DNA from: Negaprion brevirostris
Taxonomy: Eukaryota
Direction: 5' to 3'
Assembly (NCBI GenBank): GCA_030324005.1
Contig: JARDVH010000099.1
Coordinates: 63,736,167-63,800,166, forward strand
DNA length: 64,000 nt
Positions 1-64,000 of this stretch are shown here, piece after piece. Numbering within the stretch: position 1 is the first letter of the stretch; each line of letters begins with the position of its first letter. Below the pieces are notes generated by a model. It did not search any database, had not been told where the DNA came from, and saw nothing but the letters and a program-made list of their open reading frames with translations. The position numbers and the translations under genes are program-made.

Positions 1-600
1 GAGATTCAGCTGCAACATTCATTTGCAAGTACTATGACAAGCGATTTTGCTGAACTTCTGTCCTCTTCGTAGGCCAGCGAACAAATCCACAATCAATGGT
101 AACAGGTATTGATTTGCATAGAGAACTGGATTGATTGTTGTCTTGAAATCTCTGCAAGTACATGCAAGGCTGTTCTGTTTTGCTACAGGCATTATAGGGG
201 TTGCCCGGTCACTGATAGTGACGGGTCCTAAAACTCCTGTGTTTACAAGTCTCTTCAATTATGATTCTACCTTTTGGATGTATAGCATAAGGTACTGCTC
301 TAACCTAGAGACTCTGAGGTTGGTTGTTTGGTTTAATCTTGAGTGACAGTTGAACTTCTCTCATTGGTCTCAATTCTATGGCAGTGCAAGCCAACTGTAG
401 CAGTTCCTTTCCTCCAAAGACTTACTGCAGTGCAAAAATCTTTTCTCTGCCACTCTAGCTCCTTACCTATTCCAGTGGTATATATGGCGAGCTCTGCAGC
501 CTGAACTCCTCAGCTGCAGGTTTAATTAACTTTTCTGCCAACACGTCTGATCTCAGGTGCTGTTGCCGAATCCTTTGTTGATCTTGTCCGGTGTCTGGAC
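1..600 (-). mobile_element. Decayed Ty3/Gypsy pol fragment (protease end and RT N-terminus)
   Basis: Minus frame reads RAVPYAIHPKVES*LKRLVNTGVLGPVTISDRATPIMPVAKQ...CRDFKTTINPVLYANQYLLPLIVDLFAGLRRGQKFSKI, a typical Gypsy RT start (CGDFKVTIN...YPLP...FSKIDL); contains stops and frameshifts. Confidence 0.85.
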
Positions 601-704
601 TTCCAGTTGTCTTCCGATTATTTCAATTTTGCTTGTATATTTTGAGTTGAAGAGTTAAAATCCTACGCTCTTCACTGGTTTTCTTTCAAAGCCTATGCTG
701 TAAA

Positions 705-830
705 CAATATGCAAAGGTATGGAGAAAAGGGCAGCGGAATGTCACAAAGTCATCATGCTCATTTGGAGAGTCAGTGCAGGCATGATGGGCTGAACAGCCT
801 CCTGTGTCACTTTTGTGATTCTGTGATTTC
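705..830 (+). mobile_element. CR1-type LINE 3' end fragment
   Basis: ggtatggagaaaagggc...gatgggctgaacagcctcct... ending in tgattctgtgatt microsatellite tail. Confidence 0.65.
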
Positions 831-982
831 TTATTTCATAAGAGAAATAACTACTCTTTTTGGCATTCTGGTAATATCCTTCAGTGGTTATGTTTCATGG
901 TTTTGATTTGTGGATTGGAAACAGCACAGAATTTTGTACTAATTTGAAATTATTAAATTTTGCTTTACTGACAATGAACCAG

Positions 983-1296
983 AGGCACAATGGTTAGCAC
1001 TGCTGCCTCACAGCACCAGGGACCCAGGTTCAATTCTGGACTCGCGTCACTGTCTCAGTGGAGTTTACATGCTCTCCCTGTGTCTGCATAGTGCCCCGAT
1101 TTCCTCTGAGTCCAAAGATGTGCAGGTTAGGTTGATTGGCCATGCTAAATTGCCCCTTACTGTTCCGGGATGTGTATATTCGAGGGATTAGCAGGGTAAA
1201 TGTGTGGAGTTACGGGTATAGGGCCTGCGTGGGATTGTTGTCGGTACAGATTTGATGGGCTGAATGGCCTTCTTCTGCACTGTAGGGTTTCTATGA
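983..1296 (+). mobile_element. HE1-like tRNA-derived V-SINE (CR1/HER1-type tail)
   Basis: A-box ggcacaatggttagc, B-box ggttcaattct, V-domain ggttaggttgattggccatgctaaattgcccc, tail gatgggctgaatggccttcttctgcactgtagggtttctatga. Confidence 0.88.
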
Positions 1297-2267
1297 ATGG
1301 AACCTCACTTACATTTATGATGTATAATGTAAGGAAAAATTCTGCACAAAATGTCTGCTTCCAGATTCTTTCAGTAGTTTTGAAGGATAAAGTAAGACAA
1401 CACAGGATAATGCGAGTGCATTTTTCAGGTATTTCAAGTCACAACATGTAAGGACATGGTATAATTTAAGGGGCTCTGTTTCCCTTTTGAGATTGTCCCT
1501 TTGTATCGGCTGGTGCAAAAGTGCAGTTCATTTGCAGTATTCTGAAAACAAATTGTGAAATGTTAACAATACGCTTGCCTTGGTAGTTAGCCAATTTAAA
1601 AAAATGGCATGAGAAATCGTATTGGTTAAGAGGGCCCTTTGGAGGAGGGATGCGGGATAGTGGGGGGGTAGTCCTAATATTGGACACATTCACAATCCCT
1701 TCCCAGGGCTACTTTCTGAACAAAGGCTCTCTATCAAATGTGAAGCACAACCAACCATCGTTTTGGAGGATTCCATTGTACTCGCCCAAGTAGTCAAGTC
1801 AAAAGTAAATTGATTTTTGTTTGGAAGTGGAGAACGTTGTTTGGGTACTTCTGGGCAATGAAATGGTGCACCATAAGTAGAAACATGAAAGTTGAGATGG
1901 ATGTATAGGGCTGAAACAAACTCTAACAAAAGGGAGGACTGTATAATAGGTTTTGCAATTGTATGGGTACACATGGGTCTATAGGGTTTCCTGTTTTTAA
2001 TTAGATTTTGTTGATTTTTTTTTGCAAGATTCAATTCATTCTTGTGAATCAGATTGTTGGATTGCAATACTGCACACTGCCTATGTGAGATGATGCATAA
2101 TTAAAGCAGACTCAAATAGCTGATCACACTTCTCACCTACACATTGTTTAAGTGGTCACTAAGGATGTTTTACAAAGCAGATGTGTGCTTCATAATTACA
2201 ATTTGTTGGTTGTGGTTCAGCAATTATTGCAGAATAGCTTATTTTTCTAATTTGTTTATTGTTACAG

Positions 2268-2425
2268 ATGCTATGAATCTATGTTTGAGCCTGATTACAC
2301 AAGGTTTGGAAGAAACGGCTTTCCAGGTGTTGAAAACCTTTCCCACGTTTCAGCCTGAGAATCAAAATGGAGATTCATTAGACCTTGGTAACTTCTTTAT
2401 CCGGCACTGTATTAATCTAGACAAG
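2268..2425 (+). CDS. LRPPRC: LRPPRC coding exon (human exon 9 equivalent)
   Basis: ttacag|AT...ACAAG|gtaagg; encodes (D)AMNLCLSLITQGLEETAFQVLKTFPTFQPENQNGDSLDLGNFFIRHCINLDK, matching human [22 protein letters not shown]...FGSFFLQHCVTM; phase 1 to 0. Confidence 0.95.
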
Positions 2426-2629
2426 GTAAGGCCAAGTAATTTGGCAATAAGCACACAATTTTATGGTACCAAATCAACATTCGTATTGTTGTCGTATAAA
2501 TTGGTAACTGTAAATTTTGCACAAGTCAGTACACATTAATTTATGCTTGGGTCATATTCTTAGTTCCCAACCTCATAATGCTCCCTTTGTAATGAATACC
2601 GTTAGTATTTCACTCAATTTGTACAGCTT

Positions 2630-2990
2630 CCAAATTGCTCTCTGCCTCAAATACTCCATTTTCCTCTAGGACTTTCTTAACATGCTCTTTTTTTGACTTC
2701 TCCCCTTGCACAACACAACACCAGCAATATTATTTTTGTTCCGCCACTGTAACTTTGTCTCCAGAGTATCCCAAGTTCCATTCTTCATTCATTCCTTTTC
2801 CCTTGTTTACATGTTGTTTCTCTATGATATTAATGGACATTTTGTCTGTTTCCATATGCATGGCGATAAAATTCAGCCCCATTTCACTTTGTTATCCACT
2901 TGACGTCACAGCCATCACGGTTATTGGATTGTATGACCAGTAGCAAGACTTGGATGACCTAGCTGCCTATTCAGTACAGGATCTCAGTCT
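2630..2990 (+). mobile_element. Old L2-clade LINE RT remnant
   Basis: VYMLFLYDINGHFVCFHMHGDKIQPHFT resembles L2 IYMLPLGDII..HxVSFHMYADDTQLY. Confidence 0.65.
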
Positions 2991-4243
2991 TCAGCAATGC
3001 TCCCTTAATTTTTTCCACCCATGTGCAGAATGGATTTTACAAGCGCCTATATCAAGATAGAGTGAAAAACCTATACATAGCATACATCTTCAAAATGTCA
3101 CCATAGATATGGAAGGAGAACAAAGAATAACATCACTAACCTTTGGGATGATAACATGTGAATGCACAAATTTAAAAAGTTTATTAATTCAACTTTAAAT
3201 TTATCATGGTGACATTTGAACTCTGACCTCGAGTTTTAAGTTGAGCACTATAACCTCTGCACCACCTTACATGAGAGAGGCGTTTGTTTGTGTTTCTATA
3301 GTAGCTTGTATTTTGGTCCTTTAACAGAGGAAAGGTTGAATTGGTAGCAATGGCTCAAGACAAGGCTTTTTTGTTTTCATTTGACAAGCTGAAAAAAACT
3401 AAGGACTTAAACCAGCTATGAATAGTGAGGTAACTAGCTTAGTCAATGCTTCACATCAAAAAACACAATCAGGCAGAAGTAAGTGTGAATTTGGGGAGAG
3501 GTTGCCTTTTGTGAACTGAGTGTGAAGATCAGAGAAAGTCTCTGCAAATTAAATGAATACTGAAGATGGAAGTTACATGTGGGGAAGAGTGTTGTGATGA
3601 AGATAAATGGAACTCCTGGAGGGAGAAGGATTGTTGACTGCTTTGGTGAAGTAGTGGCATTTATTTCACTTAGTGTTTTTCAAGTGATAATTGAAAGTAA
3701 CTAAACTTGCCTCTTTCCCCGCCCTGCCATCTCCACTGAGTGGCAGCAAACTTTGTTTAGCCATCATGGGCGTGGCTGTAATAATTAGAGATATGGTATG
3801 TGATAGGACTGTAATGCAGTTGCGTAGGCACACAGCTTCAGAGGGTCTACTAGCCTTCAGGTAACTCAGCCATACCCTTAAAATCAGTACCCTGAACAGA
3901 TTCAAGTGCTGCTTGCTTCCATCAAGGTTGGAAGCTTTCATANNNNNNNNNNTGTCAATCAAATTTTTTTTTTCCCTTGGTACTCTTGCTTAATTTCTAT
4001 TTCTGTTATATGAAGTACCTTTGGACATTTTCTTGTTTAAAGGTATGCTATAGAACTGGTAATTGGTCATTGGGTATAAGTTGATTCTTCTGGATGCTTT
4101 TCACAATTGATTGGACAAGTGTGGATGAGAAAAAAATTCACCCACCCATTATTACATCGTACTGAACCATTTCCATTTGTCATTTGGGTGCTTATTTTCT
4201 TTGAGGAAGAAAATGATTTCTACTTTTTCCTGTTGTATTTTAG

Positions 4244-4349
4244 CCAATAGAGAAGTTGTGTCACTTCTGTGAGGGACTGCAGGAGGCCAAATTGCACTCG
4301 ACTCCTTTCCAGTTTGCTCTTCATTGTGCGCTAGATGCCAGAAAAAACG
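4244..4349 (+). CDS. LRPPRC: LRPPRC coding exon (exon 10 equivalent)
   Basis: ttttag|CCA...AACG|gtatgt; PIEKLCHFCEGLQEAKLHSTPFQFALHCALDARKN (human [35 protein letters not shown]); 106 nt, phase 0 to 1. Confidence 0.95.
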
Positions 4350-4876
4350 GTATGTATTATATGTAAAACTTGAAGGTTGGGAGATGTTGATTGCATGAAA
4401 ATTGTTCATCTTTTCTGACAAAGCCATTCATTATAGGCTTGTGTGAAGTTTAAAATCATGAACTTTCTTAAGGGAATTTCCATACCTTTAAAGAAAGGTG
4501 TTTAGAGCATGCTACGCAGGAGTATACGGATGAGTTGTTTCCCGCTTTCTATTTTTATTTCCAACCCAAGATCTCCTTTGTAATGCTAAATTGCCTCCTA
4601 AAATTAGAAGGCAATTACATCGGTTGATAGCAAATATTTGTCAAAGTCAAACCAAGCTTAATACTACATGCACAGGGAGGGGGGAGCGGGGTGTTAGATA
4701 TAGGCTTTAGTTTGCAGAGGAAACTTCTGCAATCAGACTGTTCGCAATGTCTCTTTGCATTCATAACAAACTATAGTTTCGTTAAATGGGTCTGCATTTC
4801 CTGAGCTCAACTTGGGATCTCAGATGTGCTGTGAGTAGGACTTGTGTGTCTCAATTTAACAATTACGTTTACAAAA

Positions 4877-5030
4877 AACAAATGCAGATGCTGGAAATCC
4901 GAAGTAAATACTGGAAATATTAATCTGAACTGACAAAATAGCTCATTGATCTGAAATGATTACTTNNNNNNNNNNNNNNNNNNNNNNNNNNNNNNNNNNN
5001 NNNNNNNNNNNNNNNCACTTTGCATTTATT
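4877..5030. mobile_element. Penelope-like hairpin repeat fragment (gap inside)
   Basis: aaatgcagatgctggaaatc..., same family as 19646-19788; decayed ctgacaa...gaaa core. Confidence 0.5.
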
Positions 5031-5042
5031 TCTATAAATTCA

Positions 5043-5214
5043 AAGAACAAATAAAATTGCAGCACAAGACAGGCCCTTTGACCCTTTAAGCTTGCCCCAA
5101 CCATAGTGCCCAACTGAACCAAAACACCTTGCCCTTCTGGGGATCATATTCCTCTATTCCCATCCTATTCGTGTATTTGTCAAGATTCTCCTTAAATGTC
5201 ACTACCATATCTTC
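5043..5214 (-). mobile_element. CR1-type LINE 3' end
   Basis: aagaacaaa...cagcacaagacaggccctt...ctctattcccatcctattcgtgtatttgtcaag, reverse of a CR1 ORF2 end and 3'UTR. Confidence 0.7.
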
Positions 5215-5922
5215 AATTTGAGTAAAAGAAAGCACGAAGATGACTGCACAAATGCACTTGACATGTATGAGAGACTTAGATCAGCGGACAAGAATTTCAA
5301 AGTTTCTTCCCAAAAGAGGGTTTCTTTTCATCTCCATAAGCTTCTGATATAGAATGATGTAGGAGTAATAGCATTCCTGTTAACATCACATATCCAAGTT
5401 TTGCCTTTAACCAAAATCTGCAGCATAATAACCCAGTTAGCAGGCCTCTGAGCAGAGTTGTTAATTGAACCATTTTAAATGCGGGTTTTGTGTGATTCAC
5501 GCAGTGCAACCGTAGTGACAAGTAGTAACGATCCAAATATAATTCCTTCTCTTCTGTTTGCATGACGCTAAATTCACAGTATGGCGGGGAAAGAAAATGT
5601 TTAGTTGTTAGCAGTGTTCTTATTTTCAAAGTAAATTTAATTTTATGCATTGTGTCAGAGTTGGTGGAGAACAAGTGAAAGAAAGGCAGTGCATCGACCA
5701 AAATTAAATCTTGTGTGAACCGGTGTTGTTCATCTACCTGAAAATAAAATTGTACTTAATTGGAGGAAAAATCAGCTGCATGGTGCTCTTAGGATGGGTT
5801 GCACTTAGAGCTTAATTGTTCATAATTTATTATCAAAAGTCTTGGGGTAAGACATTATTTTACTCTGGTATATTTCTGTTTAGCACTTGTGATGATTAAA
5901 TAGTTTCATTTTATATTTCTAG

Positions 5923-6030
5923 AAATGTCAATTGAGCTGATGACGATCATGCAGAAGAAAGGTTTACCTGTCAGGCCCCATTATTTTTGGCCTATGCTAG
6001 CCCAACATCAGAAAGAAAAGAATGTACAAG
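5923..6030 (+). CDS. LRPPRC: LRPPRC coding exon (exon 11 equivalent)
   Basis: ttctag|AA...CAAG|gtttgt; (E)MSIELMTIMQKKGLPVRPHYFWPMLAQHQKEKNVQ with the conserved RPHYFWP; 108 nt. Confidence 0.96.
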
Positions 6031-6282
6031 GTTTGTGATATTCTAACCTTTCATTTGCTGAATATTTGCAATAAGATAGCAATTATTTGTCATGGTTGGG
6101 GTAATTGAGAATTCAAATAAGTCTTCAAAAATCTCAAATAAATGAAACTGATCTTAAGTGCAAAGTACTTTTCGTATCAATGTCTTAAAATCTTGCAAAG
6201 CAGTAATTAAAATCCAATCTTTGGTCCTTATTCTATTTCATTCCCTGAGTAGCTTGTGTGCCTGCCATTGTTTCATAACTAA

Positions 6283-6776
6283 GGGCTCAATTTTACCATC
6301 AAGTTGCACCCGTTTTCTGGCGCGGAAACTTGGTAAAGTCGGATGTGAGGCAAGTAGCGCAATCTGCACCCATTCCCCCTTTACCAAGNNNNNNNNNNNN
6401 NNNNNNNNNNNNNNNNNNNNNNNNNNNNNNNNNNNNNNNNNNNNNNNNNNNNNNNNNNNNNNNNNNNNNNNNNNNNNNNNNNNNNNNNNNNNNNNNNNNN
6501 NNNNNNNNNNNNNNNNNNNNNNNNNNNNNTGGCAGGAGAGCGTGTTAAAATTTTTTTTACTGTGCATGCGCAGTTGAAGCCTCCGATTGGAGCAGCGGTG
6601 TTTCAAGTGCATTTAGCTCTGCCCACAGGCTTGTGCAGCGCAATTCGGAATTGTTGATTTTTTTTTCAGGCAAAGTGCGTAAGAGGGCACCAGAGAACGC
6701 ATCTAAAAGTTGGATCTTAAACACTCCCAGATCTAATCTGCCCAGCACTTAAAATCAAAATAGTAAAATCGGGACC
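6283..6776. mobile_element. PIF/Harbinger-type non-autonomous DNA transposon (MITE)
   Basis: TIRs GGGCTCAATTTTACCAT / ATAGTAAAATCGGGACC flanked by a TAA duplication (6280-6282, 6777-6779). Confidence 0.8.
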
Positions 6777-7477
6777 TAAGTGTTATCCTTAAGATGAACA
6801 TTGATTTTATTTGGCATGTAGTTATAATTAAAATTTGTTTCTTAATACTGATTGATTGCTCTTGTGTAGTTCACACTTAATCACAAAAAATTCTTCTAAC
6901 TGCTCTCTTAAAGACAGGTATTACCTTCTAAGTTTTAAGTTTGTCTTTAAGCAATATATTAAAGAGTAGAGTTTGATTTTTGTTTTACACAATTCATTAA
7001 TCTTTTCAAATGCAGTGTCTGATATTGGGAAGCATTGTAGTCATTTTGCACCAAAAGGTGTCCCATGCGCATGAAGGAGATTTTTTTAATTGGTATTGAA
7101 TAAGGAGTTATAAATTAGGCAATGCACTGAGAATTTCTTGTTTTATGAATCTTCAATATCCATCTGAACTTAAAGCTTGGACTTTGCTGTGACGTTTGGT
7201 GTCTCCAACAGTTCAGCAGTTTCACTGAAAGGCACTGAATATCTTTGCATAGATTATGTACTGAACACTGATGTGGGATTCAAAACAAATTCCACCAACT
7301 GAACCAAACTAGTATTAATAGTGAAAATATAATGTTACCGTAGCTTAGCAACTCATTGCAAAGGTGCTTTATAAAGATGCATTTATTTTTCTGGTGTGTA
7401 TTATCATTGGATGTTGCTGTACTTCAGTGGCATGGAGGTATGTATTAATGACTCTAATTGTCTTGTGTATGTCAAGT

Positions 7478-9790
7478 CACAGGAACACGAGTAGACCATT
7501 TAGCCCCTTGACCTTGTTCCACCAATCAATGAAATCATAGTTACCTAATTCTTTATGGCTATCTTTACCAGTGCTCCCTTGAGGCTTCACAGCAGCTTGG
7601 GTGTTTCTGCCTAGGACAAGTGTAAGTTGGCTTCTGTAAATTACTGTGCCTAAATAAAATTTTGAAGGTTCTGCACACAAACATTAGAAGGGATGTTGGC
7701 CTCATATCCTTTGGTACCTTTGGCGAACAGAAATCTATCAATCCTGACTTTTAACATTAACAGTTAATCGAGCATAAATTGCCGTCTGCGAGAAGAGGCT
7801 CGTCAACCCATAGCTCCAATAATTTGCTCAGTATAAGTTTCTTGGTGATATTTTCTTGAGGTCCTTTCTCCCTTCCATTTCATGATCTGTACCCATTTCT
7901 GGGATGTTACTTGTCTCCTCCATAATGAAGGCTGCTGCAAAATGCTGGTTCAGTTTATTTGTCATCTCTTTATTTTCCATTATTGATGCCCTTGACTCAC
8001 TTTCCAAGGGACTTTTAATTTCTCACTTTCCATGCTCACTGCGTCAATTTTTTAAAAAATCTATAGAAACTCTTACTGTTTTTTATTTCTAGCTAGCCGT
8101 CTCACATGCTCTCATTTTTCCCTCCTTATTAATCTTTTAGTCATTCTTCGCTGTTTTTTATATTCTGTCCAATATTTTGACCTGCCAGCCATCCTTGTGC
8201 AATTATGTCTTTTCTTTAAGTTTGATACTGTCTTTAACTTTATTTATGAATACTACGGTGGGTCCTTGAATTTTTTTCTTCTTGTTGGAATGTTTCACCT
8301 TAAATGTTCACCACTGCATCTCTAATGACCTATCCCTTAAACTGATTTGCCAGTTGACTTTAACAAGCTCTGCTTTCATGCCATTATAATTGCCCTTATT
8401 TAAGTCTGAAATTCTGGTCTTGGACTCACACTTCTCTCCCTCAATCTGAATGGAAACTTCAATCATTACAATCACTTTTACCTCGTGGATGCCTTAATTA
8501 ATTAAAGCTATCTTGCTGTACAATACCAGGTCGGGTAGCGCCTGCTCTCTTTTTGACTCCAAGAATGCTAATTTTATCTTTCCATTTGTACTGCTTACAT
8601 TGCCTGCTATCTTTGTGCCATTGGAAAGTTTGGGTGTGCGGCTTTCGATTGTGTTATCTAAGTCTTTTGAGTACAGTGAATAGTTGAGGCCCCAGTACTG
8701 ATCTTTGAGGGACATCAGCAAGTGCACCTTATCAACAAGAGTACTTGCCTGGGGTGGCACAGTGGTTAGCACTGCTGCCTCACAGCGCCAAGGACCTGAG
8801 TTTGATTNNNNNNNNNNNNNNNNNNNNNNNNNNNNNNNNNNNNNNNNNNNNNNNNNNNNNNNNNNNNNNNNNNNNNNNNNNNNNNNNNNNNNNNNNNNNN
8901 NNNNNNNATCAACAAGAGTACTTGCCTGGGGTGGCACAGTGGTTAGCACTGCTGCCTCACAGCGCCAAGGACCTGAGTTTGATTCCTGGTTTAGATCACT
9001 GTCCATGTGGAGTCTACACATTCTCCCCATGTCTGTGTGGCTTTATTTCAGGTGCTCTGGTTTCCTCCCGCAGTCCAAAGATGTATAGGCTAGGTGGATT
9101 GGCCATGTTAAATTCTCCTTCAGTGTACCCAAACAGGCGCTGGAGTGTGGCAGTTTTCATAGTAACCTCATTGCAGTGTTAACATAAGCCTACTTGTGAC
9201 ACTAATGAATAAAGTTTGAAAACTATTATGACTAGTCTCTATCAAACCAAAATCCTAATCAGCTTAATAATTTGCTTTCAGTTCCATGAGCTTCACTTTG
9301 AACTGACAGGAACTTTGTCAAAGGCTGCCTTGAAATCCACGTAAATAACATCCATAAATTTTCTCTTCTCTCCTAATTTAACTATCTACTGGAAAAAAAA
9401 TCCATTAGATTTGTTGGGCCTTAAGTGGCCATTACAGATCCATGCTGGCTCTCTGATCAGCTGAACATTTTCACGTTGCTAACCGGTCTGTAATTCTTTG
9501 GTTTTCCTCTGTAATCTTTGTTTAAATAGCAGAGTGGCATGTGCAGTTTTCCAGTCTGAAAGGACACGTCCAAAATCATGAGAACTTTGTCTATGATGAG
9601 GACATATGCAATGTTTTCTCTTTTTAATACCCTGGAGTGGAAACATGTCTGGTTCTGGGGATTTTCTGCTCTTTGCTACCATTCATTTTCACCATTTACT
9701 GTTAGCTTATTTTCATTTTTCAATGATCTTATTTTGAATTTTTTTTGTCCGTGCTCCTGATTTTGTTGACTTGGAATATCTGGCATGTTC
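7478..9790 (-). mobile_element. Fragmented CR1 LINE(s): 3' tail, RT and linker pieces, interrupted by a SINE
   Basis: Minus KDLDNTIESRTPKLSNGTKIAGNVSS (decayed INDLD...ISKFADDTKIGG); ttgaaatccacgtaaataacatcc = DVIYVDFK; cagtctgaaagg = LSDWKTAHATLLFK. Confidence 0.75.
8928..9222 (+). mobile_element. tRNA-derived V-SINE, tail type B
   Basis: ggtggcacagtggttagcactgctgcctcacagcgcc head; tail cagtgtacccaaacaggcgc...cattgcagtgttaacataagcctacttgtgacactaat. Confidence 0.88.
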
Positions 9791-10059
9791 AAAATGCTGG
9801 TGATTAAGAACTGTAGCCAATCTTTACACACTTTAAATAGAGATGTACATTACAAACATTTACTTCCTAAGCCAACACAAATGAATCCCCAATTAATGCC
9901 TGCCACCTGCATACAGTTATACAGTTAATAATTACAATCTATTACAATTAACGGATTTCTTTCTTGCTAAATAAAAAATTAGTGAATGTGTGTAACCAAA
10001 ATTCCAAAACAAATTAAATCGAATGTCTCCATATGCTGCACAAAACCCTGCACAGCAAG

Positions 10060-11480
10060 GCATCCTTCCTAAAAAATTTTGACAACAGGCACTTCCTTTT
10101 GCAAAACAATTCGACAGTTGATGACTTGCATCCACCCATTTAATTTTAGATATTTGCTATCCCTCCAACATTTGTCACAAATCAGCAAGGTCAACTTGTA
10201 ACCTTTCTTGCTCACGTATTTCATAGTGTGCGTTATCACAATAGGAATGGTATGTCATAGCATTCAACTGGTATATGCTATTGTCCAGAATTGGAGACTT
10301 CACTCTAACATCGGTAACATCCAGTTGCTGTTCCAAACAATTAGCCTTTCATTAATCTTCTAAGTCCCACTAGTACCTTTTCCTACATGCCCCACAATTA
10401 TTGGATCCTTCCATTCGTTGGAGCTTTCTACAAGACATGTCACCCCAATNNNNNNNNNNTGGGCAATTCATCTTTGGATGTGATAATACACTGTCTTTCC
10501 AAAAATATTTGCTGTATCACACTGCATGTCAAATTTAACTTGTGCCTGTCAAAAGAAAGTTTACTCAATAACACAGGTATCTCTCTGGAGACCACATTTG
10601 TACTTAGAAAATGGCTCCCCCCAGGTATTTTAAATGGAATTAGAACATTCTTTCATGGCCTCAATATATTTTCATCACAAACCTTAAAGCAAGTAGTCCT
10701 TGAATATTTCTTATCCCTCTGATAATCCTCAATACTTAGTGAATGAAGATGATGTTCTAATCAATCTGCCCCACATACTGTTGAAGTGCAAGTACTATCA
10801 TGTATTGCACAGTTAAAGAATCCATAACTGACGTGATCAGTGACCTTTAATTTGTTTGGATTCATCACTTTCTTCACCCTCTGCCTCAGAATTCGTCATG
10901 TATTATTTTGGGAACCTTGCATCTTTGCTTTGGGCTGTTCATTGCATTTGAGATCACACTGCAAATATGTATTAACTGTTGTTTCATGTTTACATTCAGT
11001 CATTGTTTTTATTCAAATATTGTCTTCTGCTGTAATAGTCAACCTCATTCTGCCTGCCTTTAATCCCTCTTTTGGATTGACACCTATATCGATTCTGTAC
11101 CACTTCTGAATCTAGCAATCATCAAGTCTTCTACTCTGTCTCACCATGGCATATCTTGTGTTCAGTGAAGGCTGAAGGAAATTAGTGTTCCTCAGGAATT
11201 GTTTTAATCTGACCATGATCCAAAAGGACATTCTCTAAGAACCAACATTAGTTAGAAACAATTACCTGTCAATATGCGAACATCTTAGCATAATTAAGCG
11301 TTAATATTGATCGAGGGATCCCATATTGAGTCGATGGAGTCTGCTCAAGTGCAGGATATATTCTGTGGATAGCCACCTGTTTTCTAAAATCTATCAGATC
11401 CTAACCATGTCTGTTGGGCATTTAGCAGTTCATCTTTGTAGCAAATTTAATCCAAGAACGCTAATGGACATTCCTAACCT
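10060..11480 (-). mobile_element. Decayed Ty1/Copia (GalEa-like) LTR retrotransposon with internal deletion
   Basis: Minus-strand fragments in order: gag, Zn-knuckle remnant (~10940-11020), protease FNCAIHDSTCTSTVCGAD*L (~10760-10820), RNase H EQERLQVDLADL*QMLEG*QISKIKWVDASHQLSNCFAKG (~10080-10230). Confidence 0.72.
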
Positions 11481-11517
11481 AAATCACTGATGGACATCCA
11501 TCTCACAAGGCACTTTT

Positions 11518-11709
11518 GGTGGGATTTTCCATGCAACTCGCAGTATGTTTCGTGACCTGCCATTTGCTAGTGATCCTGTTTTTCTAGTCCCGTTGTTGTT
11601 AAAGCGGTTTCCCATTGAATGCACCTTGTTGCTGAGAAATCTGTAACAGAGCTGCACTGTTGGCAGACTAGAAGATCACGCTGATGTGAGCAACTGAAAA
11701 ATTCTGGCC
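11518..11709. mobile_element. Harbinger-type MITE
   Basis: Imperfect TIRs ggtgggattttcc / gaaaaattctggcc; internal similarity in opposite orientation to 23490-23680. Confidence 0.6.
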
Positions 11710-12271
11710 TTTTCTTATCATTTACATGTTGGAAGTGACAATGTCAAAGCCTTACCTTGTTTCGTCTTTGATAAGGACATAACTTGTGTCCATAAAGCCA
11801 CTTTTTCCACTGGTATGGTTCAGGTGTTACCTATACGCTAATTGTGTTTAATTGCGTGCAGGTGGTGGGACATTCACTGAAGTTTCTGTAAAGAGAGACT
11901 TTATAGAAACTGATATGGTTGAGTTAGGTCTATGCTTGCAATGTTTAACTTCCAAATAAATCTAGCACTGAGTAGTGCTATGGCTGTCTGAAAAAAGGAC
12001 ATTAGACTCTAAAAACATTGGAGGGCAAGCATACCCTGACAATTTGCACTTGCCTTCTGTTATTTTCCACAATAGTACTAGGATTTTTCTTCATTTCCAA
12101 GCGTCATCTTTAGGTATCCATTCTTTGTTAACATACTGTATGACAGAAAGCCGGGTTGTGAAGGATAAAACTGAAGCCAATCTTTACACGTTTTTATAAG
12201 CATTTATTTCGAGGTGCACATTCTAAACCTGCACCTCTGAACACTACAACCGCAGTTTTTGTCTCTTGCTG

Positions 12272-12390
12272 TTTATAAAAACATCTGGTTTACTAATATC
12301 CTTTAGAGGAGGAAATCTGCTGTCCTTGCCTGGTTTGGCCTACATGTGACTCCAAAGCCACAGCAATGTGGTTGACTCCCAACTTGCCAC
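12272..12390 (+). mobile_element. Fragment of the tRNA-headed SINE/LINE 5' body
   Basis: aaaaacatctggtttactaatatccttt...ggcctacatgtgactccaaagccacagcaatgtggttgactc; matches the reverse complement of 34540-34640 and 47750-47850. Confidence 0.75.
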
Positions 12391-12536
12391 CGCCACCCCC
12401 CCTTCCAATTCATATAAATACAATTAATATAGAATTGAAATGTTTACCACTTGCCCTGTTGTAAATGCATTCATTGATGAAATCAACATATACAGTTTTC
12501 AAGAGTCCCAGATTGATCCCTTTCCCTAATGTAAAA

Positions 12537-12875
12537 GATAAGAACAGAAGAAATAGGAGCAGGACTAGGCCATCTAGCCCTTTGAGCCTGCTCCACCATT
12601 CAATAAGATCATGGCTGATCTGAAGTGGATCAGTTCCACTTTCCCGCTTTCTCCCCATAANNNNNNNNNNNNNNNNNNNNNNNNNNNNNNNNNNNNNNNN
12701 NNNNNNNNNNNNNNNNNNNNNNNNNNNNNNNNNNNNNNNNNNNNNNNNNNNNNNNNNNNNCCTCCACCACTTCAACGGGCAGAGAATTCCAGAGATTCAC
12801 CACCCTTTGAGTGAAGAAGTTCCTCCTCAACTCAGATCTAAACTGCCCCCCCTTATCTTGAGGCTGTGCCCTTTT
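12537..12875 (-). mobile_element. CR1 LINE 3' end (gap inside)
   Basis: Minus MRRNFFTQRVVNLWNSLP is the canonical CR1 ORF2 C-terminus; ataagaacagaagaaataggagc tail. Confidence 0.88.
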
Positions 12876-13639
12876 TTGAATTCTTCAAAAAAGATTCTTT
12901 GAATTGTTTTGATATCTGCATGTTGATTAGTCAAAAGAAAATGATATTTGATTTTTTTTGATTTGATCATATTTGATCAAAATTCAGTCCGTGATCAAGG
13001 AAGGGTCTTTTTCATAACTTAATTTCACAAGGAAATATGTGATCTTTCCATAGTTCAAGATCTACATGGGGTTCACACATTTTTGAAAGACTTAAATTTT
13101 ATCTCTCAATTTTAAAATACAAGTTTAGCCAATTTTGACTTTATGTTGTCACCCAAATTTCATGTCTACTCTGAATCTGTAAGCTTTAAAGTAAATATTA
13201 TGAAGTGGATCGCATGTCTCAGCCCAGACACTGCACATCAGACAAAGAAAATATGAAAGCTTGTTGCTTCTAGCTCTTTGTTATTTAATTTAACTGTCAT
13301 TTCTTTCCCGTAACTGCTTTTCACCACTGTTAGTTGAAGGCACATCTGTTCCTATGCTTGTCAGAATTATAAAATGTTAAAAAGAGAAGCAGCACTTAGC
13401 TCAAACATTTGATAAATCTGTTCTTTTTTTTAAAGAACCTGAATCATAAAGTATATTAAATAGGGGGAAATGAATTGCCAAATGTCAGGAAAATGTTGGT
13501 TTGTGGTTACTTTGATTTATTAGATGTTCAACTAAAATTCTGCATTTAAATTGTTTTTTTATTATTATTGTGACAAGGACTAAGAACAAAATCACGTGTA
13601 ACGGGTAGGAATTTGTCCAGGGAAGGAAGGAAATGTCAG

Positions 13640-14030
13640 TCAAATAAAACAGAGCTGGAAGCAATGAATGTTAAATGTTTTCTTCAGTCTGACGTGTAGA
13701 ATCTGTGTTTAGCAATGCGATGTATTTTGAAATGCAGCACTTAAACCACTATTGGTTAACTCTCTTTGACCTGTTGCGATGGTAGGGTCACAATGTTTCA
13801 CGTCTGCTACTTAACTGTGCTCCATTATGGCAACCTCAAACCCCTACTTGTTCAGAAAATGAATATTTTAGCACCTGGTCGATTGTAACTTCACGAGTTG
13901 CATTATTATCATGGGCACATTTAATCCTTCTGATTTACGGCATTAGATTTTGCACAAAACCGTGTTACTGGTTTATTATTTCCAATATTAAATAATGAAT
14001 TGTTCATCACTGCAGCAACAGTGCTGAAAC
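13640..14030. promoter_or_regulatory. Candidate conserved intronic enhancer
   Basis: Repeat-free and CpG-retaining; TAATCC (13922) adjacent to TGATTTACGG (13931); conservation not tested. Confidence 0.35.
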
Positions 14031-17000
14031 TTTTTGATCTTTAGGTTGCAAAATGCCAAACACCTTTTGAAATGGCATTGTTTTTCAAAACACAGGCTGC
14101 TTGTTAGAATATATTACTGGTTGTTTATAGGGATCTATCTGAAATTTACAATTATGTTGTAGCTCCCTGGACTTCTAAATTAGCTATTAGCTTTGGAAAG
14201 TGCCCAAATTTGAGGTGTTCAACTTTGTCCTACCTGAGGCAGATCACCTGCCTACTCTCTTCTGAGAGGAAAACAATGTCACAGAAATGAAATCTGTTGA
14301 GGGGAGGAAAAAGTTAATTGCGTTTTGTGCCAGAAGAATTGCAGATTTTCCAAATAATAAATAAAAATGAATTTGACAGAATAGCCTGAAGTTTCAACTG
14401 TGTAGCCTGTTTGATTTAAATGTGTTACTTGTGACATGGTTGTCATAAGGATTACCTAATCTCTTGGCACCAATATGTTTTCGGGAAAAATTGCACTTAA
14501 TCAGATGTGGTTTATTGTTGTACCAGTATGCTGCTTGTGTGATAACTCTCAATCTCAATTTGCTCCCATTACTGCCACAAAAATCTTGACTTTGTTGGAC
14601 GTTATTGAGGTTACACATGGACAAAACGATCCAAAATTTGGAAAGGGACATCTTAACCAAGTGTTTTTCGAAATTCACGAGCTCCTGTGGAAGTTTTGCA
14701 TGCACAACTTTTCAGATTTTTCGTGACAGCAATGAATGATTTGTGTATTTTGAAAATAAATTCAGGACTAGGGTTACTAAAATGTTAGATATCGATAGAA
14801 TGAAATGGTAATCTGTGTGGCAGTTTTGAGTGTTTATTAGCAAGAATGAACCAGCATGGTCATCCTTGATTGAGAAGCAGTTGGCTTTTAATTGTTCTGG
14901 TTGGCTGGTTTCTGAGGGTCAGTCGGATCAGCTGAGAAGGATTGAAGGATTCATGTATTAATTTGAGGTGGTGAAATGAGACTGTTACAAATTATAGGAA
15001 GTAAGCATCAGAATAAAATATAAAATGGGTATGGAATACTCAACTTCCATACTTTCACCCTGAGGTATGATTTGATAATTTTCATAAGTCTGGGCTAGTT
15101 GCCAGTTTGTCTAAAAATTAATTTAAATTAATCAAAAAAGGGTTTAAATAGTGTATGGTTAGAAGAATAACAAGTGCATGATAATCATCAGAACTGGTGG
15201 TAATTTTATGGTTTTAAAAAAATTTCATTCAGTGTATTATACTTCTGCACAAGTACTATGAAATGTTGAAAATTACATCAGTAAAATTGTAACTCTGAGA
15301 AATTACTGTGAAATAATTGAATTTAACCTCTCGAATTAAACAAGAGAAAATGTGAAGTAATTTTAATGGACTTTTCTCTTTCCTAAAGGTAGGATTGATA
15401 CTCGGGCTTTGAATTAAAGCATTTCAGATCTGAGATATTTGTCTGCCAAGCATTGCAGTTGACCCTTTTCACCATTCCGATTTGTTCATGTTCATATTGT
15501 TGCTGTAGAAATAATTTGTGTGCATTATGAAGCTGTCTGGATTTTTTTTTGTTTACAAGGTCTTAAATAGAATTTAATTGACTGGCATCTGTTTTGAACA
15601 AGCTTTGGGTCTGAGAAAAGGTCATTTTTTTTATTCCCTCTCAGACAGTGATTAGTAATCCTGCATCTGTTCTGTAGCTGTAGTTATGAGCGTCATTATC
15701 GAGAGAGGTTACTGACTTAATTGTTTGTGTACTGCTAATTAGCAGCAGTTTTTCATTAAGTGGAGAAGTTCTTTCCAAATAAACTATCATGCCATTAGTT
15801 TTAGATTAAGTGGAACTGCTGAGCGGCATCTGAATGTAAATATAACTGCAGCTAAAAAATATGTTCTTAACATGGTGTGACCACCCTTCAGAAAATAAGA
15901 TCTGCCTTGAAATTTAGAGATACTGGCTCCTGACGTAAAATTATGATAGAACTTGATTAGCCTTTTTTCTTCAATGATGGAATAATAAATGAAACAAAGC
16001 ATATCTACGTTGATTTATGACAAACTATTTTTCAGCAAAATGTCAGTGGTCAAAAAGGCAGAACTTTGCTTTCTTTTTTTAAGAACTGCATTGCACTGTG
16101 AAGAGTATGCAAAGCATGGTTTTAAAGGTTTAAAATGTGCAAAGTTTAAAATGTTTGAATCCAAGGCATAAAAGCCTGAATAAGCTTGTTGTCTTCAATC
16201 AAAACAAAAACACCTCTTGTTATTATGAAAAACATCCAGAAAAGTAGCTTTAAATTTAGTGTTATTTTTAGGCATATAGGTTGTTAATCATGTTTCCTGA
16301 ATGATCCTCCTTTTGTTTAATTACAAGACCAGTCTGACAAATAATCTTTAGACTGTAAAACAGCTTTGCAAGCATGTGCTGGTTTACCTTAAATTCTCTG
16401 TTCCAATTCCTGCCCACACAAAAAAATGTGTACATAAAAAAAAATGAATATGGAGTTGTTCTAGGGCAAAATAGGAAAAGTGGTGTGACTTTAATTTAGA
16501 GTGACTTAGCCCCATATATACATTTGTGCTCAAAGGGAAATCACTTTGGATTATCAGCACTGTAGCACACTGCATAAAATATTGAAGGCTACTTTACTTT
16601 CTAAAGGTGGCACTCCAGGCTAGAAGAGCTTTGAGCAAATTTTAAATTTACAAATAACTGACAGAGGTAGCTGATGAGCTGTGAACAGCATATGCTGCCT
16701 TACTTCGAAGATGTCGCATCAGCTGACATGTCCTTTCTTAATAACAGAATTGTTGCATTTGCCTCTGATGTGATTTAAGAGGAAGGGGAGCATTATTGTA
16801 ATATTGAGAGTGAACTGTAAAGTTTTGTTGTGTTTGAACCTATCTTTCAAGTTAAATTGAAAATAGCATGTAAATTCAAAGGACAGCTTCGTTAATTGTT
16901 TTACTTTTTTTGCACTGTGATTTACTTTTTCTCTCTTTTCGCAGTGAATGACAGGAAGTTAGAGGTGAAATATTTAAAGGAGCTAGATTCAGATCTGTCT

Positions 17001-18594
17001 CAATAGTTGAAGCTGCTAACGTTGCTGTTCTAACAGTAGCTAATTATTAGAACATTTGTTTGTAAGATGACAGTTAAAGCTGGTCTAGATTGGGCAGTGG
17101 CTGTCAATAGCAGCTATGTTCTCTTGACCTGTTGATTTGCAATGGTGATTTTGAAATTGTATGATCATCACCCAGAATCAAAACATTTATTCAACTCAGG
17201 AAAGGGTATTCTTCCTGTTCTGCTCCTTCTCCCAAAATATATCAGTTATAGAAGGGGAATGATGTGGAGAATGTATAGTAGTTACTACCCCAAACTTAGT
17301 TTCTCAGTGTTGATAGACAAAATCAGAGGTGATTTGAGTCAATGATCCTGCAAATGCAATTTTAATCTCCAAGATAGGAATTTGAACTGAAAAATTACCT
17401 GGTCTAAACTCATCCATTTCAGAGATCCGATCATCCCCACCCCACACTTCCATACATCATCCCTAATGTTCCTTTCAATAATTGTGGGGTTATAACCTGC
17501 ACAACATACTGGAAGCCCGTTTCACAAGCGATNNNNNNNNNNNNNNNNNNNNNNNNNNNNNNNNNNNNNNNNNNNNNNNNNNNNNNNNNNNNNNNNNNNN
17601 NNNNNNNNNNNNNNNNNNNNNNNNNNNNNNNNATGAAGAAACGCAACAGTTCCCATTTCACACTTTGTTTGAACCTGTGCCCCTTGTCCTTCTGTGATGA
17701 CTTAATTATGGTGATAGTCCAGAGTTAGCGATTCTATGCCGCCTTTCAGATATCTCCATATTTCACTTGGCTGTCTTCTTTCAAGACTTCAAAATAGTCA
17801 CAGCTCAAAGGTCAATCCTGTAATTCTACAGATTAGTTATTTAGCCTTGCTTTCAAAACTTGTGTATCCCTGACTAGAACTAGGTGTGGTCCTTAAGACA
17901 AGACCTGAAAATAGCACACAATAGTTGACTTTCTTCAAATTGGTCTCTAATGAAGTGATTTTTTTTTTTCTGAATGCTGTCCATAATCATTGTTTTGCTA
18001 AGTGCCGAACGTGTTATGTTTCTGTGATGCTGTTTAACTTCATCTTTAATTTTAGAATTGGTTTCACATTAAACATTAAACCAAGGATGATTTCTGCATT
18101 TCAGTGGCGGTAGAACATTCTGTGGCCTTTTCCCAAGGAGAGCAGTGAAGGTCTCCTGGTGTCCCAGTTGATTTTGTTCAATTGGCAACATCAAAGTTGA
18201 CTATCTGCTTGTTTATCTCATTGTTTGTGGGACCGTGCAATGTGCAAATTGGCTATCTCCTCTGCTCATACTGTGGCAGTGATTCCACTTGCTTTGCTGA
18301 AGAGAGATGTGTTGCCAAAGCTTTGTGTTGCACTACCTAGAACAAATGTAAGAATACAAAATTTCAAGTGATCACAACAGATTATATTACAGGAGAAAAA
18401 CGTGCTGATTTGTTGCAAGTCAGCTCTGAATGGCGAATGTGTTGCCATGGAAAAAGCAACTGTGTTGTTGTGAACAATATAGTGCCGCTTAAAAACTCAG
18501 GACGATGTTGTACCTTAGTATTTCTCAAGAGGATAGATAGGGAAAAATGTTTAAGCGGAAATTCCATATGTGCATTCACTGTTAAATAAATTAT

Positions 18595-18815
18595 TGATGT
18601 ATTGCTCAATTTTGTTAAAACATTTTTGTATTGCACTCATCAGGGCAATTGCAAGAATACAAATATCAAGGGAAACAATAACTCTATACCGTATGAAAAG
18701 AGGGTGCTCATTTGGTTGGCAAGTGGATACGTTGATGTGCAGAATGCACCAGTTGTTGGTGGCTGACAGTTAATTGCCAAGCATTGTTTGAAATATAAAC
18801 CAGGCAGCTTCACTC
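18595..18815 (-). mobile_element. Penelope-like terminal-repeat fragment with decayed hammerhead motif
   Basis: Reverse complement aligns by eye with 38365-38560 (gcttggcaattaactgt...ttgccaaccaa...gtattct...cctgatgagt). Confidence 0.6.
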
Positions 18816-18854
18816 TTGATACATATTGATAAACAAATAACTATTACCTTACAG

Positions 18855-18973
18855 GGACTATAGAAGTGCTGAAAGCCATGCAGAATCTAGGAGTAGAACC
18901 TGATGTGGAAACATATGCAAACTATGTGCAGTCATCATTTGATAATGTCGAGGTAGCTCGTAGCCAACTTGAG
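18855..18973 (+). CDS. LRPPRC: LRPPRC coding exon (exon 12 equivalent)
   Basis: ttacag|GG...GAG|gtatgt; (G)TIEVLKAMQNLGVEPDVETYANYVQSSFDNVEVARSQLE, PPR-like MxxLGVxPDxxTY; 119 nt. Confidence 0.95.
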
Positions 18974-19049
18974 GTATGTGTTGACATCTAATACTGACAT
19001 ATTCCATTTATATAGCATCTCCGAGGTAGTAAAGCATCCGGAGGTTATG

Positions 19050-19395
19050 ACAAATACAATAAATTTACTTTATATTGAAATTGCAGACCACTAGGGTCAA
19101 GAACTAGAGGACACTGATTTGAGGTAATTGGCAAAAGAAGCAGTAGAGACATGAGAAAACCTTTACACAATGAGTGATTGGGATCTGACATGTGCTGTGT
19201 GTGATCGTGTTGTGTGCTCATGTGTGAGAGATCATGTGTAATCATGTTTTGAGAATTTGATAATTATCTGTATGAAGAAATTTGCAGAGCTACCAGGAAA
19301 ATGAGATTAACTGAGTAGTTCTTGCAGATAATTGGTACGAATAGGATGAACTAAAGGGCTGCTTTCTTCTGTAATGTAACCATTCTGTGATTCCA
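19050..19395 (+). mobile_element. Old CR1 3' end
   Basis: gggtcaagaactagaggacac...gacatgagaaaacctttacacaatgagtg...tgtaaccattctgtgattccatga. Confidence 0.7.
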
Positions 19396-19645
19396 TGACA
19401 AAGTAGTTATGGTCCCTAAATAAACCAACAGAAACATTTTAAGAATTGAATAAGAATCAAAATTAACTATGTATTGAATTCTTTTTATCATTGGATATGT
19501 TTCTGAATCACTTAAATTTGTTTCATTCACTTCACGTGCAGCTATTTGCCTCAATTGTTCTTGTTTCTTTTATTTTCACTAAGGCTATATGCGTTAACTT
19601 TCACTGCTGGTTCTAAAAGCTTGTAGCTGGAGAAAGGATTTGTTT

Positions 19646-19788
19646 CAAAATGCTGGAAAATCTCAGCAGTTCATCATGACTCAACGTTGGCTTTGTTCTC
19701 TCTACAGATGCTGTCAAACCTGCTGAGATTTTCCCGCATTTTCTGTTTTTATTTCAGATTCCAACATCTGCAGTATTTTGCCTTTATT
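19646..19788. mobile_element. Penelope-like fold-back insertion with 13-bp TSD
   Basis: AAAGGATTTGTTT at 19633-19645 and 19789-19801; inner inverted repeat aaaatgctggaaaatctcagcag / ctgctgagattttcccgcatttt. Confidence 0.72.
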
Positions 19789-19958
19789 AAAGGATTTGTT
19801 TTTGAATAGATTCCATTGCATAAACTTTGCAAATTTGCAAGCCTTTTTTAACTTTTTTCCCATAACATGGTCATTCTAGTTAATGTGTCAACAAAAGCCT
19901 AACATTACCAGCTTTAAAAAAAGAGCTCATAAATCTGTTGGTTGCTTTGTCTGTAAAG

Positions 19959-20052
19959 GAAAACGGATGTCTGGTTAATGCGGTTGGGTTTTACGCCTCT
20001 GAACTCAGAACAGAAGCTTTAAATGGACATTTGGACAAGGTTTATTCTATGT
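19959..20052 (+). CDS. LRPPRC: LRPPRC coding exon (exon 13 equivalent)
   Basis: gtaaag|GAA...ATGT|gtaagt; ENGCLVNAVGFYASELRTEALNGHLDKVYSM; 94 nt. Confidence 0.94.
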
Positions 20053-20812
20053 GTAAGTACTGTAATGTCCAGCACAACTACCTTTTTTAATCAGACTTTT
20101 TAAAAGTGTTACAAATGTTGTGATATATAGTGAGTTTGATCTGGCTATTTTATAAAAAGTATTGATCTTAAACGTGAGATGAAGATTTCCTTGGAGCTAC
20201 TCCTGCTCAGCTGGGATTTCCTCTGCACGTCTGGTGAAGTTACAACAGTAGACCAGCAGGAGGTTTGAGAAAATGCACACTCCAGGATTTTGCTACTTGT
20301 AGTTACAATGCAAGTAATGAAATAATCAAAAACACAGAACTGGCACTGACATTTTATTTGACTGTGATGTATTAGCTCGTGAAAATAACTTGAACTTTTA
20401 ATTAAAAAAAGACTGATCGGTTGATTAAAATTACACCATAAAAATATGTAGCATTTTGAAAAATTGACAAGGACTTGATATGTACTTGATATTATAATCT
20501 ACATATGAGAGTCAAACTATGCCAATGCAGGTTCCTGATATTTTTCTAATAGTACCTATGGAGGTTGCTATACAGCTGCTGCTTTTCTAATATGCTGCTG
20601 GGCTTACAATGCAATTTCTGCCCTTATCACCTTATCAGCAGCAATATGAAGTTAATGCTGTAAAAAGATAGATGGATGAACAGAATATTCTCCTATTATA
20701 ATTTCTTCATTGAAAATAAAACAGTAGCGTATTCTGAAATGAATTTGATGTTGTTGGCTGTTTTAGATTTGTCATTTTTCTGAATCTGTGGTGTACACTT
20801 CTCTCTTGGCAG

Positions 20813-20882
20813 TGTCATCGCCAACAAATCCTGCAGTGGATTTAAGTAGTTTCAGAGGCAGTCTTATTTTAGGATTTAAAAG
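20813..20882 (+). CDS. LRPPRC: LRPPRC coding exon (exon 14 equivalent)
   Basis: tggcag|TG...AAAG|gtaagt; (L)SSPTNPAVDLSSFRGSLILGFK(R); 70 nt, phase 1 to 2. Confidence 0.93.
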
Positions 20883-21583
20883 GTAAGTTGATAGCATACA
20901 TTATTTCAGGAAAAACTCTAGCATTTGTACAAATGTTTTACAGTTGAGGAGTCCGTTAATACTGTTTTTGATTTGATTAGGTTACGTTGAAGTAACGGGA
21001 CTATGTAAATACTTGCATTGCAATCAAATATTCCACCAATTACTTAACTGGTTAATATGTTATTTTAGCAGAAATATAATTGTTTCTATTAGGGCCCCAT
21101 CTGTAGCAAAACCAACATTGACTGACTACTGAAATGTGCTTTTTACATTTACCCAGCAATTACAATACCACGCTCCAGTGAAGTACGCATATTTTAAATT
21201 TCATATTTTTAAATATTGTTTGGTCAATCACTCAGGTATTCTAAATGATTATAAAAATGATGCAACCTCTGGCATGACTGCTTTTTGTATTTTCCAAAGT
21301 AATATGTTAACATGTTAATGACAACTCCGACTCATTTGGTCTGAATTTCTTTATTCACTAATATATATATATCTCTGCTACCCACCTAATGAGTTTTGGA
21401 TCAAAGATTTCTGTGCTTGATGCCATTCTTACTGTATCAACTCAGTCTTCCATAGAATAGGCTCTGAATAACCCAGGCCAGGTGTATGCAGCAATGAAGT
21501 TGAACGTTTGTTCTGGTGAACTGAATTGCACGTTGGTCTCTTGGTAATCTGATAATTCTTGAGTGAAATATCTCTGCCATAAA

Positions 21584-21885
21584 GGCAAGCGGCCCAGTGA
21601 CTAGTGCTGCTGCTTCACGGTGCCAGGGACCTGGGTTTGATTTTCAGCTTGGATCACTGTTAGTGCAGAATCACCATGTTCTCCCCGTGTCTGTGGGTTT
21701 CCTCCAGGTGATCAGTTTCCTCCCACATGTCCAAAAGGCGTGTTGGTTAGGTGCATTGGCCATGCCTAATTCTCCCTCAATGTACCCAAACAGGCGCTGG
21801 CATGTGGTGACTAGAGGAATTTCACAGTAACTTCACTGAAATGTTAATGTAAGTTTATCTGTGATACTAATAAATAAAACTTTAA
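21584..21885 (+). mobile_element. V-SINE, tail type B
   Basis: Same head, V-domain and tail as 8928-9222. Confidence 0.85.
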
Positions 21886-21939
21886 GCAAGAACTCACAAA
21901 ATTGACCTGTGCGTCAGCTTACGTATCAGATGATTATCA

Positions 21940-22330
21940 CTAAGCAGTGAAGAAAGGGACACAGGTAGATCATTGGGATCATCCAAGGTGGTGATGTGAA
22001 GCAATGAGAGAATGCTTAGTTGTGTGTGATGCCATTGAGCTGGACAACAGAGCAGAGGTTGATGGCGTGCTTGACAATAACAAAGACTGAAGAGAGGTCG
22101 AAGAGTGTTAATACATCATCGTCACAGTCACGGAGAAAGTAATTTGTGACTACCTAGAGCTATTGTGACGTGTAAGTGGCAAAAGTCAAATTGGAGGCAT
22201 TCCAACAGAGATATGAGAGAGATAGAAATGGATTTGAGATTTGAAGGAGGAGGGGAAAGTGAGGTTGGGGGAGTTGATTTTCAAGAACAGAGGGGTGGAG
22301 GGTAGAGACCTGAAAAGTGAGATGACGTAA
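21940..22330 (-). mobile_element. Old L2 LINE remnant
   Basis: Purine-rich aggtcgaagag...gtcacagtcac...gatttgaaggaggaggg pattern typical of reverse L2 RT. Confidence 0.5.
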
Positions 22331-22934
22331 GTGATTGATTCCAGCTCTCTAACTTTTTAGAAGAACTCAGACATGGGAATGGTTACGTGGCAGATCTGCC
22401 AATCCTTCAAATATGCAGTGTTTTACATTCTTAATGTCCTTGCGTTAAGACAGTTTCAATGGGTGCCTGAATTATAGGAAACGTATCTCTCTTCGCACTT
22501 TCAGGGCGATCACTCCCTTCAGGGTGATTTGTTTCTCACCTTCACCTTGGAATGTGGCCTTCTATTTTTAAACAATTTGCTCTGATCAGTTCAAATTGCA
22601 AAAGTGTCAGTCAGTTGAAAAGACATACTTTAAAAATTAATGGGCGCAACGCCATGCTACCTCTCTTTCATAAATAAATGAAATGAGATTCAATTATTAC
22701 ATTATTTCATTACAAGATATAAAAGCACAAAACAAAAGAAAAACTACATTCTCTCCCATTCACCCTCTTAGTCTTGGTCTGATTATCCCATCAATGCTAA
22801 CTGGGCCTCCTTAAGCTCTGGACAGGGACTCTGCAATCACATTTGATTTCCTCGGAATATGCATGATTTTTCAGTTAATATGGTTAGAGAAGCAAATATA
22901 ATTCTGAGTTTCAAATTTCTCCACAAAGCTCAAA

Positions 22935-23198
22935 GGGTGGCATGGTGGCGCAGTGGTTAACACTACTGCCTCATAGCGCCACAGACCTGGGTTCGATTCC
23001 TGGCTTGAGTCACTGTGTGGAGCTTGCATATTCTCCCCGCGTATGTGTGGGTTTCCTCCCACACTCTGAAAGGCATGCTGGTTAAGTGCATTGAACCTAA
23101 CAGGCACTGGACTGTGGCGACTAGAGGTATTTCATGGTAACTTCATTGCAGTGTTAATGTAAGCCTTACTTGTGACTAATAAATAAGCTTCAACTTTA
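22935..23198 (+). mobile_element. V-SINE, tail type B (internally deleted)
   Basis: ggtggcgcagtggttaacactactgcctc...gggttcgattcc; tail cttcattgcagtgttaatgtaagccttacttgtgactaataaataa. Confidence 0.85.
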
Positions 23199-23489
23199 CA
23201 AGGGCTGTGGTTGCTATAAATTGTTGTCTCTCTTCATCCATTTCATACATACATCCATCTCAAAGCGTTTGAGAACCAGCAGCGAAGCTAAGGTTTGATT
23301 TCTAATGTTTGCTCAGTCTTTTGGAGAAGTACACGTAACATTAAAATCCCATCTTTTGAGGAGGTTAGGTTCCAGTACAACCCCACAAATAACAACATCA
23401 TGAGTAACGAATGTGTTTGACAACAAGAGTCAATGAAATAGGTTCCAGTGTTAAAAAATTCCCCATGTTCATAGACAATAAAAACTATT

Positions 23490-23680
23490 GGATGAGATTT
23501 TCAGGCCCTTCCCACTGGCAGGATCTTCCAGTCCCGCCAAAGCCCACCTCCACCAGAGGTTCCCTGGTGGTGAGCTGGGTAAGCCATGCAAATTGCCATT
23601 GACTTCGATGGGGACCCCCAGAAGATCTCATCGCCTCTTCCGAAGACAACCCACTGCAGGTTCCTGGAAAATTGCGGCCC
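23490..23680. mobile_element. Harbinger-type MITE
   Basis: Ends ggatgagattttc / ggaaaattgcggccc; GC-rich island in AT-rich intron. Confidence 0.6.
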
Positions 23681-24149
23681 ATGTTTTTAATAAATTTATG
23701 AGAGAATTCAAATACTGCACTTTACTTGAATATGTAAATGTGCAAACAATGCAGGTGCAGCAACAAGGAACACCTCCATGCAACCAAAGGCACAGGTGTA
23801 CGCACAGCACACTTTCTACAGCAGGAATCTCATCACAGGTAACATCCGCTTTCTTTAAGTTTATTAAGGCAGCTTTTCCTTTTTTTAGCATTTTCCAAAG
23901 CTGATTTGTTTTTCGATGTTTAAAGCCACAGATGAGCAAACAATTAGGCCCACAGTGGGTGATCTGGTGTACAGAGGCTTTAACGTGGGTAAGAAAATAC
24001 ACAAATAAGGATATTGTGAGTGGCAGGACATTACTGTACCCAATTAGTCACTCCACCCCTAATTCAACCTCCTGGAGGAGGACAGCCTCACCCTGAGGTC
24101 ACTGGCATCAATGGCTATTTTAAACATATGGTTAAAATCTACAGTGGCT

Positions 24150-24613
24150 AGTGTTTAAGGGCTTTTAGATAAGCACATGCATATGGAAGGAATGGAAGGA
24201 TATGAACAAAGGGCAGGCAGAAGGGATTGGAATTATAGAATTATAGAATTCCTACAGTGCAGAAGGAGGCCAATTGGCCCATTGAGTCTGCACCATCCAC
24301 AATCCCACCCAGGCCCTAATCCCATAACCCCATGCATTTACCCTAGCTAGTCCTCTTGACACTAAGGGGTAATGCCAATGCACATAACCCGCACATCTTT
24401 GGACTATGGGAGGAAACCGGAGCACCCAGAGGAAACGCGTGCAGACAGTGACCCAAGCCAGGAATTGAACACAGGTCCCTGGAGCTGTAAGGCAGCAGTG
24501 CTAACCGCTGTGCCACCCTGCTGCCCCAGATTAGTTTAATTTGGCGTCATGTTTGGCACAACATTGTGGGCTGAAGGGCCTGTTCCTGTGCTGTACTATT
24601 CTATGTTCTATGC
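24150..24613 (+). mobile_element. CR1 3' end split by a SINE
   Basis: ...gggcaggcagaagggatt [SINE] agattagtttaatttggcgtc...gggctgaagggcctgttcctgtgctgtactattctatgttctatg. Confidence 0.8.
24229..24527 (-). mobile_element. HE1-like V-SINE nested in CR1 tail
   Basis: Reverse complement of the 983-1296 type, from tail (atagaattcctacagtgcagaaggaggcc) to head (gctaaccgctgtgccacc). Confidence 0.88.
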
Positions 24614-24809
24614 TTCATTTATTAAAATGACTTTCAGCTTCTCGAAAGCTACCTGGCATTTCTCAGCCCATACTCCTTTTGCCTGTTTTCACACTCAAGA
24701 AGGACTTGTAGGAGAACACACATCACTAAAAGTCTCCTGATTTGCCATTTTGCAGTAAGAATGGGAAGTTGTATTGATCCTTGTATCCTTGCAGGTCTGA
24801 GCAGTAATT

Positions 24810-25945
24810 GTTTCTCACCTGAACCTTAGCGCACCAACTCTTTACAAGATTGACCGCTAGGTCAGCTGATTGTAATTTCTGGAAGAGGGCTTCCTGTCCC
24901 TCTAAGTGAGTTTCCCTGGAGTCACTGTACACATAGAAGGTCATCGAGGTACACAACACAGTTGGATAAGCCCACCACTACCTGCCTTTTAAAATGTGGT
25001 GGGGGCATTTAAGATTCCAAATTGAATGATTCAACACTGATATAAGCCACCCAGAGTCACAAAGGCGGAGATTTCCTTTGTGCGGCCAGTCAAGGGAACC
25101 CACCAGTAGAGTATCCCTGGAGTAAAACTATCTTTGTAATGTCAGATGCATTACCAGCCCTATCAATTAAATCTTCCAGGTAGGGAATCAGGTAGGAATC
25201 AGCTCTGGCCACTACATTAATCTTTCGTGAGTCAGTGTAGAACCTTGTGCAGCTGTCCAGCTTGGGCACAAGCACAACTGGCGAACTCCAGCTGCTGCTG
25301 CTAAACTACATCAGTTGGTGCCCCAGCATGTGGCTTATCTCCTCCTGAAGCTGGGCCAGCTTTTCTGGACTGATACTGTGGAGATGTTGCCTTTTGGCAG
25401 AGGCCTCTCCCATGTCCGTCACCCCATGTACAGCTGAAGAGGTGGAGCTCTGTTTCTCTACCAAAGCTTTTAAATGCATTGAGCAACCCAGTCATGTCTC
25501 CTCACCATTCTGTATTTAGATGTGCGAATATAGTGTCCAATTTTGTGAGGCTTTTTCATTCATTCATGGGACATGGGCATCGCTGGCTAGCCAACATTTA
25601 CTGCCCATCCCTAGTTGCCTTTAAACGAGCTGCTTAAACCATTCAAATTCCAGATACACCTGATCAGGCCATTTCCTGAGGGTATGGAATTTCTGACAGT
25701 ATGCTTCCAACACTAACTGGTACACATTTAAAACAGTCCTTTTTGCTGCCTGATAGCTCGTAGCACTTTCCTCAGGCAAGAGAGCGTAAACCTCATGAGC
25801 TTTTCCTGTCAACTTACTCTGCAGCAATCGAGACCAATGTTGGACTGAGCACGTTAACTGCTGCGCTAACATTTTGGAAGCGATAAAGGAGGTGTCCACC
25901 TCTCCTTCACCAAATTTATGAATTAAATGGGCGAACTTGAGGCAA
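24810..25945 (-). mobile_element. Decayed Gmr1-like Gypsy element: SCAN-like gag plus RT, internally deleted
   Basis: gag WSRLLQSKLTGKAHEVYALLPEESATSYQAAKRTVLNVYQLVLEAYCQKFHTLRK; RT SSWSSPVVLVPKLDSCTRFYTDSRKINVVARADSYLIPYLEDLIDRAGNASDITKIVLLQGY; VVYLDD at ~24940-24958. Confidence 0.85.
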
Positions 25946-25954
25946 AATGAAGAG

Positions 25955-26293
25955 GCGCGGCACAGTGGCATAGTGGTTAGCACTGTTGCCTCACAGCTCC
26001 AGGGACCTGGGCTCGATTCCCAGCTTGGGACACTGTGGCCAGAATTTTACCAACATGCTTGCCCCGACTCCGGGGGTGGGCTCGGCTCGGAGAATGGCAT
26101 TCTCCATTGGCCTCGGGCGGGATCATGCAAAACTTGGGCAGATGTGCCGGTAAAATTCCGCTCTGTGTGTGTGGAGTTTGCACATTCTCCCCATGTCTGC
26201 ATGGGTTTCCTCCAGGTGCTCTGGTTTACTCCACAGTCCAAAGATGCACGGGTTATTAGGTTTAGATTGGCTATGCTATTTTGACCCTTAGTG
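25955..26293 (+). mobile_element. HE1-like V-SINE interrupted by a MITE
   Basis: Head ggcatagtggttagcactgttgcctcacagc; resumes at tgtgtggagtttgcacattctcccc after 26163. Confidence 0.85.
26037..26163. mobile_element. 127-bp Harbinger-type MITE inside a SINE
   Basis: TIRs ggccagaattttacc / ggtaaaattccgctc; flanked by tgt...tgt. Confidence 0.72.
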
Positions 26294-27034
26294 NNNNNNN
26301 NNNNNNNNNNNNNNNNNNNNNNNNNNNNNNNNNNNNNNNNNNNNNNNNNNNNNNNNNNNNNNNNNNNNNNNNNNNNNNNNNNNNNNNNNNNNNCTTTGTG
26401 TTTGTGTGTGTGTGATTGGCTTGCTCACAGATTAAATAGCTAACTACATTCTGGTTTGGAGAAGGACATACGTCCATGAAAAAGAAGCTTCAAACTTGGT
26501 TGCGACCAACCAAGGAAGTGGAATACAGTGGAGCTGGTTCACCCTTTCTCACTTAGTCAGAACAATGGCAAATTTTATAGGTCAGGAGAAGTACAAAATG
26601 GTAGCAGTGATGGTTTACCCACTAAATTTAAATTGAAAACATGCTATGCTTGTTGTATTTAATTTTATGCCCATGCTCTAAGATTGTAGGAAATTATTAT
26701 AAGATAAGGCAGCTTGCCTTTTTTTAAGTTACTACCTATAAACAGCTGCACAGCTATCTTGCATGCAGTCATCAACATAACATGCATTTAATTTATTGTC
26801 AAAACTTTGCCTTTGCGAATAAGTTTGTCATGGTTTTGTTGTGCTCATGCTGTATCTGATTAGCCCTTTCTCATGCTGTTGAATGCCAAGTAATTCCATT
26901 TGATTTTAGAACTGAGGCCCAAAAAGTGTGATTTATAATCGTCTGTGATGCAAATGAGAATGAAACAGATTTTAACCTTAACAATTGCAGTGCATGTATC
27001 TTTTGTTAAGGGTTCTGTAAAAGTTCATGGTCAT

Positions 27035-27150
27035 GTCAGCTGTCCCTCAATTTGAGGATGATATCTATTCCGAGTTGAGAGTTTCTGCTGTGGGTCTTTG
27101 TGACCAAGCAGGTTGATTCTCACCTACAAACCTTTGGACATGTGGGCCGA
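27035..27150 (-). mobile_element. Probable RTE-type 3' tail fragment
   Basis: cagctgtccctcaatttgaggatga...gtgggtctt...gcaggttgattct; truncated by a gap. Confidence 0.4.
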
Positions 27151-28083
27151 GTGGGGGGGGNNNNNNNNNNNNNNNNNNNNNNNNNTTCTCTGCTCCTAAA
27201 TTGAACATTAATACCAATCTTTTACCAGTATAAGGGTCCTTCATTTTAGTTCCTGGAAATTTTTTGGGAATGCATTTTCAACTGCATATTTATGAAGAAC
27301 ATTTTAGGGGTATGAATTTGAATTTTCCTTGTGTTTGAGTTTTGTGATCAAGACTAGCATTTGGGTCAACTTAATGATTTAATTAAAATGGGAAGGAAGA
27401 ATAGTAGGAACTGCAGGTGCTCTAGCTGACATGAATTTGAGCAGTTAGAAACAACTGGTTAGTAAAAGTCTGCATTCCACTATCTACTAATAGATTAACA
27501 ATTCATTGTGTAAAGCTGCTGGTGAGGGAAATTGAAATAATAAGGAAAAATGCCTGACATAAAAACAGATTCTGGGAATGCAGAAGGGAGTCCACCCTAT
27601 GCAATCCTTGTTCCCACTGCCTTTCATCACCTAATTGCTTGTTCGTACAGTACAGACCCAGTCTGCTGCTTAGTATTGTTCACCCTGCTCCTCATCGAAT
27701 TGGTACTATTCTTGTCTTCCCGGCTAGCCTGTGCCGCATAGCTCTCATTCTGTTGCCCCAGTGCTGATGGCGTCGATCATCAGTCAGCTACAGGCCATTT
27801 TCATGAATACAAAATTAACCAAGCAGTTTAGAAGAGGAGGTGTCTTTTGATTATTTTGGTGACCGGACCCAATGTGATTTTTGACTTTGATCCAGTAAAT
27901 TTTTGATAAAGATTAAGCTGGACAATGTAGTGAAAGTTGTAATTGGATACTTTGTTTCAGAGAACTCGTAGTTCTGTTTTTTTAAAAAAACGCTTTTGGA
28001 TTGCTCTACACTTCATGTAAAACTCAGTTTGTTTATCAAGATTAATTGAAATATGATTCTTTATGTTCTGCTGCCCCCTGCAG

Positions 28084-28111
28084 GTCTAAAGATATTGATT
28101 TCCTCACCAAG
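28084..28111 (+). CDS. LRPPRC: LRPPRC 28-nt coding exon (exon 15 equivalent)
   Basis: ctgcag|GTCT...CAAG|gtaagt; (R)SKDIDFLTK; restores frame (phase 2 to 0) between neighbours. Confidence 0.9.
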
Positions 28112-28678
28112 GTAAGTGCTGACAAATAAATTCCTTTGGCTGCATTACAACGGTGCATATTTTAAACATCAATTTCTTATTTTCATCTTTGAAATGTGGT
28201 AAAATTTTGAGAGACATCGAAAGCCTTTGATTTTCTGCATGTAAATTTTCTTCTGCCTTTTAATAAGTCATTGATTCACTGCTATGAAGAGGTGTACTAT
28301 TTAAGTGGATTGCTTGTAACCCTTTAGTACATTCTTCTGTAATTAATTTAAAGCTGACACTCATCAAAACATTACTTTAAGCATTGTCTTTTTAAAAACA
28401 TTGCCACTAACTCAGTATTAGGATGGCCAAATATAATTTTGTTAGTAAGGAAGTGCCTGTCCTTGGAAGATGTTCACATTTTGTTGGGTTTTATTTCCTA
28501 GAGCAAGTTAGCTATTGAGCTTGTTCTGTGAGGCATTTTACAGATGAAATGCCACAATATACTGTTGATTAATACCTTTATAGAAAAGTGCTTTGTTATT
28601 TTGAGGATACAATTTCAAATACTGCTTGTTCTTGTGTTCCTCTATCACCTACAATATATTATTATTTTGTCTTCTCAG

Positions 28679-28736
28679 ATAACGGAATTGTTGTACAAAG
28701 ATGAACGTTATTGTCAGAATCCACCAGAACCGTCTG
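28679..28736 (+). CDS. LRPPRC: LRPPRC coding exon (exon 16 equivalent)
   Basis: tctcag|ATA...TCTG|gtagtg; ITELLYKDERYCQNPPEPS (human ITELLYKDGRYCQEPRGPT); 58 nt. Confidence 0.95.
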
Positions 28737-29270
28737 GTAGTGTTTCAATTTCCTTGATTGTAACTCGTCCACAAATCCGTTCTATCTAATGATGGGGCTC
28801 GAAGGATTACAGGAGTAACATTGATTGCTTTTTTTTTAAAGTGAAATTTTTAAAGTGTGTGGTCAGAAAAGCTTCAAGTATCTTTCCGCTCCATTGAGTT
28901 TTCTTATTAATCAAAAAGTTCAGTTGCTTTTGGATTGGTAGCTTTTTGATAATCTTAATTTTAAATAAGAAATTGATGGGTTTACTGAGAAGCAATAAGT
29001 GTTTGTGCCAAATATTGATGATGCAGTTATGATACATTGAAAGTATGTTCCTGTGCATCGAGAGTTTTTTTTGTCTTCTATTAGCATTCTTTGCACTGAG
29101 TTGTTTTATCGTGTATGCTGCTAAAGCAGCACAATCCACATGCCTCATTGATTGTTGCCATTTTTGACACTCGAACCTGAGCTTTTATACATGATTTGTG
29201 TAAGATTAATCTTGATAATGCAACAATCTCAATTTGTGGCATGATTATCTTTTTATTTCCTTTCTTGCAG

Positions 29271-29377
29271 AAGCTATTGGCTATTTTCTTTATAACTTGA
29301 TTGACAGCATGAGTGACTCTGAGGTGCAGGCCAAGGAGGAGCATTTGAGACAATACTTCCATCAGCTGAACAAGATG
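29271..29377 (+). CDS. LRPPRC: LRPPRC coding exon (exon 17 equivalent)
   Basis: ttgcag|AA...ATG|gtacca; (E)[35 protein letters not shown], almost identical to human; 107 nt. Confidence 0.97.
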
Positions 29378-29584
29378 GTACCATTTCATTCTAGCCACAT
29401 AATGCATGTCACATATGACATGTATCTATTATTCTTAAAAATGCTACTTTTAAGTACACGAGATCTCATTTAATGACCTGGCTGGAATTGTATAAGTAAA
29501 TTACATTTCAAGTTATTCCAGTTACAGAATTTCCACACATTTCTTTCAGTAGCATTTAATTTAAACTTGTTTTGTTTCTTCCAG

Positions 29585-29662
29585 GATATAGTAATCCCAG
29601 CAACTATCTACAGAGGAATTAGAAATTTGTTGGATGCTTACCACGTCCCTGAGTTAATCAAG
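29585..29662 (+). CDS. LRPPRC: LRPPRC coding exon (exon 18 equivalent)
   Basis: ttccag|GAT...AAG|gtagtt; DIVIPATIYRGIRNLLDAYHVPELIK; 78 nt. Confidence 0.96.
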
Positions 29663-32600
29663 GTAGTTTATGACATTCTTGTCTTTTCCTTCATGTAAAC
29701 AGATTTTGTTTTCTACAAGTGATGTACTATTATGTACTGATGTTGTACAGTTTTACGTATCTTTCCAAACTTGTATTTTACATAGTGGATTAGGAAACAA
29801 TGGCTGAATAAGTTAGTGCACCACAGGACTGGTCACTGATTAAAGAAAGGATTTGGTTTATTGTGATGTCCCTTGTGGGTGAAATAGCTTGTGTCCAATC
29901 CCTATCTAAGTTTATCGATGAACAGCAGATCCTTGAACTGGGTAACAACAGTCTTCTGACATTTGTGAACCCAAAGAAGTGACACCGTCTTTGAGAGGAG
30001 GCAACAAATTAGGAATGGAAGAGAGACAGAACAGCCACTTCTTACATTTCATCACCTGAAAGCCCACTTTGTCCTTGCATAGGCTATCGTGCAGACTAGG
30101 TTTCTGCATTACTTCTGATACTACTATTGTGAAGAATGAGGTTTATATACTTGACATGGGTCCATCCTGAAAGGCACTCAGCTGGTATAAATAATGTAAA
30201 AATGTCCTTTTGTATACAGAACAAATCTGGCCTAACACAGTGGCTCTTAAATTCCAGATCAACCCAACCTGACAGCCGAAAGTTATTAACCCACCTGAAC
30301 TAATGCCTATGTCTCTATGCATTTATGAAATGTTCGATATCTGGGACCAGCTTGGTAATTAGGACTGACATAGTAACATGTTTTTTCAGCAATGAAGAGT
30401 ATAATAATTTTTGAAAACAGTTTTCTCCCTCCTGATAGTGGGCTTACTTTGTGTTAAGTATATAGTCATGATTAGGTACAGGGCTGATCAGAAAATACAT
30501 AACTCTCCAATGTCACCAAAGACCTGTACTTCATCTAAAACCTAATGTTTTAATATTGCTGATTTTGAAGGCTTTTGAAGTGGCATTGCTTGTATCCTAT
30601 GTACCAGTATCCAGTCAGTATTGAGTTAGTTATTCCTGGATCAATAACCAGGCTGCTCCCAGATGCTGTGGTTATTTTTTACTTATTTTTATGGAGTCTG
30701 GACATTGCTGGCTAGGCCAGTATTTATTGTCTATCTTTAATTGCCCTTGAGGAAGTGACAATGAGCTGCCGCCTTGAACTGCTGCAGCCCATGTGGTGTA
30801 GGTACACCTGTGCTATTAGGAAGTGTGTTCCTGGATTTTGACCCAGATGCAGNNNNNNNNNNNNNNNNNNNNNNNNNNNNNNNNNNNNNNNNNNNNNNNN
30901 NNNNNNNNNNNNNNNNNNNNNNNNNNNNNNNNNNNNNNNNNNNNNNNNNNNNNNNNNNNNNNNNNNNNNNNNNNNNNNNNNNNNNNNNNNNNNNNNNNNN
31001 NNNNNNNNNNNNNNNNNNNNNNNNNNNNNNNNNNNNNNNNNNNNNNNNNNNNNNNNNNNNNNNNNNNNNNNNNNNNNNNNNNNNNNNNNNNNNNNNNNNN
31101 NNNNNNNNNNNNNNNNNNNNNNNNNNNNNNNNNNNNNNNNNNNNNNNNNNNNNNNNNNNNNNNNNNNNNNNNNNNNNNNNNNNNNNNNNNNNNNNNNNNN
31201 NNNNNNNNNNNNNNNNNNNNNNNNNNNNNNNNNNNNNNNNNNNNNNNNNNNNNNNNNNNNNNNNNNNNNNNNNNNNNNNNNNNNNNNNNNNNNNNNNNNN
31301 NNNNNNNNNNNNNNNNNNNNNNNNNNNNNNNNNNNNNNNNNNNAGAGGTGCCAGCCAAGCGACTGCTTTGCCTTGGGTGATGTTGACCTTCTTGAGTATT
31401 TTCGGAGCTGTGTTTTTCCAGGCAAGTGAAGGGTGTTCCATCAGATTCCTGATTTTTCTGAATGTCGTGGGGCGATGGTTAGATTCTTTCTCGTTACAGG
31501 TGGTCGTTGCCTGACACTTGTGTGGTGCAAATGCTACTTACCACTTGTTGGACTAAGCCTGGATATTGTCCAGATTTTACTGCATTTGGATATGGACTGC
31601 TGGAGCATCTGAGGAGTTTCGAATAGTGCTGAGCATGTGCAGCTTTCAGCGAACATCCCCAATTCTGACCACTTGTTAGAAGGAAGGTCATTGATGAGGC
31701 AGCTCAAGATGGTTGGAACTCCTGCAGTGATGTCCTGGAACTGAGATGGTTGGCCTCCAATCATCGTGACCATCTTCCTTTCTGCTAGGTATGACTCTGG
31801 CCAACGGACAGTTTTCTCCCTAATTTCCATTGACTCCACTTTTGCCAGAGCTCCTTGCTGCCACACTTGGTGAAATGCTGCCTTGATGTCATGGACAACC
31901 TCTGGAATTTAGCTCCTTTACCCATGTTTGAATCAAAGCTGTAACAATGTCAGGAGCTGAATCACCCTGGCAGAACTCCAACTAAATGTCAGTGAATAAG
32001 TTATTGTTAAATAAATGCCACTTGATGACATTGTTGGTGATCCCTTCCAGCACTTTACTGGTGATGAAGAGTAAACTGAGTAGTAATTAGACAGTGGGGT
32101 TTGTTCTTTTTGTGGACTGGACGTACTTGGGCAATTTTGCACATTGCCAAATAGATGCCAGTGTTATAGCTGTTCTGGAATAGCTTAGCAAGTCCTGGAG
32201 TACTTTTGCTGGGAAATTGTCAAGACCTGTAGCCTTCGCAGTATCCGGTGCGTTCAGTCGTTTCTTGGAATGAATCAAATTGACTGAAGACTGACACCTG
32301 TGTTGCTGGGAACCACCAGAGGAGGCTGAGATGGCCGAAGATCATTGTGAATGCTTCAGCCTTATCTTCTGCAGAAATGTGCTGGGCTCCTCCATCTTTC
32401 AGGTGAGGGATTTGTGGAGCCTCCCCGTCCATTAAGTTGTTTAATTGTCTACCATTCGTGACTGGATGTGGCAGGACTGCACAGCTTAGATCTGATCTGT
32501 TGATTATGGAATCATTTGGCTCTATACATGCTCCTTATAGCAGTCGTGTAGCTTCACCAGGCTAGCACCTCATGTTTAGGTATGCATGGTGTTGCTCCTG

Positions 32601-33484
32601 CATTCTTTAGACCAGGGTTGATCCTCTAGCTTAGTAGTAATGGTACAGTGGGGGCTATGCCGGGCCATGAGGTTACAGATTGTGGTCGAGTTCAATTCTG
32701 TTACTGCTGATGGCCCACAATACATTATGGATGCCCAGTGTTGAGTTGCTAGATCTGTTTGAAATCTATCCCATTTAGCATGGTGGTAGTGCTTCACTCA
32801 ATGTGAAGGTGGAACTTTGTCATCACAGGGACTGTGTGGTGGTCACTCCTACCGATTGCTGTCATGGACAGCTGCATCTGGGGCAGGTAAGTGAGGGTGC
32901 ATCTGGTGAGGGTGAGGTCAAGTGTGTTTTTCCCCCTGATACTGGTTCCCTCATTATTTTCCAGACAGATGCGGCAGTTATGCCCTTTAAGATTTTGATC
33001 TGTGGTGGTGCTGCCGAGCCAGTCCTGCTGGTGGAACAAGCCCCTATCAAGAGTAATTCTGCACCCTTGCCACCCTCAGTGCTTCCTCCAAGTGATGTTC
33101 AACATGGGGGAATAGCGATTCATCAGCTGAAGGGGGGNNNNNNNNNNTATGATGTGGTTGTCAGCTGAAGGTTCCTGATACCCTGAGACTTCATGGAGTC
33201 TAAAGTCAATGTTGAGGACTCTCAGCACAACTCCCTTCCGACTGTTTGCTGCTCTGCTGAGTTTATTCAGCTGGTGGGACAGGACACATCAGCAATGGTG
33301 GTAGTGGTGTCTGAGACATTGTCTGTAAGGCATGATTCCACAAGTATAATGTCAAGCTGTTGTTTGACTAGTTTGAGACAGCTGTCCCAATTTTGGCATA
33401 AGTTCTCAGATGTTAGTAAGGAGGACTTTGACAGGGCTGGAATTGTTGTTTTTGGTACCTAGCTCAATCCCTGGTGGTCCATCT

Positions 33485-34185
33485 TGTGATGATACTGTGG
33501 TATTGTTGCTATATTTTATATTTAAGGCAGGATTGCTTTAAGAGACAGTGTTTTGTTACAAGAGTTGATTTGGTTGGTAAGTATGCTGCAGATGCTAAGA
33601 ATGCAGGCTGATAATTGATTTTACCTAGGAATGTGTTACTTTGGATGGATCTTTTGTTTATTTAGGTTCTCCTGGGGTTTGAGTAGCATTTTAATTAGGT
33701 TGATTGACAGAGATGGTCATGCAATTAATAGGAGGAGCTAAGCTTGCAGGAAGGAAAGTGTTTCAGTTTCATTTTTAACTTCAAGCAGTTGCCAGAGGAA
33801 AGCAGTGCCTTTCTCTCTTGCTGTCATTCTCTCACACTCCTATGCCCCTAGTGGTGTCCTGAAAGCTTCACTTCCACCGCCCCCCCCCCCAGAAGTGTTC
33901 TGAAAGTTCCAAGGTAGGGAGATGTTTCCTTGATTGGAATTCATAGTGATAAGTTAGCAGTTCAGGCTTGCATCTTGTCATGTTTAAGCATTGTTTAACT
34001 GTTAAAGGTTAAGCTCATTCACTTGTTATAATTTAACTATNNNNNNNNNNNNNNNNNNNNNNNNNNNNNNNNNNNNNNNNNNNNNNNNNNNNNNNNNNNN
34101 NNNNNNNNNNNNNNNNNNNNNNNNNNNNNNGGGGAGTCATCTGACTTCATAACATACATTGGAGTTTCTGAACCATATCTGAACA
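33485..34185. mobile_element. Solo LTR (Gypsy-type) inserted in the LINE 5' region
   Basis: Begins TGTGATG, ends GAACA; 4-bp TSD ATCT at 33481-33484 and 34186-34189; removing it restores ggtggtccatctggcttaattcc. Confidence 0.75.
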
Positions 34186-34239
34186 ATCTGGCTTAATTCC
34201 TTATTGGCTTTCTTGCAGTTTGGTACAACTGACTGGCTT

Positions 34240-34528
34240 AAGTTTATTTATCAATGTCACAAGCAGGCTTACTTTAACACTGCAAATAAGTTACTGTGAA
34301 AATCCCCTAGTCACCATACTCCCGACGCTTGTTCAGATACACTGAAGGAGAATTTAGCATGACCAATGCACCTAACCAGCATGTCTTCCAGACCGTGGGA
34401 GGAATCGGACCACCTGGAGGAAACCCATGCAGACATGGGGAGAATGTGTAAACTCTGCACAGACCGTGATCCAAGCCAAGAATTGAACCTGGGTCCCTGG
34501 CATTGAGAGGCAGCAGTGCTAACCACTA
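34240..34528 (-). mobile_element. V-SINE tail type B inserted in the LINE head
   Basis: Reverse complement of the 8928-9222 type; flanked by ctt/ctt; host actggctt|gcttgggc rejoins. Confidence 0.85.
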
Positions 34529-35188
34529 CTTGCTTGGGCATTTAAGAGTCAACCTCATTCCAGTGGGGCTGGGGTCATATGTAGGCTAGACCAGATGAGG
34601 ACAGCAGATGTCCTTCCCTGGTAGACATTAGTGAACCACGTGTCCTTTTTTTTTGTGTGACAATTGACAATGGTTTCATGGTCATCAATAGACTTTTAAT
34701 TGAGTTCAAATTCTACCATCTGTTGTGGTCTGATTCCAACCTGGGCACAATCCTGGATCTCTGGATTACTAGTCCAGTGACAGTATCATTGCAGCACTGC
34801 CCCCCCCCAATTTCCCTCTTGGAAGAGGCAGAATGAAATTAATACTGAATAGCATCCGAAACAAGAGACATCACTTGCATCAGTGTTGACTTGGAGATTT
34901 CCTTTTGCTGGGAGGAACCAATGAGGTGATAAATTTGAGTAAAATTACTGTACAGCTCCTTGGGTGAATCCTTCCTTTGCTCTTCTGATGGATTTAAAAG
35001 TTCCACAAATAAGGATGCCTGAACTTTGAAGAAATTTAAAACCAAACTTTGAAATGTATTACTCTTTGTAGTGACATTCAAACCCCATTCCCCTACATGC
35101 TCCCCTTTTCACCCTATGCCAGCATGTACAATTGAATGAAAAGCATCAAATTCTTAAGTTTCTAAATATAAGAACTGTTATTTTTCAG

Positions 35189-35245
35189 GATGTTATTGTT
35201 TTGGTGAATGAACAGGATAAGCTGACTGCTGCTGACCTCCCAAAA
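35189..35245 (+). CDS. LRPPRC: LRPPRC coding exon (exon 19 equivalent, divergent linker)
   Basis: tttcag|GAT...AAA|gtgagt; DVIVLVNEQDKLTAADLPK (human DAHLLVESKNLDFQK); phase 0 to 0, 57 nt. Confidence 0.85.
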
Positions 35246-35809
35246 GTGAGTAAGAAGTTCAGATTGGAAATGAAGCTTTTTTGAAAAAAAGTCATCAACT
35301 AGCCTGGAGGTGCCTGGCATTATGTTACTTTTCATTTGTTTGAGCATATTCAACTCAGTTTATTTGTCTGTGCATTTGTATGTGTTTTCATTCTCCTCTT
35401 CCTTGTCCTGAATGTGATGCCTGAAACCCTGCTTGATGCCTCAGGTGCTTGTAGCTAGTTACCAAAACTATCAGAGATAATGCAGGTGTTGCAGCGTCTC
35501 TGATTTATGTTCTAAAGTGGGTGACACCACAGGCTTCATTTAGGATACAAATTGTGAACCGAGCAAGCTGGAACTCAAACTTGCCACTTTGGGTATCTTG
35601 ATATTTTCCAGAGAAAATGCCTAATCGCTTTATGGTGGGGATACCTTTGATGTATTGTCCCAAAGGAAGCACTTCTTTATTAGCTAGACAATGAGTACTG
35701 TTGCCTCGAAGATATGAACATATAAGCAGTTTTATATTTCTTGCCCACTGAATTAAAATACAAATGTTGGGGTAGTGAATGTGTTTTGTTTTTGCAACAC
35801 CAATATAGC

Positions 35810-36450
35810 AGCTTTATCATAGAACATCGCAAAGCACTTCCGTTATAAAGCAACATACAATATGACAACGAGCCACATCAGGAGGTATTAGGTCAGATGA
35901 CCAAAAGCTTGGTCAGAAAGGTAAAAGGAGGGAAGCGGGTGGAGACCACTGAAATTGGGAATCTCAAGAGGACATAGATGTCTGAGGATTGTAAGATCAG
36001 AGGAGATTTCAGAGCTGGGAGGGGTGAGAGCAGGGAGGGTTTTCAAAACAAGGATGAGAATGTTCAAATCAAGACTGTGTGACTAAGAGCCAGTGCAGAT
36101 CAGCTGGTATAGCACAGGACCTGTGCAAGTTAGCACAGGAGCAGATGTTTTAAATTGCATCAATTTTATAGAAAATGGAATATGGGAGACCAGCAAGGAG
36201 TGTTTTGGAATCAAGCTTTGAGGTGATTATGGCATGAAGGAATGTTTTTGCAACAGATGAGCTGAGACAGGCAAAGTTGAGTGATGTTGCAGAGGTGGCA
36301 GTTGGTCGTTTTAATATTAGCATGAACCTGAGATCAGAAGCTCACCTCTGGGTCAACTGCGACACAAATGTTATGAACAGGCTTTTTACATCTGTGTTGC
36401 CAGGAATAGGAATAGAATGGATAGCTATAGAACAGAGTTTGGAGATCGAA
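35810..36450 (-). mobile_element. Old L2 LINE 3' portion
   Basis: aacatcgcaaagcactt...gagccacatcaggaggtattaggtcagatgaccaaaagcttggtc, the shark L2 3' end in reverse. Confidence 0.7.
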
Positions 36451-36585
36451 AATGATGAGTCTTCCCGTTGTCTACTTTAAAAAAAAAGTTGGGGTTTAAT
36501 GAAGGGTTCAAATGATCTATCGTAACGAGTTACTATTTTCTCATGTTAAAAGAGGCCTCTAACGTGCCTGAGTTTGTTTTATCAG

Positions 36586-36699
36586 GGATCCGAGGCAAAA
36601 ATTGCTGCTCTAGAAACAAAACTGGCAGAGCTAAAAATGGAGAACAAGCCTATTGGGGAGATGTTGAAGCAACTGATCCTATTGCTTTGTGGGACTGAG
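36586..36699 (+). CDS. LRPPRC: LRPPRC coding exon (exon 20 equivalent)
   Basis: tatcag|GGA...GAG|gtaaga; GSEAKIAALETKLAELKMENKPIGEMLKQLILLLCGTE; 114 nt. Confidence 0.94.
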
Positions 36700-36717
36700 G
36701 TAAGAATGGTAATTTCT

Positions 36718-37435
36718 TATGACCACATGAGGAGGAGTTGAATGGCTCCTCTCTTGGTCTTGTTTGAATGCAACAGATTTTTTGTTTGTACAAGTTATAC
36801 TTGCCAATTCAGTGAGTACTCAACGAGGTATCAATAGAGTAGGTTTTCTTGCGAAAAGAGGGTTTGTTTTATAAATCGATCAAAGTAAAATAATAGAATG
36901 TGCACTGACATTCTCACTCACGCCCACGCTGATGCTTTCAAAGTTCTCTCGTACAAATGCCACAATAGTTTGACCAAATTAGAGTCCACAAGAAAGGAGA
37001 AGAGAATGCAGACTGTGGTTTGGTGATTTGACTGGCATCCAGCTGAATTCAATGATCTGTGCTTCCAACGTAAAGATGTAAATGACTAAGTTAATAGTTA
37101 TTCAGGAGAGTGTCATGCTCGGTCCACCTCTTCCAAGAAATCTCTGCCTGCAGCGTTGCTGGGCAATTACAGTTAGCAACCAAGCTTGAAGCTTATCAGG
37201 TGAATTCAAGAAAAAAGGAAGGCACGAGGGACTCCAACTACATTGTCTTCATCAGCTGCATTTCCTCAGTTCTGCTGAGAAAATCTCTGCTTACAACATT
37301 CAAAAGGTTGGCTTGCCTGTGACTGCCCTCTCCAAATGACCAGTACTTTAAACTTGGTTGTGTATTCCCAGGTAAGGCTTGGGAATTCTCCTTCTTAGCC
37401 AGGTTTCCTTTAATTATATTTGATGGTTTGTCTCA
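36718..37435. mobile_element. Possible decayed LTR
   Basis: ttatgaccacatgaggagg...gtcttgtttgaatgcaacag..., LTR-like composition; no TSD found. Confidence 0.35.
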
Positions 37436-37436
37436 T

Positions 37437-37720
37437 ATGAACACATAAAGGTAAGAAGTAGGAGTAGGCTGCTCTGCCATTCAATAAGATCATGGCTGAA
37501 AAATCAAAAATTGGAACCTCAACTCCACATTCCTATCGACCTGCCCCTCCCACCCTGATAACCTTTCATGCCCTTGTTAATGAAGAATCCATCTAACGCT
37601 TTCAAAAATATTCAAAGACACTGCTTTCTGAGGAAGAGTTTTCCAGGGACACTCAATTCTCTGAGAGAAATTTCTCACCCATTCTGTCTTAAATGAGCAA
37701 CCCCTCCTTTTTTGAACAAT
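37437..37720 (-). mobile_element. CR1 3' end
   Basis: gtaggagtaggc...ccattcaataagatcatggctga...tctgagagaaatttctcacccattctgtcttaaatg. Confidence 0.75.
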
Positions 37721-38327
37721 CCCCAATTGTTTGGGTATCAGGACTTTGGCTAATGAAATAGGAAATATGGTTCATTTGTACTCCCCTGAGGTCATTGTCT
37801 TTGATGGGTCTTTGCAGACATACGTATTTCATTTCAGTGGGTTTGGAATGTGCAGTAATACAAAGTAAATAACCATCTTGACTGTTAGTTCAAGTCGCTT
37901 TAGTCTGTTTATAATGAAATCTTTTTAAATAATGATGCCATGTCATGTATGCTCTTCCTGAAGGCAGATCCTGGCTCATTTCTGTTGGTGCTCCATCTTG
38001 AGTTTTCTTGTAAGTTTCTAACAGTAGTGGTTTGCCAAGGACAGGTCAAGGAGGCAGGGTCCAAGCCTATCCCAGCTCGAATGGGAATCAAACACAGGCT
38101 TATGGTGCTACTCTGATCTGNNNNNNNNNNNNNNNNNNNNNNNNNNNNNNNNNNNNNNNNNNNNNNNNNNNNNNNNNNNNNNNNNNNNNNNNNNNNNNNN
38201 NNNNNNNNNNNNNNNNNNNNNNNNNNNNNNNNNNNNNNNNNNNNNNNNNNNNNNNNNNNNNNNNNNNNNNNNNNNNNNNNNNNNNNNNNNNNNNNNNNNN
38301 NNNNNATGCTAGTTATTCCTAGTTTAT

Positions 38328-38590
38328 CCCCCATGGCAATGCCTTGACCAGTTGAGTCAACAAAAAGCTTGGCAATTAACTGTTCGTTGGCGTATTCTCC
38401 GTGGCAATGCCTATCCCAATCAGTCTATTTGCCAACCAATCAGCATTCTATTGTGCAGTACAAATTATTTTTCCTTTTACAACTGGTATTCTCAGAAATC
38501 TGTCCTGATGAGTAGAAGATGAAAAGCTTTGACAGCATGTCTCTTTTCAACAATACTGAAGTTCTGTTCCACCAAACCACTATTTCTGTA
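38328..38590 (+). mobile_element. Penelope-like terminal repeat containing a hammerhead motif
   Basis: Twice-repeated tggcaatgcct, two CCAATCAG boxes, TATA-like gtacaaatt, then the hammerhead core; second copy at 18595-18815. Confidence 0.6.
38500..38535 (+). ncRNA. Minimal type I hammerhead ribozyme motif
   Basis: CTGTC-CTGATGA-GTAGAAGAT-GAAA-AGCT-TT-GACAG: 5-bp stem I, intact CUGAUGA and GAAA, palindromic stem III AAAGCTTT, UH site before 38531. Confidence 0.6.
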
Positions 38591-39811
38591 TCTTTCTGTC
38601 CAAGTTCATTTCTTAGGATAATGGGATGGTTAATGAAAGCAGTATTGTGGTAATCTCAATGTTGGCCATTGAGGGATTGGTTGAGGCAAGGCAATTGGGA
38701 AAAATTGGGTAAATATTTAAATCAGAGGAAAACAGTTTTGATGAGAAAGCAGGGCAGAGTGCAAGATAGAGGAAATGGATTTGGATTGCCAAATCTATCT
38801 CGGGATCTGATGGATCATTGCACTACAAACTACTACAATGCATTCCACTGAATTCTTTCTGGAGCCAATCTTGGAAATGCATCAACATGCTGGACCATGG
38901 AGTTTTGAACTATACCCCAGATCCTTGATACAGAGCTACACATTTAAGATGTGCAACTCTAGGCATTGCCAAGTGGAAACCAGGTATTTTCTCATGGGAA
39001 AATAGATTTTTAAAAAACGCTAAGTTCGCAATGTGTTGAACTATAATTTTCTATGAACTATGGTGATGGTTTGCAATAATCCTTCATTTCCTCTCATTGG
39101 ACAATAAGAGGCAAAGTGTTGAATGAGCTGCTCATTCAATGTTGAACGAAAACCGGGAGGTATTGGAGTAATGGCTCTGCTGAGGGCCATATACAAAGTG
39201 CATGTCACAAGCAGCCTTTGGGCCATATAATGATTGTACTGGTGAAGGAGGTAATGAAACACCAGCTCACAGTTTTTCTCTTTGGAGTTCATCGCAAGCT
39301 TCTTCGAAATCCTTAAATCACATAGACTTCTCCATTCCCTCTTAATTCAATTTGTAAGATGGATCAAGTGGAACTTTGGAAATCCAGGCTGACTGCCCTC
39401 ATTCAATTTCTTGTTCTCCAGAGGCTTAATAATTTCATCGCACATTGTAGACTCCAGTAGTATACAAACATGTGAAATAAGATTAACCAATGTATACTTT
39501 TAAGCTTAATCCTGTTTACTTTGAGTTGCTTCTGCTACCTTCCAGTGTTTTGACATGATTTTCCTTTCCAAATAACTTTTGCCATTTTTGGTCTCCTTTT
39601 AGATAATACTTTACATTCTGATTTCTTGACAGCAGCGTTTGATCTTTATTTCATATATTTGGAAGCATTTATATACAGACGGCATCACACTTGGATTTGA
39701 TGATGCATTGATGACCAACACCAATTTAACAATATAAATCTGATCTGCACCTGTAGCGTCCAAGTTCTGAAATGATGTTAAGCTGCCTTTGAAATGCTTT
39801 CAAAGAGTCTA

Positions 39812-40115
39812 GGGCGTGTTGGTGGCACAGTGGTTAGTACTGCTGCCTCACAGTACCAGAGACCTGGGTTCAGTTCCTGGTTTGGGGCACAGTCTGGCGA
39901 AGTCTGCACCTTCTCCCCATGTCTGTGTGGGTTTCCTCTGGGCGCTCCGGTTTCCTCCCACTGTCTGAAAGATGCACTGGTTAGGTGCATTGGCCATGCT
40001 AAATTCTCCCTCAATATACCCGAACAGGTGTCAGAGTGTGGTAACTAGAGGATTTTCACAGTAACTTCATTGCAGTGTTAATGTAAGCCTGTTTGTGACT
40101 AATAAACAAACTTTA
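39812..40115 (+). mobile_element. V-SINE, tail type B
   Basis: Full head, V-domain and tail ending aataaacaaacttta. Confidence 0.88.
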
Positions 40116-40459
40116 AAAGATTCATTTCCCTTCTGGTTTTTGAATTGGTTTTAGAAATCCATCACTTTTCTATTCCAAAAAGATAAAGCCATCCCTTCTC
40201 AAACCCCCATTCACAGAGAAGCCCAGAAAATATCTTGCCCTATTTGCAAAAAAATGACTAAAAATGTTAGAATTCCAATCAGCTGATTATTCTTTACTTA
40301 GGCCCTTGTTCAAGCCAGGGGAGAATGCAATCTTACATCTTAAACATTCATTCTGTCTACCAGTGGCACACAGTGACAGCTGCGTGCAAATACAAGATAC
40401 ATTGCAGCAACTCACCAAACTTCTTGTGATGGTATTTTGCAAACCTGCAATCTCTACTT

Positions 40460-40835
40460 AACACAAGGATAGCAGGTGGAAATACCACCATCTGCAAGTT
40501 CCCCAAGTCACATACCGTCCTGACTTGGAAACGTATCACTGTTCCTTTTCTGCTACTGGGTCAGATACCTGGAATTCTATTCCTAATAGCACTGTTGGTG
40601 TACACCAGCCCTGTTTGTGACCAGAACTCTCCAGTCACCTGACAAAGGGGCAAACCCTGAAATCTCGTGGATTTACTATTAGACAAACTTGTTGGAGTTC
40701 TCACTGTGTACACCTACACCAGATGCACTGCAGCGGATCAAGAAGCCAGCTACCCAGCATCTTCTCGAGAGCAGTGAGGAATGGGCAATAAATACTGGCC
40801 TAGCCAGTGACGCCTGCATTCCACAAATGAGTATT
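40460..40835 (+). mobile_element. 3' end of the same CR1-like family as 30684-34808, with a nested Penelope-like fragment
   Basis: caccatctgcaagttccccaagtcac...gaatgggcaataaatactggcctagccagtgacgcc. Confidence 0.8.
40607..40705 (+). mobile_element. Penelope-like pLTR fragment with 9-bp TSD and mutated hammerhead
   Basis: GTGTACACC at 40598-40606 and 40706-40714; TCAC-CTGACAA-AGGGgcaaaCCCT-GAAA-TCTC-GTGG. Confidence 0.65.
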
Positions 40836-40939
40836 ATTGAAAAAAGGTTTGCACAAAGCCATTTCATCAAGAAGTCAAGCGCTAAACACTCTATTGGTTA
40901 AAGTCAGAATGTTGGGTACACAGATACTCCATAGCATGA

Positions 40940-41330
40940 GAGCAATGGAGTTATCTGGACTGTTCTTCTTGGAGCAGATAAGGTTAAGAAATGACCCATT
41001 TACTTTTCCAAGCTGATGAGAGTTTCTGATGGAGAAAAGTTATTCCCTCTGGTGATTGGATCAGTAACGAAAGGCAATAGATTCAAAATTATAGGGAAAA
41101 AATCTAAGAGTGATGCAACTTTTTTTTTCAACTTGAGTTGCAGTGAACTGGAACACAACTGGAAAACTGGTGAAAGTTAATTCCTTAAATAATTTTAAAA
41201 AGGAGTTGGACTGGTGCATGATGATGAGGAACTCGGAAGGTTTTGGTATATCTGAGGAAGCAAGGCTGCTCTTTCTAGGAGCCAGCACAAGCACGTGTGT
41301 CAAATAGTGGCCTCCTGGGTAGCAAGTCAT
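40940..41330 (+). mobile_element. Old CR1 3' end
   Basis: ggactgttcttcttggagcagataaggttaagaaatgacc...aaatagtggcctcct. Confidence 0.65.
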
Positions 41331-42124
41331 TACTAGATAAACACGCTTTAAAAAGCGAAGGCTATACAGGCAATGTAGCATATCACTGAATAAACTTTGA
41401 ATGATACTGAACATTACAGCAGTGATCAGGGAGTTTGATGTTACAAATTGGTGGGGTTGTGCTGAGTAATTGTTTGCACAGCTGAAAATTTAATTTTGAA
41501 TTCTCTTTGCTTTGAATAGCTGGTTTCTTGAATAGCCCTTGCTTGTGTGTGTGATTAACAACAGTCAGAACTTCTGTGGTTCCCCACCCCCGGACCCCTT
41601 TTCTGATCTTGATTTCTTCTAATGTTAACTGATCTTTGTTTGTCTGCAGTTGGCTGGTACACCCTCATTGGCCAGCTCACATTTTTTTCCTTTTAACTCC
41701 TTGTTCTTTCAGACTGTACCTGGTAAAGGCACTTTTCAAGATCTATCTTATAGAAGAAAGCGAGCCTGAACGAGCAAATAGAAACTGATAGTTACATAAA
41801 GCCAAAAAGGGACAGCTTTGTTCCCCATAGCCAAATATTACTGTTTCTCCTGACTGACGATTAATAAACAAACACGGAAGAATGTGCAATCTTGCACATT
41901 TGTTTTCATTTTAAAGACAGGGCTCCCTTCAATCATTTACTTCATTAGTGTGGATGACATTGTTGCCAGAAGATCTCAATGACCATCTACAAATTTTCCC
42001 CTACAGCCTATAAATATAGGATTTTGTGGTTGCTGTTGAGTTGCTGGAGCAGGGATTTCCACCAGCAAATCAGTTTGTGTCTATTTGAATTTAACAACCA
42101 TACACTTACTAATTTTGCATTTCT

Positions 42125-44420
42125 TGAATATTTTCTCCTGCCCAATGGCAAGAAACAGGTGTTCAGTTTCCTCCCGGATGCTTTTTCTCCACGTTTTGGG
42201 CCAGGCACTCCAGTTATTGGTGGGGAAGTTGTATTTTTCGAAGGCAGCTTTGAGGGTGTCCTTGAAGCATTTCTCTGCCCTCTGGGGCTCATGTGCAGTG
42301 CCAAAGTTCCAAATGGAGCATTTGTTTTGGGAGTCTTGTGTCAGGCAAGCGATGTGGCTCACCCAGCGGAGCTGATCAAACGTGGTCGATGCTTCGATGT
42401 TGGCCTGAGAGAGAACATTTGCAGGATCTAGTGCAGACAATGCTGATGACACTTTGTACATTCTCTGAGCCATATAGGATGATGGGTGTCTATATTGTTC
42501 TGTAGACCATGAGCTTGGTGCTGGGTCTGAGCTCTTGGTCTTCAGACACTTCAGGCAGTTGATCGCTGTGCCAGAACACTGAAAGCAGTGTTGAACCTCA
42601 TCGTCGATGTTTGTTCTTGTTGGCAGTAGGCTCCCAAGGTATGGAAAGTTGACCATATTGTCCAAGATCACATTGAGATTTTGATATCTAGGGGACAGTG
42701 TTGTGTGGCAAGGCAGGTTGGTAGAGGACCTTTGTCTTAGATGGATGTTTAGTGTAAGGCCCATGCTGTTGTACACCTCAGTGAAGGTGTTGATAATGAC
42801 CTGGAGCTCAGTCTTAGCGCTTGCACAGATGCAAACATTGAATTAGGTTAAGCAGACAATGACAGAGGATGAGACAACCTTCGATATGGCCTGCGGGCGG
42901 TAGAGGTTGAACGGATTCTTGTTTGTGTTGTAGTTTAACTCCATTCAAGTGAGGGGCTTGCTGAGGCTGAGATGGAGCATTGTTGGAAGAAAGATCAAGA
43001 AAAGTGTTGTTGTGATGACACTGCCTTGCTGACTCCAGTCCAGAAAATGTGAATAGAGTCCATGATGAATCGTTGGTCAGGATCCATGTCGTCGTGGAGC
43101 AAAGCCTGGGGACAAATCTTTGGGGCCAGCTGAAACAGAAGAGCATTCCATAATTCCTCATGATTGACTGTCGAAGGCTTTTGTGAGGTCAATGGAGGCC
43201 ATGTACAAGGGGTTGTTGGTGTTCCCTGCACTTCTCTTTCGTTACCACACAGTGAAGATCCATGTTCTTTGTGCCTCATAGCGGGTGCATTTAATATTGC
43301 AGCTCTGGGAAGAGCTCTTATGCTGCAGCACAGTGGCGATTTATGGAAGCCTCTTGTGATGACCTTCCCTGTAACCACCTGCAGGGAAATTCCACCGGGG
43401 TTATTGCAGTCAGATTTCTTGCCTTTCTTAAAGATGGGTCACCATTACAGCATCTCTGAGATATCCTGGCATGTTCTCTTTCTTCCAGCTAATGGAAATG
43501 AGATTATCTATTCATATAATTGTGCCTCTCTGCCTTGTTTTAGTGCTTTTGCACTCCAGATGCCTTGTTATCCTCCAGTTGTCGAATGGCCCTTCTACCT
43601 CATGCTAAGATGGTGACGACAGAGGGATATAGTGGAGACCACGTCTATTGAAAACAGAGTCTCTGTTAAGGAGGTTAGAACGTAGAACATTACAGCGCAG
43701 AACAGGCCCTTCGGCCCACGATGTTGTGCCGACCAGTTAAAAAGCAATGACCCTCTAACNNNNNNNNNNNNNNNNNNNNNNNNNNNNNNNNNNNNNNNNN
43801 NNNNNNNNNNNNNNNNNNNNNNNNNNNNNNNNNNNNNNNNNNNNNNNNNNNNNNNNNNNTTGATTCCCAACTTTCAGGGATCTATGTACACATACACCTA
43901 GATCCCTCTGTTCATCCACACTATTCAGAGTCCTACAGTTAGCCCTATACTCTACACATCCGTTATTCCTGCCAAAGTGAATTACCTCACACTTTTGTGT
44001 TGTTGAAGCGCTCTTCCAAAAGGGCGCTAACTGCCTCTCCTTGGATTAATGTCTCTCCATTTTTGGCCAGCAGTGGAATGGGCCTCGGGTGCTTAGGCTA
44101 TAGATGATCTCGACTGCAGGAAAGAAGCCTTATGCGTTATTGTTGACAGCTAACTGCTGGATCATCTGTGCTTTCTGCATCCGCCATCTTTTCTTTGGGT
44201 CATGGTTTTTTTTTTGCTGACCTCAACCATCAGCCATCAGTAGAACTGCTTTCATGTTCTTGAGTTGGGTTGGTGTTTCAGGTTCACAATAGGCTGATCG
44301 ATTCCTGGATCTTCTGGTCATTCTCTGAAAGTGGGATAAAACTTAGACTGCCTGTGTGACCTTCGATCGAATGTAGTAGTCTGAAAGTTTGACATTGTTA
44401 TTCATCACAGTTCTAGCCTA
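42125..44420 (-). mobile_element. Decayed RTE-clade LINE (RT region)
   Basis: Minus YNSMGLTLNI...VILDNMVNFPYLGSLLPTRTNIDDEVQH...DQLRWVSHI...KCFKDTLKA; VTGKVI, LYMASIDLTKAFDSQ and VNHEELW-type RTE motifs. Confidence 0.85.
43676..43995 (-). mobile_element. Younger CR1 3' end nested in the RTE
   Basis: tagaacgtagaacattacagcgcagaacaggcccttcggcccacgatgttgtgccgacc (CpGs retained). Confidence 0.8.
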
Positions 44421-45944
44421 ATGACCAACCTTCATCTGCTTTACAGTGGAAAAATAGACAAAGAAAACCAGCTGTGGCCATTATTTTGTGCCTGGAAACC
44501 CAGTGCAGATTGTAGGTGGGAGCATGCAGCTACAAACTGTTCGGTCTGACCACATATAAACTGGTGGCTTTGGGGAGGTAACCTTGGGTGTTAAATTTGA
44601 AATTTAGAAAACATTTATTTGGCAGTTTGTTGACAGAAATGTTAATACCAAGTCCAGGCATGCAATTCGTACAAAATCTTCAGTTTTAGAAAATGCCAGG
44701 CTCCCAAGCGTTTATCACCCCAACATGGTTGGTCAGAGGAAAACCATTGCACAATTTTCTAAATAAAAGACAAATTAAAAATGTGCAAAGTTAGTCAAAT
44801 TTTATTCTTCCTGGGAAAGCTAAAGATAGGTGAAATCCCTGATGAAAAATACTTTATGCTCTCTAAATCAATTATTGGTGCACACTATTCACATCTCATT
44901 TTGTCAAGTTCTTTACTGTCTTGGTCAATTGGAATTGTAATCCCCAGTACCTGTTGTATGGTGATTCTAAAACATGGGGGAAGGAGGTTTGAAGGAATGT
45001 TGGCCTTTCTGTTATGAAACTTGGAAACTTAAATTGCCATGTACTTCAACCCAAAGCAGAAAGAAGTTTGAGAATCAAGTGTGTGTGACATGTTTCTGGG
45101 TGTGCATGTGTCCAGCAATAGACCATCTGATGGCTTTATAAATTACTCAGCTATAGTCCAATTTGTGTTTTTTTTAATGACATGATTGTACTTCAAAAGA
45201 TTAAGATACAGTTAAAACCATGTATTGAAGTATCCAATAAAGATGTGTCACAAGCTATTTGGAAGGTCATGAAATAAAAGGGGCTGTAGTGAAGTACATG
45301 TTAATATGTTCACCACCCCCACCCCCCTCCGACCAGGTACATCTGTTCACATTTAATTGGAAGCAGTAATGCTTATGAAAATAACTAACTGCAGTGGAAA
45401 TTGTTTCTTTTAGAGCCTAATTACTTTCTGTCAATGCATCCATTGGGGGAAGGGTATCTTAAAATGAATTTGTTCTCCATAATTATAGATGCCTTAAAAC
45501 TACAGAGAGACTGAAAGAGTCTAAAGCATTTTAGCTCAAAAATAATCTGATTTTCGTGGTCACTGATCTCGAAGAAAGCTGCCCACAAAAAATAGCGATC
45601 TCTTATGGAGTATAGTTCCCGTTTCCTGATGTCAAATTGAGTCTGGTGCCAAGTAAAGGTGTCCAGCAACACTTGTGTCATCAAGCAGTCAATTGCATGG
45701 AAATATTCTTGCAGGCAGCAAACCCAGTTAATTAAAATGCACTGAATATTTCACTTATTATTAACATTTTAGAGTAAAATAAATGATTGGGTCACTCACA
45801 TGAGATTAAAGTAGAAGCAAAAAAAATGCTAAAAAGTGATAACAAATAATATAAAGATTTGATATTCTACAAATTTGTTTTCGGGGCTGGTGATTTGTTC
45901 AGTAATTATGAATTTGGTACCTTATTTGTTCCACACAAATTCTT

Positions 45945-46228
45945 TTATTACTATTGCAAGTAGGCTTACATTAATACTACATTGAAGTTATTGCAAAAAT
46001 CCCTTAGTCGCCACTGGTGCCTGTTCGGGTACATTGAGGGAGAATTTAGCATGGTCAAAGGACCTAACAAACATGTCTTTTGGACTATGGGAGGAAATTG
46101 GTACACCTGGAGGAAACCCAAGCAGATATGGGGAGAACATGCAGACTGCGCACAGATCGAGAACCAAGCTGGGAATTTAACCTGGGTCCCTGGCGCTGTG
46201 AGGCAGCAGTGCTAACTACTGTACCAGA
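45945..46228 (-). mobile_element. V-SINE, tail type B
   Basis: tttattactattgcaagtaggcttacattaatac...gtccctggcgctgtgaggcagcagtgctaac. Confidence 0.85.
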
Positions 46229-47012
46229 GGCAATGACTATCTCCCAACAAAGAATCTTGCTACCTTCGCTTTACTTTCAATGGAATTAGCATTTGTGAAT
46301 CTTCCAAAATCACCATACTGGGGGGGGGTTACTGTTCACCAGGAACTGAACTGGATTAGTCATATAAATACTACACTTGATCTGAGCCAAAAGGTCGAGA
46401 GTTTATTGGACTTCTATGAGGATGTGTCTCAGGCGGTGATAGAGGAGAACCGGTGGATGTGGTCTTTCTTGATTTTCAGAAGGCGTTTGACAAGCTGCCT
46501 CACAAGAGGTTATTGCAGAAGGTAAGGGGGCATGGAGTTGGGGGTAGGGTGTTAGCGTGGATTGAGGATTGGTTNNNNNNNNNNNNNNNNNNNNNNNNNN
46601 NNNNNNNNNNNNNNNNNNNNNNNNNNNNNNNNNNNNNNNNNNNNNNNNNNNNNNNNNNNNNNNNNNNNNNNNNNATCTTATTGAATGGCGGGGCAGGCTC
46701 GAAGGGCTGGATGGCCTACTCCTGCTCCTATTTCTTATATTCTTATGTTCTACTAAGGCTCCATCAACAACACTTCCCAAAGTCACACACCATCCTAACT
46801 TGGAACTGTATTACCATTCCTTCATTGTTGCTGTGCCAAAATCCTGGAACTGACTATCTTTATTGTCCTAACAGCACTGTGGGTGTACGTACATTACATT
46901 GACTGCAGTAGTTTGAGAAGGTAGCTCAGTGCCACTTTCCCAAGAGAGACTTAGGGGCGGGTAATAAATGCTGGTTGAACCAGCAGCATCCACGTCCTAT
47001 GACTGAATAAAG
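46229..47012 (+). mobile_element. Nested CR1 fragments (RT piece DVVFLDFQKAFDKLPHKRLLQKV inside a second CR1-like 3' end)
   Basis: ORF 46453 carries the CR1 RT motif; flanks match the 30684-family 3' region. Confidence 0.82.
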
Positions 47013-47064
47013 AAAAACACTAACACCTCTTTCAACAAGGGTGTAACTTTTTCGAAGGTTTGCA

Positions 47065-47440
47065 GTGCAAAGCGAGGGTTGTCTCTCCTTGGAGAGAAGT
47101 GAAGATTTGATCGAGGTGTACAGGATAATGATAGATAAAATGTTCCTAATAGTTGACAATACAAGGACTAGGGCAATCAGATTTGAGGTTTTGGGCATCA
47201 ATTTGGGGGTTAAGAGGAAGAACTTTTCTATACTGCAAGTGCAGAGTAATGACTTGGAGCTAGCTGCCAACAAGGGTGGTGGAAGACAAGTTTGTCAATC
47301 ATTTCAAAAGGATATTGGATCGGCTGTTGAGAAAAATAAACTTGCAGGGTTAGTGGCATAGATTGGACAATTGGGACTAACTGAATTGTTCTCAGCTGAC
47401 ATGGACTAAATAGGCTGAATCCTCCTGTGCCCTAACAACT
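47065..47440 (+). mobile_element. Old CR1 3' end
   Basis: SLERSEDLIEVYRIM...TRTRAIRFEV...RKNFS, a CR1 ORF2 C-terminus. Confidence 0.75.
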
Positions 47441-47657
47441 GAGCAGTTCTCGCTAGTTCAGCGATTACTATTTGATCGCAATCTGCGGATACTTCAAAAA
47501 CCCTCTTTTGGAAACTGAGAGTGACTTCCAGATTTGTGTACGTATGTTGACTTGAGAAATTGTTGTCGTTTCTGAAGAGTAATTAGTGGCAAATGCTAAG
47601 TTTCACCATTATTATCACTGCAAAGTATTGGTCAATGTTTAATCTCAGATTTTTTTC

Positions 47658-48183
47658 TTAATTCATTCATGGAAAGTTGCAGGCAAAGCCACTATTTGTT
47701 GCTCATTCCTAGTTGCCCTTGAACTAAACATTTCAGACAATAGTTAAGAATTGACCGCATTGCTGTGGGCCTGGAGTTGCATGTAGACCAGATTGGGCAA
47801 AAATGGCAGATTTCCTACTCTAAAGAATGCTAATGAACCAGATGGGCCTTTTGTGGCAATTGAAGATAGGTTCATAGCGAGGGGGATTGAATATAAAAGT
47901 AGGGAGGTCTTGCTGCAGCTATATAGGGCATTGGTGAGGCCGCAGCTNNNNNNNNNNNNNNNNNNNNNNNNNNNNNNNNNNNNNNNNNNNNNNNNNNNNN
48001 NNNNNNNNNNNNNNNNNNNNNNNNNNNNNNNNNNNNNNNNNNNNNNNTTCCTAATGGTTATCATTGCTGTATGTTCCAGATTTAAGTCCACCAGCTGCCT
48101 TGGTGGTGTTTGAACCCATGTTCCCATTAGCCTGGGCCTCTGGATTACTGGTCCAATGATAATATCACTATCACCATCTCCCT
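47658..48183 (-). mobile_element. tRNA-headed SINE (head and tail of the 30684 LINE family), interrupted by a CR1 fragment and a gap
   Basis: Head (rc) ggtgatagtgatattatcattggaccagtaatccagagg...gggttcaaacacc; body joined directly to tail caagggcaactaggaatgagcaacaaat; nested FIARGIEYKSREVLLQLYRALVRPQ. Confidence 0.75.
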
Positions 48184-49274
48184 CTACTTGGTTTATTAGC
48201 TGCAATTGTTTTCAAAGTTTCATGCTTTAGTTGTAAATCTTCAGTGGGTTACAATGTCATTCTCTACGTAATTCTCTACGTAATTCTCTATATGAAGGAG
48301 AAATTATGAAGAACAGTGCTATGTCAAAATTTATTACTTTTTTCCAGTCTTTTGTAATTTGCAGTATTTGAAAGCATGTTTTCTATAATGAGTAATGTCA
48401 ATGTAAGTGGTATCATGTTTGTTTTTGGAGTCATAACTATGTTTCATCCATCTTTTAGAAGTGTGCACTAAATCGCGAGAGGAGCTCCCTTTTTACACAG
48501 CGATAGAGGTGTAAACACAACATGCATGCACTATTTCCTTTTAACATTTTGTTTAATTTTATGATCAGTTTTCCAGCTTCTGTTGTGACCATAAGAACTT
48601 TGACAACGGATATTGGCAGGGTATTCAGAAAGGTTATTGGGATGGTGTTGCCAGGCGTAATATTTGAGCTCAATCTAATTTTTCCCCACCCTACACCACT
48701 TTCCTCGCTAAGATACTCAGTCAGAGAGTTGGTGCAGACTCGATGGCCAAATGGCCTCTTCTGCACTGTTGGGATTCTATGAAAATGTTCCCATGTACAT
48801 TTGAGGTAATATAACTGGTTAAGTGCAGCTATGTAAGAAATTGAAACATGGTCACAAGTTAGTAAAATGATGTATATTTCATGTTCATCTATTTTGTGTT
48901 GTATTTAAACTGAAGAGGGAAAATGTTTTTCAGGAAATGCAATATTCTGTTCATTGCAATGAAGGCCATAATTTAATTTTACTATAAGTACATTAGAAGT
49001 ATATTTATGTATTCAATTACTCAATACTTGTTCCAGTAATTAGTATTTGATATTTTCTGGGTGCTTAATTTCTTTTGAAAAAAAATCTTTTATTTTGCCA
49101 GTCACATTTTATCTTTTAAAAACGTGGTGTGAATCCACCTGTATAATAATTAAAGGTACTGAATAGTAACAAAAACAGCACCAACTGTCAAGGTTCCAGT
49201 GAGAGAAAATCTTAGACTGATTTTATATGGGCAATGCCACTTTCAGAAGAACCGCTTTTTTGTTCTCTTTCTAG

Positions 49275-49405
49275 AATATGCAAAAAGCCCTTGAAGTGAA
49301 AGCTCAGTATGAATCAGACATGGCTATCGGTGGCTACGCTGCACTAATAAATCTATGCTGTCGACACGATAATGCAGAAGAGGCAATGAACCTGAAACAA
49401 GAAGT
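49275..49405 (+). CDS. LRPPRC: LRPPRC coding exon (exon 21 equivalent)
   Basis: ttctag|AAT...AAGT|gtaagt; [43 protein letters not shown]; PPR motif; 131 nt. Confidence 0.97.
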
Positions 49406-49673
49406 GTAAGTACACTAGTGCAGAAATATGTCAGGTTAATTTATGCTGATATAAGGACCTTCCTGAATTAAACAGGTAGAAATCTTTAGATTCCCTTCAT
49501 AAAATCTTAATCAAGGCCTGTACCATGGATAAATTAAAAGTGAGAGTTGCTGCACATTGATTTTTATGCAGCATGAAGTTGAGCGTTGCATTATTACAAC
49601 ATTTTGATGTACTAAATAAAACTCTGCTCAGTTGTAAAAAACTAACCTTCTCCTCCTTGTTCTGAAATTTAAG

Positions 49674-49759
49674 GGACCGTAAAGATTCGTCTGTTGCCCT
49701 TGACACAAATAAGTACTTGGCACTAGTGAGAGTCCTAGCCAAGCATGGTAAATTAGAAG
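49674..49759 (+). CDS. LRPPRC: LRPPRC coding exon (exon 22 equivalent)
   Basis: tttaag|GGAC...GAAG|gtaagc; (V)[28 protein letters not shown]; 86 nt. Confidence 0.96.
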
Positions 49760-50389
49760 GTAAGCTGTCTGCTTGTGTAAACTAATTAGTTTTTTTAAAA
49801 TCACAATTAAGCATTTACTATAAAGTAAATGAGAATGTGACTTTATTTTGATGGTCTATACCATACCTTCAAAGGTTATATTAGTATGGTGTGTGATAAT
49901 TTTCATGTGAATTCACATAAAAATGCTGGACAGTGCAGGCCATTACAGTAGTTATAATGGCTTGGCAAGCTTGTCATTTATATTTTGCACAGCTCAGTGC
50001 ATTTGCTTTTTTTTTTGCAGCTCTTTTTATTAACATAGCCATTCGAAGTTTGAGGAACATGACTTGTGGCATAGATTGCCTACTGTGCCTACACTAATGG
50101 TTTTTATTTTTTAGTATGGTAATGCATAATAACTTGAATGCAAAGTTGCATGACATTTATAAAACAGTCTGAATATGCTATTTGGAAATAAATGTTCAGT
50201 TCAATTTCAGAATTATATTTGGAACTTATTAAAACATTTGAAATAATTCACTTAGCTGGATTAGTTGCTAAAAGCCACAATGCTTGCTTTTGTTGAAATA
50301 TGAGAATGGACTAGATCTATTCCATAAGGAGAACTAATTTGTTCAGATTATCAAACCTTATTTTTTTAATGTAGACTGTTAGAAAGCTT

Positions 50390-50750
50390 TCCCTCGCTAA
50401 GACTGGATAATTAGTATCGGCTCTGCAAACAGGCTGTATCGGTATCAAGCCATTAGTCTAGATGTAAATACAGTGTAAACACATCTTAATTATCTGGCCT
50501 CGTGACAAACCATCTGCTAGAGAAACAATAGTGTGATTTAGCAGATGTTATCATTGAAGGATAAAAGCATCCATTTAGTGAGATTGTGCAGCTACAGGGC
50601 AGGCTGTGCAGGGTTATACAGTGCAGAGTGGGCACACAGATACTGCCTATAATTTGTAGTCACAGTAGCAGAGAAATGATAAAATCATGCCATTGTGGTA
50701 TATAATTGTAGTCTCGCATAGATATACAAGTAGTAATTAACTTGAAATCT
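50390..50750. promoter_or_regulatory. Candidate conserved intronic enhancer
   Basis: GGTATCA, TGTAAATA, TGTAAACA, CATCTG, AACAAT and CAGATG within ~110 bp; conservation not tested. Confidence 0.35.
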
Positions 50751-50866
50751 GCATTATACTCCAGAATTTGCATTCTTGCTTAGTTAAAATGCCATTTAAA
50801 AAAAAGGCAGTTTGTTTTTCTCTTGAATAAATTTTAGCTGGGAACCTTTGGTGTTTTGCATTGTAG

Positions 50867-51074
50867 AAGCTATTCTCATCCTGAAGGAGATGAAAGAGAA
50901 AGGGATTGCTCAAAGAGAGACCACCGTCACTTCATTCTTCCATATCCTGAATGCTGTAGCCATGAAGGGAGAAGCAGATACAGTGAAACAGCTACATGAA
51001 TCTATTGTGAATTTGGGGTTGGCCAAGCCTACTGCCAACCTGTGTTCACCACTGATTGGAGTCCATCTTGATCA
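50867..51074 (+). CDS. LRPPRC: LRPPRC coding exon (exon 23 equivalent)
   Basis: ttgtag|AA...ATCA|gtaagt; (E)AILILKEMKEKGIAQRETTVTSFFHILNAVAMKGEADTVKQLHESIVNLGLAKPTANLCSPLIGVHLD; 208 nt. Confidence 0.97.
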
Positions 51075-51779
51075 GTAAGTCGAAAATACAAAAATCAACA
51101 TTTCCTCATAGCAATCAACTTATTGTTCCGCTGAACAAAGGATTCTCCACTGTTGTAATGTTGTGCACGCTTATTTTACAAAATTTTTCAAGGAAAACTT
51201 AACTGGCTTAATATGGATTAATGTGTATTTTTCAGTTATTAGCTAAGCTTAGCGTTTGGAACAACTGGTGAAGAATTTATGTCCGTCAAGATATATTTCA
51301 GCAAACATTTTGACACAACTGCGCATTAAAAATGACAATTAGAATTTTTGAAAGATGTTATGCAGCAGTGTGAAAAATCAATAGCAAGGCAATGAATTTT
51401 ATTTTCAAAATGTAGAGCTTGAGATGGGAATTATTTCAAAGTAATGGGTCATTCAATTCAGTTGTAACCTCATATTCTAGGTTTCCTGGCTTTATTGCAA
51501 ATAAGCAAACCTTATGTAAATAACTCCCTGTACTTGTGGTCAGAAGTAATTAATCCCATGGTATTGGAACTCACATTCAACTATTTCTTAATTTTTAAAT
51601 CTGAGCTGTGACATTAGTTGTAACGTTGTAAACTGGAGCTCTTTGATCCCCTTACACTTCCATTCCACTGTCACCAACTCTTCCCCTCCATCACCCCTGT
51701 TGACCCATCAGATTGTATCTGCACTGCAAGCCCTCTTGTCCTGGATGGGCTATAAAATTCTCCAGCTAAATATTTGGAA

Positions 51780-52300
51780 GATCAGGGTTTTCAGCCATGA
51801 TAAACTGTGACTTCACTACCAACGCCATCACTGCTTCCCCACTCCCCTTATCACCACATCATCACCGCTTTGGTTTGATCCAGACTGTTCACAACCTCAA
51901 GGTCTACTTTGGCCCTGAGATGAGTATGCAGTTTCCATCAGACAGGTGCCTACTCCTGTTGCTTGTGTCCTATCCCAAAACGGCTCATTCTTGCCCCAGT
52001 GCCTCATGATTGAAACATAAGGACAATTTTAATCCATATTTGTATAAACTTCTCCAACTTGATAGTATTTTCTCTTCCTGTGACTCTAGCTACGTGTGCA
52101 ACTGCACCATTGGCTGCTGTGCCTTCAACTGTTTCAGTCTTACTTTTTGCCTTATTTTCACAACTCTGTTTCCCTATTCTCATTTTTGGATCCTTCCTTT
52201 AAAATATTTTGACCAAACCATTGCTTGTTCCAGTTAATTTTTGTTTGGCTTCGATTTTTTTTTTCCTCATCTCTTTAAGTACCTTGGCACTTCTTTCTAC
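51780..52300 (+). mobile_element. Old L2 LINE remnant
   Basis: ccagactgttcacaacctcaaggtctactttggccctgagatgag...ccattggctgctgtgccttcaactg...tttgaccaaaccattg. Confidence 0.65.
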
Positions 52301-52599
52301 AGTTTTATATACGCATGGACACAAACAGTTTGATTGTAATAAAATTGTCCCAAAGGTTATCATTGAATTCTGTCTATTTATGTCTGTGCCTCAGAATGAG
52401 GGCAGAGCTCTATGAAATGTGGAGAAAAGCTGCTCTGATGGCCATCAGATCTCTAGGTTGTTCCAGTGTTTATTTTTTTCTTAATTTCTGTTAATTTGAA
52501 CAAAATTTATCACTATTATATTGTAGAAGCTGTAGACTAAACATGCTGATGTCTATTGTTAATTTCCCCAATATTTGAAAAAGTTGTTGAAGTTGGAAG

Positions 52600-53270
52600 A
52601 GCATACAAACGTACAAAATAGGAGCATACAAAATTCAGCTCCTTGAACCAGCTCTGCCATTCAGTAGGATCATGGCGATCTGTTCTTGGTTCAAGTTCCA
52701 CATTCCCATCTACTCCTGATAACCTTTGATTCCCTTATCTAACAAGAATTTGCCTACCTCCTCAGCCGTAAAAATACTCCATAATCCTGCCTCCAATGCC
52801 TTCAGAGGCAAAGAGTTGCCCCTTTAACCTTTACTGTTAAAACAATGTCCCTAGTTCTGGAATTATCCACAAGAGGAAATATCTTTNNNNNNNNNCCACC
52901 GAGTCGAGACAATTCAGGATCACGTACTTTAATCAGGATGCCCCTCACTCTTTTGACCTCCAGTGGAAGCAAGGCCAACTTGTCCAAGACAAACTGTTCC
53001 AGGTATCAATCTGAACTGTCTCCAATGCATTTCCATCATTCCTTAAATAAAGAGGCCAAAACTGTGCACACTGTTTGCGATGTGGTCTCACTAATACATC
53101 CTTACTTTTATGTTCAATTTCTTTTGTAACATGGCGATAAATGGAATGCTATCCTTTGATTATGTCTGTATCTGCATACTAGCTTTTTGTGACTAGTGCA
53201 CTAGAATACCTAGATCTCCCTGCACCTTGGAATTCTGCAGTCATTCTCTGTTCAAATGTGTACTTTATTA
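52600..53270 (-). mobile_element. CR1 3' portion
   Basis: catacaaacgtacaaaataggagc...LALLPLEVKRVRGILIKV...IFPLVDNSRTR. Confidence 0.75.
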
Positions 53271-55039
53271 TCCGTAAGCTACCATGATGTGTCAAAGACT
53301 TTACAAGCAGCAATCATACACATAGAAGGTAACATTTTATTACAATTTTAGATTCACAATGTCTTGCTTTAATTCTTTTGTAGTAGACAAGAGTGAATTT
53401 TTCATTTGTGTTGTAACCTTACATTGTCGCTGTAGAATGTTTATTTGAAGTGGGATTTGATCTGATGAGTTGACTGTAAAAACTCCAGTAACCATTCAGA
53501 AATGAATATTTTGGATTTTTTATCCCGCGTCTATTTGAATATGTATTTAAAGGATGACAGTTTATGATGACATCAGGGGAAGCTAACTTGTGCATTACTC
53601 GGTCTTGCAGTGCTGAACAGTCAAATTTACATATACAATTGAAATGACATGATCGTTGAACCACTCTGCATTAATGACAGTATCCACTGACGTTAATTCA
53701 ACTTCTTTGCATACTGCGAGATTTAGTATCTCCTCAAGATGGTTCCCCTTGTGTCGTCATCAACACACCTACTTTTTCTCTAACTTGCACAGATGTGCAC
53801 TAGTAGGCACATTCTTTTAATTTTTGAGGATTGTTGATGGTAAGCCTAAGTGAGCTGTGCTGTACAAAATGGGACAGTTTTTTTGTTTCTAATGATGGAG
53901 TGTAACATTTTACTTCAGCAGTAGCCTTAGTCGTTGCCTTTTGCCCGTGGAACAAGACTTCCAGTAATGGCAACAGAAAGGAATGAGTTACAGACTGATA
54001 ATCAACATCAATCTCTTGGAAGGACAAATCCAATGTGCACTTTCGCAAATTTTTGGCAAGCACCCTGCAGGAATAAAACCACAACTATATGTAAATCAGT
54101 TCAACAATGTGCCAAATGCATTCTGATCTGTTTTCTTTACAATTTACCTCAATCTTAAATGTTATGGTGCTACCTCACTTTGTACTTACACATAATACAA
54201 CTGGCCATTCTTATGTGGGAGCTTAAGAATTATGTCGTGAGACTATTCGTACATCAATGCTATCACAACAAACCTGATCCTATCCTTTACATCAGAGTTT
54301 GCTGGTTAGAAATCGTCAACCGAAGATTTGATTATTTTCTCACTGGCCAACTCATGAGTACAGTACCATCTCTGTAACTAACGCGGTGTGAACTGAAAAT
54401 TGAACTAGACATGTTCTACTCAATATCATTCAATTCTGCATGCAGGCACACTTAGTAACATTTTATCAGGATTGCATTTTCTAATGAATAGGACTTCTTT
54501 TGAGCGAGNNNNNNNNNNNNNNNNNNNNNNNNNNNNNNNNNNNNNNNNNNNNNNNNNNNNNNNNNNNNNNNNNNNNNNNNNNNNNNNNNNNNNNNNNNNN
54601 NNNNNNNNNNNNNNNNNNNNNNNNNNNNNNNNAGGACTGCTCACCTCTGTGTTCTCGGAGTGCTTAGTGCATACAAAGTGCAGAGGTGTTCCATTCTTCA
54701 GCTCAGGCATTCCTGTCCTTAATTAGCTTTTCAGATTGTCAAGCTTGTCAGCTCAGCACTTCAGGAGCATGATTGAAGTGTCAATTCAGAATGTAAACAA
54801 TTGAGCTTGCTCTGTTCTATGAGGTATACTGAGTAAAATTATCGTGCCATTCAAGGTATTGTTTTGAGAATGGGGCTTTATATTTAAGTAGCTGCTAATG
54901 AAATATTTTGATGGGGGAGGGGTGGGGAGCGAGTCAATGCATAGATAAAAAATAAAAGGGACACCAGCTTCTCCCAAATGAACACAACTATCAGCTACAA
55001 CTAATTAAGAACGAAGTGTTATTGTAAATATCTTGTTGT

Positions 55040-55680
55040 GATGTTTAGCGGGGCTGACAGATATAAAATGCATTAATAGCTGCAGACATGGTCTCCTCTA
55101 TCCACTTTGCATATTTTGACCGGAGGCAGCTACTCTTAAGAACAAAGCATTTCAAACTGAAAATATTTGATCTCCAAGGTTTAAATTTTCTAATATTTAT
55201 TCTAGCGAGTCACAGCACAAAAATGAAAAAGTTTGTTGTGTGAAGCATGTTCCTTCCCCTCCCCACCCCACCCCCATTTCAAACTGCATTCTAATGATAG
55301 TGAAGACTTCAGTGTAGCTTGCCTTATTTTTTAAACTCTTTTTTTTGCAATTATGAATTTAGCATCACCAGCGCTGAAGGACAAAAGTAGTTCATTTGCT
55401 TTGCGGAGACAGGACACTGATAAGATGATTTTTCGTCAAGGATCATTGGGTTGTAATTAAGTTGCATTCATGGCTATTGCATTTTGAAGGATGATTGGTA
55501 AATGACAGGCTTCATGTGCTTAGCATGGACAGCGTTAGCAATTTTTTCTGTCCCTGTCAGAAAATCCTGTTGAGGCTGATAATGTAAATGCAGCATATTA
55601 TTCCGAACAAAAGAGCAGGGAAATGAGCTATCTTGTCTAGTCATTCAGTTGTTTAACAGTGACTTCCAGTTAGACTTAAT
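55040..55680. promoter_or_regulatory. Candidate conserved intronic enhancer
   Basis: TGATTGGTAAATGACAG PBX/MEIS composite plus further TGACAG/CTGTCA and TAATTA sites in a repeat-free block. Confidence 0.4.
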
Positions 55681-57864
55681 TGGTTGGAAAGCACTTGACA
55701 TGTGAAGTTACAGCTATTTCNNNNNNNNNNNNNNNNNNNNNNNNNNNNNNNNNNNNNNNNNNNNNNNNNNNNNNNNNNNNNNNNNNNNNNNNNNNNNNNN
55801 NNNNNNNNNNNNNNNNNNNNNNNNNNNNNNNNNNNNNNNNNNNNNNNNNNNNNNNNNNNNNNNNNAACAGAGAAACATTTAGCTCAGTAAAGAGCCAGTC
55901 CTTTAAATGTATGATTGTGCAAAGCTGATTGTACCGTGTAGAATTGATTTCCCTGTACACTAACATCTGGTTTAGATTTGCAGATTGGGATTTGTTACAC
56001 AAGTGTCTTTTTTTTTGGCTTCCAGTCTTTTTTTTCTCTCTTCCACCCTGCCTCCCATCCCATTTTATTTTGCTCCTTTCCCTGAGGTTTTCAGATTCAA
56101 AAGACGAGCTTTTCAATCAGTAAGCCTGCCATGAATTGCCACTTAAGTGAAGCTTTTAACATAACGTTACCACACTACATGGCAATTAAAATCAACAGTC
56201 CACAATGTTTTCTTACATTATATAAAAGTGAACTGTCTCTTGCTCTACCATTGTAAAGTTCTTCATCACTAAGCAAATGGGGGCTAAGCTGTTGAATAGC
56301 AGCTGTAAGCTTTTCACGGCAGTGCTTCATTGTTTGTCTAGTCTGTTGCTTTTATTTAGTTGCACCATCTATTCACAGATAAAAAATTAACCTATAATTT
56401 TGTCTTCATACAAAATGACAAAAATTTGAATGTCTCAGTAGGGTTCCACTCACTGTACTGTAAACATGGCTTGGGAAGGGTATAAGGTACATATCTATCA
56501 TGTGAAGCCCCGTTTACACGGAAGAATAGCACTGTGTTTAGATTGTAATGATCCAATTTAGTTATTTCATTTTAGTACTTGAGACTTTTTTTTTATTTTG
56601 CCGTGTTCAGTGGGTTGCCTGAACAAATGTTTAATGACAACATAGCCTGTTCTTTAAATGTAACGGAGGCAGTAGTTTTATAGTTTTATTTTGTGATTTT
56701 CTTTGGCTGTTCTCATGCAGCCAAGAGGGTAAGAGAATCTAGACCTTGGCAGGGCAGTGGGGAGGAAGACTTTGGCTATTCATTAATAATGAAACCCATA
56801 AACACTATTTTTATATGCACACTTTCAGGATTTTATTACAAATAGTCAGAAGTGGCAGTTTTCCCCCAGGATTCTTCATGGTCACCAGCAACTACATACG
56901 AGCGATGACTGATAAAGACAAACAACACGTGGTACACTACATTAGTAATTCCTTCACTATTAGACCCTTGCTTTGAGGCAGTAACTAAAAGTCTTACCTC
57001 TGTGCAGCATTCTGTTTACAATTCAAGAATGCACTCATATTATTTTCCCCATCTGGATAAGCAAATTGGGGAAAAAACTGCAGATTTGGTTTTGGGAAAA
57101 CATACTTGGATGTTGGGTATTTCTGTGTCACTTGAACTGTCAGATTATGAAAGAGAGACTGCTTTAAAAAAATCAGAAATAGTTTTTCAAAAGTACGTGG
57201 GATTATGCCCTAAACACTTGTTCTTGAAGATGTGATGCGGCCTTATGGTATATGGCACCCACATTGCATAAAATTTTTTAAAAATTATATAACGCAGTGA
57301 GTCACAAAACTTAATTCAATCGCGATCCTCCGGCATTGTAAGTAGGACACAATGACTTAAGTATTTGCAGAAACTCCAAACTTAAATTGCTGCTTTCAAT
57401 TTGTTGTCAGAGATTATATACTGAATAGTTTGTATTTGCTACTGTTACTGGGAGAGGCAGTTTGATTCAGGTTGAAGAGCAATGAAGCAGCTAGTGATTT
57501 GAGGACTGACTGTTAGTGGAATCACATGATGGGTAATATAACAGTCAAGGGTTTTACTTGGAAATTCAGCTGTCAATTCAAAGTGAATTATTTAGGTATG
57601 TTTCATTTAAAAATGGAATGATTGGAATTATTCTGCAACATGCACAACAACGCTTTTGCTTTTTTTTAAAATCATTACGCTGTAGTACAACTTTGAACCT
57701 TGTACAGGTAATGTCAGGTTCATTTTAATGATTATCTCCATGTCCACAGGTTGCCTGCCTGGCGTGATTTTATTTATGTATGTACCGCTTTTTCCTTTAA
57801 TGCAGCATCAGAAAGAATGAAATTTTTTTTTAACCTTGCCATGAATTCCAATGTCTTGCCTCGA

Positions 57865-59595
57865 TTGATCAGCAAGTTTGCGGATGACACCAAGATGGCA
57901 GGATTGGCAGATACTGAGGTGGAATGTCAGGTGATACAGCAGNNNNNNNNNNNNNNNNNNNNNNNNNNNNNNNNNNNNNNNNNNNNNNNNNNNNNNNNNN
58001 NNNNNNNNNNNNNNNNNNNNNNNNNNNNNNNNNNNNNNNNNNGCGGCGCGGGCTCATTGGGCCGTAGGGCCTGTGTCCCGTGCTGGGTTGTTCTTCGTTC
58101 TTTGTTCTTGATTCCATTTTCCAATCCAGTTACCTACTCATATTTATTATGTTCTAAATATTCTGTGTCTGTTTACATGCCAGAAGATACAAATTGTAAA
58201 TCAGAAATAGGGGATAACTGGGGGCTGATAAGAGTAAGAAACTTGGTAATCAATATCAAGCAAAGTTTTTGGACTAGAAGCAAGCAAATATCTAGGACTT
58301 GTTGGCTACATCCTAGCGTTATAATAGAGGTTGCTGTAGAGTTAATGGTTGCACTGTTTATGATTTTCCAAAATTCCCCAGATTCTAGAAACATGCCAGC
58401 AGAATCTAAGTTTGTGAATGTAACGCTGCTATTCACGCAAGGCAAGAGAGAGAAAACCAGGAACTGCAGGCCAATGAGCCATTTGTAACTTGTAGTGTTG
58501 ATAAAGAGGAGCCAGTACCAGTAATTTATTTGGATTTCCAAAAGGCTTTTGATGTCACCTAAAGGGCACACAGAGTTGGGAATGCTATATTAGCATGGAT
58601 AGAGGATTTGTTCTTAAATAGAAGGGAATAAATGGGACATTTTCAAATTGGCAGACTGTAACTTGTGCTGCAAAGATCAGTGTTGGGACCTCAGCTGTTT
58701 ACAATTCATGGTAATTATTTAACTGAAGAGCCTGAGCTTAATGTATCCAGGTTTGCTGGTGATACAGTGCTAGATGGGAATGTAAACAGAGGAGGACACA
58801 AAGGGTTGAGTGGGCAACAAGATCGTAGATGGGAATATAATGTGGGGAACTGAGGTTATTCACTTCAGTAATAAGGACAAAAAATATATTTTTAAAAGAT
58901 ATGAAACTTGCAAATGTCGGTGTTTGGAGAGATTTGGGTTCACTCTACAAGGAACGTCAAATATTAACATAAAGGTCCAGAATGCAATTTGGCAGGTAAA
59001 TTAAATTGCATGTTGGCCCTTCTGTCAAGGTGAAGCTTTGATGAAATCACATCTGGAGTACTGCATGCAGTTTTGATCTCCATATCCAAGGAAGGATTAT
59101 AATTTGCCTTGTAGGCGATACAGTTAAGGTTCACTAGATTGGTTTCTGTGTTGAGAGAGTTGTCCTAAGATAACAGGCTGGGAAAATTGGGCGTAGATTC
59201 TCTGGAGTTTAGAAGAATAAGAGGTGATCACATTGAAACTTAGAAGATTTTGAAGGGCTTGATAGGGTTAAATTGAGCAATGTTTCTCTGGGAGATCTAA
59301 AACATGGGGGCACAGCCTCAGGGTAAGGGATTGACCATTTAGGACTGAGATGAGAAATTTGTTCACTCAGGCTAATCTTTGGAATTGTCTACTTAGAGGA
59401 TTGAGGATGCCCTGTTCATTGAATATATTCAAGGCTGAGATTTCTGATCTCTCGGGGGGATCAAAAGGTGTGAGGAGCTGACGGGAAAAGGAAGTTGAGA
59501 CAGAAGATCAACATTGATGGTTTTGAATGTCAGAATTAGNNNNNNNNNNNNTATGTTCTATTTCTGCTTCTATTTCTTATTTTCTCATGTTCTTA
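57865..59595 (+). mobile_element. CR1 ORF2 fragments
   Basis: ISKFADDTKMAG; IFQNSPDSRNMPAESKFVNVTLLF...RNCRPMS; LQRSVLGPQLFTI; tail tatgttctatttc. Confidence 0.85.
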
Positions 59596-60166
59596 ATCAT
59601 TATCCCTGTCTTTATTGATCAGCATTCACTCTTGTGTCACAGCATGTCAATTTAAACTTCACATTCTCAAATTACACACTAGCTTCACCTCAGCTATCCT
59701 TGTAACCTCCTCCAGCTTCATATCTCCTCATGCATTCTTGGTTCCTAGCCACATTCAGATGGCAGAGTTATCAGCTGTCTTGACCAAATCTGTCTTCTGA
59801 AGCCTATCATTTTGGTCAAACTTTCAGTCACCCTTCCTAATCTCCTTTCATGGCGTAGCATCCATATCAAATTGTGAAGCCCTGTGAGATTAATGCACAT
59901 TGTGATCTGTTGAGCAGGGATGTTTATTCCACTCATCCCCAACTGTATTCTGCTTTTAAGATTTTCAATATCCATCTATAGCAGAGGATTTTATTGGGGT
60001 TATTGCAACAAGGCTTGCAGTTTTACTCTGAAATTAACAAAACACATTTCTCAACTGCATGTTTCCATCTAAAAGCTATAAAGAATGTCTGATGATATTT
60101 GTGCAGTACATATTTAGGTATTTATTTCTATCATGGAAATGTGGCTGTTGACGCTAAAACTCGTAG

Positions 60167-60660
60167 GAAGCAATCTTACCATTTTGTCCCGATGGGCAGG
60201 GCAAGCTGGTAAGAACATGAGAGAGCCAAGAAATCAGGTTTGCCTGATTCCTCGTCTTCTGTGTTATTACCAACACCTGACATCCAGTGAGAAGCAAGGC
60301 TGATTGTAACATTTAAATGCTGGAGGCAGCATTCTGCAACAGCGATCGGTGGTGAGGGGAACCACTGCCATTCTGCAGTAGCTAGTTGGTTGGGGGCTGG
60401 TGTGGATCCGTTGCCATGCTGCAATAGTGATAGGGGAGGTGAAATTCTGCTGCAATCGGTCAGGGGTGGGGAGGGTTGGTCGGTGAGAGCAGAGTGACAG
60501 ATCTCTCTCAGCCCACAGATCTGCACATGCACAATGGTGCCTTCTGCTGCTGTCAGCTGGCTTTCAGGTGACGTAGGCTCTACCCACTTCCCCCTGCTGG
60601 CAGAAATCAAGTTTTACCTTTTTTTTGACACAATCGGGTAAGTTTTGATAAGTTACCCAA
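60167..60660. mobile_element. Probable decayed Harbinger-type non-autonomous element
   Basis: GC-rich island starting ggaagcaatcttacc...ggtaaga and ending ggtaagttttgataagttaccc; TIR match weak. Confidence 0.4.
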
Positions 60661-61697
60661 AAAAGGCACACCTTTTTCCCCCCATCCCCATTGTTTCTAA
60701 AGTTTCTGTTTGTCTGCGAATGTTCAGAATTAAGTTGGAGGTGTACTGATTTCAGGAACATGCTGGCCATATTTGCTTTTGCAAAGTGGTTCTTAAGACT
60801 TGATTTATTAAATATTTAGTGCTACTTAAATTTTCAACTGTGTTGTGAATGGAGAACGTTACATTAGGTAAACGATCCATTTTTTCTAATTTTGTGGGTG
60901 GGTGAATATTGGGCTACTTTTATTGCTGTTGTCAATTTCTGTTCACAGTTGGGAAAATACAGTAATTCATTCTCAGTTGGGTGATCCATTGCAGGTGGTA
61001 GCCTATTCAATAATCATAGTGCCATTACCAGTCAGCACGTGTTGCGGTGTCAACCAACTAGATTGTATTGATGGCTACTACCTCTTGCCCTCTGGCTTCA
61101 AAATCTTATTTAAAGAAAATTGTGCTGAACTTACCACTGTAAGGAGTAAATGAAATTAAAATGAAAACTCAGGCAATTAAAGCATTGCTTAGTGAAACTA
61201 TTGCAAGTGGAATAGGATTCAATTCTACAGGATTTTTGAGGAGGGAGTTGGGACTATACAGTGCCATATGGTTTATGCCTAGGGTTTATCAGCATTAAAT
61301 TCCCCAGTGTCCTTTCAGTTTTATTGGAGGTAGTCGGGCTAGGTCCTTCTCTACAGTGAGAAAAAAATGGGATTGAGAAATGTGCTGTCCAATGCCAAAT
61401 CAGGAGTATGATTGCAGAAAACCTTGTGAACTTGTTGCTGGTTTCTCTTGGTAATAGGGCATGTCACTAAAAAGGAAAAAGAAACATAATTTTTCTGAAT
61501 TGGGTAGTTTAGTAGTGAAGTATTTGATATTCCAATTGCCCTAACCTTGCTTTTACACACATGTAATGTGCATGAATTTCATGAGCAAAATTTTGTATCT
61601 CAGTAAGTCAAACATGTTTTAAAATATTGCTTTCATTTGACTTGCTATGGAAGTAATGTTCTAATATATTACTGAAGTGTTTTGTTTTCTGTTTCAG

Positions 61698-61822
61698 GGG
61701 GAATCTACCTGCTGCACTAGATGCAATTATTGATTGTCACAAGAAATATGGCCAGATGCCCAGGCTTCATGATGTTTTGTGCAAGTTGGTCGAGCAGGGA
61801 GACACTGATCTCTTACAGAAAG
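61698..61822 (+). CDS. LRPPRC: LRPPRC coding exon (exon 24 equivalent)
   Basis: tttcag|GGGG...AAAG|gtaatt; (Q)[41 protein letters not shown]; 125 nt. Confidence 0.97.
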
Positions 61823-63460
61823 GTAATTGATGGAGGATATACTCTGAATGCAAACCAAAATATGTATTTTTTTGTATTCTCACCAGATTCCCCCTCTTCT
61901 CATTCCAATTGAATTTGTATCATAAACACCCAAATTATTCCGTGTCCTTCAAAAGAAAACCTGCGGAATATTGCCTGTGAGAAATTATTAGATTAATTTT
62001 GATTTGAGTTTACTGTACATTAGTCTGGAAACTGACTTCAGTAGTGTTAATTTATGAATTCATACCTGGGATAAAGCTTTCCATACTATATTTGCAACTT
62101 TGTGATGGGTAAATAGAAAATTATTTTGTAGTCACAATTGTATAGAATGTTTCTTGATACTTGTTTTAAATGTAAAGTACTTTACCCTCAATATCCTTTT
62201 AGCTTTTTCTTGTTTTAGTTTCGTCTTCCAATATTTTAATGTTGTCTCCCACTTGTAAGTAGGAGAATAATGAGATCTCTCATGCCCGTTTTTGCTGCTG
62301 TGTAACTGATGCAGTGGCAGCTGTGTAAACTTGTCTGATGTTGAATGTTATTTCTTCAAATTTGTTTTCTGCCATGTTTCATTTATCTGGTGAATTTGTT
62401 GCTTCTCAAGATTGTTTCAGTGTGGGGCCTCAGGTTTCTGTGACAGAAAATTTTTCTTCATCTTAAATCAGTACCAGGAAGTGTCCAGCTGCTGCTATAT
62501 TATCTGAAAGACATTTGTGAACAGTTTCTAATAGAACTGAGAAGTCTCACATTGGAACTAAAAAAACCTAGAAATTGGATGTGCTAGACATCACGTCAGT
62601 ATCACAAAGAAAGAAGATTCACATCTTAGCAAATATTTTGGGAACATCAAAGTGCTTAATTTTCAAAGCACTTAAGTGCAGTGACTACTCTGTCAGAAAA
62701 AGGCTCATATTTTGGGTGAAAACCTGAAGATTATTTGCAATATCGAATTATTTAGTGAGAATGCAAACAGCTCAATGGGGAAATTCAGTTGGAGTCGCAG
62801 TACTTTGAAGGCTAATGGCTTTATTTATGGGGAGCAGCTAAGAAGGTTGAATTTGTTATTGGAAAAGTGGAGAATCTGAGGTGACCTAAATAATAGTTTT
62901 CAAAATAATGGAAATTGAGGATTAATCCTGACAAATTATTCCCCCAACCAAAGCTAGGGGATAATTGACATATGCAACACACAATTGCGGGAGCTATTAA
63001 TTTTTGGGACCAACCAGAGTCTTTTCCATTCCTGTGATGCTTGTGTTTTAATCCTGTGGAATATGTAACTGGGGAAGACTACCGAAATAGGTTGTGTAGA
63101 TGGATCTGGATGCCATTAAACATGATCCTGCAGAGAAAGTGAGGATGATGGATGAAAAAGGAGTTGAGTCGGCTTGTTAGGACAAAGCATATTTTCCCAC
63201 TCCTGTAATTTCCATTCTTAAAAGGACCCCCCCCCATCGCAATATCTACGTTGTGATTGTCCAAAAGTTGTGTCGAATTATATTTTTCTTCTTTTCTGGC
63301 ACTCTCTCAAACAGAGATGATAGGTGGAAGCTTATGAATTGTGCCATACGTAAAATGTGGCATTTTGATGGCATTGTTGGAATGAAACGTGATAAAGATT
63401 TGATTTTAGTTTTAACTATTGTTGAATACATGGTTTTAACATTTTCTCTTGTGCCTGCAG

Positions 63461-63567
63461 CTATGGATTTTGTAAACCAGGAGCGAGGTGAAATGACAAT
63501 GCTGTATGACCTTTTTTTCGCTTTTCTTCAGAGTGGGAAATACAAAGAGGCCAGAAAAATTATCGAG
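63461..63567 (+). CDS. LRPPRC: LRPPRC coding exon (exon 25 equivalent); gene continues beyond window
   Basis: ctgcag|CT...GAG|gtgaga; (A)[35 protein letters not shown]; 107 nt. Confidence 0.97.
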
Positions 63568-64000
63568 GTGAGACTTCATCCTATTATGCTGTTCACACAA
63601 CCATTTTAGTTTGAACAATGAGCGTCAATTAATATTCTGAACCTAAAATGAGTATTAGTCTAATTCTGACTGATGCAATTTAGTCCACAAATTGAATAAT
63701 GTTAACCTTATTAGCGGTGATAAGTATAGAATTTCTTTTGATGTCTGCATGGTACTGCAATAAGAATTATAGCCATTGTTTTTGATATATGTTATTCAAA
63801 TTTAAATATTTTTCTAACTCCGCTTGATTGAGTTGTTCCTTTTATGCCAAATATTATGTTTGCATTTTAAACTTGTGATTGTGGAACAATTAAATTAAAC
63901 TGCCAGTCCTGGGTGTATAAAGTTCTTAATCCCCTTTACTGATCAATTCTTTTGTTGTGCTTAAAAGCAGTGGAATTTAATTTGCTGCAGACAGTGGGTG

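Follow-up and report, generated by a model that had tools for sequence, protein, structure and literature searches.

The 107-nt coding exon of LRPPRC and the ~80 intron bases that follow it may well form an ancient regulatory element, whose predicted role is that of a developmental enhancer working at long range on the SIX3 side. The exon is unusually conserved between sharks and mammals, whereas gar, bowfin and teleosts lack this conservation, and the adjoining intron is apparently conserved too, so that a second job of this DNA is likely; indeed, a second constraint on the exon at the DNA or RNA level is very probable, and the sequence leans towards an element of the enhancer type. The window (the whole stretch of DNA analysed, 64 kb) represents the middle of LRPPRC on the + strand, with 13-16 exon matches in tblastn searches with shark and ray proteins, of which those of sharks match best, and the full extent of the gene is ~63.71-63.84 Mb on contig C99. 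The features discussed below are the following:

28646-28678, + strand: second conserved intronic block, proposed from bird and lizard read-through peptides; it abuts the 58-nt exon and lies outside the region singled out in the initial annotation
28679-28736, + strand: preceding LRPPRC exon, 58 nt, slowly evolving in lobe-finned vertebrates, with relaxed constraint in teleosts
29271-29377, + strand: LRPPRC coding exon, 107 nt, bounded by an AG acceptor and the donor GTACCA; core of the putative constrained element
29298-29307, + strand: exact PBX:PREP/MEIS DECA motif across Leu-Ile-Asp-Ser codons; putative binding site
29378-29584, + strand: intron after the 107-nt exon, 207 nt, opening with the non-consensus GTACCA
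29378-29457, + strand: probable conserved 5' part of this intron, ~80 bases, proposed from read-through peptides
29405-29422, no strand: palindrome with 7-bp arms, inside the conserved intron block
29585-29662, + strand: following LRPPRC exon, 78 nt

The 107-nt exon, which we take to be exon 17 following the numbering of the initial annotation, is borne out by its splice sites, including the GTACCA donor already described there, and by its protein match. The exon peptide is identical to human LRPPRC 579-614 (PDB 8any_A5) at 34 of 36 residues, as had been proposed, and the 58-nt and 107-nt exons together make up an in-frame pair of 165 nt. A micro-exon of LRPPRC at 28084-28111 (28 nt), missed by tblastn, can be read off the sequence. 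The flanks are free of repeats, as claimed, with none from 26278 to 30708 in a self-BLAST of the window, and the 421-base stretch around the exon has a single match in its own genome in a search that skips very common words. No paralogous copy of the 107-nt exon was found among 33 genome matches, in a stricter first look that can miss remnants. Part of the stretch is carried by 21 of the 24 rows (13 studies) of a sequencing-run search, four organisms sharing 0.91 of its words; since the taxa are coded and are probably close relatives, these matches were given no evidential weight. Of four sequencing runs compared with 27300-29260, three gave no matching contig, and a contig from the fourth (X12) fits 28461-28626 with 19 other letters and 5 gap letters in 171, which is at most a weak hint of similarity there; missing coverage in such data carries no weight. 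Elsewhere in the gene, the exon for catshark residues 286-337 matches contig C140 (13908213-13908368, - strand) at 90% identity and is absent among the C99 matches, reflecting either an assembly misplacement or a moved exon copy.

The amino-acid constraint on the exon differs sharply among clades. It was measured in an alignment of 89 LRPPRC proteins, hand-picked at one per genus after isoform-like models and redundant mammals were dropped, and drawn from the best 120 of 853 and the best 120 of 864 hits to queries from outside the exon; the set holds 11 cartilaginous fish, 33 lobe-finned vertebrates, paddlefish, gar, bowfin, 42 teleosts and zero birds. The mean pairwise distance over the exon is 0.074 in cartilaginous fish, 0.072 in lobe-finned vertebrates and 0.410 in teleosts, the corresponding values for the whole protein being 0.160, 0.316 and 0.306. 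Relative to the rest of the protein and on a fixed tree, the exon evolves at a rate of 0.19 in the 33 sarcopterygians (the lowest of 35 protein windows), 1.18 in the 42 teleosts and 2.21 in the two holosteans (gar and bowfin), and the log2 teleost/sarcopterygian rate ratio is 2.65 for the exon and between -0.95 and 0.91 for the other 34 windows; in this tree the lobe-finned vertebrates do not form a single clade, and a truncated isoform has probably distorted three N-terminal windows in the cartilaginous fish. The preceding 58-nt exon behaves likewise, with a p-distance of 0.18 in lobe-finned vertebrates as opposed to 0.45 in teleosts. Conservation "far above the other exons", as initially claimed, holds in the comparison with tetrapods; it does not hold among cartilaginous fish, where the relative rate of the exon is 0.53 with other windows slower, and where lower p-distances are found for two other exons (0.033 and 0.043, compared with 0.074).

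Identity between catshark and human is 0.94 in the exon, 0.83 and 0.79 in the next exons and 0.62 over the whole protein, while the exon identity to catshark is 0.92 in paddlefish, 0.69 in gar and 0.53 in bowfin. Invariant positions number 18 of 36 in the 44 cartilaginous and lobe-finned species, scattered across the entire exon with no centring on the decamer, and 3 of 36 in the 42 teleosts, the invariant fractions of the whole protein being 0.19 and 0.21, respectively. Because the lobe-finned set favours slow proteins, fast tetrapod proteins were also checked in an independent search, and the exon exceeds the whole protein in these as well (alligator 0.86 vs 0.52, Hyla 0.75 vs 0.45, Aquarana 0.78 vs 0.44). 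In amphioxus, a hemichordate and a starfish, identity does not rise over the exon (0.19-0.31 vs 0.35-0.37). In alligator and neobatrachian frogs (P0305, P0308, P0449), LRPPRC as a whole has evolved at a strongly raised rate, with 44-52% identity to catshark vs 61-73% in most lobe-finned vertebrates. Further along the protein, a second segment (catshark ~1105-1148, C99 ~63821306-63823403) shows the same contrast between slow lobe-finned vertebrates and relaxed teleosts; it has a log ratio of 1.06, the next best after the exon pair, and could possibly be another overlapping element.

Could the protein alone account for this pattern, through a partner-binding surface relaxed in neopterygians, with the decamer as a by-product of codon choice? 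We regard this as highly improbable. The evidence from the exon lies entirely at the amino-acid level and its central residues are fairly conserved in teleosts and partly in amphioxus, as such a surface would predict; however, the two conserved intron blocks are left unexplained, the constraint begins and ends near the exon borders, and no partner contact is named for the region of residues 579-614 in the passages of PMC11637978 on LRPPRC. These passages have the named LRPPRC helices contacting mS39, mS31, mRNA or SLIRP, and by residue numbering 579-614 would fall in the distal helical tail, away from the named contact helices. Protein constraint does contribute, since core residues are partly kept in teleosts.

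Conservation of the introns was read from database proteins that run into them, with frameshifts allowed. Proteins extending past the 107-nt exon with intron-encodable peptides are rodent-like or come from birds, turtles and a lizard: the rodent-like ones are two Logan proteins clustering with murid rodents and a third similar one, an unnamed protein resembles bird and turtle models, and the rest are bird, turtle and lizard gene models. Four of these read-throughs fit 15/25, 13/25, 15/25 and 17/30 codons with scores of 37-50, the null maxima being 15-17 in ~584 random GT sites; the rodent-like P0002 accounts for 15 of 25 codons and a score of 43 (null maximum 17, 584 GT sites) and P0007 for 17 of 30 codons and a score of 50 (null maximum 16, 582 GT sites). 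The fit extends to ~29453-29457, with an implied identity for P0002 of at most 83% over 75 bases, an upper bound, while four control read-throughs at three other donors score 0-2, the null level. The 33 bases before the 58-nt exon fit at 19-25 of 33 vs null maxima of 13-15 (1499 sites). On the acceptor side of the 107-nt exon 1 of 14 codons fits, and conservation was not detected there. As read-throughs fit both intronic stretches and the 58-nt exon is also relaxed in teleosts, the constraint appears to fall into two blocks ~0.5 kb apart.

The arrangement of these blocks invites a different explanation, the main rival to an enhancer, namely an RNA-level element that tunes how the weak donor is used, or how often the 58-nt and 107-nt exons are skipped together, and thereby adjusts the level or isoform of LRPPRC; we consider this possible, if rather doubtful. 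Both blocks flank the exon pair from outside and abut splice sites, as splicing control would have it, the inner acceptor lacks detectable conservation, the weak donor is common to rodents, birds, turtles and a lizard in the read-throughs, and three Logan proteins terminate within the 207-nt intron. Genes for RNA-binding proteins often carry splicing-linked ultraconserved elements, and LRPPRC is RNA-binding. The intron also has a slightly better fold than shuffled versions of it (z -1.9; equalled by 8 of 200), but some pairs of the hairpin are lost in the rodent read-through and the window has no Rfam match, so that, with a marginal fold, a structured RNA is disfavoured. Furthermore, none of the 62 variant-length entries deletes the exon or the pair, although many of them are fragments and frameshifting skips leave no protein; as protein databases miss NMD isoforms, this count covers protein-yielding isoforms. 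Read-throughs are found at other LRPPRC introns too (P0482, P0483, P0484), so those at the 207-nt intron are not special, and no paper joining LRPPRC with intron retention at exon 17 was found.

At the DNA level, the exact decamer annotated at 29298-29307 is present, as are the HOX-like 8-mer at 29289 and the AP-1-like word at 29309; DECA is the motif of PBX:PREP dimers according to passages of PMC6023610. The exact decamer occurs twice in the 64 kb vs 0.33 expected (4 of 100 shuffles reach two) and its degenerate form four times in the window vs 1.01 expected. The second exact copy, at 33701, sits in an interspersed repeat (33560-33860; 1287 candidate copies, the best 70-83% identical) and is thus ruled out as a partner element. 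In a long intron, at 16920-16960, a polypyrimidine tract and a CAG stand right before a degenerate decamer and look like a cryptic acceptor. Given the residues and the codon usage of this gene, the odds of the exonic decamer are ~1%, a post hoc figure from 489 codons with small counts. Judged from amino acids only, residues compatible with the decamer are found in 10 of 11 chondrichthyans, 33 of 33 sarcopterygians and the single paddlefish, and in neither of the two holosteans and 12 of 42 teleosts, i.e., in 44 of 45 non-neopterygian vs 12 of 44 neopterygian species. Decamer-breaking residues occur in 25 of 310 non-neopterygian-type sequences, a redundant set from few lineages: Asp to Gly in alligator and a bullfrog cluster, Ser to Asn in a chimaera and two others, and Ser to Glu in two sequences. 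The changes seen in Hyla, Leu to Val and Ser to Arg, can both leave the decamer intact.

The other words fare less well in this set: 69 of 310 sequences differ in the residue that underlies the HOX-like site, and the CCAAT-like (NF-Y) word is not conserved, since it requires an Ile found in just 18 of 310. An NF-Y box and a HOX-like site are therefore ruled out as conserved partners. The palindrome at 29405-29422 is present as annotated but is neither special nor conserved, as palindromes this good are found in 44 of 152 bins of 420 bases and it is not intact in rodent or sauropsid read-throughs; it is ruled out as a special feature on both counts. Two more palindromes lie upstream of the exon (29202-29213 and 29116-29131), of a size common in the window. 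One of them holds inverted TAATCT words, which are homeodomain-like. With a decamer copy in a repeat and palindromes common by chance, motifs alone prove little, and the DECA motif is fairly regarded as a candidate site, not as the explanation of the constraint; if the element is an enhancer, the chances that this site is functional are about even.

The linkage to SIX2 and SIX3, the possible targets named in the initial annotation, is confirmed on the shark contig: a SIX3-type gene lies on C99 at 1.03 Mb from the exon and a SIX2-type gene at 1.20 Mb, the subtypes being called from the homeodomain N-terminal tetrapeptide by a rule that we assume to hold. A PP2C gene (presumably PPM1B) is located between the exon and the SIX3-type gene, ~0.26 Mb from the exon, while the LRPPRC 5' exons are ~56 kb from it. 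ZFP36-family, THADA-family and MyTH4 genes are found 3.4-3.9 Mb off, beyond SIX2, and are presumably ZFP36L2, THADA and PLEKHH2, as judged from Pfam family and the synteny that we assume. In human, we take the genes of this side to flank the 3' end of LRPPRC, and we likewise assume the human LRPPRC-SIX gene order; since the ZFP36, THADA and MyTH4 genes are relocated relative to that human order, the stable neighbours are those of the SIX3 side, and the ZFP36L2/THADA side is disfavoured as a target by its distance and its position. Across 59.9-63.8 Mb of C99, the LRPPRC-to-SIX2 block is apparently inverted relative to ZFP36L2/THADA/PLEKHH2 against the presumed human order. A CEP170-family gene is ~10.7 Mb away, and a search for DLIC gave no C99 match among the 16 matches listed.

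In trout, lrpprc lies ~0.5 Mb from six3a according to a table in PMC12058032, so the conserved host-target linkage of a SIX3 genomic regulatory block is found both on the shark contig and in the trout table; as trout retains this linkage, the loss of constraint does not track a loss of linkage. Passages of PMC5805373 describe a CTCF boundary between Six2 and Six3 in mouse, with the Camkmt side falling to Six3, and since this boundary separates the two genes, SIX3 is favoured over SIX2 as a target. The same passages give no far end for the Six3 domain. A distance of 1 Mb between exon and SIX3 is far and counts against SIX3 as the target. If the element is an enhancer, SIX3 would still be the likeliest target, and a somewhat probable one.

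A transcriptional element whose target is its own host LRPPRC or a nearby gene (PPM1B, for example), and not a SIX gene, is quite unlikely in our estimation. Both of these genes lie much closer than SIX3, the constraint is lost in teleosts despite the retained six3a linkage (table in PMC12058032), and UCNEbase names its clusters for putative targets (PMC3531063, in part) and has a cluster named LRPPRC, which counts against a SIX target. However, most elements this deeply conserved are thought to serve developmental transcription-factor genes, according to passages of PMC3531063.

According to the SIX3-side enhancer reading, the 107-nt exon, which encodes 36 residues of a mitochondrial mRNA chaperone, would at the same time serve as a DNA element. 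The DECA motif would be occupied by a PBX:MEIS/PREP dimer, one among several factors distributed over exon and intron, and their binding would keep the codons as well as the weak splice donor from changing. From there the element would reach past PPM1B to the SIX3 promoter, with LRPPRC as a bystander gene held within the SIX3-side block, and loss or rewiring of this function in the ancestor of gar, bowfin and teleosts would have released the amino acids. Passages of PMC11034925 document that teleosts have broadly lost old vertebrate non-coding elements. Taken in its entirety, i.e., as a TALE-bound SIX3 enhancer acting over 1 Mb, gnathostome-old and dropped once in the neopterygian stem, the scenario is unlikely. 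The initial annotation had proposed a second constraint from a TALE/HOX enhancer: the second constraint gains from the clade-specific release and the intron conservation in read-throughs, the TALE part is compatible with the data, and the HOX-like site falls with its variable residue. A search for remnants of the exon at duplicated teleost six2/six3 loci, suggested at the same time, is unlikely to work, because the constraint is already relaxed in gar and bowfin, before the duplication.

If the element is an enhancer, the exon would offer a natural experiment for which both a candidate motif and a candidate target can be named, its residues being fixed in sharks, paddlefish and tetrapods but at liberty to change in gar, bowfin and teleosts, and the regulatory domain of SIX3 would reach ~1 Mb. 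The clinical reading of variants in the 107-nt exon would also be affected, as synonymous or missense changes in this Leigh-syndrome gene could act on forebrain or eye development independently of mitochondria. The loss would moreover be datable from the host protein alone, opening the way to a protein-only screen for hidden exonic enhancers. If it is instead a splicing element, a key mitochondrial mRNA chaperone would prove to be controlled at a level not described before.

Enhancers within coding exons (eExons) form an established class, DYNC1I1-DLX5/6 being one example. Birnbaum, in 2012, reportedly described exonic enhancers acting on neighbouring developmental genes on the basis of chromatin marks and transgenic assays. 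The LRPPRC element resembles them in lying in a coding exon of an unrelated host gene, with a developmental homeobox pair within ~1 Mb and a constraint that appears to go beyond protein needs, as suggested by the release of residues and the intron conservation read from peptides. It differs in being known from sequence alone, while eExons were shown by marks and transgenics, and, unlike them, it continues past the donor into intron sequence, with its constraint relaxed in gar, bowfin and teleosts. No literature match was found for LRPPRC as an exonic enhancer or as a conserved non-coding teleost exon, related papers yielding just a mention of a UCNE and remarks on linkage, and 'LRPPRC' is absent from nine supplementary files of PMC13216554, which may list by coordinate or id.

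The locus may already be catalogued as the ultraconserved non-coding element (UCNE) LRPPRC_Trystan of UCNEbase, which is described as partly intronic and partly exonic in passages of PMC11217675, UCNEs being defined by at least 200 bp at at least 95% human-chicken identity (PMC3531063, in part). That element belongs to the same gene, and its cluster name implies at least two elements, as compared with the two blocks found here; its function is not given in the passages of PMC11217675 and PMC3531063 on it, and no paper giving an LRPPRC element a function was found in a literature set consisting mostly of papers free of subscription. The regulatory exonic remnants of Dong 2010 (PMC2831330, whose main text names neither LRPPRC nor SIX2 or SIX3) likewise belong to a bystander gene and answer to both a coding and a regulatory constraint, the two being separable during fish evolution, but there the regulatory copy survives without the gene, while LRPPRC keeps the coding copy and sheds the extra constraint, as early as in gar and bowfin. 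With the TALE elements in passages of Ladam 2018 (PMC6023610), the LRPPRC exon shares the exact 10-base DECA motif, but those sites pair with an NF-Y CCAAT box ~20 bp off, whose LRPPRC counterpart is not conserved, and a conserved neighbouring NF-Y or PBX:HOX site was not found. The Shh endoderm enhancer MACS1, in an intron of Rnf32, is similarly of gnathostome age, lies in a bystander gene and has lost its ancestral activity in a teleost lineage; it differs in being non-coding, functionally proven and still alignable in euteleosts (passages of PMC5296767). Set beside these systems, the LRPPRC element appears to be a real candidate exonic enhancer of a known class, with dual constraint and a clean evolutionary switch, and is either new or uncharacterised within that class.
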